From: Mustelus asterias
Taxonomy: Eukaryota
Direction: 5' to 3'
Assembly (NCBI RefSeq): GCF_964213995.1
Contig: NC_135818.1
Coordinates: forward strand, 74,648,001-74,712,000
Length of the DNA: 64,000 nucleotides
The stretch's first letter is position 1. Each line of letters starts with the position of its first letter. The notes below the pieces were generated by a model that saw only the letters and a program-made list of their open reading frames with translations, did not search any database and was not told the origin of the DNA. Positions 1-64,000 of the stretch are shown here, in pieces. A program made the translations under genes and the position numbers.

Positions 1-87
1 GAGAATTTGACGCTCAGCCAAATCTCTGTTCACTGCAGCGGGATGGGAGAATCCTGTTGGCGCGGACAGCTGGAGAATCCCTCCCAA
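1..87. mobile_element. Partial MITE (same GGGCGGGATTTTCC-type TIR family as 6382-6507)
   Basis: Ends in ggagaatccctccc, like the TIR of the other copies; internal similarity to 34443-34578. Confidence 0.45.
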
Positions 88-248
88 TATGTCTTTTCTC
101 TGAAAAAGTCATTCAACAGGGTAATTTGAATTGAATGGCCATTCGAATACAAAACCCATGGCTGTCTTGATATCTCTCAACATGTGATAAGCTACAAGAC
201 ACGGTGTATATCACTCAAGCCAATACCTTTAATGGGAGAAAGACTTTG

Positions 249-487
249 GGGTGGCACAGTGGTTAGCACTGCTGCCTCACAGCGCCAGGGACCTGAGTTC
301 GATTCCCAGCTTGGGTCACTGTCTGAGCAGAGTCTATACATTCTCCCCGTGTCTGTTTGTGTTTCCTCCGGGTGCTCCGGTTTCCTCCCACAGTCTAAAA
401 GATGTGTTGGTTAGTTACATTGGTCATGCTAAATTCTCTCTCAGTGTATCCGAACAGGTGCTGGAGTGTGGCGACTGGGGGATTACA
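249..487 (+). mobile_element. HE1-type V-SINE, tail type B, 3'-truncated
   Basis: tRNA-like head GGCACAGTGGTTAGCACTGCTGCCTCACAG with B box GAGTTCGATTCC; V core TCCGGGTGCTCCGGTTTCCTCCCACAGTC. Confidence 0.9.
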
Positions 488-549
488 GTGGGATCTAGGT
501 GTATAGTCTACTGAAAGTGGCAACACAAGTGGATAAGGTGGTCAAGAAG
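488..549 (+). mobile_element. Short CR1 LINE ORF2 fragment
   Basis: Similar to the DLGV...LKVATQVDKVVKK segment of other CR1 copies in the window (e.g. 42405-42475). Confidence 0.6.
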
Positions 550-1108
550 TCCACCTCTACTTTCTCAAGAGGCTAAGGAAATTTGGCATGTCTGCTATGA
601 CTCTCAGCAATTTTTACAGATGCACCATAGAAAGCATTCTTTCCGGATGTTTCACAGCTTGGTATGGTTCCTGCTCTGACCAAGACTGCAAGAAACTACA
701 AAGGATTGCGAATGTAGCCCAATCCATCACGCAAAGTAGCCTCCCATCCATTGACTCTATCTACACTTCCCACTGCCTTGGAAAAGCAGCCAACATAATC
801 AAGGACCCTACGCACGCCGGACATACTCTCTTCCATCTTCTTCCATCTGGAAAAAGATACAGAAGTCTGAGATCACGTACCAACCAACTCAAGAACAGCT
901 TCTTCCCTGCTGTCATCAGACTTTTGAATGGTCCTATCATATATTAAGCTGATCTTTCTCTTCTGCCTACCTGTAACTGGAACACTGTATTCTGCACCCT
1001 ATCCTTTTCCTTTTTCTTGTGAAGGGTATGTTTTGTCTATATAGTGCACAAGAAACAATACTTTTCACTGTATCCCATTACATGCGACAATAAATCAAAT
1101 CCATCAAA
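550..1108 (+). mobile_element. Rex1/Babar LINE, 5'-truncated 3' end
   Basis: ORF 588-947 (FYRCTIESILSGCFTAWYG...LPSGKRYRS...KNSFFP) is the Rex1-type RT C-terminus; tail ends taaatcaaat. Confidence 0.85.
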
Positions 1109-1245
1109 CAAGTTTTCAGACAGGGCCTCAAACTCTGATTCTTCGGTGCAGCCATTGAAGTTTGGAGTTGACAATCAGTCATCCAATGAACTTTGAATCC
1201 TATGGTCTCTCTAGTGAGCACTCTTAAGAGGTGTTTACTTCCAAT

Positions 1246-1568
1246 GGGCGGCACAGTGGCACAGTGGCTCGCACTGCTGCCTCACAGTGCCAGGGACCCG
1301 GGTTCAATTTGGGTCACTGTCTCTGTGGAGTTTGCACATTCTCCCCGTGTCTGCATAGGTTTCCTCTGTTTTCTTTCCCCTCCAGTTTCCTCCCACATTC
1401 CAAAGATGTGTGGGTTAGGTTGATTGGCCATGTTAAATTGGTGCTCGTGTCAGGGGACTAGCAGGATAGATATGTGGGGAATAGAACCTGGGTGGGATTG
1501 TGGTCGGCGCAGATTCGATGGGTCAAATGGCCTCCTTCTGCACTGTAGGGATTCTACTATTCTATGGT
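1246..1568 (+). mobile_element. HE1-type V-SINE, CR1-type tail (type A)
   Basis: Head, V core and tail ...ggcctccttctgcactgtagggattcta. Confidence 0.9.
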
Positions 1569-1581
1569 TCAGCACGGTGTA

Positions 1582-1679
1582 AAAGAACAAAGAACAATAC
1601 AGCACAGGAACAGGCCCTTCGGCACGGGGCTTGGAGGGCCGAAGGGCTCGTTCCTGTGCTGTATTGTTCTTTGTTCTTT
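1582..1679. repeat. Inverted pair of CR1 3' tails forming a hairpin
   Basis: 1582-1623 is the near-perfect reverse complement of 1638-1679; the same tail occurs at 43045-43104. Confidence 0.85.
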
Positions 1680-2177
1680 GTTGCCTCCAGATGTGTTCAC
1701 TATTCCACCTGGTATACAAATGCATACCATGTACTTGCTGAAGAAAGGACTAAAATAACCTTACAGTCATTCCTGACATCCCTACTTATCTACATTATAG
1801 CAATGTATATGTTAGCCTCCAGGTGAGTGTGTGTAGAGGCTTCTTTAAAGATAACCATTCCAATGTCAACTCTCTTTCTTTATCATCGGCTGCATGCCCT
1901 AAGAGGCAACATTGGCAACTATGGATGTCCACCTGTTGATCCACGATTATACTTGGCAAGATTTGCTGTTGAATGGTGATTACATGACTAACAATACCCT
2001 GCAAAATGCTTTCGGGCATCCTTAGGTCGTGAAAGGTGCTACATAAATGAAGGGCTTTCTTTCTTACCAGAACAAAAGACTTTAAAAGCAAGCTAATCCA
2101 AACAAACTTTAAATTTAAATGTTGTTAATGGAAAAACTCTTCTTCAATGCATTTTATACACTGAAATAATGTTGACT

Positions 2178-2418
2178 TTGATTTGATTTATTATCGTCAC
2201 ATGTATCGGTATACCGTGAAAAGTATTGTTTGTTGTGCACTATACAGACAAAGCATACCGTTCATAGAGAAGGAAAAGAGAGAGTGAAGAATGTAGTGTT
2301 ACAGTTATATATATGGGTGCATAGAAAGATCAACTTAACCTGAGGTAGCTCCATTCAAAAGTCTGATGGCAGCAGGGAAGAAGCTGTTCTCGAGTCGGTT
2401 GGCGCGTATCCTCAGACT
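2178..2418 (-). mobile_element. Rex1/Babar LINE 3' end
   Basis: (gattt)n tail; reverse-complement similarity to 880-1105. Confidence 0.85.
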
Positions 2419-2539
2419 CACCATATTAACCATAATAATACCATCTTAATTATAGTAATGCTCACCATATTAATGCTTACCATACTAACACCACAAAGAT
2501 ATCTTTCAGGCTTTAATTTTGGAACATTTCAGAGTAGCT

Positions 2540-2710
2540 ATATTTCAGTTAAATCGCTCAGGTAATGGGCATGCGCTCTGGGTGCACCAACACCAGATGG
2601 ACTGCAGCCGTTCAAGAAGGCGGCTCACTACCACCTTCTCAAGGGCAATTAGGGAGGGACAACAACTGCTGGCCTTGCCAGCGACGTGAACATCCCACGA
2701 AAGAACAAAA
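2540..2710 (+). mobile_element. L2-like LINE 3' end
   Basis: caccagatggactgcagccgttcaagaaggcggctcactaccaccttctcaagggcaattaggga; related copies at 6015-6145 and 44293-44470. Confidence 0.6.
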
Positions 2711-3277
2711 ACTACCAGCAACCTTGGACTGTTAATACATTCAGGGCACTTATGAAGATTTATGCACACGAATAAGTCAATCAATTATTGAATGATAAAT
2801 AGTTGCGGGTTGAGTCGTCTTGGTCTTATCTTATTTGCCTTCACTGTGAACTAATTAATGTCAGCTCGCTAACGTTCTGTTCAGTGGTGATGCTGCATCA
2901 GATAAATACTTTCAACTGACTGATGCACGGTCTGGGGCCTGAGAACAGAATACTCCGTGCATCATGTAAGTCCAGAGACAAACTGCCAGTGAGATGTGAT
3001 GGACCCCATTAATGACAGTTATGCCATTAATGAAGTATTATTCTGAATCAACATTCAATTCATGGACGCCAGTTCAGCAAAGTAATCATAACTGATCAAT
3101 AAAGAACCAATTGAAATTTCTAATGAAAAACTTGGTCCATTGAACAATCACTATTCAGGCCAAGTTGTTTTATAAGTGAAGGAAAAGCTTATTTATGTGT
3201 GAAGAAAAATCCTGGACGATATATCACTGATTCTTAATAAGCTCTAATTGGTGCAACATTTGAGTTTTCAGTGAGAT

Positions 3278-3554
3278 GCGGCACGGTGGCACGGTGGTTA
3301 GCACTGTTGCCTCACAGCGCCAAGGACTCGGGTTCGATTCCTGGCTTGGGTCACTGTCTGTGAAAAGTCTGCACGTTCTCCCCATGTCTACACAGGTTTC
3401 CTCCCACAGTCCGAAAGCTATGCCGGTTAGGTGAATTGGCCATGCTAAATTCTCCCTCGGTGTACCCGAACAGGCGCCAGAGTGTGGCGACGAGGGGATT
3501 TTCGCTGCAGTGTCAATGTAAGCCTACTTGTCACACTAATAGATAAATTTAAAC
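3278..3554 (+). mobile_element. HE1-type V-SINE, tail type B
   Basis: Head with A/B boxes; tail gtacccgaacaggcgccagagtgtggcgac... Confidence 0.9.
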
Positions 3555-3611
3555 TACTGTGGGATTGAATGGGAAGATTATAAATGTGCAGCCCAATGTT
3601 AAAATAAAAGC

Positions 3612-3845
3612 GTAAGATCAGAAGAAATAGGAGCAAGACTAGGCGATTCGACCTCTCGAGCCTGCTACATCATTCAATAGCTGATCCGATATTCCTCATA
3701 TCCACTTTCCTCCCATTTTCCCGTAACCCTTGATTCCCTTACTGATCAAAAATCTATCCATCTCAGCCTTAAATATACATAAGGACTCTGCACCCACAGC
3801 TCTCAATGGCAAAGAGTTCCAAAGACTTCCAAGAGAAGAAATTGT
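3612..3845 (-). mobile_element. CR1 LINE 3' end
   Basis: Minus-strand peptide LWNSLP...FKAEMDRFLISKGIKGYG, then 3' UTR. Confidence 0.8.
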
Positions 3846-3999
3846 AGATTCGGAGCAGAGGAAGTGAAATGGGTCTTTGGAGATGAACGGGCCAGAGTGA
3901 ATCATCAGCCCATTGTCTGATAGAAAGGAAATGGCAGGAAGAGTTTAAAGCCAGCTGCAACTTCACAATTGCTCAGATTTGTAGCTTATCGAAAGCAAC

Positions 4000-4262
4000 A
4001 CCACCCCGAAAAGGGACAGGGGTAAGCCATTCCGTCTTTCCAAACTACCCTGCCATTCATTTATATAATGGCTATTCTCCACCTTAAATCCATTTACCTG
4101 CTTTTGATCCATAGTCCCTAATATATTTTCCTAATAAGAAAAGATATCTCCCTTTTTTGAATATTTCAATTGTCTCAACTTTTGCAGGGGAGAGAATTCT
4201 TGATTTCCAATACTCCTCATGTCAAAAAGGTGCTTTGTGATTGTTTCGAAATTGTACTTCCC
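4000..4262 (-). mobile_element. Old, diverged CR1 3' fragment
   Basis: Weak similarity to the CR1 3' end at 3612-3845. Confidence 0.4.
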
Positions 4263-4310
4263 CGTCATTTGCCTTTCTTGGATCCAAAGTGTATGCTGTC
4301 ACACTGCACT

Positions 4311-4672
4311 GCCCCCCGCCCCACCCCCCGGCCCCCCGCCCCCCGGACCCCCCCCCACCCCCCCACCCCCTGCCCCCGCGCCNNNNNNNNNNNNNNNNNN
4401 NNNNNNNNNNNNNNNNNNNNNNNNNNNNNNNNNNNNNNNNNNNNNNNNNNNNNNNNNNNNNNNNNNNNNNNNNNNNNNNNNNNNNNNNNNNNNNNNNNNN
4501 NNNNNNNNNNNNNNNNNNNNNNNNNNNNNNNNNNNNNNNNNNNNNNCCCCCCACCCCGCCCCCGCCCCCCCACTCCGCCCCCCCGCCCCCCCACTCCGCC
4601 CCTCCCGCCCTCAACCCCCCTCAACCCCCCTCAACCCCCCTCAACCCCCAACGATGCACCTTCCCCCTCAGA
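4311..4672. other. Assembly gap (N 4383-4546) with C-rich low-complexity flanks
   Basis: 164 Ns flanked by poly-C runs and (cccccctcaa)n. Confidence 0.95.
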
Positions 4673-4715
4673 TCCCCACTGAAATCCTATCATTGCTTAC
4701 ATTTCTAGAAAGAAT

Positions 4716-5067
4716 TCATAGAATCCCTACAGTGCAGAAGGAAGCCATTCGACCCATCAAATCTGCCCTGACAACAATACCACCCAGACCCTAACCTGTA
4801 ACCCCATGTATTTACCCTGCTAGTCCCCCTGACACTCAAGGGCAATTTACCGTGGTCAATCCACCTAACTCGCACATCTTTGGATTGTGGGAGGAAACCA
4901 GAGCACCCGGAGGAAGCCCAGTTGGACGGTACGGTGGCACAGTGGTTAGCACTGCTGCCTCACAGAATGTGCAAACTCAACACAGACAGTGACCCGAGGC
5001 TGGAATTGAACCCAGGTCCCTGGCGCTGTGAGGCAGCAGTGCTAACCACTGTGCCACCATACCGCCC
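4716..5067 (-). mobile_element. HE1-type V-SINE type A carrying an internal inverted insert
   Basis: Full minus-strand copy; 4915-4965 is an inverted copy of 5026-5076. Confidence 0.9.
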
Positions 5068-5106
5068 AACTGGGCTGGATTATTTGTCTAGTGACAATAC
5101 CGTTCT

Positions 5107-5237
5107 GCCATTCAGCCCATCGAGTCTGCACCGACAGTAATCTCACCCAGGCCCTATCCCCGTAACCCCACATATTTACCTTGCTGATCCCCCTGACATT
5201 AAGGGGCATTTTGCATGGCCAATAAACCTAACCCGCA
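5107..5237 (-). mobile_element. HE1 type A 3' fragment
   Basis: Matches the tail region of the other copies. Confidence 0.8.
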
Positions 5238-6014
5238 CTCACTTGGGTAAGTAAAACCAGCCTACAATTAACATATAAGAAAAGGAACCAGTAAATGTGA
5301 TTAAGTTCATGCTACGAGGAATGTTCTTCCATTTGCTTGTTCTTAGCTAGACTGGAGTACCCGGAGATCATACTTCAAGTAAAACGAGAAGGCGTGCACA
5401 TGCCAGTTGACAGCCAGTTCTGACACTTTCTGCACAATTTGCAAATGCTTCTGAAAAGTTCGAACATGGGGTGAGCGGAGGATAAAGATTCTTATCTCAG
5501 CTCCTTTCCTTTTAGCAGCAGGTGCATGGTCTAACAGACAGTGAGGAACTCAGTTCCTTGAACCCTTTCATTAGTGTTTCCGTCTTGCCCTGAAAAGATA
5601 TGGCTCTGAGTGCAAGGCAAAGGATGAGAAAGAAATTACATTCAAGGGCGGTTGGTGAGTGCTTTGCTGGAGTTCTGTACCGCGGTTTTGTGGCAAAGTG
5701 GATTGAGGGTTCAATCTCCCATTGTGCTGGGAATGTGCTGCAGAGGGTGGTGTTAAAGTTATGGGCCAGGCCTAAAAAAAAACTGCAAACTCTGGCTTTT
5801 AGGCACAAAGCATGAAGTGTCCAACATGACGTGCTTGCACTCAATTCACGTCACCTTGTAATGCATCAGGGTGCCCACCTGAAACAAGCATTATTCTTAT
5901 CTCCTATCAAAATCTGCCATCAAAAGCCTACTTCAGGCCCCGTTCCGACATTGGATCTTGACTGACTGCAGCATAAGTAGAGGCTAGGAGAGGTAAGCAG
6001 GGGCCCTCTGAAGT

Positions 6015-6145
6015 GGTTTAGTAACTCATTTCGTTGCATAAAACCACTTCCAGTGTTTCAAGAAGGCCCACTATCGCCCTCTCAGGGTAGCGAAGGATGG
6101 GCAATAAATGTCCTCTCAATGACTCCCAGCGCCATAGAGTTAATA
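6015..6145 (+). mobile_element. Diverged L2-like 3' tail
   Basis: ttcaagaaggcccac...ggatgggcaataaatg, as in 2540-2710. Confidence 0.45.
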
Positions 6146-6381
6146 TTTTTAAAACCCAGAGATTTCCCAAGTTTTAGTGAGCGAGCGAGCGAGCGGTCAG
6201 TCTCCGGAATGGACTGCTGAGGTAACGGTTAGGTGCAGCTGCTGTTAAATCAGTGAAATATAAAGTAATTAGATTTATTTCAGAAAATAATAATTTTGAA
6301 GACAGTCGACATGTAATTCGTGAGATGACATTTGACAAATGCCTGGAAGGAAAATGGTGAACTTTGAGTTTATAGCTCCTG

Positions 6382-6507
6382 GGGTGGAATTTTCCTGTCC
6401 CGCCCACCATGGGAATCGTAGCAGATGGGACCGGACCATGCAAAGGTCCCTTGATCTTGAGCAGGATTTTCCGGTCTTGGGGCGAAACCGGCTGGAAAAT
6501 CCCGCCC
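6382..6507. mobile_element. MITE, probably PIF/Harbinger-type
   Basis: Imperfect TIRs gggtggaattttcc / ggaaaatcccgccc; flanking 3-bp direct repeat CTG. Confidence 0.65.
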
Positions 6508-6619
6508 CTGGAGCCTTCACCACTAAGGTTTTTCAAATGTTATTTCTGGGTCTATTGTAAAAGATTATAATGCTATGTTAGTCAGGAACTCCATTAACAT
6601 TGTATCATGAAACTACCTG

Positions 6620-7280
6620 GTCACAGGTGGACAGAGTGGTTAAGAAAGCATTTAGCATGCTTGGTTTCATTGGTCAAAACATTGAATGCAGGAGTTGGGA
6701 CATCTTGTTGAAGTTGTACAAGATATTGGTAAGGCCACACTTGGAATACTGTATACAGTTCAGGTCAACCTATTATAGAAAGGATATTATTAAACTAGAA
6801 AGAGTGCAGAAAAGATTTACTAGGATGCTACTGGGACTTGATGGTTTGAGTTATAAGGAGAGGCTGGGTAGACTGGAACTTTTTTTCCCTGGAGCGTAGG
6901 AGGCTTAGGGGTGATCTTATAGAGGTCTACAAAATAATGAGGGGCATAGATAAGGTATATAGTCAAGATCTTTTTCCAAAGGTAGGGGAGTCTAAAACTA
7001 GAGGGCATAGGTTTAAGGTGAGAGGGGAGAGATACAAAAGTGTCCAGAGGGGCAATTTTTTCACTCAGAGGATTGATGAGTGTCGGGAATGAGCTGTCAG
7101 AGGTAGGAGTAGAGGCGGGTACAATTTTGTCTTTTCAAAAGCATTTAGACAGTTACATGGGCAAGATGGGATATAGAGGGATAGGGGCCAAATGCGGGCA
7201 ATTGGGACTAGCTTAGTGATAAAAACTGGGTGACAAGTTGGGCCGAAGGGCCTGTTTCCCTGCTGTAAACCTCTATAACT
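6620..7280 (+). mobile_element. CR1 (HER1-like) LINE, 5'-truncated
   Basis: LYKILVRPHLEYC...LERVQKRFTRML peptide; 3' UTR gggccgaagggcctgtttcc. Confidence 0.9.
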
Positions 7281-7944
7281 TTTACAAGTTTTACAATGCT
7301 CTCTGCTGATATTAATTACATTGAGCTACTCACAGTTACTAGCCCCTTAGTTAACATTTTATTTCTGGTTTGCAGTTTGACTCTATGACTCTACCAGGAT
7401 GGTAGAGTTAGCTGGCCCTTGTTTTTGTTCTCTGGCTTAGATTCCTATAAAGGCAATACAGTGAATTGGAAGTAAGTCCATGCCAAGTTGGAAAAGATGG
7501 AGCTTCCCCTCTTTCTCTCCACTTCTTTCCCATCCAAAATGCAACACACACTAACATTGGAGCCTTAAATCTAGGCTTGGACTCTGACTTTAGAATGCCA
7601 ATGGGGCTACGTTACTCCATTATCCTCAGGATAGGGCCCATGTCTGACCAGGAGATTGCAAATTCCATGTGTGTATTGAGTGCAATGTAAACATGGAAGT
7701 GGGTAGGAGGGAACCAAAAGCAAGAACACCATTTCAAATTTCAGGAAACAAGACCAAGCCACTGCTGCAGTCACCTTTACCATCTGAATTCTCCATTCAT
7801 AACTCACTAGTGCTGTGATTCTGCTTATTCTTTGCACTTTTGTGAGTCCTGCCCCTACACACTGTCAAATTCCAAATCAGCCCATCAGTATGCCCCCTTA
7901 CTATTGTTAGGGGAAATATCTTTAAGATACACGTTGACAAGCCC

Positions 7945-8286
7945 GGGAGGCAGCGGCACAGTGATATTGTCACTGGATTAGTGATGCAGAGACCCGGGGT
8001 AATGTTCCATGGACCCAGGTTCGAATCCCACCAAGGCAAACAGTGAAATTCAAATTCAATAAACATCTGAAATTAAGTCGAATGATAACCATGATACCTT
8101 TGCCGTAAAAACCCATCTGATTCACTAATGTCCTTCAGGGAAGGGAATCTGCCGTCCTTACCTGGTCTGGCCTACACTTGACTCCAGATCCATAGCAATG
8201 TGGTTGACTCTTAAACGCCCTCTGGGGTGGGGAATAAATGCTGACACAGCCAGCGATGCCCAAGTCCCATGAATTAATTTTAAAAA
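7945..8286 (+). mobile_element. tRNA-derived SINE with L2-like tail (second SINE family)
   Basis: B box GGTTCGAATCC; body shared with 22693-23055, 25767-26121 and 50124-50470; tail aataaatgctg...ccagcgatgccca. Confidence 0.8.
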
Positions 8287-8479
8287 TTGGCTTTAAAAAA
8301 AATCACAGCCAACAAACTTGAGTAATGTTACTCTGAATATAGGCTGCCTGTATCTGTAAGCAGTTTGTGTCACGGGCAGAAGTATTTTGTTTTCATTCTG
8401 CCCGAGATCAGAGTGTTTCTTATGCAAGAGTGTTTGTCCCAATTTACTTAATTCCAGCAGCAAGCTTGTTGTGAGTTTT

Positions 8480-8800
8480 CATAGAATCATAGAATCCTGC
8501 AGTGCAGAAGGAGGCCTTTCGGCCCTTCGAGTCTGCACTGACCACAATCCCACCCAGGCCCTATCCCCATAACCCCATGCATTTAACCTAGCCAGTCATC
8601 CTGACACTAAGGAGCAGTTTAGCATGGCCAATCCACCTAACCCACACATCTTTTTACTGTGGGAGGAAACCGGAGCACCTGGAGGAAACCCACACAGACA
8701 TGGGGAGAATGTGCAAACTCCACACAGACGGTAACCTAAGCCAGGAATCGGTCCCTGGCGCTGTGAGGCAGTAGTGCTAACCACTGTGTCACCGCGCCAC
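8480..8800 (-). mobile_element. HE1-type V-SINE type A
   Basis: (tcatagaa)n tail, V core and head on the minus strand. Confidence 0.9.
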
Positions 8801-8839
8801 CCCTTTACAGTAAAGGTTATTGATTATCACACAATTGCC

Positions 8840-10932
8840 CCCAGAAGTTCAAAAATGTGAAATCTCATTTATCCGGCTCACACACAAAGAAGGCATTAGA
8901 AATTGTCTTTGTGATGGAAAATACAGAAAAAAGAATGATGGAACTTCAAAGCGTGCAAGCTGAGAGGTGCACCAAGTTTGGAGGGAAAGTGCAAATGGCA
9001 GTTCACCCAGGGATGTGGGCGCAGATCTTAACAAACAAAAAAGTACAGAATCAGGAAGAGTGCAGAGGCATAGGGGGTTCGGTTTACAGTCAGAAACCAT
9101 GAAAAATGCTATCGGTGTTAGGAGCCAATCTCCAGGAGCTGCCTTGTCACATAAAATGGAGGATAGGTTAGAAAGACCCATTGGCCATGCTTCAAGGACC
9201 CTGACTGATGCAGAAAAGGCATACTCACAGATCGAGAAAGGAGGGTTGACCGTCATCTTTAGAATAACAAAATTCCATCAATACGTTTATGGACTATATT
9301 TCACCAAAATTACTGATCATAAACGCCTATTACGGTTATTTTGAGAAGATAAAGTCATCCCTCCAATCGTATCTGCAAGGATACAACGTTGGGCTTTATT
9401 GTTGGTCGCTCATGGATATAACCTCCAACACAGACGGGAGATACAGATATCAAATGCAGATGCCTTGAACTGACTCCCACTACCGGAAAGAGCACCGCTC
9501 TCACCATTGCCACAGGAAATTGTCCTAGCCTTGAATTTCCTCGGCACACTACCTGTGTCATCGCAACAAATCAAACACTGGTCTCAGAAGGATCCAATAT
9601 TGTCCAGTGTTAAGCATATGGTTCTTCATGTCTGGCATTACCAGGGAACATTTGAACAACTAAAGCCCTTTCAGATAAGGAAGAACGAACTGAGCCGTGA
9701 AGATGGTGTCCTCCTGTAAGGACCAAGGGTGGTCATCCCCATGTCTAGCAGGAAGCTTTTATTGGAGGAACTACACAACACCCACCCAGGAATGTCCAAG
9801 ATGAAAATGTTGGCTCGCAGCTATGTGTGGTGGACCAGGTTAGACTCAGAGGTAGAAAATATGGTTGAACGCTGCAACCAATGCCAGGCACAACAAAAGT
9901 TGCTGTCGGCAACCCTGATGTACGTGTGGCATTGGCCAGGTTGGCTGTGGGTGCAACTCCATATTGATTTTGTAGGCCTATTCATGGGTACCATGTTCCT
10001 ACTTATAGATGTTGCACACTCAAAATGGCTAAACAAGTATGAAATGGAATCCCTCCTCTGGGACTTCTTTGGCAACAGTGGAAAAGTTAAGGCAAACCAT
10101 TGCCACCCATGGTTTGCTGCATGTGATGTTCTTGGACAATAGGACAGCATTTACCAGCGAGGAGTTCCAGCATTTCTTGTCGTCAAATGACATTAAGCAC
10201 ATACATACCGCACCATACCACCCTTCCTCGAATAGATTGGCTGAGAGGGCTGTGCAAATTTACAGAATGACACCCCACAGATTACCCCTGCCAAGTTGCG
10301 GATGGGTCGGCGTATTTGAATCAGGTTCGATTTACTGTTCCCAAATTTGGTGGGGAGGGTGGAGCCAAAACAGGGTGTGCAAAAGAAGCATTATAGTTCA
10401 ATAAAGCCTGGGAAAACATTCAAAATTGATGATCTGGTATATATTAAACATTTTGGGACGGGTCAGAGTTGGGTCCCAGGTGTTGTTGTGGCCTGGACGG
10501 GCCCGGTATCATGAAGTTCAAGGTAAAAGGTTGAAGAAGCATCTAGCACACTTGAGAAGAAGGGAGTCACATAGAGAACCAATGGGACTGTCCGCTCTGA
10601 GTATGCTGCCAGTGATCGGCCTACTTCTGCTTCTACGTCTTCTGATCAGTAAGGAAACAAGTCAGCCTGAGGAAAGGTCAAGTAGCATTCCTGTGGGAAC
10701 TGGAAAAGTGATCTGCACCTTTACAAATGGGAAGTCCGATCTCTGGAAGTGAAAGCGAATCAGCCCCTGCTGATAAGGCAATGGAGGTTGAACTGCATCG
10801 CTCACAAAGGGGGAGGAAATCCCTGATAATCTTTACAATGGACTGTGCTAAAGAATTCATTTATGGTGACATAATATAAATAGTTTAACTTTTAATGGCA
10901 TGTATTATAAGGGACTTAAAGGGGGGGAGGGA
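8840..10932 (+). mobile_element. Decayed Gypsy (Mag/K02A2.6-like) internal region: gag end, RNase H, integrase
   Basis: KKALEIV..MEN gag-like motif; CYRC at 9107-9118; RNase H ERPIGHASRTLTDAEKAYSQIEK; integrase LHNTHPG..CNQC, LHIDF, DNRTAFTSEEF, APYHPSSN.LAERAVQ; many stops and frameshifts; polypurine tract 10918-10932. Confidence 0.9.
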
Positions 10933-11181
10933 TGTTGTAGAGAGACCCTTTAAGGGGCGAGGTTTAGGAGGATCATGTGACCTGGAGGATCATGTGACCT
11001 GTTCAGCTAATCAGGCCAAAGCGCACGAATGCCGGAGCTGAGTGTGGGCTCCTCCAGGCAGTCTAGGTTATGGAGTCAAAGTAATCAGTAGCATCATTCT
11101 TACTCTCTGTAAAAGTTATTGTAGTTCATAAATAGTTTTGTTGCTACCCCATTTGGTGGTCCCCACTCCCACTAAATTACA
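10933..11181 (+). repeat. Putative 3' LTR of the Gypsy element
   Basis: Starts TGT immediately after the polypurine tract and ends ...TTACA; no second LTR is visible to confirm the right boundary. Confidence 0.6.
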
Positions 11182-11557
11182 CAAAGATGAGAGACTCATG
11201 CAGAAAAAGAAAAACAATTAATTACAATTTAGGACTGTTTAGGAGTGTATGTTGCGGCGGGCCTGTATTTTCTTCGATGAGTTGATGCTTTAGTTGGAAT
11301 GAATGTCTTGTAAAGCAGAGGTTTCTCAGTAAGTGGCATGTTTTCTTGTGGTCGAATGTCCAAGAGGTTGGTTCTCAAGTGAACTTGAAGTTGGAACAGG
11401 TTAGGGAGAGTCATTTTTCTACTTTCAAATTATTACTTTTATTACCTTGTCTTCTTAGTTGACTTATAACGGGTTCAATGGCCTCCTGATGGAATTCTGC
11501 TGCAGAACAATTTCTTGCTATTATTTTTAAAAGCAGATCTCAAAATGACTTCCTTAC

Positions 11558-11737
11558 CGGTGCTCCAGTTTCCTCCCACAGTCCAAAAGATGTGCTGGTT
11601 GGATGTATTGGCCATGCTAAATTCTCCCTCAGTTTACCTGAACAGGCGCTGGAGTGTGGCGACTAGGGACTTTCCACAGTAACTTCATTGGAGTGTTAAT
11701 GTAAGCCTACTTGTGACGCTAATAAATAAACCTTAAA
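11558..11737 (+). mobile_element. HE1 type B, 3' half
   Basis: V core plus type B tail ending aataaataaac. Confidence 0.85.
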
Positions 11738-12387
11738 ACTTTCAACTTTATTAATAGACATGGACTAACGGCTCACCCTCACATATTACAATTCAAATGT
11801 CAGCGACAGCTAAGAAAAAAATTGGGCAAGCGTTAACAGAATGGAAAACTTTCCAAAACAACTTACTACCCAACTGAATTTATGAATGCATAAAGAAAAA
11901 TGCAGCGGATTGTAACACAAACCTGCAATAGAAGAACCAGAAAGGCTGATTTGAACTTTGGGTGATAGCATGAACAGGAGAGTAATCAACTCAGCCCCCT
12001 GTTATACATTCCTCCCAGACTGAGCAGCTGAATCAATCTCACCAGTTTCCCATTATTCCGTAAAGTCAAGATTTAAATAAAAATGCCCCAAGACACTTCA
12101 CAGAGGCACATTCGAGAAATATTTTGAGGCTTGTGGTGTTACTTTGCTATACGAAAGGATTAGGGGCTGGAAACTCAGCTCAGGATCAAATGGAATCCAA
12201 AGGCTGCAAAACACTTTTACCAGGTTTAAAATTGCCATTTTCAGAATCCTAATTGATCCGGACAAGTTGCACAATTGTCATGCACCCAGCTTTAATGGGT
12301 GGAACCTCACCTGAAGCTGGAAGGGACTCAGCAAGCCTCATTGTGCTTGCTTGCTTGTGAACCCACATCAATAGAAGCATGAGCTGA

Positions 12388-12696
12388 GCACGGTGGCATA
12401 GTGGTTAGCACTGCTGCCTCACAGTGCTGGGTTTGATTCCCGGCTTGGGTCATTGTCTGTGCGGAGTTTGCATGTTCTCCCCATGTCTGCGTGGGTTTCC
12501 TCCGGGTGCTCCGGTTTCCTCCCACACACCAAAGATGTGTGGGTTAGGTGGATTGGCCATGCTAAATTGCCCCGAGTGTCAGGGGGACTAGCTAGGGTAA
12601 ATGCATAGCGTTATGGGGATAGGGCCTGGATGGGATTGTGGTCGGTCCAAACTTGATGGGCCAAATGGCCTCCTTCTTTACTGTAGGGATTCTATT
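12388..12696 (+). mobile_element. HE1-type V-SINE type A
   Basis: Head, V core, CR1-type tail. Confidence 0.9.
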
Positions 12697-13384
12697 AGCA
12701 GGAGGTTTTGTTCTGACAACCAAAGTAAATTATTGACTTTGTTTGATTGACATCTTCAAATGGTTATGTTTTTCTTTCTGTGATCTCTTTTGTCAATGTC
12801 TCAATGTTTATTTGAAATGTTTATTTGAAAATCTTGAAAGGTGTGAAGTGCTTGAGGCCTTTGTTATGAAACTTTAATGGTCTATCTGATCAACACTTTT
12901 TTGGGTTGTAAGAACAGCAGTTTTCATTTCAAAAGATTTGTTAATGGATGTTTTTTTTCTCATCAGTTCCACACTTGCTATTGTCATTGTATGGCTCCTT
13001 GGTTATGTACATAGTGCACACTAAATGAATGGGTGTGAAAAAGGCATGAGTTGGCATTGGGTTGGCACGATGAGTGTAAGGGGGCATTGAGGAGGGTTGG
13101 AGGGGTTGAGGGCTCGACGGAATACATTTCTGTTAACACAACTGGGATGAAGTCCTGGAGAACTGAAGATGGCCTTCATATCAACAGGCTTTGGCACTCA
13201 CCTATCCTGTGGCTGTTGATCCTTTGTTTCGGGGGTCGGCCTGCCCAACTCTATCCCCGCCCGCACCTTGCCCCAGCCATTCCCCGAATTGCGTGCATAG
13301 GCGTGCTTTTACCAAGGCAAATCCAGCAAATCAGGAAAATTTCCACTCGAGCTGCTGAACCCAGTGGCTAAAATTTGACCCTGA

Positions 13385-13558
13385 GGGTGGGATTTTCCAG
13401 CCGGCTCGAAGACTGGAAATTTAAAGAGTTAAAAATACCCAAGACTGGAAATTCCTGCCTGAGGTCAAAGGACCTTTGTACGGTCTGCCCCGCCCCCCCG
13501 CCCCCCACCGCCCGTCCGCTACGATTCCCATGGTGGGCAGGATGGGAAAATTCTGCCC
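13385..13558. mobile_element. MITE, same family as 6382-6507 (opposite orientation)
   Basis: TIRs gggtgggattttcc / ggaaaattctgccc; internal gctacgattcccatggtgggc is the reverse complement of the 6382 copy. Confidence 0.7.
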
Positions 13559-13699
13559 TTAGTCTTCAGTCAGAATAGTACAAAAATAACCTCAGGGATT
13601 GAAACCAAATCACAAATAAGGGGAAGAATTTACTTCAATAAAGCCAAGTTTATACTAATATTGTTCTAACTGAGAGTCTACATTTCATCAACATAATTT

Positions 13700-13781
13700 T
13701 AAAGTTTTAAAGTTTATCTATTCGTGTCACAAGCAGGCTTACATTAACACTGCAATGAAATTACTGTGAAAAAATCCCCTA
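13700..13781 (-). mobile_element. Isolated HE1 type B tail
   Basis: gtgtcacaagcaggcttacattaacactgcaatgaaattactgtgaaaa. Confidence 0.8.
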
Positions 13782-14177
13782 TGAGGAAAATGAGGAAACA
13801 ATGAGGAAAATAAAATTACTTTTCAAAATAGCTCAGAATATTTCAATACAAACTCCTGAGGCCTGTTTTATTCCTGCTGAATTTTATTTTGAAATAAAAG
13901 ATTCTATTTTTAAAAAACTATGGTCTTTGCCAATTGATGTTAGAGTGTGGTTACCGAGGACATTCCCTGTCTGTCCATTTATTCGTTTACTCAAACAACA
14001 GCAAAACCCAATGTTTTGACTTCCTCACAGTTGACTCTATGGTCCCACCTTTGGCATATGAATGCCTGAGTAACAATTTTATAGGGACACCATCACCTCC
14101 AAGCCCCCTCCACCTTACACACTGGGTCAGCTGCACCTCAGTTGCTGGAATCCTCACCACTGAGTCTGTGCGCTCAA

Positions 14178-14402
14178 CTCCCTTTTTGTGCACAAAACCT
14201 AGGTTGCAGCTCATGTGCAGGACTGGAAGAGTGCTGCATTGTCAACAATGCTGTCCTTCAGATAAGATTTTGATTCCTGAGGCTGTGATTGCCTCATCAA
14301 GAGGAGGCACACGATCCCGTAACACTATTCTTAAGAAGATCAGGGACATTCTCCCCCATGCTGGCCAATACCTATCCTTCAACCAAAATAAGTAACAGAT
14401 TT
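14178..14402 (+). mobile_element. Old Deu-domain SINE fragment (SacSINE1/AmnSINE-like)
   Basis: gagtgctgcattgtc...gtccttcagataaga...ctggccaatacctatccttcaacc; similar to 30560-30730. Confidence 0.55.
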
Positions 14403-14403
14403 T

Positions 14404-14735
14404 GGGCGGCATGGTGGCACGGTGGTTAGCATTGTTGCCTCACCTGTGCCAGGGACCCGAGTTCGATTCCGGTCTCAGGTCACTGTCTGCGTGAAGTTTG
14501 CACGTTCTCCCCTTGTCTGCATGGGTTTCCTCCGGGTGCTCCGGCTTCCTCCTACAGTCCATAGTTGTGAGGCTTAGGTTGATTGGCCATGCTCAATTGG
14601 CCCTTTGTGTTTGGGGGACTAGCAGGGTAAATGTGTGGGGTTACGGGGTTAGGACCTGGGTGGGATCTTTGTCAGTGTGGGCTCGATGGGCCGAATGGTC
14701 TCCTTCTTCACTGTAAGGATTCTATGAATCTATTC
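14404..14735 (+). mobile_element. HE1-type V-SINE type A
   Basis: Head, V core, CR1-type tail. Confidence 0.9.
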
Positions 14736-15036
14736 TATTTCACAGAGCGTTGACCCTTGTTCTGCTATTAACACATTTTGGAAACTTACCTTTACGCCAC
14801 TAACAATATCTTCTTTAGTCTTTAACATTACCGTTAAAACTCATTTTGTCTTGTGTCAATGACATCTTTGTCAAATCCCTCCTTGTTGCCACATATCCTT
14901 AACTTTCTATTTCGCTCCGCATACTCCACCAAAGAATATGGGGGGAAGATGAGATTGAGCTATCGAGTTAGAAGATCAACTATGATCATATTGAATGGCA
15001 CAGCAGGCTCCAAGGGCAGAATGGCCTACTCCTGCT

Positions 15037-15192
15037 ACAGTAAGAAGTCTCACAACACCTTGTGAGGAGCACCTTGACTCACCTGATGAAGGAGCAAGTG
15101 ATTCCAAATAAACCTGTTGGACTTTAACCTGGTGTTGTGAGACTTCTTACTGTGCCCACCCCAGTCCAACGCCAGCATCTCCACATCATAGT
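15037..15192 (+). mobile_element. Short fold-back Penelope-derived element with internally deleted hammerhead core
   Basis: Inverted arms 15037-15059 / 15131-15153; CTGATGA at 15083; TSD tactcctgct at 15027-15036 and 15193-15202. Confidence 0.8.
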
Positions 15193-16093
15193 TACTCCTG
15201 CTTGGGCAGGGAGGAGGACAGGAGAAAGATTCATCTTAGAGTCATGCAGAGCAGACAAGGCCCTTCGGCCCCTCAAGTCTTGGTGGGAATGTGGGAAGCA
15301 GGTGAATGGATGGTCTCATCATAATCGCTCTACATCTTGGCGAAAAAAAAATCCTGTAATAATACGGTGATAGAATACAGCTTTAGTAAAATCGAGAAAA
15401 CAATGTTTTTTTTACAGCTGTTGTGTTATAGAAAATGGGTGCGTATTTACAAAGCTGACAAATGTCGAGGCACTCATGGGGATGACTGAAAGCACATTCC
15501 CTCGTGCTACTGAGATTACACGGAGGAACTTCGGGCGTTGAGAACTAAAGATGGCAAGCAGCTAAAATCTTTCAGGAGTTCCAACCTCAAACTGTCCTCC
15601 CTCTCTCTCCTTTTCTTTACCGTTGAAGCACAAGTGTTTCCTTTTTTGATAAGTAGTGCAAATTTTCTTCCACATAACCAGATTTTTCATTTCTCATGAA
15701 ATTAAAAATCAGATTAAAATACCACAAAGCAATGCTGCTTAAGCGGAAACTGCGCCTCTCACGGTGAACAAAATAATATGACAAAGGATGCATGCAAGTT
15801 GCAGAAAAATGGCTGGCACTCGCAGAAGAGGAAATCAAATCCCGACCCTCGCTAACGCTTTCTAAAAATAACAGGGAGATTTCTCTCAAGATGTCAATCG
15901 GTGTAATGACATTCAGAGTTAGATCCGAGAGTTTTTGAGCAACTACCATGTCTGCTGAACATCTGAGTGAGAACACAAGTCCCTAATTTGCGTACTTAAA
16001 GTTCAACTCGGAGGGTTTTCCACTGGCTTCGCAGAATCAGTTTCTTGTGAATTTGTCATGAACTCTTTCCAGAATGGTTACTGTCATGGTTAC

Positions 16094-16395
16094 AGGCGGT
16101 ACGGTGGCACAACGGTTAGCGCTGCCGTCTCACTGCCCCAGGGACCCCGGGTTCGATTCCCGGCTTGGCTCACTGTCTGTGCGGAGTCTGCACGTTCTCC
16201 CTCGTGTTTCCCCCGGGTGCTGCGGTTTCCTCCCACAGTCTGAAAGATGTGCCGGTAAGGTGCATTGGCCATGCTCAATTCTCCCTCAGTACACCCGAAC
16301 AGGCGCCGGAGTGTGGCGACGAGGGGATTTTCAACAGTAACTTCATTGCAGTGTTAACGCAAGCCTATTTGTGACACTAATAAATAAACTTTAAA
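16094..16395 (+). mobile_element. HE1-type V-SINE type B
   Basis: Full head, V core and type B tail. Confidence 0.9.
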
Positions 16396-16485
16396 GATGG
16401 TACAGTGCTAAAGGCTGGCTGTGCTATCTAGGGAGAATGATGAGCTCACCATTTTTTCTCACAATCCAAATTCACATAAAATCGA

Positions 16486-16982
16486 ATTGATTTGATTTGA
16501 TTTATTATTGTCACATGTATTGGGATACAGTGAAAAATATTCTTTCTTGCACGCTGGACAGACAAGGCATACCATTCATAGACTACATAGGAGAGAAGGA
16601 AAGGAGAGGAAAGGAGAATCTAGTGTTGCAGTTACAGATAGGGTGTAGAGAAAGATCAGCTTAATATGTGGTAAGTTCATTCAAAGGTCTGATGGCTGCA
16701 GGGAAGAAGCTGTTCTTGAGTTGGTTGGACGTACCTTCTGACTTTTATATCTTTTTCCCGACAGAAAAAGATGGAAGAGAGTATGTCCAGGGTGCGTGGG
16801 GTCCTTGATTACGCTGGCTGCTTTTCCAAGGCAGTGGGAAGTGTAGAAAGAGTCAATGGATGGGAGGCTGGTTTGCGTGATGGACTGGACTACATTCACA
16901 ACACTTTGGAGTTTCTTGCAGTCTTGGTCAGAGCAGGAGCCATACCAAGCCGTGATACATCCAGAAAGGATGCTTTCTATGT
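16486..16982 (-). mobile_element. Rex1/Babar LINE 3' end
   Basis: QSITQTSLPSIDS...IKDPTHPGH peptide; (gattt)n tail. Confidence 0.85.
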
Positions 16983-17639
16983 TGGTGAAAATCTCTAAAT
17001 TGTAGCAGTTGGAAGGGACCCAGGAGTCCAGATGGTACAGATCATGAAAATGTTACCAACAGGTACAGGATAATGGACTGCTTGTGATTATACCCAGTGG
17101 ACAAGAGTATAAGTGATTTAATATCATGTTTCAGCCCTGGCTAAACCAATCCTAGTGGTTCTGGACATCACAACTTAGGAAAGGTACATGGATGTTGGAG
17201 TAAGTGCAGCTGAGATTGACTGGAATGGTACATAGGCCCGGGTTGGCATGGCTCGGCAGTCCTTAGAAATAGCAGGCAGGCCCTGATTCCCGTTCATGGG
17301 TTGTCTGATTTTCGGGAGTGCCTTTTAAGGGTGCGGACTGGTTCAGGTCAAAAGCCGGCATTCTGCGCTCCTGACCTGACTAACTCCATTGTGGGGATAG
17401 GCACGTCCCAGTCCTCTGCAGTTTTAATGGGGTTGGGCCAGCTTTTAAAGGACTCTCGATCCACAGTTTCACAGAGAGGTCATGAACCATGGTCTGCATG
17501 TGGAAACCTTTTAAAAGGTAAGTTCAAAATGTCTCCTTCATGACCCCCTTCTACATAATCCCTACAACCCCTCACACAAACCCCACTCCCCAAGACAGGA
17601 TAAGACCTGCTGAGATACCTATGGTCACTCAAACACCCC

Positions 17640-19266
17640 CATAAGAACATAAGAACTAGGAGGAGTAGGCCATTTGGCCCCTTGAGCCTGCTCCGCTATT
17701 CAATAAGATCATGGCTGATCTTTTTGTGGACTCAGCTCCACTTTCCCGCCCACTCACCATAACCCTTAATTTCTTTATTGTTCAAAAATCTATCTTTCTT
17801 TGCCTTGAAAACATTCAACGAGGTAGCCTCAACTGCTTCACTGGGCAGGGAATTCCACAGATTCACAACCCTTTGGATGAAGAAGTTCCTCCTCAACTCA
17901 GTCCTAAATCTACTCCCTCTTATTTTGAGGCTATGCCCCCTAGTTCTGGTTTCACCCACCAGTGGAAAAAATCTCCCTGCTTTTATCTTATCGACTCCAT
18001 TCATAATTTTATATGTTTCTATAAGATTCCCCCTCATTCTTCTAAATTCCAATGAATATAGTCCCAGTCTATTCAGTCTCTCCTCATAAGCCAACCCTCT
18101 CAACTTTGGAACCAGCCGAGTGAATCTCCTCTGCACCTCTGCCAGTGCCAGTATATCCTCTCTCAAGTAAGGAGACCAAAGCTGTACACAATATTTCAGG
18201 TGTGGCCTCACCAGCACCTTATACAACTGCAACATAACCTTCCTGTTTTTAAACTCCATCCCTCTAGCAATGAAGGACAAAATTCCATTTGCCTTCTTAA
18301 TTACCTTCTGCACCTGCAAACCAACTTTTTGCGATTCATGCACAAGGACACCCAGGTCCCTCTGCACAGCAGCATGCTGCAATTTTTTACCATTTACATA
18401 ATAGTCCATTTTACTGTTATTCCTACCAAAATGGATGGCCTCACATTTACCAACATTGTACTTCATCTGCCAGACCCTTGCCTACTCACTGAGACTATCT
18501 ATACCCCTTTGCAGACATTCAATGTCCTCGACACACTTTGCTCTTCCACCCATCTTGGTGTCATCTGTGAACTTTGACACACTACACTTGGTCCCTAACT
18601 CCAAATCATCTTTGTAAATTGTAAACAATTGCGGTCCCAACACTGATCCCTGAGGCACACCATTAGTCACTGATTGCCAACCAGAAAAACACCCATTTAC
18701 CCCCACTCTTTGCTTTCTGTTGGTTAACCAATCCTCTATCCATGCTAATACATTACCCATAACACTGTGAACCTTTATCTTATGCAGCAGCCTTTTGTGC
18801 GGCACCTTGTTGAGTGCCTTCTGGAAATCCGGATACACCACATCCACAGTTTCCCCATTGTCCAACATGCTTGTAATGTCCTCAAAGAATTCCAGTAAAT
18901 TAGTTAAACATGACCTGCCTTTCATGAACCCATGCTGGGTCTTCCCAATGGGACAATTTCTATCCAGATGTCTCGCTATTTCTTCCTTGATGATAGATTC
19001 AAGCATTTTCCCCACTACAGGAGTTAAGCTAACCAGCCTATAGTTACCCACCTTTTGTCTACCTCCTTTTTTAAACAGTGGCATCACATTTGCTGTTTTC
19101 CAATCTGCTGGAACCACCTCAGAGTTTGGCGAATTTTGGTAAATGATCGCAAGTGCATTTGCTATTTCCCCCACCATCTCTTTTAGTACCCTGGGATACA
19201 TTCCATCAGGGCCAGGAGAATTGTCTGTCTTTAGCCTTATTAGCTTGCCCAACACTACTGTTTTTA
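17640..19266 (-). mobile_element. CR1 LINE, 5'-truncated, covering most of the RT domain (pseudogenised ORF2)
   Basis: SPGPDG, QHGFMKGRSCLTNL, DFQKAL.KVPH, GVPQGSVLGPQLF, KFTDDTK; in-frame stop between ORFs 18482-19255 and 17732-18466; (aacataag)n tail. Confidence 0.95.
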
Positions 19267-19697
19267 GTGATAATGATAAATGGGCATCAAAGTGACAAAC
19301 TATGGCACTTTGAGATGCCTATTTGCTCACTATACATTGTATAGAAGTAATAGTGACAGTAGGATGTGTTAAAAGAAAGCTTTGATAGACATTTGTTTGT
19401 TGATCATTTTTGACTTTCTTAAAAAAAACTTTTTGTTACAGGGTAATAAACGTGTCAAGCATACTGACCCTATAAAGTTTCAACAGCTGAAAATGCAATC
19501 ACTCAAAACCCCTTCATCTAATCTAAATAAGCATTATGCAATTGACAGCATAGATCTGAGAATGAGAACTTTCAATTAAGCAATGTTATCCTGGAGCTCA
19601 GTTATTGAAATTTCAAGGGATACGAACGATTGACATTTTTATTGCTTGTAATTAAAAAGGAGTTATTCTTAAGAAAGTCAAAAATTATCAATGAATG

Positions 19698-19868
19698 AAA
19701 CAGTGAAGTGTAATCAATGGCGTAATGATGTAAACAGCACAATGATATCAGCAGTGTAATGATGTAAACATTGCTGCAATATAGTCAATGCAATAATGTG
19801 CCCACTGCAGTGATATAAATAGCACAGTGATATGATGTAAACATTGAAATGATATAATCAGTGCAATG
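19698..19868. repeat. Degenerate minisatellite (gatgtaaaca / cagtgatataa motifs), continues at 20285-20385
   Basis: Recurring tgatgtaaaca; cactgcagtgatataaatagcacag occurs on both sides of the CR1 insertion. Confidence 0.6.
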
Positions 19869-20284
19869 AACAACAAAGAACAAAGAAAAGTACAGCACAG
19901 GAAAAGGCCTTTCGGCTCCCCAAGCCTGTACCAATCATGATGCCCTAGCTAAACTAAAAAAAACGTACTGCCCTTATTCGGTTTGTATCCCTCTATTCCC
20001 TCCCTATTCATGTACCCATCCAGATGCCTCTTAAATGTTACTAATGTGCCTGCTTCCACCAGCTCCTCTGGCAGCGCGTTCCAGGCACCCACCACTCTCT
20101 GCGTGAAAAACTTCACCCGCACATCCCCCTTAAACGTCCCCCCTTTCACCATAAACCTGTGCCCCCTTGTAATTGACACTTCCACCCTAGGAAAAAAGCC
20201 TCTGACTACCACCCTGTCTATGCTGCTCATAATTCTGTAGACCTCTATCAGGTCTCCCCTCAGTCTTCGTCTTTCCAGTGTAAA
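19869..20284 (-). mobile_element. CR1 LINE 3' end
   Basis: LERRRLRGDLIEVY...FFTQRVVGAWNALP; (aacaaag)n tail. Confidence 0.9.
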
Positions 20285-20396
20285 AGTTTGTTGTAATGTT
20301 GTTTGATGTAAGCACTGCAGTGATATAAATAGCACAGCGATGCAAACAGCGTAAGGATGGTGCCACTGATTTGATGTAAACAGTCTTGGACTTGCA

Positions 20397-20525
20397 GGGG
20401 GGGATTTTCCGGCCACACTTGTCCCAAAACTGGAAACTCCCACCCAAGGTCAACGGACCTTTTCATGGACCGTCCCCCGCCCACTACGATTCCAGGGGCG
20501 GGCAGGATGGGAAACCCTCCTCCCC
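20397..20525. mobile_element. MITE, same family as 6382-6507
   Basis: gggattttccggcc...aggtcaacggacctttt...ctacgattcc...gggcaggatgggaa. Confidence 0.6.
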
Positions 20526-21116
20526 AGCAATTTGCAAGCTCCTGCAGTTGCATATGTAAAAAAGCAGGATTCCACAACACATGTAGTTTACTATTGTGAA
20601 GGGAGTTAACCAATGTAAAATTGACATTCTGTCATATCTACTGCCAATACATTTATCTGTGCATAGCTCTCGTCACCCCACTGACATCTATTGGCACCTA
20701 GTCCAGCAATGTTTCAAGTTTGTTCAAATCCCTCCAAGCGCCCTAACTCAATCGCCTGGTCCAACCCTCTGACAACTGAGCGCACCTCCAAATATGGCTT
20801 TTGCGCACTCTTTATTTCCTTTGCTGTGCAATTGGTAACCAAGCCTTCAGCTACCAAGGCCTGAAAGCTCTGGAATTCCCTTCCTGAACCTCTTTCCCCT
20901 CTCTTACACTCCTTGCTCCTTTAAGACATTCCTTAAGAACTAACTCATTGGCCAAAGGTGGCATTTTTTGGCCCTTCCCATCTGCAGGATCTCTTGGCTC
21001 CACCATAGACGAGCAGAGGTGGGTTCTTCTGCAGAGGGATGGGTGAGCCACGCAAAAATGCTGGAGCCATCAGAGCGACCACGGCAGCCAATGGCTAGCT
21101 GCCTCCATCATCGGAA

Positions 21117-21950
21117 ATATTTTTTGCGCACTATACAGACAAAACATACCATTCATAGAGAAGGAAATCAGAGAGTGCAGAATGTACTGTTACAGTCACA
21201 GTAGGATGTTGAGAAAGATCAACTTAATGTGAGGTAAGTCCATTCAAAAGTCTGACAGCAGCAGGGAAGAAGCTGTTCTTGAGTCGATTGGTACGTGACC
21301 TCAGATTTTTGTATCTTTTTCCCAATGGAAGAACATGGAAGAGAGAATGTCCGGGGTGCATGGGGTCCTTAATTATGCTGGCTGCTTTGCCGAGGCAGCA
21401 GGAAGTGCAGACAGGGTCAATGGATGGGAGACTGGTTTGCGTGATGGATTGGGCTACATTCACGACCTTTTGTAGTTCCTTGTGGTCTTGGGCAGAGCCG
21501 GAGCCATTCCAAGCTGTGATACAACCAGAAAGAATGCTTTCTATGGTGCATCTGTAAAAATTGGTGAGAGTCATAGCTGACATGCCAAATTTCCTTAGTC
21601 TTCTGAGAAAGTAGAGGCATTGGTGGGCTTTCTTAACTATAGTGTCGGCATGGAGGGACCAGGACAGGTTATTGGTGGTCTGGACACCTAAAAACTTGAA
21701 GCTCTCGACCCTTTCTACTTCATCCCCATTGATGTAGACAGGAGCATGTTCTCCTTTACGCTTCCTGAAGTCGATGACAATCTCCTTTGTTTTGTTGACA
21801 TTGAGGGAGAGATTATTGTTGCCACACCAGTTCATCAAATTCTCTATCTCATTCCTGTACTCTGTCTCATCATTGTTTGAGATCCGACCCACTACAGTGG
21901 TGTCGTCAGCAAACTTGAAAATCGAATTGGAGGGGAATTTGGCCACGCAG
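21117..21950 (-). mobile_element. Rex1/Babar LINE, 5'-truncated, open RT C-terminal frame
   Basis: ORF 21224-21997: KFADDTTVVGRISNNDETEYR...LNVNKTKEIVIDFRK...VESFKFLGV. Confidence 0.9.
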
Positions 21951-22692
21951 ATATTGATTATATTGATATAGAGAAAAGGGCACAATATCTTGTGCAAATT
22001 GTGTTTGATAATGTTCTGTAAGAACCATCAGATTTTCCATTATGTTAAGCGTGCGAGATAAAGATAAGTTAATGCTGTTGCACACATTCATTGTCTGACA
22101 GAAGCATACAAATGCACCTATATGTGTATGTTAAAGAAAAGTGGAGACACTCCACCCAACTCACCCACAAAAATTTCAACACTGGTACATGTCTCAACTA
22201 GGCACGTAAAACATGCGTACCAAAATCAAGATGAATTGGGCCTTACCTATTTGAGGTATGTTGCCCTGGCCCAACGAGAAATCCAATTAAAATATGTAAT
22301 ATATCCTTTCCAGCCCTGAGAAATTCCCTCTCCATATACACAAGTGGCATTGTGCAAGTATTGAGCCATATGTCAGATCAATCAGGTTCGTCCTGCACTG
22401 TTTCTTCTCTGCCTCCTGCACCATTTTATTGGACCTGTTTCTTTACCTCCATGCCAAGTTCCTCACCCAAGAGATAGGACCCAAAACAAAAGCTCAAGGC
22501 CATGCTCCAACGACAATATTCTTGGATACAGCATTTTAACTCAAAACTTAAATCGGGAGGCCCCATCCATTCTCAGACTAACCAGCAAAACTGAGCAGAA
22601 TTGGGGCCTGTGAGCTTTCTGAGGCAGCTTAATGTCAGCTGCACCTCACTGCACTGTCCTTTCATTACATGGTTGGTTAGATTGCTGCTTCC

Positions 22693-23055
22693 ATTTTTTA
22701 ATATTCATTTGTGGAGCATGGGCGTCACTGGCTGGCCAGCATTTATGGCCCATGCCTAGTTATCCAAGGGCAGTTGAGAGTCAACCACAGTGCTGCGACT
22801 CTGGAGTCACATGTAGGCCAGACTAGGTAAAGATGGCAGATTTCCTTCCCTAAAGGACATTAGTGAACCAAATGTTTTTTTCTGACAATCGGCAATGGTT
22901 TCATGGTCATCAGTAGATTCTTAATTCCAGATTTTTTTTATTGAATTCAAATTCTACCATCTGCCGTGGCGGAATTCGAACCCGGGTCCCCAGAACAATA
23001 GCTGAGTTTCTGGATTAGTGGTCTAGCTATAATATTACGAGGCCATCGCCTTCCC
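22693..23055 (-). mobile_element. tRNA-derived SINE with L2-like tail
   Basis: Reverse-complement similarity to 7945-8286. Confidence 0.8.
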
Positions 23056-23240
23056 ATTGAATATGTGAATACAAGGTAGTCAGGGAGTTGCCACGATGTT
23101 TGTGTACAGAGACACTCAACCATCCCCTGTTCTCTTTGACTGAGTGGGGAATCTAACATGATGTGCACTGGAGCCAAGCTTAAGTGAAGACATTTCTACG
23201 TTTGTCAAATTTGACTCTCCCTGGCTTGCTCTGACACAAC

Positions 23241-23685
23241 TTATAAGGAGAGGCTGGATAGACTGGGACTTTTTCTTTGGAGCGTAGGAGGCTTAGGGGG
23301 ATCTTATAGAGGTCTATAAAATAATGAGGGGCATAGATCAGCTAGATAGTCAATATCTTTTCCGAAAGGTACGTGAGTCTAAAACTAGAGGACATAGGTT
23401 TGTGAGAGGGGAGAGATGTAAAAGAGTCCACAGGGGCAATTTTTTCACACAGATGGTGGTGAGTGTCTGGAACAAGCTGCCAGAGATAGTAGTAGAGGCG
23501 AGTACAATTTTGTCTTTTAAAAAGCGTTTAGACAGTTACATGGGTAAGATGGGTATGGAGGGATATGGGCCAAACATGGGCAATTGGGACTAGCTTAGGG
23601 GTTAAAAAAAAAGGGGCGGAATGGACAATTTGGGCTGAAGGGCCTGTTTCTATGCTGTAAACCTCTATGACTCTCTGACTCTATA
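23241..23685 (+). mobile_element. CR1 LINE 3' end
   Basis: Closely similar to 6850-7280 and 25147-25588; (ctatgact)n tail. Confidence 0.9.
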
Positions 23686-24774
23686 ACTCGTGGAACTGAA
23701 GATAGTTCTTTTCTGTGACTGGGGCTCCCAGAGAAATTTCAATTGATCCTTGAACAGCGTTATTCTCTGCTTATTGCATTTTCCTTTATCCATTAGAGAG
23801 CCAACCAAAGGTGACCCATTTCCCCTGTGTCTCCAGCGTCCATTTTTGAGGCCTACTTAAAGCTGGATCTCAGGTCTCATTGGAAACAGAAAGAAGTTCT
23901 CCAGTTGTATTATCGAATGCCATTTGCGTCGTGGCCACATCGCTCCTGCTGTCACCAGGGCTTTGTTGGGATGAAAGCATCATAACCATAGCATTGCCCA
24001 ACAATAGGTGCTTCTGCCCTCATATCCAAAGCGTAGATTGGTGGAGAGGTAGGTAAAATTACCTTAACAACAACCGTTATAAATTTAAAACAGGAAATCT
24101 AATTTTTTGCTGACACCAACATTTTGTTCTATAAAGTTAGCAACTCCCCCTCCGCCCCCCACCCCCCCGCCCACCAATACCACTCCGCATGGACCGAGAA
24201 ACAAACTTAAAAACAGGAAAAAAAAGCAGAGAAAGTCGAAAAGTGCCTAGCTGGTGAAGGTTAGATTTGAAACGATATGCACGTTCCTCTGAGATACATG
24301 TAAGAGTGAGTGGTACTTTCCACCAGATCTTTACCAAATACATTCAAATGTGGAATTCACCTTTCCATAGTTGAGGCTCGAACCGTGAGGTAAATTGCTC
24401 TTTAATTCGCCTTTGAAAGGAGTGACGTAACTTGTTTGCCTCAATTTTTAAATTGTACAGCAATGCCATCGTTCGGCCCACCAGCGATAATGCCTTGCTG
24501 CTAAAATTATTAGTCTCTGTTAAATGATTTAAAACCTAACAAGGCTTCCTGAAGGTTGTGCCTCAATGGTTTATGTTGCAAGATGAAAGTATAATGCACT
24601 CACCCTTACAGAGACTCGGAAGTGGATCGCTACGCAGCTGATTGCTTTTGGCTATCTTCCCAATGGAGTCTTCCCAAACATTGTCCAAAAAAACCATTAC
24701 TAAGTGTACCTTTAAAAAACTCAGCAACATTTTATTTAGATTGCGGCAAGAAGGAAGGTGTACCCATGGCACCA

Positions 24775-25588
24775 TTTAATTTAGATAAATGCGAGGTGAT
24801 ACATTTTGGTAGATTGAATCAGGGCAGGACTTACTCAGTTAATGGTAGGGCGTTGGGGAGAGTTACAGAACAAAGAGATCTTGGGGTACATATTCATAGC
24901 TCCTTGAAAGTGGAGGCACAGGTGGACAGAGTGGTGAAGAAGGCATTCAGCATGCTTGGTTTCATTGGTCAGAACGTTGAGTACAGGGAGTTGGGACGTC
25001 TTGTTGAAGTTGTACAAGACATTGGTAAGACCACACTTGGAATACTGTGTACAGTTATGATCACCCTATTATACAAAGGATATTATTAAACTAGAAAGAG
25101 TGCAGAAAAGATTTACTAGAATGCTACTGGGACTTGATGGTTTGAGTTATAAGGAGAGGCTGGATAGACTGGGACTTTTTTCTCTGGAGCGTAGAAGGCT
25201 GAGGGGTGATCTTATAGAGGTCTATAAAATAATGAGGGGCATAGATCAGCGAGATAGTCAATATCTTTTCCCAAAGGTAGGGGAGTCTAAAACTAGAGGG
25301 CATAGGTTTAAGGTGAGAGGGGAGAGATACAAAAGTGTCCAGAGGGGCAATTTTTTCACGCAGAGGGGGGTGAGTGTCTGGAACAAGCTGCCAGAGGTAG
25401 TAGTAGAGGCGGGTACAATTTTGTCTTTTAAAAAGCGTTTAGACAGTTACATGGGTAAGATGGGTATGGAGGGATATGGGCCAAATGCGGGCAATTGGGA
25501 TTAGTTTAGGGGTTTAAAAAAAAGGGCGGCATGGACAAATTGGGCCAAAGGGCCTGTTTCCATGCTGTAAACCTCTATGACTCTATGA
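24775..25588 (+). mobile_element. CR1 LINE, 5'-truncated
   Basis: FNLDKCEVIHFG...RDLGV...ERRRLRGDLIEVYKIM; one frameshift near 24990. Confidence 0.92.
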
Positions 25589-25609
25589 CCCAATGACTTC
25601 CCATGAGAA

Positions 25610-26395
25610 AAGGAGATGCAGTCGCAACTATATGACACCTTTCAGAACCTGAGGACATCGCAAAATGTTCTCCAAACAATGGAGTACTTTTGAAGTGTAG
25701 CCACTGTTGCAATGTAAGAATTGCAGCAGGCAATTTGTGCATGTAACCAGGTCTTACAATGTAACAGCAGTGGCCTGGTGGTATTATCACTGGACTATTA
25801 ATTCAGAAACTCAGCTGATGATCTGTGGTCCCTGGTTCGAATCCGACCATGGCAGCTGGTGGAATTTTAATTCAAGAAAAAATACCTGGAACTAAGAATC
25901 TACTGATGACTATGAAACCATTGTCAATTGCCAGAAAAACACATCTGCCTCACCAATGACCTTTAGGGAATGAAATCTGCTGTCCTTGACTGGTCTGGCC
26001 TACACGTGACTGCAAAGCCACAGCAATGTGGTTGACTTTCAACTACCCTCGGGCAACTAGGGATGGGCAATAAATGCTGGCCAGCCAGCGACACCCATGT
26101 CCCATGAATGAATTTTAAAAATGACCACACAATTTGTTTAGTGAGGTTGATCGAGGAATGAACATTGATGAGGATAACAGTTGAGCTCCCAGCTGTTCTT
26201 CCTCAAATACTGCTAGGGGATCTTTCACATCCACCTGAGAGGTTTAACATCTCATTCGAAAGTCAGCGCCTCCGACAGTGCAGCACTCTCTCAGTATTGC
26301 ACTGGAGTGTCAGGCGGTCCTTGAGTTCTTGTCCCTGGAGGGACTCTTAAACTCACAACCTTCTGATTTAGAGGCAAGGGTGTGATGCACCTGAT
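25610..26395 (-). mobile_element. Deu-domain SINE interrupted by the SINE at 25767-26121
   Basis: Reverse-complement similarity to 30482-30912 (head near 26350-26395, core 26140-26315, tail 25620-25750). Confidence 0.65.
25767..26121 (+). mobile_element. tRNA-derived SINE with L2-like tail
   Basis: Same family as 7945-8286. Confidence 0.8.
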
Positions 26396-27204
26396 ACCTT
26401 AATGCATCATATTTTCAGCATAAATCACCTTAACAACTTTGAGTTTTAAATCAATCAAAGATGTATCCAAAGTTCACAATGCGTGCACAGACAGATTGCC
26501 AAATGGTCATGGGACAGGGATGCTTTGCTTCTTTTCCTATTGATTCTCCCTCTTTCACTGACTGATGACTACGTTTGGGACCATGGGAAGTAGAAATAGG
26601 GTATGTGCTCACATACAGGGTTGTGCAGTCCAGCCTACACCTGTTAAGTCTAATTTTGAAGCAAAGGCAAAGTTGCTGAGGGGAATAACCCACCAACAAT
26701 CCTCCAAATTACTGTTAGACTGAATCTATACCAAATACATTTATCTGTATATTCAACACTCGACATCAATATGATTCCAGCCTGCAGTATTGATAAGATA
26801 CACATGACTAACGTGCAAACTACAAATATCTAACAATGAGCTATTGCTACGTGATACCAATTTTAACCCACAGTAAAGCTTTAGTCCAGTATACTGGTGT
26901 CAAAACCCAAAATATTTGCAATCAAATCCTTAACACATGCATTTGTACAAAGGTAAAGCTTGATTCACATCTAAAGACAGTCACTGACCCTACTGCTACC
27001 TTTGGCAAAACTAATAGCTAAATAGTTTTAACAAGATCTTGGGATACTTGTGCTCAGGACCTGAAGTGCAGACTAGCTGCCATGTGAATAAGCTTTTGAG
27101 TCAGGAATGGACCTATTGATGGTCTAAATAATAGGTAAAATGGACACTGATACTTGAGTTAACTCATTTTCTGTCCAATTCTTCTCTGTGTTCATTTTTA
27201 AATT

Positions 27205-27500
27205 TTTTAAAGTTTATTTATTAGTGTCACAAGTAGGCTTACATTAACACTGCAATGAAGCTACTGTGAAAATCCCCTAGTCGCCACTCTCTGGCACCTG
27301 TTCGGATGCACTGAGGGAGAATTTAGCATGGCCATTGCATCTAACCAGTACATCTTTCGGACTGTGGGAGGAAACTGGAGCACCTGGAGGAAACCCATGC
27401 AGACATGGGGAGAATGTGCAGACTCCGCACAGTGACCCAAGCCAAGGATCGAACCCAGGTCTCTGGTGTTGTGAGGCAGCACTATGCCACCATACCACCC
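27205..27500 (-). mobile_element. HE1-type V-SINE type B
   Basis: Full minus-strand copy. Confidence 0.9.
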
Positions 27501-27521
27501 AGATGATGTACTGCTTGTTCC

Positions 27522-27698
27522 GTTGATGTGGAGATGCCGGCGTTAGACTGGGGTGGGTGTTGTAAGAAGCCTAACAAGACCAGGCTAAAGTCCAACAGGT
27601 TTATTTGTAATCACGAGCTTTCGGAGCGCTGCTCTGAAAGCTCGTGATTCCTAATAAACCTGTTGGACTTTAGCCTGGTGTTGTCAGACTTCTTATTG
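27522..27698 (-). mobile_element. Short fold-back Penelope-derived element
   Basis: Palindrome ~27563-27695 centred on hammerhead stem II; unpaired tail 27524-27557; TSD tgcttgttcc at 27512-27521 and 27699-27708. Confidence 0.8.
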
Positions 27699-28643
27699 TG
27701 CTTGTTCCTTCACCCAGATCTATTCCAAATGATAATAAAAGAGGACAACTATCTTCCCTATTTGGTCTGGAAAGGAATCCATTAGAAATTAAATGCACTA
27801 TGCTGTTTCAGTTCAAGCACAGGAATGTGAGGCCCTTATGAATGGAGGTCTTGAGGTCTTTGCCTCACAATGTTGTGGGTGTATTTTTGATGTGTTGATC
27901 ATTGAGGAATATTTTGAAGGCTTCATTCATAAAATACTACACAGTGATGCAGATGTGAGATGTTCATTGCATAAAACAAGGAAGGTTCCTCGATAGAGCT
28001 TCTTGCTTTCTGACTGTCACTGGGCAAAAACCTCTGCAGGGTCTTCGCTTAATTGGTGTTGTTAACCTTTGCCTTAACTAGGAGACAGAATCAAATCGTT
28101 GGCATCCCTAATATTAAGTTGAAGATAGGTGTCAGGCAATGGCAAAATGTTAAAACTCGCAAAAAGGAATAACAAGGCGTTGTTTCGTTTTTCTGAAATA
28201 ATGCTCAGATATGCAAGTCCACAAACATTTACAGGAAACGGATCATATATTTCTTTTTCTTTTGTTGCTTTGAAAGAGATAGGTTGACTTTCGGCTGACC
28301 TATATATGTTGCTTTTCAAAGTTCTGCAAAAAAAAACCCAGAGGAAAGATACGAAAAGAATCACACAACAGCCGCGCTCTGCGTATCTTATGCAATTATT
28401 TAAGAGGAACGTATTGGTTTCGTTGCTGCAAAGAAAAGATGTTTTCTTTTGAAAAGGCCACAACTCACGACAGTAAAACCGCCGCCTACGTTCATTGGTC
28501 GCTAGTTAGCCACATCTGTCTACCTTCCAACATCCTTCAGTCGGACCTCTGTGGGGAGGGCTAGGGGGTGCAGCTGGCTAAGACAGTCACATCTATCCAT
28601 GTTCCCTGTCATAGTCCAAGGCCTGCTTAACGTTCAGAGGTGA

Positions 28644-29211
28644 TCATAGAACATAGAACAGTACAACACAGGAACAGGCCCTTTAGCCCAAAATGTTATG
28701 CCAAACATGACGCCAAATTAACCTAATCACTTCTGCCTGCCCTTGGCCCATATCCCTCTATTTCTTGCATATTCACGTGTTTATCTAAAAACCGCTTAAA
28801 TGCCCCTATTCTACCCGCCTGCACCACTAGCCCTGTCAGCACGTTGCAGACACCTACCACTCCCTGTGTCAAAAACTTGCCCCTTACATCATCCTTGAAC
28901 TTTCCCCCTTTCACCTTAAGTGCATGTCCCCTAGTTTACTGAGATTTCAATTCTGGAAAAATATTCTGACTGTCAACCCTATCGATGCCTCCCATAATTT
29001 TATAGATTTCTATCGGGTCTCCCCTCAGTCTCCACTGCCCCAGAGAAAACAACCTTAGTTTATCCAGCCTCTCCTTATAGCTCATATTCTCTAATCCAGG
29101 CACCATCCTGGTAAACCTCTTCTGCACCCTCTCCAAAGCCTCCACATCCTTCCTGAAATGTGACGACCAGAATTGAACGCAATCCTCTAAGTGTAGCCTA
29201 ACCAAAGTTTT
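28644..29211 (-). mobile_element. CR1 LINE 3' end
   Basis: LVRLHLEDCVQFWS...LERVQKRFTRMVPGL; (aacatag)n tail. Confidence 0.9.
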
Positions 29212-29546
29212 GTGATCAAAGGGACTCTGTGCCTTATCAGAGACAGAGGAAGCTTGAAGACAGAAGCTAGGTGAAAATTCGCTCATTGATTCTTCATTTC
29301 TCATTCCTTCTAACCCTGATCAAGTAAAAGATGTGGATGCTTGATTAGCAGTAGGACTGCTTGCCTCAATATGATTCCCTAATTTCAACTTTGTTGAATT
29401 AAGTTCTATTTTGGAACAAGCCAGAAAACTTGAAAATGTGACAGAGATAGTTCAGCAAGAATTACTAACAAATTTGTCAAATTATTCCAGCCAACTCAAT
29501 AAGACAGTCAAGCAAACTCACTGAAATACACCAGTAACCTTACCTT

Positions 29547-30260
29547 CGGTCCGTCCGCAAGCAGGATCCAGACCTTCCTGTCGCTTGCCACTTCAACACA
29601 CCACCCTGCTCTCCTGTCCACATGTCCGTTCTTGGCCATTTGCAATGTTCTAGCGAATCCCGATGCGAACTGGGCGCCTTACAGCCTTCCAGACTGAAGA
29701 CTGAGTTCAACAACTTCACAGCGTGAACTCTCCCCTCCACCTTCACCCCATTTCCATTTATTTTATTTCATTTCTTCTTTTCATCTCATTCATCCAGTTT
29801 TATCACCTTCCATTCCTACTTCTATTATTATGCTTCTCCAATCATGCTCTCCATCTTACCCCCCTCCTCTGCCTCCCACTACCCACCACCACCACCACCC
29901 CCCCCCCCCCCCCCCCCCACTCCGCCCCCCACCACCTCCAACCCACCTTCAGGGCAACTACCACATTCCTCAAGTAGTCCTTAACAATCTGTTCCACTGT
30001 ACTACCATTCACACATTCTGATCACTTAATCGACTCTCTCAGCCTCTATCATCATATTTACATTTCCTTTGTCCTCCACCAAACCCCCCCTACCCCTCCC
30101 CGCCACCCCTCCCCACAAACCTCATAGTATAAATCTCGTCTGAAGTTCTTTGCTCTAAACTTTGACGAAGGATCATCCAGACTCAAAATGTTGGCTCTAT
30201 TCTCACTCCACAGATGCTGTCAGACCTGCTGAGATTTTCCAGCATTTTCTGTTTTTGTTT
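29547..30260 (+). mobile_element. Penelope-like element 3' part (second family) with decayed hammerhead
   Basis: RSVRKQDPDLPVACHFN endonuclease C-terminal motif; decayed core ttgacgaag...aaaatgtt at 30161-30192; 15-bp TSD cagtaaccttacctt at 29532-29546 and 30261-30275. Confidence 0.75.
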
Positions 30261-30336
30261 CAGTAACCTTACCTTGGTATTCCTGCTATCTCACTGAAAG
30301 GGTAGCAGCAAACTCTTTAACATACACCCAAGAATT

Positions 30337-30477
30337 CACAGTGGCACAGTGGTTCGCACTGCTGCCTCACAGCACCAGGGACCTGGGTCCGATTCCCGGC
30401 TTGGGTCACTGTCTATGTGGAGCCTGCACGTTCTCCCCGTGTCTGTGTGGGTTTCCTCCAGGTGCTCCGGTTTCCTC
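30337..30477 (+). mobile_element. HE1 5' half
   Basis: Head and start of the V core. Confidence 0.85.
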
Positions 30478-30481
30478 TACT

Positions 30482-30912
30482 GCTGTAGCTCAGTTGTCAG
30501 CGCACTTGCTGTCTGAGCTTGACGTTTGTGGGTTCAAATCCTATCCCAACCACTGGAGTGGAAAAATCTAGGCCGACACTCCAGGGCAGTAACTGGGGGA
30601 GTGCAGTCTTTTTGATGAGATGTTAAGTAAGCTGCTATCTGCACAATTTGGTGGATGTAACACATCTTTTGAGGCTATTTTAAAGAAATCTCCGGTGTCC
30701 TGGCCATATTTATCCCTCAACCAGCATTATTAAGTTAGATTAGCTGGCCATTACCAGACTGTTGTTTGTGGGAGCTGGCTTTGAATAAATTGGCTGCCGC
30801 ACGTCCTACATCATAACAATGGTTTCAATTCAAAAGTTCTCTTGTTGGCTGTAAAGTGCTTTGGGATGTCCAGTGGCTGTGAAAGACCGCACACGAATGT
30901 AGGTCGTTCTTT
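30482..30912 (+). mobile_element. Near full-length old Deu-domain SINE (SacSINE1-like)
   Basis: tRNA head gtagctcagttg...gggttcaaatcc; core aaaatctaggccgacactccag...gtcctggccatatttatccctcaacc; tail tgtaaagtgctttgggatgtcc...gtgaaag. Confidence 0.7.
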
Positions 30913-32019
30913 CTCAGTAAACTGGCAAATATTCCAACAAAAGCACCATCACAACCTGTCATTATTTCCCCAAACTGTCATTATTTCCCCAAACCACATG
31001 ACCAAATTACCAAAAACCCACCAGCAAATTAAAAAGACAGATCACCTAAGTTTTCTTTCAACAAAAAGTCACAATAAACATGCTGAAACGTTACTGATCT
31101 TAATTAACTTCTATTGTATTTTGATCCACAATAATTTGCTTGTCCCAAACTGGGTCAAGATATCTGTTAGGGAAATTGTTCTGAGAAATAAAGACCAGGA
31201 AACAAGAACGGAAGCGTTAGATAGTTAGGCTGAAGCATTGTTGGGACAGTATAGCAGAAACCCACCTCACAGCAGTGATCCGGAGGTCACCTACCAACAC
31301 AGCAGTGATGTGTCTACCGGCACAAATCTTGCAGAAGTTGTGAATTACTCTGATACATCACTGGATAGTTCATTAATTTGGTGATGCCCTCTGCTGACAT
31401 TTGAACAAACACACCAACATGAAGAGAAATCTTGATTAGATTTATTGTGTGCAAGATATTGAGGCTTGGCACCTTTTTCGAACTGAGTTCTCCATTGGTA
31501 AAAGGTAGCGAGGGTTCTTGGGTTAGTGGTAACAAGGCAGCACGCGATTTCCTGCCACGTTTAAACATAGCCGTTTTAGTCCATCCTCATGTTAAGTGTC
31601 AATTATCAAAACAAACTTTTAAAAAATCACATTTTCAATGCATATTTCAACTTGTAACTGGGTAAGATGAATACAATTCTTATTGTTCAGTACATAAGTA
31701 GCACTGTATAATGGTCCCATATGAATAGACAGAAAGTGGGAAAGTTCGGTTGTAGATATATAAAGGAACAAAAACAGAAAATGCTCAAACTACACAGGAC
31801 ATCAGTCAACATACATGAAGAGAAAACATGCTTCAGTAGAATGGAATGCTGAAATGTAAGCAGAGATTTGAATAAGAAGAAAGGGAGATGGGAAAAATGC
31901 AACTATCTTCAAATGTCTTCTACTTGTGTGCCATCATTGGTCTGTCTAATAGAAAATGACCAATAAGCACTTTATGAATCTAATCTGTCTGTGGTCCAAA
32001 CTGATTCTGAGGCAGGATA

Positions 32020-32098
32020 TAGGATGGGGCATCAGATTGGTTGGGACATCAGATTGGGTGGGATATTAGATTGAATGGGGCATTAGATTGGGTGTGGC
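32020..32098. repeat. Short tandem array, ~17-bp unit (catcagattgggtgggg-like), 4-5 copies
   Basis: catcagattggttggga catcagattgggtggga tattagattgaatgggg cattagattgggtgtgg. Confidence 0.8.
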
Positions 32099-33348
32099 AA
32101 TTGAAAGAATGGATGGGGGGCTAAGCATGAGTTTAGAAATGTTCTTAATCGGAAGCAAAAGCAAACCTCTCCTTTAAAATTAGACACTTTAATGTCCATT
32201 TTTAAAAATTACCTGGCACCTTACTGCTGAACTGAATTGGTCAATTCCAGAATCTAAACAAGGTACAACCAACATTGTCACAAACAGCTTGGCTTCATGG
32301 CAACATGAATTCCCCCCATACAGGTCAAGTGCAAGTTTGTACCTTGAGGTTACCGCGCCGATCCAACCACGCAAAAATATTTAAACGCACCGTCACTTAA
32401 ATTAATTGCCCATGCACTACAAAAAAAAATGGAGGTTATGTTTGGTCGCAACCCTATCAAGTTGACCTGGCCTTAGTTGGCCCAACTCATTGTCCAACTT
32501 AGCCTATCTGACAAATAAGTGCCAAAGATGGGTAAGCTTGGAGCTGTGAATCATAACCAAGAAACTACTGCATTTCAAGGAAATGACTGAAAAATATCAT
32601 GCGCAGAAATACACGAAAGATTTGGGCCTTTGACTTTCCTTGGGTAATTCACATTGACCAACATGAAGGGTGCACTGTTGCTCTGAATATGATTTCAATG
32701 AATCACGAGACGCAAAATACCCAGCGTTTTTTTTAAAAAACGCTTACATATATTTTTGTTATCTTTACAGTAAAGGGTCACAGGACGAAAACCACAGGCG
32801 TACCTTCAGTATCGCAACAGATAAAGGCGAGTTTTATGAGGTTTTCTGTTTTGTACCAGAGCAGCGCTAGTCCAAACCCCATTCAGGAAAAGGCGCATGT
32901 TTTCTCTATTTTATCTCTTTGCACTATCCAGCTGGCTGTGTTTTGCGAAAAATCAGTCTTGCTTTAAGTCATGAACACCTGTCTTGTCAAAAACAACACA
33001 CACACAAAGTGACTCATGTATTCCAATGGGCCGAACTTTATTTTCAGAACCATTTTTAAAAATAATGCAGATCCAAGCTTGTAGCCCCATGAATATGGAA
33101 GGTTCGGGAAGTCATCAAAATGTTGGTGTTTAAGTTGATTAAGGAAGTTGACAGGTTAGGTAGAAATAAATTATTTCCTCTGGTGAGGGGTCCAGAGTAA
33201 AGCAATGTAACCTTAACATCAGGGTCATGGGTGAAGTCAGGGAGTACTGCTTCATACCAAGAAGAGTGGAAGTCTAGAACTGCTTCCCCAGAAACTGGGA
33301 ATCAATTGTAACTTACAAAACAGGGATGGATAGATTTGTTGTTGACAA

Positions 33349-34020
33349 GGGGTGGCATGGTGGCACAGTGGTTAGCACTGCTCCCTCACAGTGCCAGGGA
33401 CCCGGGTTCAATTCCAGCCTCGGGTCACTGTCTGGGCGGAGTTTGCACATTCTCCCCATGTCTGCGTGCGTTTCCTCCTAGTGCTCCAGTTTCCTCCCAC
33501 AGTCCAAAGATATGCGAGTTAGGTTGATTGGCCATGCTAAACTGACCCTATTGTCAGGGGGATTAAATCATAGAAATCATAGAAACCCTACAGTGCAGAA
33601 GGAGGCCATTCGGCCCATCGAGCCTGCACCGACCACAATCCCACCGAGGCCCAACCCCCACATATTTACCCGCTAATCCCTCTAACCTACGCATCTTAGG
33701 ACTCTAAGGGGCAATTTTTTAACCTGGCCAATCAACCTAACCCGCACATCTTTGGACTGTGGGAGGAAACCGGAGCACCCGGAGGAAACCCACGCAGACA
33801 CGAGGAGAATGTGCAAACTCCACACAGACAGTGACCCGAGCCGGGAATCGAATCCGGGACCCTGGAGCTGTGAAGCAGCAATGCTAACCACTGCGCTACC
33901 GTGCCGCCCAGGACAAATATGTGGGGTTACGGGAATAGGACCTGGGTGGGATTGTGGTCAGTGCAGACTCAATGGGCCGAATGGCCTCCTTCTGCACTGT
34001 AGGGATTTTATGATTCTATG
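33349..34020 (+). mobile_element. HE1 type A, split by an opposite-strand HE1
   Basis: Head and core at 33349-33566, tail at 33912-34020. Confidence 0.85.
33567..33909 (-). mobile_element. HE1 type A, young-looking nested copy
   Basis: Full copy with CpGs retained; (atcatagaa)n tail. Confidence 0.9.
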
Positions 34021-34442
34021 AAGGGTATCAAAGGATTACAGGACAGAGGCGGACAGATGGAGTAGAGGTGCAGATCAGCCATCATATAAGTGAATGGTGG
34101 AATTGTTCCTACAGACTGAATGGTGTTCTCCTGTTCCTATGTTGTCATATTCCCAGGTGTAAAGCAGGCTGCTGGATCCCAATCACCTATTTTACATAAT
34201 TATAGCTGAAATCTACATCAGAATGCTTAAAGGCTAAAGGTACTGATCCTTAGAAACCCTTGCCAGAATGCTGGATATGAATACAATTGAATGGGCTGTT
34301 GCCTGACTCCTTGACTTGAGTATATGTGAGCTGTGGGCTACGTCCACAGTAAAACTGAACAGCTCCAGGTCCAATATCTGGGCAAGAGTAAAAAATGGTA
34401 GTTACATTAAGTACCAAAATGAAGGAACTTTTACAGAGACAT

Positions 34443-34578
34443 AGGCCCAATTCTTACCACTGTTCACACCGGCGGGATTACCCCATCCTGCCATAGCGAA
34501 GGGAGATTTGGCTAGCTGCCAAATTCTCTGATTTCGCTGCAGTGGGCGTGTGGTATGAATGGGTAGTAAGATCATGCA
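34443..34578. mobile_element. Diverged MITE
   Basis: Imperfect inverted ends tcttacc / ggtagtaaga; similarity to 1-87. Confidence 0.4.
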
Positions 34579-35034
34579 CATATATTCAGCATTAAAGAAA
34601 AACAATATTGGTAACACTGGCATTTATGAATAAATAATGTAGACCTGCAACATTGATAAAACACGAAAGGATATGGGTCTCGAAGTAACTATAAATCAGC
34701 ATCTTAAATAACAGGAGAAACATGAGGTACAGACAACCATACAGGCCCTCGAATCAGCTCTGCATTTCAGCCTGATCACGATCTGTACTTCAACTCCACT
34801 CAGCTGCCTTAGTCCAATATCCCTTAATGCGCAGAGCTGACAAATCCTACCAATCTCAGTCTTGACATATCTGATTGTCCCTTATTCATGGTGCCCCCAT
34901 CCCTTCCAGAAATCTCTTCCGACTCATTATTGGTCCTGCAATTTCCAATGCACTGTTAACTTCCTGAAATATCACTGTCATAGAGTCATAGAGTGCAGAA
35001 AAAGCTCTTCAGCACATTGAGTCTGCACCGACTC

Positions 35035-35660
35035 ATTTGATTTGATTTGATTTGATTTATTATTGCCACACGTATTGGTATACAGTGACAAGAATTGTTT
35101 CTTGTGCGCTGTACAGACAAAAGATACCATTCATAGAGAAGGAAAAGAGAGAGTGCAGAATGTAGTGTTACAGTCTTTTGATTTTTTGATTTGATTTGAT
35201 TTGATTTATTATTGTCACATGTATTAACATACCGTGAAAAGTATTGTTTCTTGCGCGCTATACAGACAAAACATACCATTCATGTGGAAGGAAATGAGAG
35301 AGTGCAGAATGTAGTGTAGAGAAAGATCAACTTAATGCAAGATAAGTCCATTCAAAAGTCTGATGGCAGCAGGGAAGGAGCTGTTCTTGAGTCAGTTGGT
35401 ACGTGACCTCAGACTTTTGTATCTTTTTCCCAACGGAAGAAGGTGAAAGATAGTATGTCTGGGGGGCGTGGGGTCCTTAATTATGCTGGCTGCTTTTCCG
35501 AGGCAGTGGGAAGTGTAGACAGAGTCAATGGATGGGAGGTGGGTTTGCGTGATGGACTGGGCTTCAGTCACGACCCTTTGTAGTTTCTTGCGGTCTTGGA
35601 CAGAGCAGGAGCCATACCAAGCTGTGAGACAACCAGAATGCTTTCTATGGTGCATCTGTA
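35035..35660 (-). mobile_element. Rex1/Babar LINE 3' end with a second tandem 3' tail (35035-35175)
   Basis: GCLTAWYGSC...LPSIDSVY peptide; two (gattt)n tails. Confidence 0.85.
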
Positions 35661-35699
35661 TAACTACCACCTGTGATCCCATTTTCCTGCACTTGTCCC

Positions 35700-35932
35700 A
35701 TATCCTTGAATGTTATGATATTTCAAGTGCTCATCCAAAGATTGTAAGGTTTCCGGCTTCCACTAGCTTCCCAGACACTGCATTCCAGATTCCCACCGCC
35801 CTCTGAGTTAAAAAGGTTTTTCTCAAATCCTCTCTGAATCTCCCGCTCCTTACCTTAAAGCTATGCCCCCTGGTGATTCATCCCTCAACCAAGGGGAACA
35901 GCTGCTCCCTGCTCACCCTGTCCATAGCCCTC
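35700..35932 (-). mobile_element. Diverged CR1 fragment
   Basis: Similarity to the C-terminal ORF2 region of other CR1 copies (e.g. reverse complement of 55405-55620). Confidence 0.6.
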
Positions 35933-36078
35933 TTTATGATTGCTTTAGAATCATTTAGTCAAATTGGAATGGCGGATTCATGGACGAGAAGTTTGTTCGC
36001 ATCAAACAACATCTAGTGTTCCTCCTCATTGATATCATTGAAGAGGGCCACATGTAGCAGCACGAGGCATTGGGGAAT

Positions 36079-36748
36079 TAAGTTTATGTTTATTTATTAG
36101 TGTCGCAAGTAGACTTACATTAACACTGCAATGAAGTTGCTATGAAAATCTCCTAGTTACCACACTCCCTGTTCGGGTACACTGAAGGAAAATTTAACAG
36201 GCTGATGCACCAAGCCAGCACATCTTTTGGATTGTGGGACGAAACCGGAGCACCCGGAGGAAACCCACACAGACACGGGAAGAACGTGCAGACTCTGCAC
36301 AGACAGTGACCCAAGCCAGGAATCGAACCCGTGTCCCTGGCGCTGTGAAGGCAGCAATGCTAACCACTGTGCCACCGTGCCATATATGTCTGCATTGAAG
36401 CAACGCTACGCTGAAAAATATTTTAGTGTCGCAAGTAGACTTACATTAACACTGCAATGAAGTTGCTATGAAAATCTCCTAGTTACCACACTCCCTGTTC
36501 GGGTACACTGAAGGAAAATTTAGCAGGCTGATGCACCAAGCCAGCACATCTTTTGGATTGTGGGACGAAACCGGAGCACCCGGAGGAAACCCACACAGAC
36601 ACGGGAAGAACGTGCAGACTCTGCACAGACAGTGACCCAAGCCAGGAATCGAACCCGTGTCCCTGGCGCTGTGAAGGCAGCAATGCTAACCACTGTGCCA
36701 CCGTGCCATATATGTCTGCATTGAAGCAACGCTACGCTGAAAAAATAT
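36079..36748 (-). repeat. 326-bp tandem duplication, each unit an HE1 type B plus unique flank
   Basis: 36097-36422 and 36423-36748 are almost identical. Confidence 0.92.
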
Positions 36749-38794
36749 TCTGCGATAGTTGTGTTGCGAGTGTAAAGCAGGAGCGTGGCGTCAGGCCACT
36801 ACAGTCACTGAGCGCAAACCTTCTGCCAACTCCAGCTATCAGTCGAAGCTCAGCACAAGCGTCAGACATGTAATTGAATATCTCCTGGTCCATGAACCAA
36901 TTTAGAGTCAGGCCTCAGAATAAACCCTGGGGAGCACCATAATCAGTTTGGCTGCAGGCAGGGTGAGAGATGTGGGGCAAGGAGAAGCAATACACGGAAT
37001 GTCCACAGGAAATGGGTCAGTGAAAGTTAAATATAATGTGAGTGTGACGAAAAAAAATCGAATGTAGGGCACTCGGCACGCATTTCTAAATAAATACCAA
37101 TAGCAATACGATAAGGGCTTACCATAATAAAGTAACAATAACATCCAAAAATAACCAAGGCAATAATTTTAAAGGTAATTAAGGACCCTGAAAGTGGAGC
37201 GGAGAAGCAAAACAATACAAAGAAGATGCAAAGTAGAATTCTGTTCTGCACCAGATGGATACTCTGCTCTTTTAAGAGCTGTTTAGCTCTTTGTGGCTTT
37301 AGCAAAGTAACGGAAATCCCCATCCAGTCCACGACTGATTACAGTGAGACGAGTTTCTGATGTCTGACCCTTGATAATATTATATAGATCATTAGATAGG
37401 TCCTTCGAAAACAGCCTGGTTGATTCTCAAGCTCAGATCAATTAAATAACTATTCACCCACCATGTTCGGGGACTTGACCCCAACTACATCATGCCCAAA
37501 GGGCGTTGCGGGGGTAAGAAACGATTCTCAAACTGACTCTCAAAAGCTTACTTTGGACCGTAGAGGGAGATAGCAGATTGGTGACTACCATCGTCGATGC
37601 GGAGCAGAGAGCAATGTAATGGGGAAAATGTGCTCGGCCACTTCATCGCGCCATTGGATCCAGCCTGTGGTTCAACAGTGACCCTTCTGGCTATGTGCAA
37701 GAAAAGTGGGAGGCCTAGACATTTCCTGGAATCGCTGACAGAAATGTTGACACAGAAGGAGACCATTTTGCCCACTGTGCCTGTGCAAGTTAATACTTAT
37801 TACTTGATGAGGTGGCTTTGATGGTGAAAGGGAAGTGGTCTAATATCTTGTATCATTCAGAATCTTTCTCTTCAGGGCATGGTAAGGCTGGGGGTGGCGG
37901 GGGGGGGGGGGGGGGGGCTGCGCAGTGTTGCAGTAAATGGCGATAGTGGGTGGAGGACAGTGTGAGGAAGTGGTGAGATTTTTAGATCTGTGATCGGTTC
38001 TTGCAAGTCTCAAGCTTCCTGGGGGCAATGGAATTGCAATGAAAATATTTGTCAAAAGTCAAGCATGAGTTGCCATAAAAATCGAAAGGCGTGACTCATG
38101 ACCCAAGCTCTTTTCAAGAGCTCCTGCGGTCCTTTGCTTTAAAGGGGCCACGTCTGCGTTTGTTTCCTTTCCTTCTTGCTAAATGATTACACCGTGTGTG
38201 GTCAGTTTGAGGAGGGCAGCGTTCAGCTGCTGTGCTGACCGCAAAGTGTATCACAGTGCAGCTTCGGGGCGAGCTGGAAGCAAAGCATGCACCTTGACCA
38301 ATCAGCAAGCATCGCGCGCTGGAAGAAGAAAGAAAGAAGCTCTAATCTAATCTTGATTTAACCACAAGTCTTACACCACGGTCTCACAGCAAGTGCGTTT
38401 TTAGAAAAAGAGAGACAGTCAGCAAAAATTTCAAGAGCAGACGCAAATAGTGTTAATATTAAAGGGTGGAATAAAACTAGCATGAACGTTGATCAGATCA
38501 AGATTTTATATCGAGCAATAGGAGATAGGAATGCTCGAGACTCTCTGATCAATTTGTCTGGTGCCAAAGCCCTGAAAAAGCTTGGCTGTACATGTCCCCT
38601 CCTACCCCACAATTACTTGTTTCATCAGCAAATTATTCCGCTCTCTCTCTGGAGTTATGAAATGAATGAATGAAATGTCTCCTCCAACTCCCTGGGCAGA
38701 CAATCACCAACCTCCATGCGAAGTCCTTCAGTTGAACAGATCTGGTTACATTTGTTCTTCTGAAGTGAAGTCCATTCCCTCTGGTTATTGACTT

Positions 38795-39075
38795 TTTTTT
38801 AAAATCACTCCTTGAAATGTGAACAGTATTAGTAACCTATTATCCAGCGCCTCTGCCAATGTTGCCTGAGAACATTCAGAGTCAACCGTGCAGAATGGGA
38901 CCAATTATACTCGGTTCAGACCAGATAACGGTGGTAAATTCCTTTCCATGGGGGGAAGATGAGGGGCGGGGAGGGGGAGGAATCTGTAAAGCAGTTGGAT
39001 TTTTGACTATAATCTAGAAGTTTTCATGATTCTGTTTCGAGCCCACAAGCCACCAGATGATTTAAATCCATTTGC
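38795..39075 (-). mobile_element. Highly diverged copy of the L2-tailed tRNA SINE
   Basis: Remnant motifs agagtcaacc...agaccagataacggtggtaaattcctttcc...ttttcatg. Confidence 0.45.
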
Positions 39076-39101
39076 GAGCATGGTAAGCTGTGAATGCTTA
39101 C

Positions 39102-39726
39102 AGGCTGAATTTCAGGCTCCCGCAGTGGAATGGTTGGTGGAGTTTGTATAAAATTAGGCACCATGGCAGTGGTGCCCGGTTCACCTCCTGCCCACCATTG
39201 CCCACCCCACAACAGATATTTTACCCGCGGCAGGACAAGGTTTTGGATAGCCCACTCTACAAAGCATGGCCATTTAAGGCCCCCTCCCTCCACTGCTGGG
39301 AATTTACCTGTGGCAAGGGAGGCCCACACCAAGTGTCCAGATGGCCAGATGGAAACTGACAGCTTTGTGGCTGGACCAGGGAGGGGCATCTCCTGTTATG
39401 GTATCCTGTGTCCATCAATGACCTCGCTGAGGTATTTGTAGTGCCATGTTTTCCCTCTTCCCTGTCCATCCCAAACCTCCCAAACATCATTGCCTGGGCT
39501 TGCTAGCCTGGTCCCGTTGAGATCCCGGGGTCTCACTGCAATCCCAACAATGGCCACACCTCCCAGGGAGCAGCACTTCCTCTCCGATGGGGGCAGAAAC
39601 CTCACCTCAAGCGAATTAAAGGCACAACAGCAGACAGACCAACCAAGTGGAGGTGGGCTCCCCTCCACCCCTGATCTCTATCGCAGGGAGCAGAGATCCT
39701 GCCCCCTTCACTTAAAATTCAGAACC
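39102..39726. mobile_element. Putative old non-autonomous DNA transposon
   Basis: Imperfect inverted ends ggctgaattt / aaattcagaacc; GC-richer than flanks; no coding signal. Confidence 0.35.
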
Positions 39727-40042
39727 ACATAGCTCGTCCAGTATCACGTAAGGCCCTCTCTACTGCTCCCTCAGTTAGAGAGGCCTAAACAAAGTTGTTT
39801 TATAATGGCTGCCTGCAATTGAATATTTCTTAGTCTTGCTCAATGCAATAGGCAACAGAAAGATACGGGTGAGGAAAGGATGGAACTGTTTTTTACATTT
39901 TGTTTTAGAAATTACGCACTGAAGAACACTATGACAGACTTTCAGAACTTCCAAAGGTGATTTTGAGGAAGTTTGAATGATTTGATAGGTTGAAACAATA
40001 GGACTGAAGTCATACTTCTCAAATGTGTATATGATAGATATG

Positions 40043-40232
40043 GGGTGGGATTTTCCCGCTCTTTCCACTGGCAGGATCTCCCGGTCCCACTGACAGGGCA
40101 CACCCGCCACAGGTTTCCGGGTAGCCGGTGGGGTGATTTAAATGGGAAATTCCATTGATAGCGGAGGGAGCAGTGGATCCCACCACCAGCCAATGGTGCA
40201 CCACTTCCTGCTACCAAAGTGGGGAGGCCAGA
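40043..40232. mobile_element. MITE related to 6382-6507
   Basis: Begins gggtgggattttccc; right end decayed. Confidence 0.5.
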
Positions 40233-40717
40233 GAGTCAAGTGCATGGATTCTGAAGTTATGTTATTGAGCAGGAAGAGCAAGGCTTGTCCTCAGTCAGAG
40301 AGCAAGAAAAATAACACACGGAAAATTGGAGCACTAGGGCTGAATATATAATTCTAGCACCCACTGCCAGATATTCACAACTTACTTTAAAGGTCGATAC
40401 AGATACACCTACAGCAGAGTCTGGCTTCTCAAGGAAAGCACAAGAAATCCTTAAGTCACTTTCCATTATGCAAAACTGATGTGAAACTGACTAGCTATTC
40501 CAATGCCAACATTCCAGTGTTGAGAGAAGTTAATGTCAGGATAGAGTATGATCCTATTACTTGCCGTTGGTGATAGCAGGAGAGAACAAATTCTCCCTGA
40601 TGTCAAGGAATTAGCTTAAGAAGATACACTTACACTGGGTTGTGTTAATTACAGTCGGGATCAGTAAGAACATGTTTGACATTGACAAAAGTGCGAAGAG
40701 AGCGCAAACCAGGCAAC

Positions 40718-41010
40718 ATGGTGGGACAGTGGCACGGTTAGCACTGCTGCCTCACAGCGCCAGGGATTCGGGTTCAATTTCCGACTTGGGTCACTGTCTG
40801 TGTGGAGTCTGCACATTCTCCCCGTGTCTGCGTGGATTTCCTCCGGGTGCTCCGGTTTCCTCCCACAGTCCGAAAGACATGCTGATTAGGTGCATTGGCC
40901 ATGCTAAATTGACCCTCAGTGTACCCGAACAAGCGCAACTACGGAATTTTCACAGTAACTTCGTTGCAGTGTTAATGTGAGCCTACTTGTGACACTAACA
41001 AATAAACTTA
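40718..41010 (+). mobile_element. HE1-type V-SINE type B
   Basis: Head, V core, type B tail. Confidence 0.9.
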
Positions 41011-41140
41011 AAGTGGTCTTTGAGCAAGGACGATCAAATGATAAAATTAGACAAAGCAGGGCCCAAGTCAAGATAAGGGACAATGTACATCCAATACTTT
41101 GCCTTTGCATACAGTTAAAAGCAGCAAGTAATTAGCTGAG

Positions 41141-43104
41141 GTGGGAGGTCGTGTCTCACAAACATGATCGAGTTTTTCGATGAAGTGACGAAGGTGATTG
41201 ATGAGGGTTGGGCAGTGGATGTTGTCTACATGGACTTCAGGAAGGCCTTTGACAAGGTCCCTCATGGCAGACTGATGCAGAAGGTGAAGTTGCATGGGAT
41301 CAGAGGTGAGCTGGCAAGGTGGATACAAAACTGGCTCGGTCAAAGAAGACAGAGGGTAGCAGTGGAAGGGTGTGTTTCTGAATGGAGGGCTATAACAAGT
41401 GGTGTTCCTCAGGGATCAGTGCTGGGACCTTTGCTGTTTGTAATATATATAAATGATTTGGAGGAAAATGTAGCTGGTTTGATTAGTAAGTTTGCGGACG
41501 ACACAAAGGTTGGTGGATTTGCGGATAGCGATGAGGACCATCAGAGGATACAGCAGGATATAGATCAGTTGGAGACTTGGACAGAGAGATGGCAGATGGA
41601 GTTTAATCCGGACAAATGTGAGGTAATGAACATAAGAACATAAGAAATAGGAGCAGGAGTAGGCCATCTAGCCCCTCGAGCCTGCCCCGCCATTCAATAA
41701 GATCATGGCTGATCTGATAGTGGTTTAGTTCCACTTACCCGCCCGCTCCCCATATCCCTTAATTCCCTTATTGATCAGAAATCTATCTACCTGTGACTTA
41801 AACATATTTAACGAGGTAGCCTCCACTGCTTCAATGGGCAGAGAATTCCAGAGATTCACTACCCTCTGAGAGAAGAAGTTCCTCCTCAACTCTGTTCTAA
41901 ACTGACTCCCCCTTATTTTGAGGCTGTGTCCTCTAGTTCTTGTTTCCTTTCTAAGTGGAAAGAATCTCTCTGCTTCTACCCTGTCTTGCCCCTTCATTAT
42001 CTTATATGTCTCTATAAGATCTCCCCTCAGCCTTCTAAACTCCAACGAGTACAGGCCCAATCTACTCAATCTCTCCTCATAAGCTAACCCCCTCATCTCT
42101 GGTATCAACCTGGTGAACCTTCTCTGTACTCCTTCCAAGGCCAATATATCCTTCCGCAAATAATGGGACCAAAATTGCACACAGTACTCTAGTTGCGGCC
42201 TCACCAGTACTTGGTACAATTGCAGCAAGACCTCCCTGCTTTTATACTCCATCCCCTTCGCGATAAAGGCCAACATTCCATTTGCCTTCTTGATCACCTG
42301 CTGCACCTGCAAACTGAGTTTTTGCGATTCATGCATTTTGGAAGGTCTAATACAGATAGAAAATATACAGTAAATGGCAGAAGTCTTAAGAGTATTGAAA
42401 AGCAAAGGGATCTGGGTGTACAGGTACACAGGTCACTGAAAGTGGCAATGCAAGTGGAGAAGGAAGTTAAGAAGGCATACGGCATGCTTGCCTCATTGGC
42501 CGGGGTATTGAGTTTAAAAATTGGCAAGTCATGTTGCAGCTTTATAGAACCTTAGTTAGGCCGCACTTGGAATATAGTGTTCAATTTTGGTCGCCACACT
42601 ACCAGAAGGATGTGGAGGCTTGGGAGAGGGTACAGAAAAGATTTACCAGGATGTTGCCTGGTATGAGGAGAGGTTGGAGAAACTTGGTTTGTTCTCACTG
42701 GAGCGACGGAGGTTGAGGGGAGACCTGATAGAAGTCTACAAGATTATGAGAGGACTGGACAGAGTGGATAGTCAGAAGCTTTTTCCCAGGGTGGAAGAGT
42801 CAATTACTAGGAGGCATAGGTTTAAGGTGCGAGGGGCAAGGTTTAAAAGACATGTACGAGGCAGATTTTTTACACAGAGAGTGGTAGGTGCCTGGAACTC
42901 ATTGCCGGGGGAGGTAGTGGAAGCGGATACGGTAGTGACTTTTAAGGGACGTCTTAACAAGTACATGAATGAGATGGGAATAGAGGAATATGGTCCCCGG
43001 AAGGGTAGGGGGTTTTAGTTAAGTCGGTCATCATGATCTTTGCCGGCTTGGAGGGCCGAAGGGCCTATTCCTGTGCTGTAATTTTCTTTGTTCTTTGTTC
43101 TTTG
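41141..43104 (+). mobile_element. CR1 LINE, 5'-truncated, interrupted at 41629-42329
   Basis: DFRKAFDKVPH, GVPQGSVLGPLLF, KFADDTK; the frame ...DKCEVM resumes as HFGRSN after the insert; (ttctttg)n tail. Confidence 0.92.
41629..42332 (-). mobile_element. Young CR1 of another subfamily nested in opposite orientation
   Basis: Uninterrupted frame HESQKLSLQVQQ...GERAGKWN; (aacataag)n tail; same subfamily as 17640-19266. Confidence 0.92.
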
Positions 43105-43879
43105 CACAGATTAGAAAAACAGGGGCAATTGAGAAGCTGAAGAGCAGTAAATGGGCCACACCCATTGTGGTTGTTCAAAAGCAGATGGGTCTGTTCAGAG
43201 TTGTGGAGATTACAAGCAAACTGTAAATAAGGTGATTGAAAATGATACTTACCCACTGCCAGCTAGTGAAGATTTGTTTTCTAATTTAGCCAATGGGAAG
43301 GCGTTCAGCAAGATACAATGCAAATACGCATTTAGAATTAACTGACTTGAGTTGAGAACTGTTTCCCATTCAGAAACACAAAGAGTTGTACCAGTATGAA
43401 AGGTTGTTGCTTGGGGTGTCTACTGCTCACACAATGTTCCAGAACATCATGGATCACCTGCGAAGTGGGATGAAAGGACTATGCTGCTTTTTAAATGACA
43501 TTCTAATTAGCAGTAAGACAGTGCAAGAGCACATTGTAAAATTGAATAAAGCCCTACAGTAACTTCAAGAGTTTGGCATCAAAGCTGAAAAACAGGAATG
43601 TTGCTTCATGGTGTCAAGTGTAACATATCTGAGTCCCTGAATAAATGGCGATGGGTTATCCACTCAATGCAGGAGAAGATTGAGGGGATTTTGAAAGTAA
43701 AGAGACCTGAGGACTAAAAGCTTAAACATTTATAGCAATTGTGTATTATTAAGTTAATTTCTGAGTTAGCAAATACATTCACTCCACTGTATCAACTGCT
43801 CATTGAAAGTGGTCTGTGGAATGCCAGCAAGCTTTTGGAGAAGTAAAGAAAATACTAGTGATGCTGTTTGGACCCATTT

Positions 43880-44224
43880 TCATATAATTCCTACAGTACA
43901 GAAGGACACCATTCAGCCCATTGAGTCTGCACCAGCCCACCTTTTTATCTTACCCAGGCCCTATCCCCGTAACCCCACATATTTACCCCACTAATCTCCC
44001 TAATCTACACATCTTGGGACTCTGAGGGACAATTTAGCATGACCAGTCCACACAACCTGCACAGCTTTGGACTGTGGGAAAAAACTGGAGCACCCGGAAG
44101 AAACCCATGCAGACACGGGAATAACATGCAAATTCCACACAGACAGTCACCCAAGGCTGGAATTGAACCCGGGTCCCTGGCGCGGTGAGGCAGCAGCGCT
44201 AACCACTATGTCACTATGCCGCCA
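43880..44224 (-). mobile_element. HE1 type A nested in Gypsy
   Basis: Full minus-strand copy. Confidence 0.88.
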
Positions 44225-44292
44225 AGAAAAAATTGGTTTTAGCACACCACAATGGTTAGGTATGATTTTATCTCACATAATGGATGATAGTG

Positions 44293-44470
44293 TTTTTATT
44301 CATTCAATGGATCTGGGCTTTGCTGGCTAGGCCAGCATTCATTGCACTTCCCTAATTGCCCTTGGGAAGGTGGTGGTGAGCTGCCTTCTTGAACCACTGC
44401 AATCCATGTGGTATAGGTACACTCACAGTGTTGTTAAGGAGGGAGATCCAAGATTTTGACCCAGCAACAG
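44293..44470 (-). mobile_element. L2-like 3' end nested in Gypsy RNase H
   Basis: Reverse-complement similarity to 2540-2710. Confidence 0.65.
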
Positions 44471-45486
44471 TGTGGAGAAGCCTGTAACATATACTTCAAA
44501 TACTTTAATGAAGTCAGAACAAAAATTAGTCCCAAGTTGAGAAAGAGACATCAGCGATCATTCATCATTTTACTAAGTTCTACAGACACTTAGGCAGTGG
44601 AAAGTATACTTTTTTAATTGACCATAAAGCCCTTGTGATAAAAAAGGGAGTACCATCACTAAAGGCAGCATAACTTCAGAGGTGGCTCCCTAGTGTGATC
44701 TTAAATCAGCAGATCATGCAAATGCTAATGTTCTTCAAGGCTTCTGTGAGGACTGATTCATTTCATTCGTTTATAGCCACTGGGTTACCTTACATACACA
44801 AATAGCATGCCAATATCTACAGGGAAATTAATGAAGGAACTTGCAAGGATGTGGTGCTTAGTAAAGTGCTTAGTTATGCCAATAAATGGCTGTCTTAAAG
44901 AGTGTGATGATAAGAAATTGCAGAAGTATTTCATACATAGAAAGGAACAGAGTGTAGATCAAAGCTGTTTCTCAGGGGGTTTAAGAGTCATTATTATGTT
45001 CAATATTTGGAGAGAGATTATTAAGAGAAACTTCATCAAGAACATACAGGGTCCATGTAAAAACAGTAACAAGAAGCTATTTTTGATATCCAAAGGAAAT
45101 ATTGAAAAGTTGTGAAGAGTATCTCAGAATGAGAAATGTGTCAACCAAAATTCCTTTCATTCCATGGTAACTCATTATAAAGCTGCGAGAATGAGTACAG
45201 ATCAATTTTCTTTGAGGTGGTAAAGAAGAAGTATCTTGTTGTGGTCATTGGATGTATCAAGTGGATAAATGTTGAGTCTATGTTCAATCCCAGCAGTTTC
45301 AAAACTATTGACATTTTGGGAAGTTGGTTTGCGATTAATGAGCTGCCAAGGGTGTTGGTGTTAAATAATGGTCTACAGTTTACACCGGAAGAGTTTAAAA
45401 TATTCATGAGTTAGAATGGAATCGAACACATTCTATTGTTATATTATCCAACATTGAATAGTGCTGCAGAAAGGAGTGCATAGATT

Positions 45487-45798
45487 GGCACAGTGGCACA
45501 AGTGGTTAGCACTGCTGCTTCACAGTGCCAGGGACCTGGGTTCAATTCCGACCAAGGTTGTGCTGGCCTAACCAGCAAAGCCCAGATCCACTGAATGAAT
45601 TAAAACAAACTTCCACAGTCCAACGTTGTGCAGGTTAGATTGATTGACCATGTTAAATTGCTTCTTAGTGTCAGGGGGAATAGCAAGGTAAATATGTGGA
45701 GTTACGGAGAAAGGGCGTGGGTGGGATTGTTGTTGGTGCAGGCTCAATAGGCCGAATCGCCTCCTCCTGCACTGTAGGAATTCTACAATATTATGATT
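45487..45798 (+). mobile_element. HE1 type A with its middle replaced by a templated insert
   Basis: Head at 45487-45557, core and tail from ~45612. Confidence 0.85.
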
Positions 45799-47345
45799 GT
45801 GAGAATAAATTTGCACATGGACTCCCAAGGTGACAACCTGGGCAGTAATTTTCATGTTCCTCATCAACACAGGCTGAATGATTTTTGTTCTTGTACAAAA
45901 TCACACCATAGTTTACAACAGGCTGTTCACCTTACGGGTTAATGTTTGAACACACTTGTAAGACTAGGTTTAGTTTGTTTAGCCACAGAGTAAGAGAAAA
46001 GCAAGACAAAGTGAAGATGAGTCATGATGCACCAGGTATGAAAGCTAAAGAGTCCAGTGCTGCTCAGAAGGTCATGTTGAGGGGATAAGCAGAAATATGT
46101 GATTGAAGTTGTTGTAAAGAGACTAGTGCATTCATTTATCGAATCAATATTTGAGAGGGACTCCATCAGAGTCATGTACACCATTTGATTGAAAAAGGAA
46201 ATTTGACAGAGGAAGAGCATGGTAACCCTCCTACAGTCCAAATTCCACCTATCATCCAAAGTCAAAGTCAGAAAGGAAACAAAAGCCACAACAAAATGAA
46301 AGTTTGCCAGTATCACAGAGCCCACCTGAGGATCACATTGAGCCAAGCTCTTTGATTAAGACAAATCAGTCAATGTTACAGTCTGAACAGTCAAAGTTCA
46401 GGATTGACACAGCAATGTTGAGAGAATAGAATCAAGCTAATTGAAATGGAAGGAGATACCCAGACAGATAGAGAGAGACACCAGATTGGTTAATTGAGAG
46501 TATATAGGGAGGAAGAAGAAATACATTCTTCTTTTCATTTCTTCTCGTCAAGTGATGATATGTTAAGGAAAAAAGAAGCATTATTTATATGTAAATCATT
46601 TCGGTAGTTAGTATAAGTCATATGATTTTTGTTGCGGTTGCAGTAAAAGCAAATAAGCAGTCCGACCTGTTAAATGTGCAGGTGTTGTGGATGTTGGATT
46701 AGTTATTCTGGGAACTTACTTGGACCATTTTACGTGTTTTTTTCTGAAGTTGGGAGGGAGTGTCTACAGAGCTCTCTCTGCTGCCCTCTCTGTTGCGGAG
46801 GTGTAAATAAAGTTGTTTAATCATGGCTGCCTGCAGTCGAGCATGCATTAGTCTTAATGCAATACACATCTTTTGATTTCCATACTTACCTGCAGCCATG
46901 TTAAACAATTTCCCAAATACCAGACCGTACTGGAAATCAGAAATAAAAGCAAAAAAAAATGCCAGAAATACACAGTAGTTCTGGCACAATTTGTGGCGAA
47001 AGGAACAGGATTGACATCTCAAATTGTGACCTTTTATCAGAACTGGAAAAGGTTGGAAAGATGATGGATTTTAGCAAATAAAAGATCATCCTCCACCATT
47101 TCTACCAGCACAATACAATCACTGCAGACAATTTGCCCTCCCATGTCCTATCAGCATTCTGAAAGGGCCATCCTTTCTATGGCACTCCTGTCCACTCATC
47201 AATCACCCCAACATCCCCTCCTCTTCCTCTGCCACCTTTCCAAGCATGTGCAAGCATCGGCCTTTTACCATATCTCTCCTCACCATCCAACAAACCAAAC
47301 ACTTCATGGCGACACAGTGGCACAGCAGTTAATGCTGCCTCACAG

Positions 47346-48599
47346 GACACACGCATCTCCATTAAGGACGGTCACCTCAGCACCTCACTGTACCGCAAGC
47401 CCACGGATAACCTCAAGATGCTCCACTTCTCCAGCTTCCACCCTAAACACGTTAAAGAAGCCATCCCCTACGGACAAGCCCTCCGTATACACAGGATCTG
47501 CTCGGATGAGGAGGATCGCAACAGACACCTCCAGACGCTGAAAGATGCCATCATAAGAACAGGATATGGCGCTCGACTCATTGATCAACAGTTCCAACGC
47601 GCCACAGCGAAAAACTGCACCGACCTCCTCAGAAGACAAACACGGGACACGGTGAACAGAGTACCCTTCGTCGTCCAGTACTTCCCCAGAGCGGAGAAGC
47701 TACGGCATCTCCTCCGGAGCCTTCAACATGTCATTGATGAAGACGAACATCTCGCCAAGGCCATCCCCACACCCCCACTTCTTGCCTTCAAACAACCACG
47801 CAACCTCAAACAGACCTTGTCCGCAGCAAACTACCCAGCCTTCAGGAGAACAGTGACCACGACACCATACAACCCTGCCACAGCAACCTCTGCAAGACGT
47901 GCCGGATCATCGACACGGATGCCATCATCTCACGTGAGAACACCATCTACCAGGTACACGGTACCTACTCTTGCAACTCGGCCAACATTGTCTACCTGAT
48001 ACGCTGCAGGAAAGGATGTCCCGAGGCATGGTACATTGGGGAAACCATGCAGACGCTACGACAACGGATGAATGAACACCGCTCGACAATCACCAGGCAA
48101 GACTGTTCTCTTCCTGTGGGGGAGCACTTCAGCAGTCACGGGCATTCAGCCTTGGATCTTCAGGTAAGCGTTCTCCAAGGCGGCCTTCACGACACACAAC
48201 AGCGCAGAGTCGCTGAGCAGAAACTGATAGCCAAGTTCCGCACACATGAGGACGGCCTAAACCAGGATGTTGGATTTATGTCACATTATCAGTAACCCCC
48301 ACAGCTTGCCTCCTGGGCTTGCAGAATCTCACGAGCTGCTCTGTCTGGAGACAATACACATCTCTTTAACCTGTGTTTAATGCTCCCTCCACCCACATTG
48401 TCTGTACCTTTAAGACCTGGCTGGCTTCAGGGATTTGCATTCTAACCAGTATTCTGTAACTTGATGTTGTGTCGCTGTGCACTGTTTGAGAGCACATTTC
48501 CACTCCATCTGACAAAGGAGCAGCGCTCCGAAAGCTTATGGTATTTGCTACCAAATAAACCTGTTGGACTTTAACCTGGTGTTGCGAGACTTCTTCCTG
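47346..48599 (+). mobile_element. Young 5'-truncated Penelope-like element (RT thumb, Cys linker, GIY-YIG endonuclease, terminal repeat)
   Basis: LYRKPTD..MLHFSSFHPKH..AIPYGQALRIHRICS; frameshift near 47815; PCHSNLCKTC; NIVYLIRC...WYIGETMQTLRQRMNEH; CpG-rich; TSD gcctcacag at 47337-47345 and 48600-48608. Confidence 0.92.
48505..48541 (+). ncRNA. Minimal type I hammerhead ribozyme motif in the PLE terminal repeat (core G8>A)
   Basis: CCAU CUGACAA A GGAGC AGC GCUCC GAA AGCU U AUGG. Confidence 0.65.
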
Positions 48600-48869
48600 G
48601 CCTCACAGCGCCAGGGACTCAGGCTCAATTCCCGGCTTGGGTCACTGTCTGTGTGGAGTCTGCACATTCTCCCCGTGTCGGCGTGGGTTTCCTCCGGGTG
48701 CTCCGGTTTCCTCCTGCAGTCTGAAAGACGTGCTGGTTAGGTGCATTGGCCACGCTAAATTCTCCCTCAGTGTACCCGAACAGGCACCGGAGTGTGGTGA
48801 CTGGGGGATTTTCACAGTAACTTCATTGCAGTGTTAATGTAAGCCTACTTATGACACTAATAAATAAAC
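48600..48869 (+). mobile_element. HE1 type B (its head lies at 47307-47345, split off by the Penelope insertion)
   Basis: The SINE sequence resumes exactly at the duplicated gcctcacag. Confidence 0.9.
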
Positions 48870-49360
48870 AAGGTGAGACAGCGGTTAATGTGTGACTCAT
48901 CTCACTTTGGTACACTGCTTCCAATGCTCCACAAGGAAGGGACTAAACCCAGATTGGGGGACCAACATGCGGGACTCTGCCATTCAACCGACACGTATGA
49001 CCTGAACTTCCCTCGCTTGTCACAAGGAGTCTCCACCTTTCTCTCACACTAACTTCTCTTTCCTTGGCCCACCGCAGTATTCCAATGGAGCTTAACCTCA
49101 TCTTTCAACTTAACCCAATCATTGTGTTCAACCATTTCAAAAGCATAATCTCGGCCCTCATTTTATTTCCTTTTCTTTGCAGGCCTTGGTTTTAGTCCTA
49201 TTTTTCCCTTCTTTCTGCTTTCAGGCAGCTGTTCATTCACCTGCCTTCACACCTCCTCTGGACACATCTTTTGTTTCTTTGTCACTGTAAAGTGGGCCTT
49301 ACACCACCAACATTTTTGTCATTTAATCACTTCTGCCTTTCATCCTATCACAGACCTTCA

Positions 49361-49715
49361 AAGAACAAAGAACAGAGAACAAAGAACAGTATAGCACAGG
49401 AACAGGCCCTTTGGCCCTCCAAGCCTGCGTCGATCACATTGTCCTATGTAGACAAACCGCCTGTATCCCTCTATTCCCCGTCTGTTCATATGTCTATCCA
49501 GTCTTAAATGGCGCTAACGTGACGGCCTCAACCAGCTCACTTCAGGCATTCCAGGCCCCCACCAGTCTCTGTGCAAAAAAGCTTCCCCCAAACATCTCCA
49601 CTGAACATTTCCCCCCTTACTTTGAACTTGTGCCTCCTTGTAATTGTCATCTCTGCCCTGGGAAAAAGCTTCCAACTGTTCACCCTATCTGCATCCCACA
49701 TATTTTTATAAACTT
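49361..49715 (-). mobile_element. CR1 LINE 3' end
   Basis: (aaagaac)n tail; similar to 19869-20284. Confidence 0.8.
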
Positions 49716-50123
49716 CGATTTAACTTCTACTCCTTTTGTTCCTTTTCCATCCTCCCTGTTTTCACTTGCTTAGAATCTATCACATTTCTAAATTGTCCGA
49801 TGGAAGGTCATTGACCTGCAGTATCTGTTCCTCTCTTCACAGATGCTTCCTGACCTGATGACTATTGCCACCATTTCTATTCCCAATTATAAGAACTGGT
49901 GAGATTAGCCCATCTAGCTATTGCTTCCATATAAAATCTAAATGCTCCTGAAACATTTGTTAGGATTCAGTTTATCTCCACACTCTAAAACCTTGATGTA
50001 AATACATTCCCAGCTTCCTTCCTCTTCCCTTGTGTTAGGCTCAGGGGGTTGAATGGCCTTTCCCAATGACCCTCTCACCCCACTATCATTTTAATGGCTT
50101 ATCGCAGTGCCCCCTACAAAGTG

Positions 50124-50470
50124 TTCATTCGTTCATGGCACATGGGCATCGCTGGCTGGCCCAGCATTTATTGCCCATCCCTGAGGGCATTTAAGAGTCA
50201 ACCACATTGCTGTGGATCTGGAGTCACATGTAGGCCAGACCGGGTAATGACGATAGATTACCTTTCCTAAAGGACATTATTGAACCAGATGGGTTTTTAC
50301 AACAATCGACAATGGCTTCATGGTCACCATTAGACTTCTAATTCCAGATTTTTATTGAATTCAAATTTCTCCATCGGCCATGGTGGGATTCGAACTCGGC
50401 TCCCGAGATCATTATCCTGGGTCTCTGGATTACTAGTCTCATGACAATACCACTATGCCACTGCCTCCCC
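50124..50470 (-). mobile_element. tRNA-derived SINE with L2-like tail
   Basis: Same family as 7945-8286. Confidence 0.8.
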
Positions 50471-50694
50471 CTGCAATGTAATGTCTCCACTGCTGTACAA
50501 TGACCAGAGTAATATTTAATGCATCAGGTTCATTGTTCTAAACAAGCTCATTGTTATTTCATGGGACTTATACTGCACTTCTCTGAGTATCTACTTGAAG
50601 GTTTTTCGCTGTCTCTTTTACCATTATTTCATTGCTAATGACGCAGTAAGAAGTCTCACAACAGCAGTTTAAAATCTAATAGGTTTATTTGGAA

Positions 50695-50731
50695 TCACAA
50701 GCTTTCGGAGCACTGCTCCTTCCTCAGGTGA
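50695..50731 (-). ncRNA. Minimal type I hammerhead ribozyme, intact core
   Basis: Minus strand reads UCAC CUGAGGA A GGAGC AGU GCUCC GAA AGCU U GUGA. Confidence 0.7.
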
Positions 50732-50847
50732 GTGGAGAGTTAGATTCAGAAACACGGCATATATAGATAGAGATGCAATTGCAAGATAATGGTTGAAATC
50801 ATCTTGCAATTGTGTCTCGGTCTATATATGTAAACCCAACTCTCCAC

Positions 50848-50884
50848 TCACCTGAGGAAGGAGCAGCGCTCCAAAAGCTCATGA
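50848..50884 (+). ncRNA. Minimal hammerhead motif, mutated (G12>A, stem I mismatch)
   Basis: UCAC CUGAGGA A GGAGC AGC GCUCC AAA AGCU C AUGA. Confidence 0.55.
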
Positions 50885-51034
50885 TTCCAAATAAACCTGT
50901 TGGACTTTAACCTGGTGCTGTGAGACTTCTTACTGTGCCCACTCCAGTCGAAAGCCGGCATCTGCACATCATTGCTAATGACAGTCTTGATAAGAGGCAA
51001 GCGTGGATATTGCAAGTTTTCCTATGAGGAAATT

Positions 51035-51898
51035 GTAAAGTTAAAGCACACAGGATTGCAGGTAATGTCTTGAGATGAATAGAAAGCTGGTTAGCAGATA
51101 GGAAGCAAAGAGTTGGCATAAATGGGTATTTTTCTGATTGGCAGTCAGTGAGTAATTGGGTTCCACAGGGATCTGTGCTCGGACCCCCAACTGTTCACTA
51201 CATATTAATGATTTGGAAGAGGGAACTGAATGTATAATCTCCAAATTTGCAGATGATACAAAGTTGGGTGGGACGGTGAGCTGGGAGGAGGATGCAGAGA
51301 TGCTTCAGCGTGATTTGGACAGGCTGAGTGTGTGGGCATCTGCATGGCAGGTGCAGTATAATGTGAATAAATATGAGGTTATCCACTTTGGTAGCAATAA
51401 TAGGAAGACAGATTATTATTTGAATGGGTGTAAATTGAGAGAGGGAGACCTTGGAGTCCTCGTGCATCAGTCACTGAAAATAATCATGTAGGTACAGCAG
51501 GCAGTAAAGAAGGCAAATGGTATGTTGGCCTTCGTTGTGAAAAGATTTGAATAAAAGGATAGGGGTACTTTGCTACAATTGTGTAGGGCATTGTTGAGGC
51601 CATACCTGGAGTATTGTAAACTGAGGTGAGTATTAGAACTGAGGTAAGGAGAAATTTCTTCACCCGAAGGATGGCGAATGTGTAGAATTCATTACCAAAG
51701 AAAGTAGTTGAGGCCAAAATGTTGTGTGATTTCAAGAAGAAATGAGATATAGCTCTTGGGGCTAAAGGGATCAAGGGATATGGGAGGAAGGGGGATCAGA
51801 ATATTGAATTTGATGATCAGCCATGATCAAAATGAATGGCGGAGCAGGCTCGAAGGGCCAAATGGCCTACTCCTGCTTCTGGTTTCCATGTTTCTATG
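51035..51898 (+). mobile_element. CR1 LINE with internal deletion near 51620
   Basis: gttccacagggatctgtgct (VPQGSV), SKFADDTKLGG, YNVNKYEVIHFG; 3' UTR ends tttctatg. Confidence 0.85.
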
Positions 51899-52322
51899 AA
51901 AGATTGGACTGGGTAGACTTGTATCCACCAGAGTTTGGAAGTGGAAGAAGCAATTTGATGGGAACATATAGGGTCATGAGGATCTTGACCAGGTGGATTT
52001 GAAGAGGATGTTTCACTTTGTGGAAAAAGCTGGAACTAGGGGTTAAAAATAAGGGATCGTCCATTTAAGACAGAGATTAGGATAAGTTATTTTTCCCTCC
52101 AAGGATTGTGAGTCTTTGGAACTCCCTTCCTCAAAAGGCAGTGGAAGCAGAGTCTTTGAATGTTTCTAAGGGAGGGGTAGATAGATTCCTGATGAACAAG
52201 GGGGTGAAAGGTTATCGAGGGCAGGTGGGAGATTACAATCTGATCAGCCGTGACCTTATTGAATGGTGGAGCAGGCTCGAGGGGCAGAGGGGTCTACTCC
52301 TGCTCCTAATTCATATGCATGT
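51899..52322 (+). mobile_element. Older CR1 3' end
   Basis: SLWNSLPQKAVEAESLNV..DRFLMNKGVKGY. Confidence 0.75.
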
Positions 52323-52371
52323 TTGGTGCAGAGTTACATTTGTATATATGGGCACAGATGCCTATAAATTA

Positions 52372-52652
52372 GAGGCAGAATTTTACGGCCCCTCCCACCG
52401 ATGGGATTTTCCAGTCCTGCCGAAGTTAGAGGACTTAGAAGCATAGAAGCATAGAAAATTACAGCTCAGAAACAGACCTTTTGGCCCTTCTTGTCTGTGC
52501 CGAACCATTTTTTGCCTAGTCCCACTGACCTGCACTTGGACCATATCCCTCTCATCCATGATAGAAGTATAGAAAATTACTAGACTTTTGAGCAGCTCGC
52601 CACATTTTCCAGCCCTGCCCAGGCATGGCGGAGCTGTCAGACTCCACCCCGG
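52372..52652. mobile_element. MITE split by a short minus-strand CR1 tail (~52436-52560)
   Basis: ggcagaattttacggc...gggattttccagtcctgcc on the left, attttccagccctgccc on the right; (catagaa)n tail between them. Confidence 0.5.
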
Positions 52653-52759
52653 ATCTTGATAAACCTTCCATAAATTGGACCTAAGCATTAGGTTTCAGCC
52701 TTTTAATATATAAAATAGACGCCAGTCTGCCAGGATAGCATTCACCAACAGCCGGGCCC

Positions 52760-53076
52760 TCATAGAATCATAGAATCCTACAGTGCAGAAGGAGGCCATT
52801 TGGCCCATCGATTCTGCACCGACCACAATCCCACCCAGGCCCCATCCCCATAACCACATACCTTTACCCTGCTCATCCCCCTGACACTGAGAGGCAATTT
52901 AGCATGGCCAATGCATCTAGCCAGCATGTTTGTCAGACTGTGGGAGGAAACAGGAGCACCCGGAGGAAGCCCACGCAGACATGGGGAGAATGTGCACAGA
53001 CAGTGACCCAAGCCGGGAACTCAGATCCCTGGCGCTGTGAGGCAGCAGTGCTAACCGCTGTGCCACCGTGCCGCCC
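52760..53076 (-). mobile_element. HE1-type V-SINE type A
   Basis: Full minus-strand copy. Confidence 0.9.
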
Positions 53077-53801
53077 GAGGTAATGAAGTGCAAATATGTC
53101 TGACGGCGCTGGTGGTAACCACAGAGGTTTTGCATATGATGTTGTCAGTACAAAATTACTTAGGGCCTGTACGTTGCAACGTAAATTCTGCTGTTTATAA
53201 GCACGTAGGGGATGCTATTTCACCTTGCAGGCTTTAAGACGGTTTTTTTTTGATAAATGCCTTCAATTATTCCTCACAGGGGAAATGTGCCAGCATAATT
53301 TATGGCTGGCAATAATCGGTTTAACATGTTAACAAGCAGGGAGCTGACCTTTCGCTCCCTGCAAAACAAAAGGCAAATGTCCTCTTTGTGGGTTGATTGG
53401 AGAATGTTGATCCAATGGTGCAGTAAACGGGAAACGCCAATTTGACTTGGGACAAATATCAGCCCCCCCCCGCCACTCACCCTCACCAATAATCCCTCCA
53501 TCCCCGCTGTGAAGGATGAAGTGCTGCAGTGGACTTTTCTCCTTTACCCGCTTCAGAAAGCACTCTGCATGGAAAGAGTCAGCATTGCTACAGGCTTTGC
53601 TCATTCCACTGACCCCAAGATGATGCTCTCTATCATCCATTATTTTTTTTAAGTAAATAGCATGAGGAATCCCCATGCACGCAATTCAATGTCTCCTCCC
53701 TCCCCCAGCCCCGGACTCCAGTCACAATTCCAGCAGAGCTGAGACTGAGGTGCTATTTGGGAATAACTTCAATGAATGGGAGGATTAATATGGGGGTTAG
53801 T

Positions 53802-54108
53802 AAAGTTTAAAGTTTATTTATTAGTGTCACAAGTAGGCTTACGTTAACACTGCAATGAATTATTGTGAAAATCCCCTAGTCACCACACTCCGGCACCTGT
53901 TTGGGTACATTGAGGGAGAATTTAGCACGGCCAATGCACCGAACCAGCACGTCTTTCGGAATTTTGGAGGAAACCGGAGCACCTGGAGGAAACCCACGCA
54001 GACATGGGGAGAACATGCAGGTTCCGTGCAGTCACCCAAGCTAGGAATCGAACCTGTGTCCCTCACGCTGTGGGGCAGCAGTGCTAACCACTGTGCACCG
54101 TGCCGCCC
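53802..54108 (-). mobile_element. HE1-type V-SINE type B
   Basis: Full minus-strand copy; (taaagtt)n end. Confidence 0.9.
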
Positions 54109-55023
54109 ACTAGCTTGCATCAGCAAAGTTGCTTATCTGTTAGGTCGCAGAGAGCTGCACCTCTCCATGAGCTCACTGCAAGCAGAGTGAATAATACTCG
54201 ATTACGCACTTCACAAGGAATGAAGCTGAAAACAGCTGACGCAAGTTAGCAGGGCATGGCAATCTCCAAGTGTCAAGGTAACTCTCAGATTGGTATTGCA
54301 TTATCACCAGTCTCCATCCATCGCACCCAGCGTACAGACCCGGATGTTTGGTCAGCACCTTGCATGTGTATGGCACATGCGAGATGCACACCCTTGATAC
54401 TGGAGATGTACTTGTTTGCGAAAAGAGGATATTTATGCACTGCTATCACTGCCTGAGGTGGTGGACAGATGAATCCTCTTCCTCCAACACTGGAACAGCT
54501 TGTCCCTGGTCTCAAACATCAGCTCTTCTGCCATCGCGACAAGGCATAAACTTGCACTTAATTTAACAGCAAATGTGATGAAATATAATTTACTCCTTTA
54601 TTTTAAGTGCTGTTTGCAACTTTGCCAGCCTATCACTTCAGTGTAAAGAGCCCTGTGTTAGTATTTGATTGTATAAGATCAGAAAGGCAACTGCTGTCAG
54701 TAAGAGCCACAGAATGTGCCTCTCTTTCTCTCATCCTTTGTTTCTCCCTCTCTCACACACTTCCCCCACTAATTAACATATCTCATTGATAATTAAACTT
54801 TTCTGACTTGCGGGTTAAATCTGTACTTATCCAGGAGGATAAATGTCAAAATAAAGGTTAAATCGAACCCCACGAACATCAGTAAGCTGAGGTGTCGCAA
54901 CTGGCTGTTGTCACTGTTAAACAGGAGTGCCTCATCTTGTCCCCAGAATGATGGGAAATACCTTCCAGCCACTTGCACCGTGTACAGATAGCTGAACAAA
55001 GGTCCACTGAGTGGGGAGAGTTC

Positions 55024-55303
55024 ATTTATTTATTACTGTCACAAGTAAGCTTACATTAACACTGCAATGAAGTTACTGTGAAAATCCCCTAGTCGGCGCC
55101 TGTTCGGGTACACTGAGGGGGAATTTAGCATGGACAATGCACCTAACTGGCATGTCTGTTCAGACTGTGGGAGGAAACCGGAGCACCCGGAGGAAACCCC
55201 CGCAGACACGAGGAGAACGTGCAAACTCCACACAGGCGGTGACCCAAGCCGGAATCGAACCCGGGTCCCTGGCGCTGTGAGGTAGTAGCACTAACCACTG
55301 TGC
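55024..55303 (-). mobile_element. HE1-type V-SINE type B
   Basis: Minus-strand copy. Confidence 0.9.
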
Positions 55304-55404
55304 GGGAGGGGAGGAATGAACCATTATGGACACAGCCCACTACCCACCTCAGTACTTCTGACCATTCGGCTCCATGAAGGCTGTTGGAAATTTACTTCAA
55401 GTGT

Positions 55405-55860
55405 TACAGGGTGGATAGGGAACAGCATTTCCACTTAGTTGAAGGGTCAGTTACGAGGGGACACAAGTTAAACATGAGGAGTGGGAGGTTTAGGGGGGAT
55501 TTGAGGAAAAACATTTTTACCCAGAGGGTGGTGACGGTCTGGAACGTACTACCTGGGAGGGTGGTGGAGGCGGGATGCCTCACATCCTTTAAAAAGTACC
55601 TGGATGAGTACTTGGTATGCCATAACATTCAAGGCTATGGGTCAAGTGTTGGCAAGTGGGATTAGGTGGGCAGGTCAGGACCTTTCATGTGTCGATGCAG
55701 ACTCGATGGGCCAAAGGGCCTCTTCTGCACTGCAATATTCTGTGTTTTACTTCAAAGCAGAGAATAGAGGGATATGGACCGCCTCGAGGCAAAAGGTCTT
55801 TAGTTTAGAAAGTCCTCATGTGTCGGTCCAGGCTCCTGTGCTGTACTGTTCGATGTATTT
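55405..55860 (+). mobile_element. CR1 3' end (55405-55745) followed by a second short decayed tail
   Basis: TRGHKL...FTQRVVTVWNVLP..VVEAG; gggccaaagggcctcttctgcactg. Confidence 0.75.
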
Positions 55861-55893
55861 TATCTGTTGTTTCCAATATCACTTTACAATTTA

Positions 55894-56223
55894 ATAGAAT
55901 CCCTACAGTGCAGAAGGAGACCATTCGGCCCATCGAACCTGCACCGACAACAATCCCACCCAGACCCTATCACCGTAACACCACGTATTTAGCCTGCTAA
56001 TAACCCCTGACACTAAGGGGCAACTTAGGAAGGCCAATCCACCTAGCCTGCAAATCTTTGGACTGTGGGAGGGAACTGGAGTATCCAGAGGAAACCCATG
56101 GAGACACGGGGAGCATGTGCAAACTCCACACAAACAGTCAGGGACCCGCGTTCGAGGCAGGATTCGAACGCGGGTCCCTGGCACTGTGAGGCAGCAGTGC
56201 TCACCACTGTGCCACTGTGCAGC
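55894..56223 (-). mobile_element. HE1 type A with an internal 17-bp perfect inverted repeat
   Basis: Minus-strand copy; palindrome at 56139-56180. Confidence 0.88.
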
Positions 56224-58551
56224 CCAATTTTCAATTTCTGATTTCGATTATTCATATATTTTAAAGGGGGAGTCCCCAAAATTTGCGTAGCTGAAATCAC
56301 CTGACTTTCAGAACCAAAATCAGGAAAAGAAAAGTGAAATCTGAAAATCGATTGAGAATTATTTCTTCCTTTCCCAACCACTTTTGTTTATAGACTGGGT
56401 TAATGCCAAGCAGTTTTTGAGAGGTGTCCATTTCTTCAAAGTGAAAACATAATTTACGATCCATTTACAGCCTCTGCGGTTCGAAGGTGGATAAGGAAGG
56501 GGGATGCAGACAGATGAGACATTTGTTTTTGAAAGGTAAGTTCAGAAGACTAAATTCAATGACTAGAATCCCAGTATTACTCTGTGATGTGACCAATACT
56601 TGAACTTTGCGGTATACATGTGAAGGAGTTCGCAATGACAACAGTTGCCCTAACTGAACTAAAACTAAATATTGCCTTTAACTCCTCGCAAAGTTCAGGT
56701 GAGGAGGGTGAAAGTCATAAATTGGGATTCTATAAATAAATAAAAACTGGGACTGCCCCAAATTGATCTTCGAGACTGGCAAAGATGACTTATAGCATAT
56801 CTGCTGACCACAGGGCAACTATGACTCTGGGCTGTCTCTGCCACATAGAAATCACAACTATCAGGGGATGACTAAAATAGAGTATTTAAGGGGAAGTGAA
56901 ATATGGGGTAAGTGAAAAAAGGTGGGAGGAGACTCACGTGGAACATAAACACTGATGTGGGTCCATGGGGTTGAATTGGCTCTGTTTTTGTCTGCAGTAA
57001 ATACAATACAATGTACATAAAATAACATGTGCACTATTGTGGGGGCAACAGGGGGGGTCATCCATCGGCTGGAGAGCTGATGAGACCCCCGGATTTCCTC
57101 CTTACGGGATGATCCCGCTGCACCTTGTGTCACTCAGGCACTTAACAGGCCTGCAGCGACCATTCCCCAGGATGAAGGACCCTGGGGGCAGAAGGGCCAC
57201 CCACGGGGGAGGCGCCAATCAATCAGAAGCCGGCAGCTGTCTGTGCTCAGCAGTGCCACTGAGGGAGGTGGTTGCCGCTGCCAGTCCGACAGCCACCCGA
57301 TCGCCAGGAGACACGGGGAAAGGGGAGGGGGTTCACGGGAAGTGACGGGTCGGCAGCAAGGGCAGACGGGTGGGTCTCATTGGATGTCCCTTCTCAGTGT
57401 CAGGTTCCTCGATCAGGTACTGATCACGTTTGAATGAGGGACCCTCCCCCCACCCCCTCTCCACCCATCCACCCCCGGGAGATCACAAACAAACATGCAT
57501 GGGTGTGCTTATTGTGCTCCACCTGGCAATCCAACCCCCACCCAAACCCCGCCCCTCCAGCAGCTGTGGGGTTAATACCATTGGCGGCGGATTGAGGTCT
57601 CAATTGGTGGCAGGGCAGGATGGCCATACATGGGCATTCTCACCACGGACTTAATTGGGAGGGAGATAAGAAGGCAGTGGGGTCCCCACCCGCCACCTTC
57701 CCATCTGATTAAGTGCCACCACTACCACCCCCAGCCAGAACAACCCACGACAGGAGAGGAAACAAGTTTCCACCCAACAAGTGCGAAACTCACCTGGAAA
57801 CATAGCTGAAATGCAGAGTTTTGGGTCACCCATCACAGCCCCTCCCATTTTCAACCATTCCAAAACTTTTCTCTCCATGTCCTGAACTGCTGGAATTCCC
57901 ATCCTCCCACCAGCAAGACCTCCAGACATTTCTGTACCCCCAGAATGCCTCCAATTTGAGGTGCGCTATCTGACATTTAACTTCCTTCGTGGCCTCGCTG
58001 CCACCCATCTTTGCAATTTCCTCAAACCCTGCACCCCACTTTCCCACACTTTTAAACTTTCTACTCATCTGGCTCTGGTCTCATGAGGATCCCGACCCAT
58101 CTCGTCCCACTGCCGCCAGCCGTGCCTTCAAGAACAGTTCCTCCTCCCTCACCTCCATTGAAACCCTTCCCTACAAAACCCAGTCTTTTGACCAAGCCTT
58201 AGGTCACCTCTTCCAACCTGTCATTCTTTGCTATGTGATTGCTGCTTATCCCTCGTGAAGGGTTGTGGAATACGTCTCCGTGTTAAAGGAACTGTACAAC
58301 TGAAACAGTTGTTGGATGTCTCTGCGGATAATAATTGGGAAACTTTCAGGTTGAGTCGAAAAGTATGGGAGGAGGCATGTATGGAGCATAAACATTGGCA
58401 TGGACCCGTTGGGTTGAGTGACCTGTTTCTGTGCCATAAATACATTTAAATTGTAATCATAGAATACCTACAGTGCAGAAGGAGGCCATTTGGCCCATCG
58501 TGCCAACAACAATCCCACCCAGGCCCTATCCCTGTAACCCCACACATATTT

Positions 58552-58863
58552 CATCGAATCGCAGAATCCCTACAGTGCAGAAGTAGGCCATTCGGCCCAT
58601 CAAGTTTCCGACCATAATCCCACCCAGGCCCTATTCCCGTAACCCCACATATTTACTCTGCTAATCCCCTAACACTTGGGTCAATTTAGCATGGCCAATC
58701 CACCTGAACCACACATCATTGGACTGTGGGGGGAAACCTGAGCACCCGGAGGAAACCTACGCGGACACGGGATAATGTGCAAACTCCACATAGACAGTGA
58801 CCCGAGGCCGGAATTAAACTTGGGTCCCTGGTGCTGTGAGGCATTGTGCCACCGTGCCACCCC
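58552..58863 (-). mobile_element. Nested HE1 type A
   Basis: Complete minus-strand copy. Confidence 0.88.
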
Positions 58864-58873
58864 TAAATTTTCA

Positions 58874-58946
58874 TTCTCTGACCGGGAATCGAACCTGGGC
58901 CGTGGCGGTAAGAGTGTCGAATCCTAACCACTAGACCACCAAGGGA
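58874..58946 (-). pseudogene. tRNA-Glu(CTC)-derived pseudogene
   Basis: Minus strand TCCCTTGGTGGTCTAGTGGTTAGGATTCGACACTCTTACCGCCACGGCCCAGGTTCGATTCCCGGTCAGAGAA follows the vertebrate tRNA-Glu-CTC sequence; anticodon reads CTT; anticodon and acceptor stems are disrupted. Confidence 0.85.
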
Positions 58947-60214
58947 GATCAACTAGACCACCTAGGAAGATAATACCCTGCTAGTCCTCCTGAAACTAGG
59001 GAGCAATTTAGCATGGCCAATCAACCTAACTTGCACATCTTTGGAGTATGTGAGGAAACCGGAGCACCCGGAGGAAACCCAGGCAGACACGGGGAGAATG
59101 TACAAACTCCACACAGACAGTCAGCCAAGACCTGAATCGAACCCGGGTCCCTGGCGCTATGAGGCAGCAGTGCTAACCACTGTGCCACCGTGTCGCCCAA
59201 AGTTATATAAATTCAAGTTCTTTCTTTATTCTTTTCAATATACTTGGCAGTAAATTGGCAGGATTGAGTTAGGTAGCTGTTCTATAATCCTTCCACAGTT
59301 TTACCTTCCATTGACTTTGATGCATTCTATAGATGGGTTAGATTCCACCTCCTGCAGTTTATATGTCCGTTCCTTTTCTTGTGTGGTAAAGCTGAAGAAA
59401 AATTCCTGTACAAAGTGATCATTAGATGGCGACAGTTTTTAAAAAAAACATAATTGCATTATCATTTTAAATGTGGATGAAACCATGTGTGTAATATTTT
59501 CTCATTGACATTATGTGTGTCACCTTACAACCCTTTCCAGTTTAAATCCAGTGACCTGATTTAGGGTCTTTTTTTTTTCTTTGTCTTCTTTTGAGATGAA
59601 ATCATCTTTTACTAGAAATGTATCCTGCGTTTCAGCTGAAACCTTTCAACTGCAGAGTGCTGGAGGAGCAGACTGATCAGGTATCAGTTTCCCTTCCCAG
59701 GTCAAAATGACTAATAAATCATTTAAGGCCAGATCGCGTTGATAAGCGGGGGTTTGCACAGGACTCTCTGCCCACCCCTTTCAACCTTTAAAATGGGAGT
59801 TTAGACAAGTGCTTACTCAGCTGTGTGCGGAATGAGTGGGCTCCTTGTGCCTCACTCATGCACTGAGGAAAGAAAGTATCAGCATAAGTCCAACCAGCAT
59901 GAGTCCAACCAGCATGCCTCATGTAGAAATGCACCATTATTACAAATAAAAATCCCGCTTCTTTATCCCGGTGAGATAGCCTCTGTGGTGCAGGATGAAG
60001 AAAAGCAGTCACTTACAGGGCTGATGCTGCTTGACTGAGATGTCAAAAGCTCGGTTCACCCTGTTGCCCAGTGAGGGAAGCTTTCAGTTGTTGCTTTACC
60101 TGTTCCGAAGGCATCCCTCAGTGATGGCGCAAAATGGCACGATTCTCCAACTTAGTCACTCCAATGGAAACAAAAGCGGATGTGGTACCTCATCCAATAT
60201 TGTCCATTCCATCC

Positions 60215-60554
60215 CATAGAATCATAGAATCCCTACAGTGCAGAAGGAGGCCATTTGGCCCACCAAGTCTGCACCGACCACTATCCCACCCAGGCCCTAT
60301 CTCCGTAACCCCATATATTTACCCTACTAATCCTCTTGACACTAAGGGGCAAATTAGCATGGCCAATCCACCTAACCCACACATGTGGGAGAAAACCGGA
60401 GCACCCGGAGGAAATTCACACAGACATGGGGAGAACATGTAATCTCCACAGACAGTGACCTGAGGCCGGAATCGAACCGAGGTCCCTGGTGCAGTGAAGT
60501 AGCAGTGCGAACCACTATGCCACCGTGCCGCCACCACTGTGCCACCGTGCCGCC
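60215..60554 (-). mobile_element. HE1 type A with a duplicated ~22-bp 5' end
   Basis: accactatgccaccgtgccgcc followed by accactgtgccaccgtgccgcc. Confidence 0.88.
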
Positions 60555-61189
60555 ATTGACTAAAGCTGGAGTGACAACCCCACAACCCCCCTTTATGTAG
60601 CCTCGCCCATTAAATTCTTAGCCAAGAAAAAAGCTCCCTGAAAAAGAACACTTTGCAATTCTCTTTCGACACATATAATCTGCATATTGTGGTGATGAGA
60701 AACTTTGTGTCATAAGTTTGCGATTCTTACAGTAAATGCGCATTAAAGGTTGAATTTCAGCATTGTATTCGACTCTAGTTCCTGCTTACCAAGGCACTGA
60801 CAATGTTACAACACAGCTGAATGTCTTCCTCAGATACTCTTTGTGTGTCATCTTTGACTCGATCAGAGCAATTTTAACCTCACCTGCCCATTGGCAAACC
60901 CATGGGTTGGGAATGATGCTGGTTTCCCAACCCTGCTTGATTTTAATCTCCACTGAAAGTGAATGGAAAGTTATATCAGTGGCGGGGGGCGGGGGGGGGG
61001 GGGAGGGGTGGCGGGGGGGTGGCAGTGGGCAGTGTTCCACATGATCCCACGGGGTTTCCCACCCAAGCCTTCAGGTAGAGTTTTCCCCTAAGTATTGACA
61101 GGGCATTCAACGACGCGAGATGGGATGGAAGGACTGGAGGGGAGGCATCAGAGCAGGCTCTAGTTTGGTCGAGAATACATTTCACTTAA

Positions 61190-61482
61190 GAGCAGCACAG
61201 TGGTTAGCACTGCTGCCTCACAGCTCCAGGACCCAGGTTCAATTCCGGCCTCGGGTGACTGTCTGTGTGGAGTTTGCACGTCCTCCTGGGTTTCCGCCGG
61301 ATGCTCCGGTTTCCTCCCACAGTCCAAAGGTGTGCAGGTTAGGTTAATTGGCCCTTCGTGTCAGGGGGATTATCAGGGTAAATAAGTGGGGTTACGGGAA
61401 TAGGGCCTGGGTGGTATTGTTGTAGGTGTAGGTCTGATGGGCCGAATGGCCTCCTTCTGCACTGGAGGGATTCTATGATTCT
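61190..61482 (+). mobile_element. HE1-type V-SINE type A
   Basis: Head, V core, CR1-type tail. Confidence 0.88.
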
Positions 61483-61494
61483 TTTGTTTTCGGC

Positions 61495-61933
61495 TTATTT
61501 ATTAGTCGCAAATAGTCTTACATTAACACTGCAATGAAGTTACTGTGAAAATTCCCTAATCGCCACACTTCGGCACTTGTTTGGGGACACTGGGGGAAAA
61601 TTTAGCATGGCCAATGCACCTCACCTATGTGGTATGGTGGCACAGTGGTTAGCACTACTGCTTCACAGTGCCAGGGATCTGGGTTCGATTCCCAGCTTGG
61701 GTCACTGTCTGTGTGGAGTCTGCACGGTCTCCCCGTGTCTGCGTGGGTTTCCTCCGGATGCTCCGGTTTCCTCCCACAGTCTGACAGACATGCTGGTTAG
61801 GTGCATTGGCCATGCTAAATCCTCCCTCAGTGTACCACAACAGGCGCTGGAGTATGGCATCTAGGGGGTTTTCACAGTAACTTCATTGTGGTGTTAATGT
61901 AAGCCTACTTGTGACACTAATAAATAAACTTTA
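61495..61933. mobile_element. HE1 type B 3' fragment (-, 61495-61622) joined to a full HE1 type B (+, 61630-61933)
   Basis: Two type B tails pointing outward. Confidence 0.85.
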
Positions 61934-62745
61934 AACCATATCTTCCAGCAGAAGTCACTGGATAATGATCAGGATCAGACACCATGGCAGATTCCCTAAC
62001 CTGAGCTTCTGAGACCAATCAAAGTTCCCCAATGTCACTCGGCTGGGTTTTCCTGCCTCAGTAAGGACTGGGGGCTGAAGGGACATCTTCCTGGTCCTGG
62101 TCTGTATGGACAGGCTTTTATCATTAACTGAATTACTGAATCTAGCAAGCCTGCAACTGAATGCACTCACAGAACATCTGACGCCACTGCTTAATATCTC
62201 GAACAACAGGCCTGCGATCTCACTGAAATATTTAGCACTTTAGGTGAAGAATTCAGTTTTATCTTCTGGCCTTCCAATGACATTCTGCTGTCTGAGGATT
62301 ACGACCCTTTTCTGGGCATGTTTCTACACCATTATAACGACATCCCCTTACCCCACCACACACCCTCCTCTCCCCCCATCCCAACACCCCAACAAATATA
62401 CATTTCATTAAGTAATAGATTAGTTCTGTAAACTTCGGCCTTTTCAGAGATATCTTGCTTAGTTCTTGTCTCCAGTGTGTCGATGCTCATCTCCTCACAG
62501 CAATGCTAAACATACGGATCCTTATACTGGAGTGACTTTCCCAGCTCATTCCCCCATTCCTGGAGAGGCAACTTTGGAAAAAGGAAGTGGGATGCGGGTT
62601 CATGCTGGGGGCAGCATCACACCTCAGGCTGGCTTTCGAGGGAGTCTTCTTGCCTCTGAGAACGTTTCCGAGATGTGGGATCCCGGAGACAGTGGCGGAT
62701 AGCCAATCAAGGCACTTGAAAAGACAATTGAGCCAAGTTCTTTCT

Positions 62746-62942
62746 CACAACACTAGGTTAAAGTCCAACAGGTTTATTTGGAATCATGAGTTTTCCGAGT
62801 GCTGCTCCTTCATCACTCACCTGATGAAGGGGCAACGCTCCGAAAGTTCGTGATTCCAAATAACCCTGTTGGACTTTAACCTAGTGTTGTGAGACTTCTA
62901 ATTGTGCCCACCCAAGTCCAACTCCGGAATCTCCACATCACG
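62746..62942 (+). mobile_element. Fold-back Penelope-derived element with hammerhead motif
   Basis: Inverted arms ~62743-62815 / 62822-62894; unpaired tail to 62940; TSD agttctttct at 62736-62745 and 62943-62952. Confidence 0.82.
62817..62853 (+). ncRNA. Minimal type I hammerhead ribozyme, core intact
   Basis: UCAC CUGAUGA A GGGGC AAC GCUCC GAA AGUU C GUGA. Confidence 0.68.
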
Positions 62943-63308
62943 AGTTCTTTCTGATAGGGTTGAAGCGTTGTGAAAGGTGACTGGGTGTATGCTTGCTCCT
63001 CAGCAGGTCAGTGGGGCGACTCTGCAGTGGGGAGGTCAGAGCCTCCTATCTTCTAAGGTTGTTCATTAACAGCTCCTCGGCAGTGAGTGGCAAGGGTGCT
63101 GCCGAACCCTACCGCAGCCTCGTCATTGAGTGATTAAATTCTGGAGATAGATGCCTCCCATGGTTAAATGCAGTGAACAATACACCCCTCCACAGACTGA
63201 TGGCGAATGCATCGCCTCTCTGCCACCCTATCAGTCTGGTCCACAGCAATGCTCCTATTGGTCTTACAGTCGGGGGTTCACCAACTTCCATTGGAGAAGA
63301 CCTCGATA

Positions 63309-63640
63309 TCATAGAATCATAGAATCCCTACAGTGCAGAAGGAAGACATTCAGCCCATTGCGTCTGCACCAACAACAATCCCACCCCAGACCATATCCCC
63401 GTAACCCCACATCTTTACCCCGCTAATCCCTCTAACCATCCAGAGACAGTAAGGGGCAACTTAGCATGGCCAATCAACCTAACCTGCACATCTTTGGAGT
63501 GTGGGAGGAAACTGGAGCACCTGGAAGAAATCCACGCAGATACGGGAAGAACATGCAAACTCCACACAGACAGTGACCCAAGCCAAGAATCGAACCCGGG
63601 TCTCTGGCACTGTGAGGCAGCAGTGCCAACCCACTGTGCC
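63309..63640 (-). mobile_element. HE1-type V-SINE type A
   Basis: Full minus-strand copy. Confidence 0.9.
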
Positions 63641-64000
63641 CCCCTGCTGCAGATCCTGCACTCCAGTCTCCAGGATCTGCCCTCCATCTCTAATTGGACA
63701 GTGAACCCTGAGGCGGCTTGTTAATTGGCTGCCACCTATAAAATGGTGTCAGAGTGGGCACCAGGGTAGAGACACGTCATCGGCTTCCCGATGCCTGCTG
63801 GAAAACACACCCCACAATGAGCCCAAGGGCTGAGGGTAAGTAGATGTTTATAGATACATTGATTCAAAGGGGAACCATCATCATGAAAGCTTTTTTCTTT
63901 CGCTTACAGAGAAACACCTAATGCAAATAACTGACATTGAAATATAACATTATGACTCGATGTACGTTCGACCACTCTTGATGAAGTGTCCTGCATTTAT

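Follow-up and report, generated by a model that had tools for sequence, protein, structure and literature searches.

The hairpin at positions 50629–50982 of the window (the whole 64,000-nucleotide stretch of Mustelus asterias DNA that we analysed) is very probably a single old insertion of two 5'-truncated ends of a Neptune-type Penelope-like element (PLE), placed head to head, with both target nicks likely having primed reverse transcription in one event. The locus is an ordinary dead insertion, this very common PLE having left its stubs by the tens of thousands, and the family is more informative than the locus. The layout (an inverted pseudo-LTR, or pLTR, a one-sided tail and opposed hammerheads) has already been published (PMC3846280, PMC8557442, PMC4209133). 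The set of stubs turns two questions into counts: how PLE insertions acquire inverted ends and a one-sided tail, a process that PMC8557442 describes as undefined, and whether the minimal hammerheads of PLEs cleave RNA in vivo. We regard the evidence as evenly poised on a wider reading, in which the stubs preserve a fossil read-out of the PLE cycle: from one RNA, a single dimer would start cDNA on both target strands, each at its own fixed internal site, so that one arm must carry a tail and the other none, and either the pLTR promoter or the hammerhead would have set the RNA 5' ends at which the cDNAs stop.

The insertion is bounded by a target-site duplication, TCATTGCTAATGAC, present at 50629–50642 and again at 50969–50982; the first four nucleotides of the right copy, TCAT, also fit the element's own end, leaving that boundary ambiguous. 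Between the duplications lie an inverted tail-less (‘short’) arm on the minus strand (50643–50799), corresponding to PLE 3' UTR/pLTR sequence from −191 to −36 relative to the ORF's ATG, and a tailed arm on the plus strand (50798–50968), comprising the same 3' UTR/pLTR region from −182 to approximately +1. The arms meet at a head-to-head junction with a 2-nt AT overlap (50798–50799), and the tailed arm ends in the PLE ‘tail’ (50936–50968, plus strand), the 33–35 nt that separate two fixed 3' ends. The inverted repeat is made up of two segments, 50644–50746 with 50833–50935 (88%) and 50758–50790 with 50798–50830 (85%), and its predicted fold reaches −207 and −227 kcal/mol on the two strands (z scores of −18.8 and −25.5), a value that none of 100 shuffled sequences equalled. 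A preliminary description of this DNA had reported 14-bp direct repeats around a long imperfect inverted repeat with an unpaired tail, and had taken the unit for a non-coding, ORF-less product of PLE machinery with PLE-type minimal hammerheads; the repeats are present where it placed them, the unpaired tail measures 33 nt, and the assignment to PLE machinery is supported.

Compared with the subfamily consensus, the short arm carries 15 substitutions in 156 nt, and the tailed arm carries 11 (175 sites) together with a 9-nt deletion between its TATA and initiator; a single change is common to both. The hairpin is thus an old insertion whose arms are decaying separately. The minus-strand arm contains a putative outward-facing pLTR promoter (50733–50765), made up of TATATAT (50765–50759) and, 32 nt further downstream, a CCACTC that resembles an initiator (A at 50733). 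The inner end of the copy lies upstream of this TATA box, indicating that its template was a longer RNA. Contigs from four sequence runs carried no start or end information; no piece spanned the hairpin, and its unique flanks were almost uncovered. A perfect splice-donor consensus, CAG/GTGAGT, occurs on the plus strand at 50725–50733, just upstream of the hammerhead core; the antisense pLTR strand of most family arms carries it as well, so each head-to-head stub offers a donor on either strand.

The abundance of the parent element is considerable: a 29-mer of the arm has 171,007 exact matches in the 3.68-Gb genome, and in forty random 10-kb stretches (400 kb) we counted 38 such ends and 9 two-armed insertions, with element sequence amounting to 13.8 kb; a rough extrapolation from these gives something like 80,000 head-to-head pairs. 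In two copies of the arm's own subfamily (L043 and L054) the arm continues directly into the end of an ORF. A further locus, L131, consists of tandem units of ∼3,015 bp with a reverse transcriptase domain (Pfam RVT_1, E = 7e-10), and its translation contains a GIY-YIG-type motif (VVYLIRC..C..AWYIG) and a CX4CxxC linker (CHSNLCKTC); the tail in these units extends exactly as far as the ATG of the ORF. A CX2-5CxxC linker ahead of the endonuclease is described as the mark of Neptune and Nematis and as missing from Penelope and Poseidon (PMC8557442). Poseidon was considered as the parent and dropped on finding the CX4CxxC motif. By its linker the parent appears to be an EN+ PLE of Neptune/Nematis type, and we label it Neptune-type because Neptune is the linker-bearing clade reported in vertebrates. 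Tandem pLTR structure, an inverted 5'-truncated copy, a one-sided tail and a target duplication are all present in the family. Young copies that are 97–99% identical, together with the tandem units in the genome, indicate that the family was active recently and is open to biochemical study.

One regularity among the two-armed insertions concerns their ends. In 161 insertions that were not selected on this feature, 153 combine one short end with one tailed end, while half would be expected if the ends were chosen independently; a biased set, in which 26 of 28 had this combination, was left out of the 161. About five of the eight remaining insertions look like decayed or partly deleted tails, and the rest are complex or true exceptions. 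Duplications of at least 9 bp accompany 122 of the 153 insertions (86 of them 12–14 bp long), and on each strand the targets favour C-T-G at 3–5 nt beyond the duplication (n = 80), a preference not clearly present in the flanks of the 50629–50982 copy. Of 51 pairs, 23 have a longer tail-less arm, 24 a longer tailed arm and 4 equal arms, and the arms end no more than 20 nt apart in 23 of the 51, compared with 4.1 by shuffling.

Partner arms also resemble one another in sequence. Fourteen young pairs contain 16 shared rare alleles in ∼11 kb (1.45/kb, against 0.07/kb between loci), a count from which L131 was excluded as a tandem. Among 30 young pairs, of which 20 were scored, overlap with the target at the tail end is 1.5 nt, above the null value of 0.70 (p = 0.002), and at the short end it is 1.0 against 0.67, short of significance (p = 0.09). 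Single-arm copies carry either end (29 short and 12 tailed), indicating that two-ended synthesis is common and not obligatory; the relative shares of one-armed and two-armed insertions are rough, owing to the small sample of unselected single arms.

The short-plus-tail rule, the shared rare alleles and the symmetric target suggest that each of the two nicks primes cDNA at an internal start site of its own, probably on one RNA. Reading the steps off dead copies, we propose that a dimeric RT-endonuclease would nick a symmetric site with a stagger of 12–14 nt, after which one 3' end would start cDNA at a proximal internal site and the other at a distal site 35 nt downstream. Both cDNAs would probably be copied off one RNA, with 1–2 nt of pairing helping at the tail end; both would then stop early (9 nt apart at 50629–50982) and be joined through a short microhomology. 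In vitro, an anole PLE enzyme cuts both target strands and extends each of them, beginning reverse transcription at two internal sites, one on either side of the tail (PMC11167929); that enzyme is a Poseidon and not a Neptune, and its start site is described there as showing no strand difference.

A variant of this explanation, which we hold to be possible and still rather less probable than not, assigns an independent RNA to each nick and enzyme subunit and lets protein geometry set the asymmetry between short and tailed ends. The shared alleles could instead reflect one dominant source locus, whose transcripts would likewise have alleles and 5' ends in common, or gene conversion between arms. 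RNA 5' ends held in common (the start site and the ribozyme cut) explain much of the arm symmetry without a single molecule, which counts against the one-RNA model, as does the observation that only 5 of 24 pairs with both arms longer than 200 nt are symmetric; some old hairpins, L045 for example, even have arms of visibly different haplotype. On the other side, L132 and L170, with arms of 1–2 kb that end 10–12 nt apart, fit one broken RNA more easily.

Priming from both nicks has also to be weighed against a self-priming fold-back, proposed in PMC3846280 and PMC8557442, in which a cDNA or antisense template would fold over and prime its own copying, the one-sided tail resulting from endonuclease trimming of one end. 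The frequency of near-perfect palindromic junctions and near-equal arms, and the alleles common to both arms, are what such a process would produce. A tail-less arm, however, cannot template a tailed one, and in the 23 of 51 pairs where the tail-less arm is the longer it is so by 500–1,800 nt in several cases; short-ended single arms with their own duplication also exist. We therefore consider self-priming improbable as the general route, and it could hold for a subset of perfectly symmetric copies.

The preliminary description had offered two possibilities for the hairpin, a mobile non-autonomous family or a one-off truncated insertion, and had looked to the junctions to separate them. BLAST with the whole element found ∼40 scored loci of like layout at 70–86% match; such a query selects for similar junctions, and the centres of 25 aligned loci were nonetheless varied. 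A pattern search returned 59 hairpins that fold back within the same 40-nt stretch, and the 50629–50982 junction appeared once among the 50 of these that were listed. At least 7,088 hairpins have two opposed cores and fold back just upstream of them, and 9,764 short hairpins fold back further downstream, with varied junctions among the 50 listed in each case; at loci not chosen for shape, the inner ends range from −55 to −2,345. A different junction recurs in 31 of 100 matches listed, and is explained by a 6-nt microhomology, so that recurrence alone is no proof of descent. Comparison of 30 hairpins gave 12 same-junction pairs, of which ten shared no arm asymmetries, one shared one and one shared two, against a background of 0.25. 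Re-mobilisation of a recurring junction was accordingly left unsupported, with asymmetries near background and short and tailed arms swapped.

A family of hairpins transcribed whole and re-inserted by PLE proteins is thus largely refuted and, in our estimate, highly improbable: the alike layout of the ∼40 loci, a few recurring junctions (including one complex junction in L007, L018, L024 and L173) and two tail/tail hairpins (L002 and L005) speak for it, while the full-length matches were query-selected, junctions are diverse from copy to copy, arms of same-junction pairs share variants at close to the background rate, and at the recurring junction the inner end that extends further belongs to the short arm in L007 and L018 but to the tailed arm in L024.

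Each arm of the hairpin contains a hammerhead motif, identified by inspection against the published description of minimal hammerheads. The minus-strand motif (50695–50731) is of minimal type I and has an intact core (UCAC CUGAGGA A GGAGC-AGU-GCUCC GAA AGCU U GUGA), with a predicted cut between 50699 and 50698; it displays the CUGANGA/GAA core, the extra nucleotide, the G10.1-C11.1 pair, the palindromic AGCU and a UH site. The plus-strand motif (50848–50884) fails this description through G12>A (50873) and has a second lesion, a G>A change in stem I (50881). Both are CG>CA relative to the consensus, and hence of CpG type, and other copies read mostly G at the matching positions. The preliminary description was right about the intact minus-strand core and about G12>A; the UCAC/GUGA stem I that it assigned to each arm holds for the minus strand, whereas the plus strand has UCAC/AUGA, the lesion at 50881 (missing from that account) breaking the stem I pair that adjoins the core. 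An Rfam scan of 44000–53000 at E ≤ 5 gave five chance matches, none of them a hammerhead.

Across 500 family arms, 346 motifs were recognisable and 261 of these have an intact core, a share biased upwards by a motif finder that tolerated one mismatch per half. The extra nucleotide is A in 341 of the 346, and N7 and N17 vary as allowed. Stem I pair 1 is C-G in 239 motifs and U-A in 61, and pair 4 is U-A in 115, C-G in 69 and U-G in 32, but U-U in 83; in stem II, pair 3 is A-U (233), G-U (87) or G-C (18) and pair 4 is G-C (318) or A-U (6). Covariation in stems I and II, on which the preliminary description had made ribozyme function depend, is therefore found as compensatory changes between subfamilies, which represent a few subfamily-level events and not independent counts. 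These changes, and the permitted variation at N7 and N17, argue that the motif is maintained by selection in the active element, matching the account in PMC4209133.

The hammerheads are passengers of the pLTR, and their position on opposite strands makes a dimer in cis impossible. A transcript of either polarity had been expected to be a rod-like RNA containing a ribozyme; this is correct as sequence and does not hold as a fold, since read-through from either strand transcribes the antisense arm ahead of the sense arm, and stem II then has a predicted probability of at most 1e-13. As a rod, the 50629–50982 copy is expected to be inactive. In a short RNA from the predicted promoter of the minus arm, stem II is predicted at 0.93, but as a monomer; with its TATA, initiator and core kept, that arm could yield a short ribozyme-bearing RNA.

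The 5' ends of genomic copies were mapped in 335 arms of clear subfamily (157 unselected and 178 from junction-selected windows). In 58 of them the end falls at CCACTC, 33–37 nt before the predicted cut and 32 nt downstream of TATATAT, and this pile-up likely corresponds to the pLTR start site; the Penelope promoter has been placed in the pLTR (PMC2377424). The antisense splice donor CAG/GTGAGT was rejected as a cause of the peak, which lies 4–8 nt further upstream, at the initiator-like site. Another 20 of the 335 arms end at −1 to +1 of the predicted cut, compared with 61 over the 29 positions upstream. Genome-wide, the 5' ends of the C/D subfamilies in successive 3-nt windows number 327 (−7 to −5), 450 (−4 to −2), 1,436 (−1 to +1) and 1,165 (+2 to +4). 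By reading, about 24 of 100 listed at −1 to +1 are untruncated variants and 31 of 100 listed at +2 to +4 represent one microhomology junction, giving corrected counts of ∼1,090 and ∼800, respectively. The resulting step up at the predicted cut is ∼3-fold, with a raised shoulder downstream, which is the pattern that a cleaved RNA end would leave; the AT at the cut can add to it, as can a general increase in numbers as inserts get shorter. If the read-out of the PLE cycle outlined above is true, the surplus of 5' ends found at the scissile bond would give genomic evidence of germ-line cleavage by a vertebrate PLE minimal hammerhead.

Several known systems share parts of this organisation. In L1 twin priming a second target nick likewise primes on the element RNA, giving a 5' inversion with a microhomology joint, but the inverted part is an upstream, non-overlapping piece, whereas the PLE arms repeat one 3' end. 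EN+ PLE insertions such as Pen2a_Av of Adineta vaga have the same head-to-head inverted 5'-truncated copy and a tail of 30–40 bp at one end only, along with a short duplication, a palindromic or overlapping junction and a TATA plus initiator in the pLTR (PMC3846280, PMC8557442, PMC2377424). They differ in that both copies here are cut back to the non-coding end, hence the lack of an ORF in between, and the one-tail rule, arm symmetry and target symmetry, described qualitatively in those three sources, are counted here on 50–161 insertions.

The motifs likewise agree with the metazoan PLE minimal hammerheads of PMC4209133 in their short stem I, long stem II, extra nucleotide after A9, G10.1-C11.1 pair and palindromic 15.2–16.2, and dual motifs on opposite strands, 100–700 bp apart, were already reported there; ours are putative ribozymes of shark-type Neptune subfamilies. 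The Poseidon element PAc of Anolis carolinensis is also a predicted dimer with a hammerhead in its pLTR; it belongs to another clade, its ORF starts inside the hammerhead and not ∼90 nt after the cut as here, and that study saw no RNA ends at the hammerhead cut (PMC11167929). Non-LTR retrozymes are likewise non-coding, carry a type I hammerhead and derive from PLE pLTRs, but they consist of units repeated head to tail, able to cleave in dimeric form and to circularise, unlike a hairpin made of one head-to-head pair with a private junction (PMC7229834; bioRxiv 10.64898/2026.07.22.740005). A retrozyme identity was ruled out on this basis, there being one head-to-head pair and no head-to-tail repeats. 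Among the papers that a literature search brought up, none tallies how short and tailed ends are paired or how many genomic copies begin at the hammerhead cut.

The window contains other members of the same group. A 5'-truncated and frameshifted coding PLE of a sister subfamily (47347–48595, plus strand) is a single arm with a short end, a 9-bp duplication and a GIY-YIG remnant (E = 2.7e-4, just under cut-off). The outer arm of the hairpin had been said to end this element too; the match is there, at 84% over 101 nt, and the element belongs to a different subfamily. Its stem I is CCAU/AUGG and its upstream sequence differs, making it a relative of the hairpin and not its parent. The first 274 nt are 98–99% identical to at least 39 other copies, indicating that the fragment is young. 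It was inserted (47334–48640) within a tRNA-derived SINE-like repeat, which presumably resembles HE1, with the 9-bp duplication GCCTCACAG. Three sister head-to-head stubs, with no strand assigned, lie at 15037–15187 (a short arm of 23 nt plus a tailed arm), 27525–27701 (folding back within stem II) and 62743–62939 (folding back at the 5' side of the hammerhead).

Among the remaining family copies, the L131 array (G000:C4:67601500-67611400) is a partial tandem whose ∼3,015-bp units are 97.8% identical, with a stop or frameshift in each, and it adjoins an inverted arm from a different subfamily. One full-length unit has only the tail in front (L158:1855), and another (L141:1669-4809) is preceded by a pLTR that starts at −136, near the predicted start site. 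Five loci (L089, L096, L140, L155 and L168) break alignment at a shared place (−363 to −347), probably a subfamily indel of ∼60 nt in the 3' UTR. L005 (G000:C74:1716015-1719352) and L184-L185 are arrays of alternating inverted arms, tail-to-tail contacts included, which could result from insertion into earlier copies or from local amplification. The hairpins L076 and L077 (G000:C1:460763 and 462548) lie 1.8 kb apart and have an identical junction and private changes in common; their duplications differ and their short/tail orientation is opposite, possibly reflecting two events off one template. Elsewhere in the window, several overlapping open frames on both strands surround an N run at 4161–4794, probably a simple repeat, and open frames of 235–278 aa at 17732–19318, 21224–22027 and 41725–42432 (minus strand) are probably LINE fragments.
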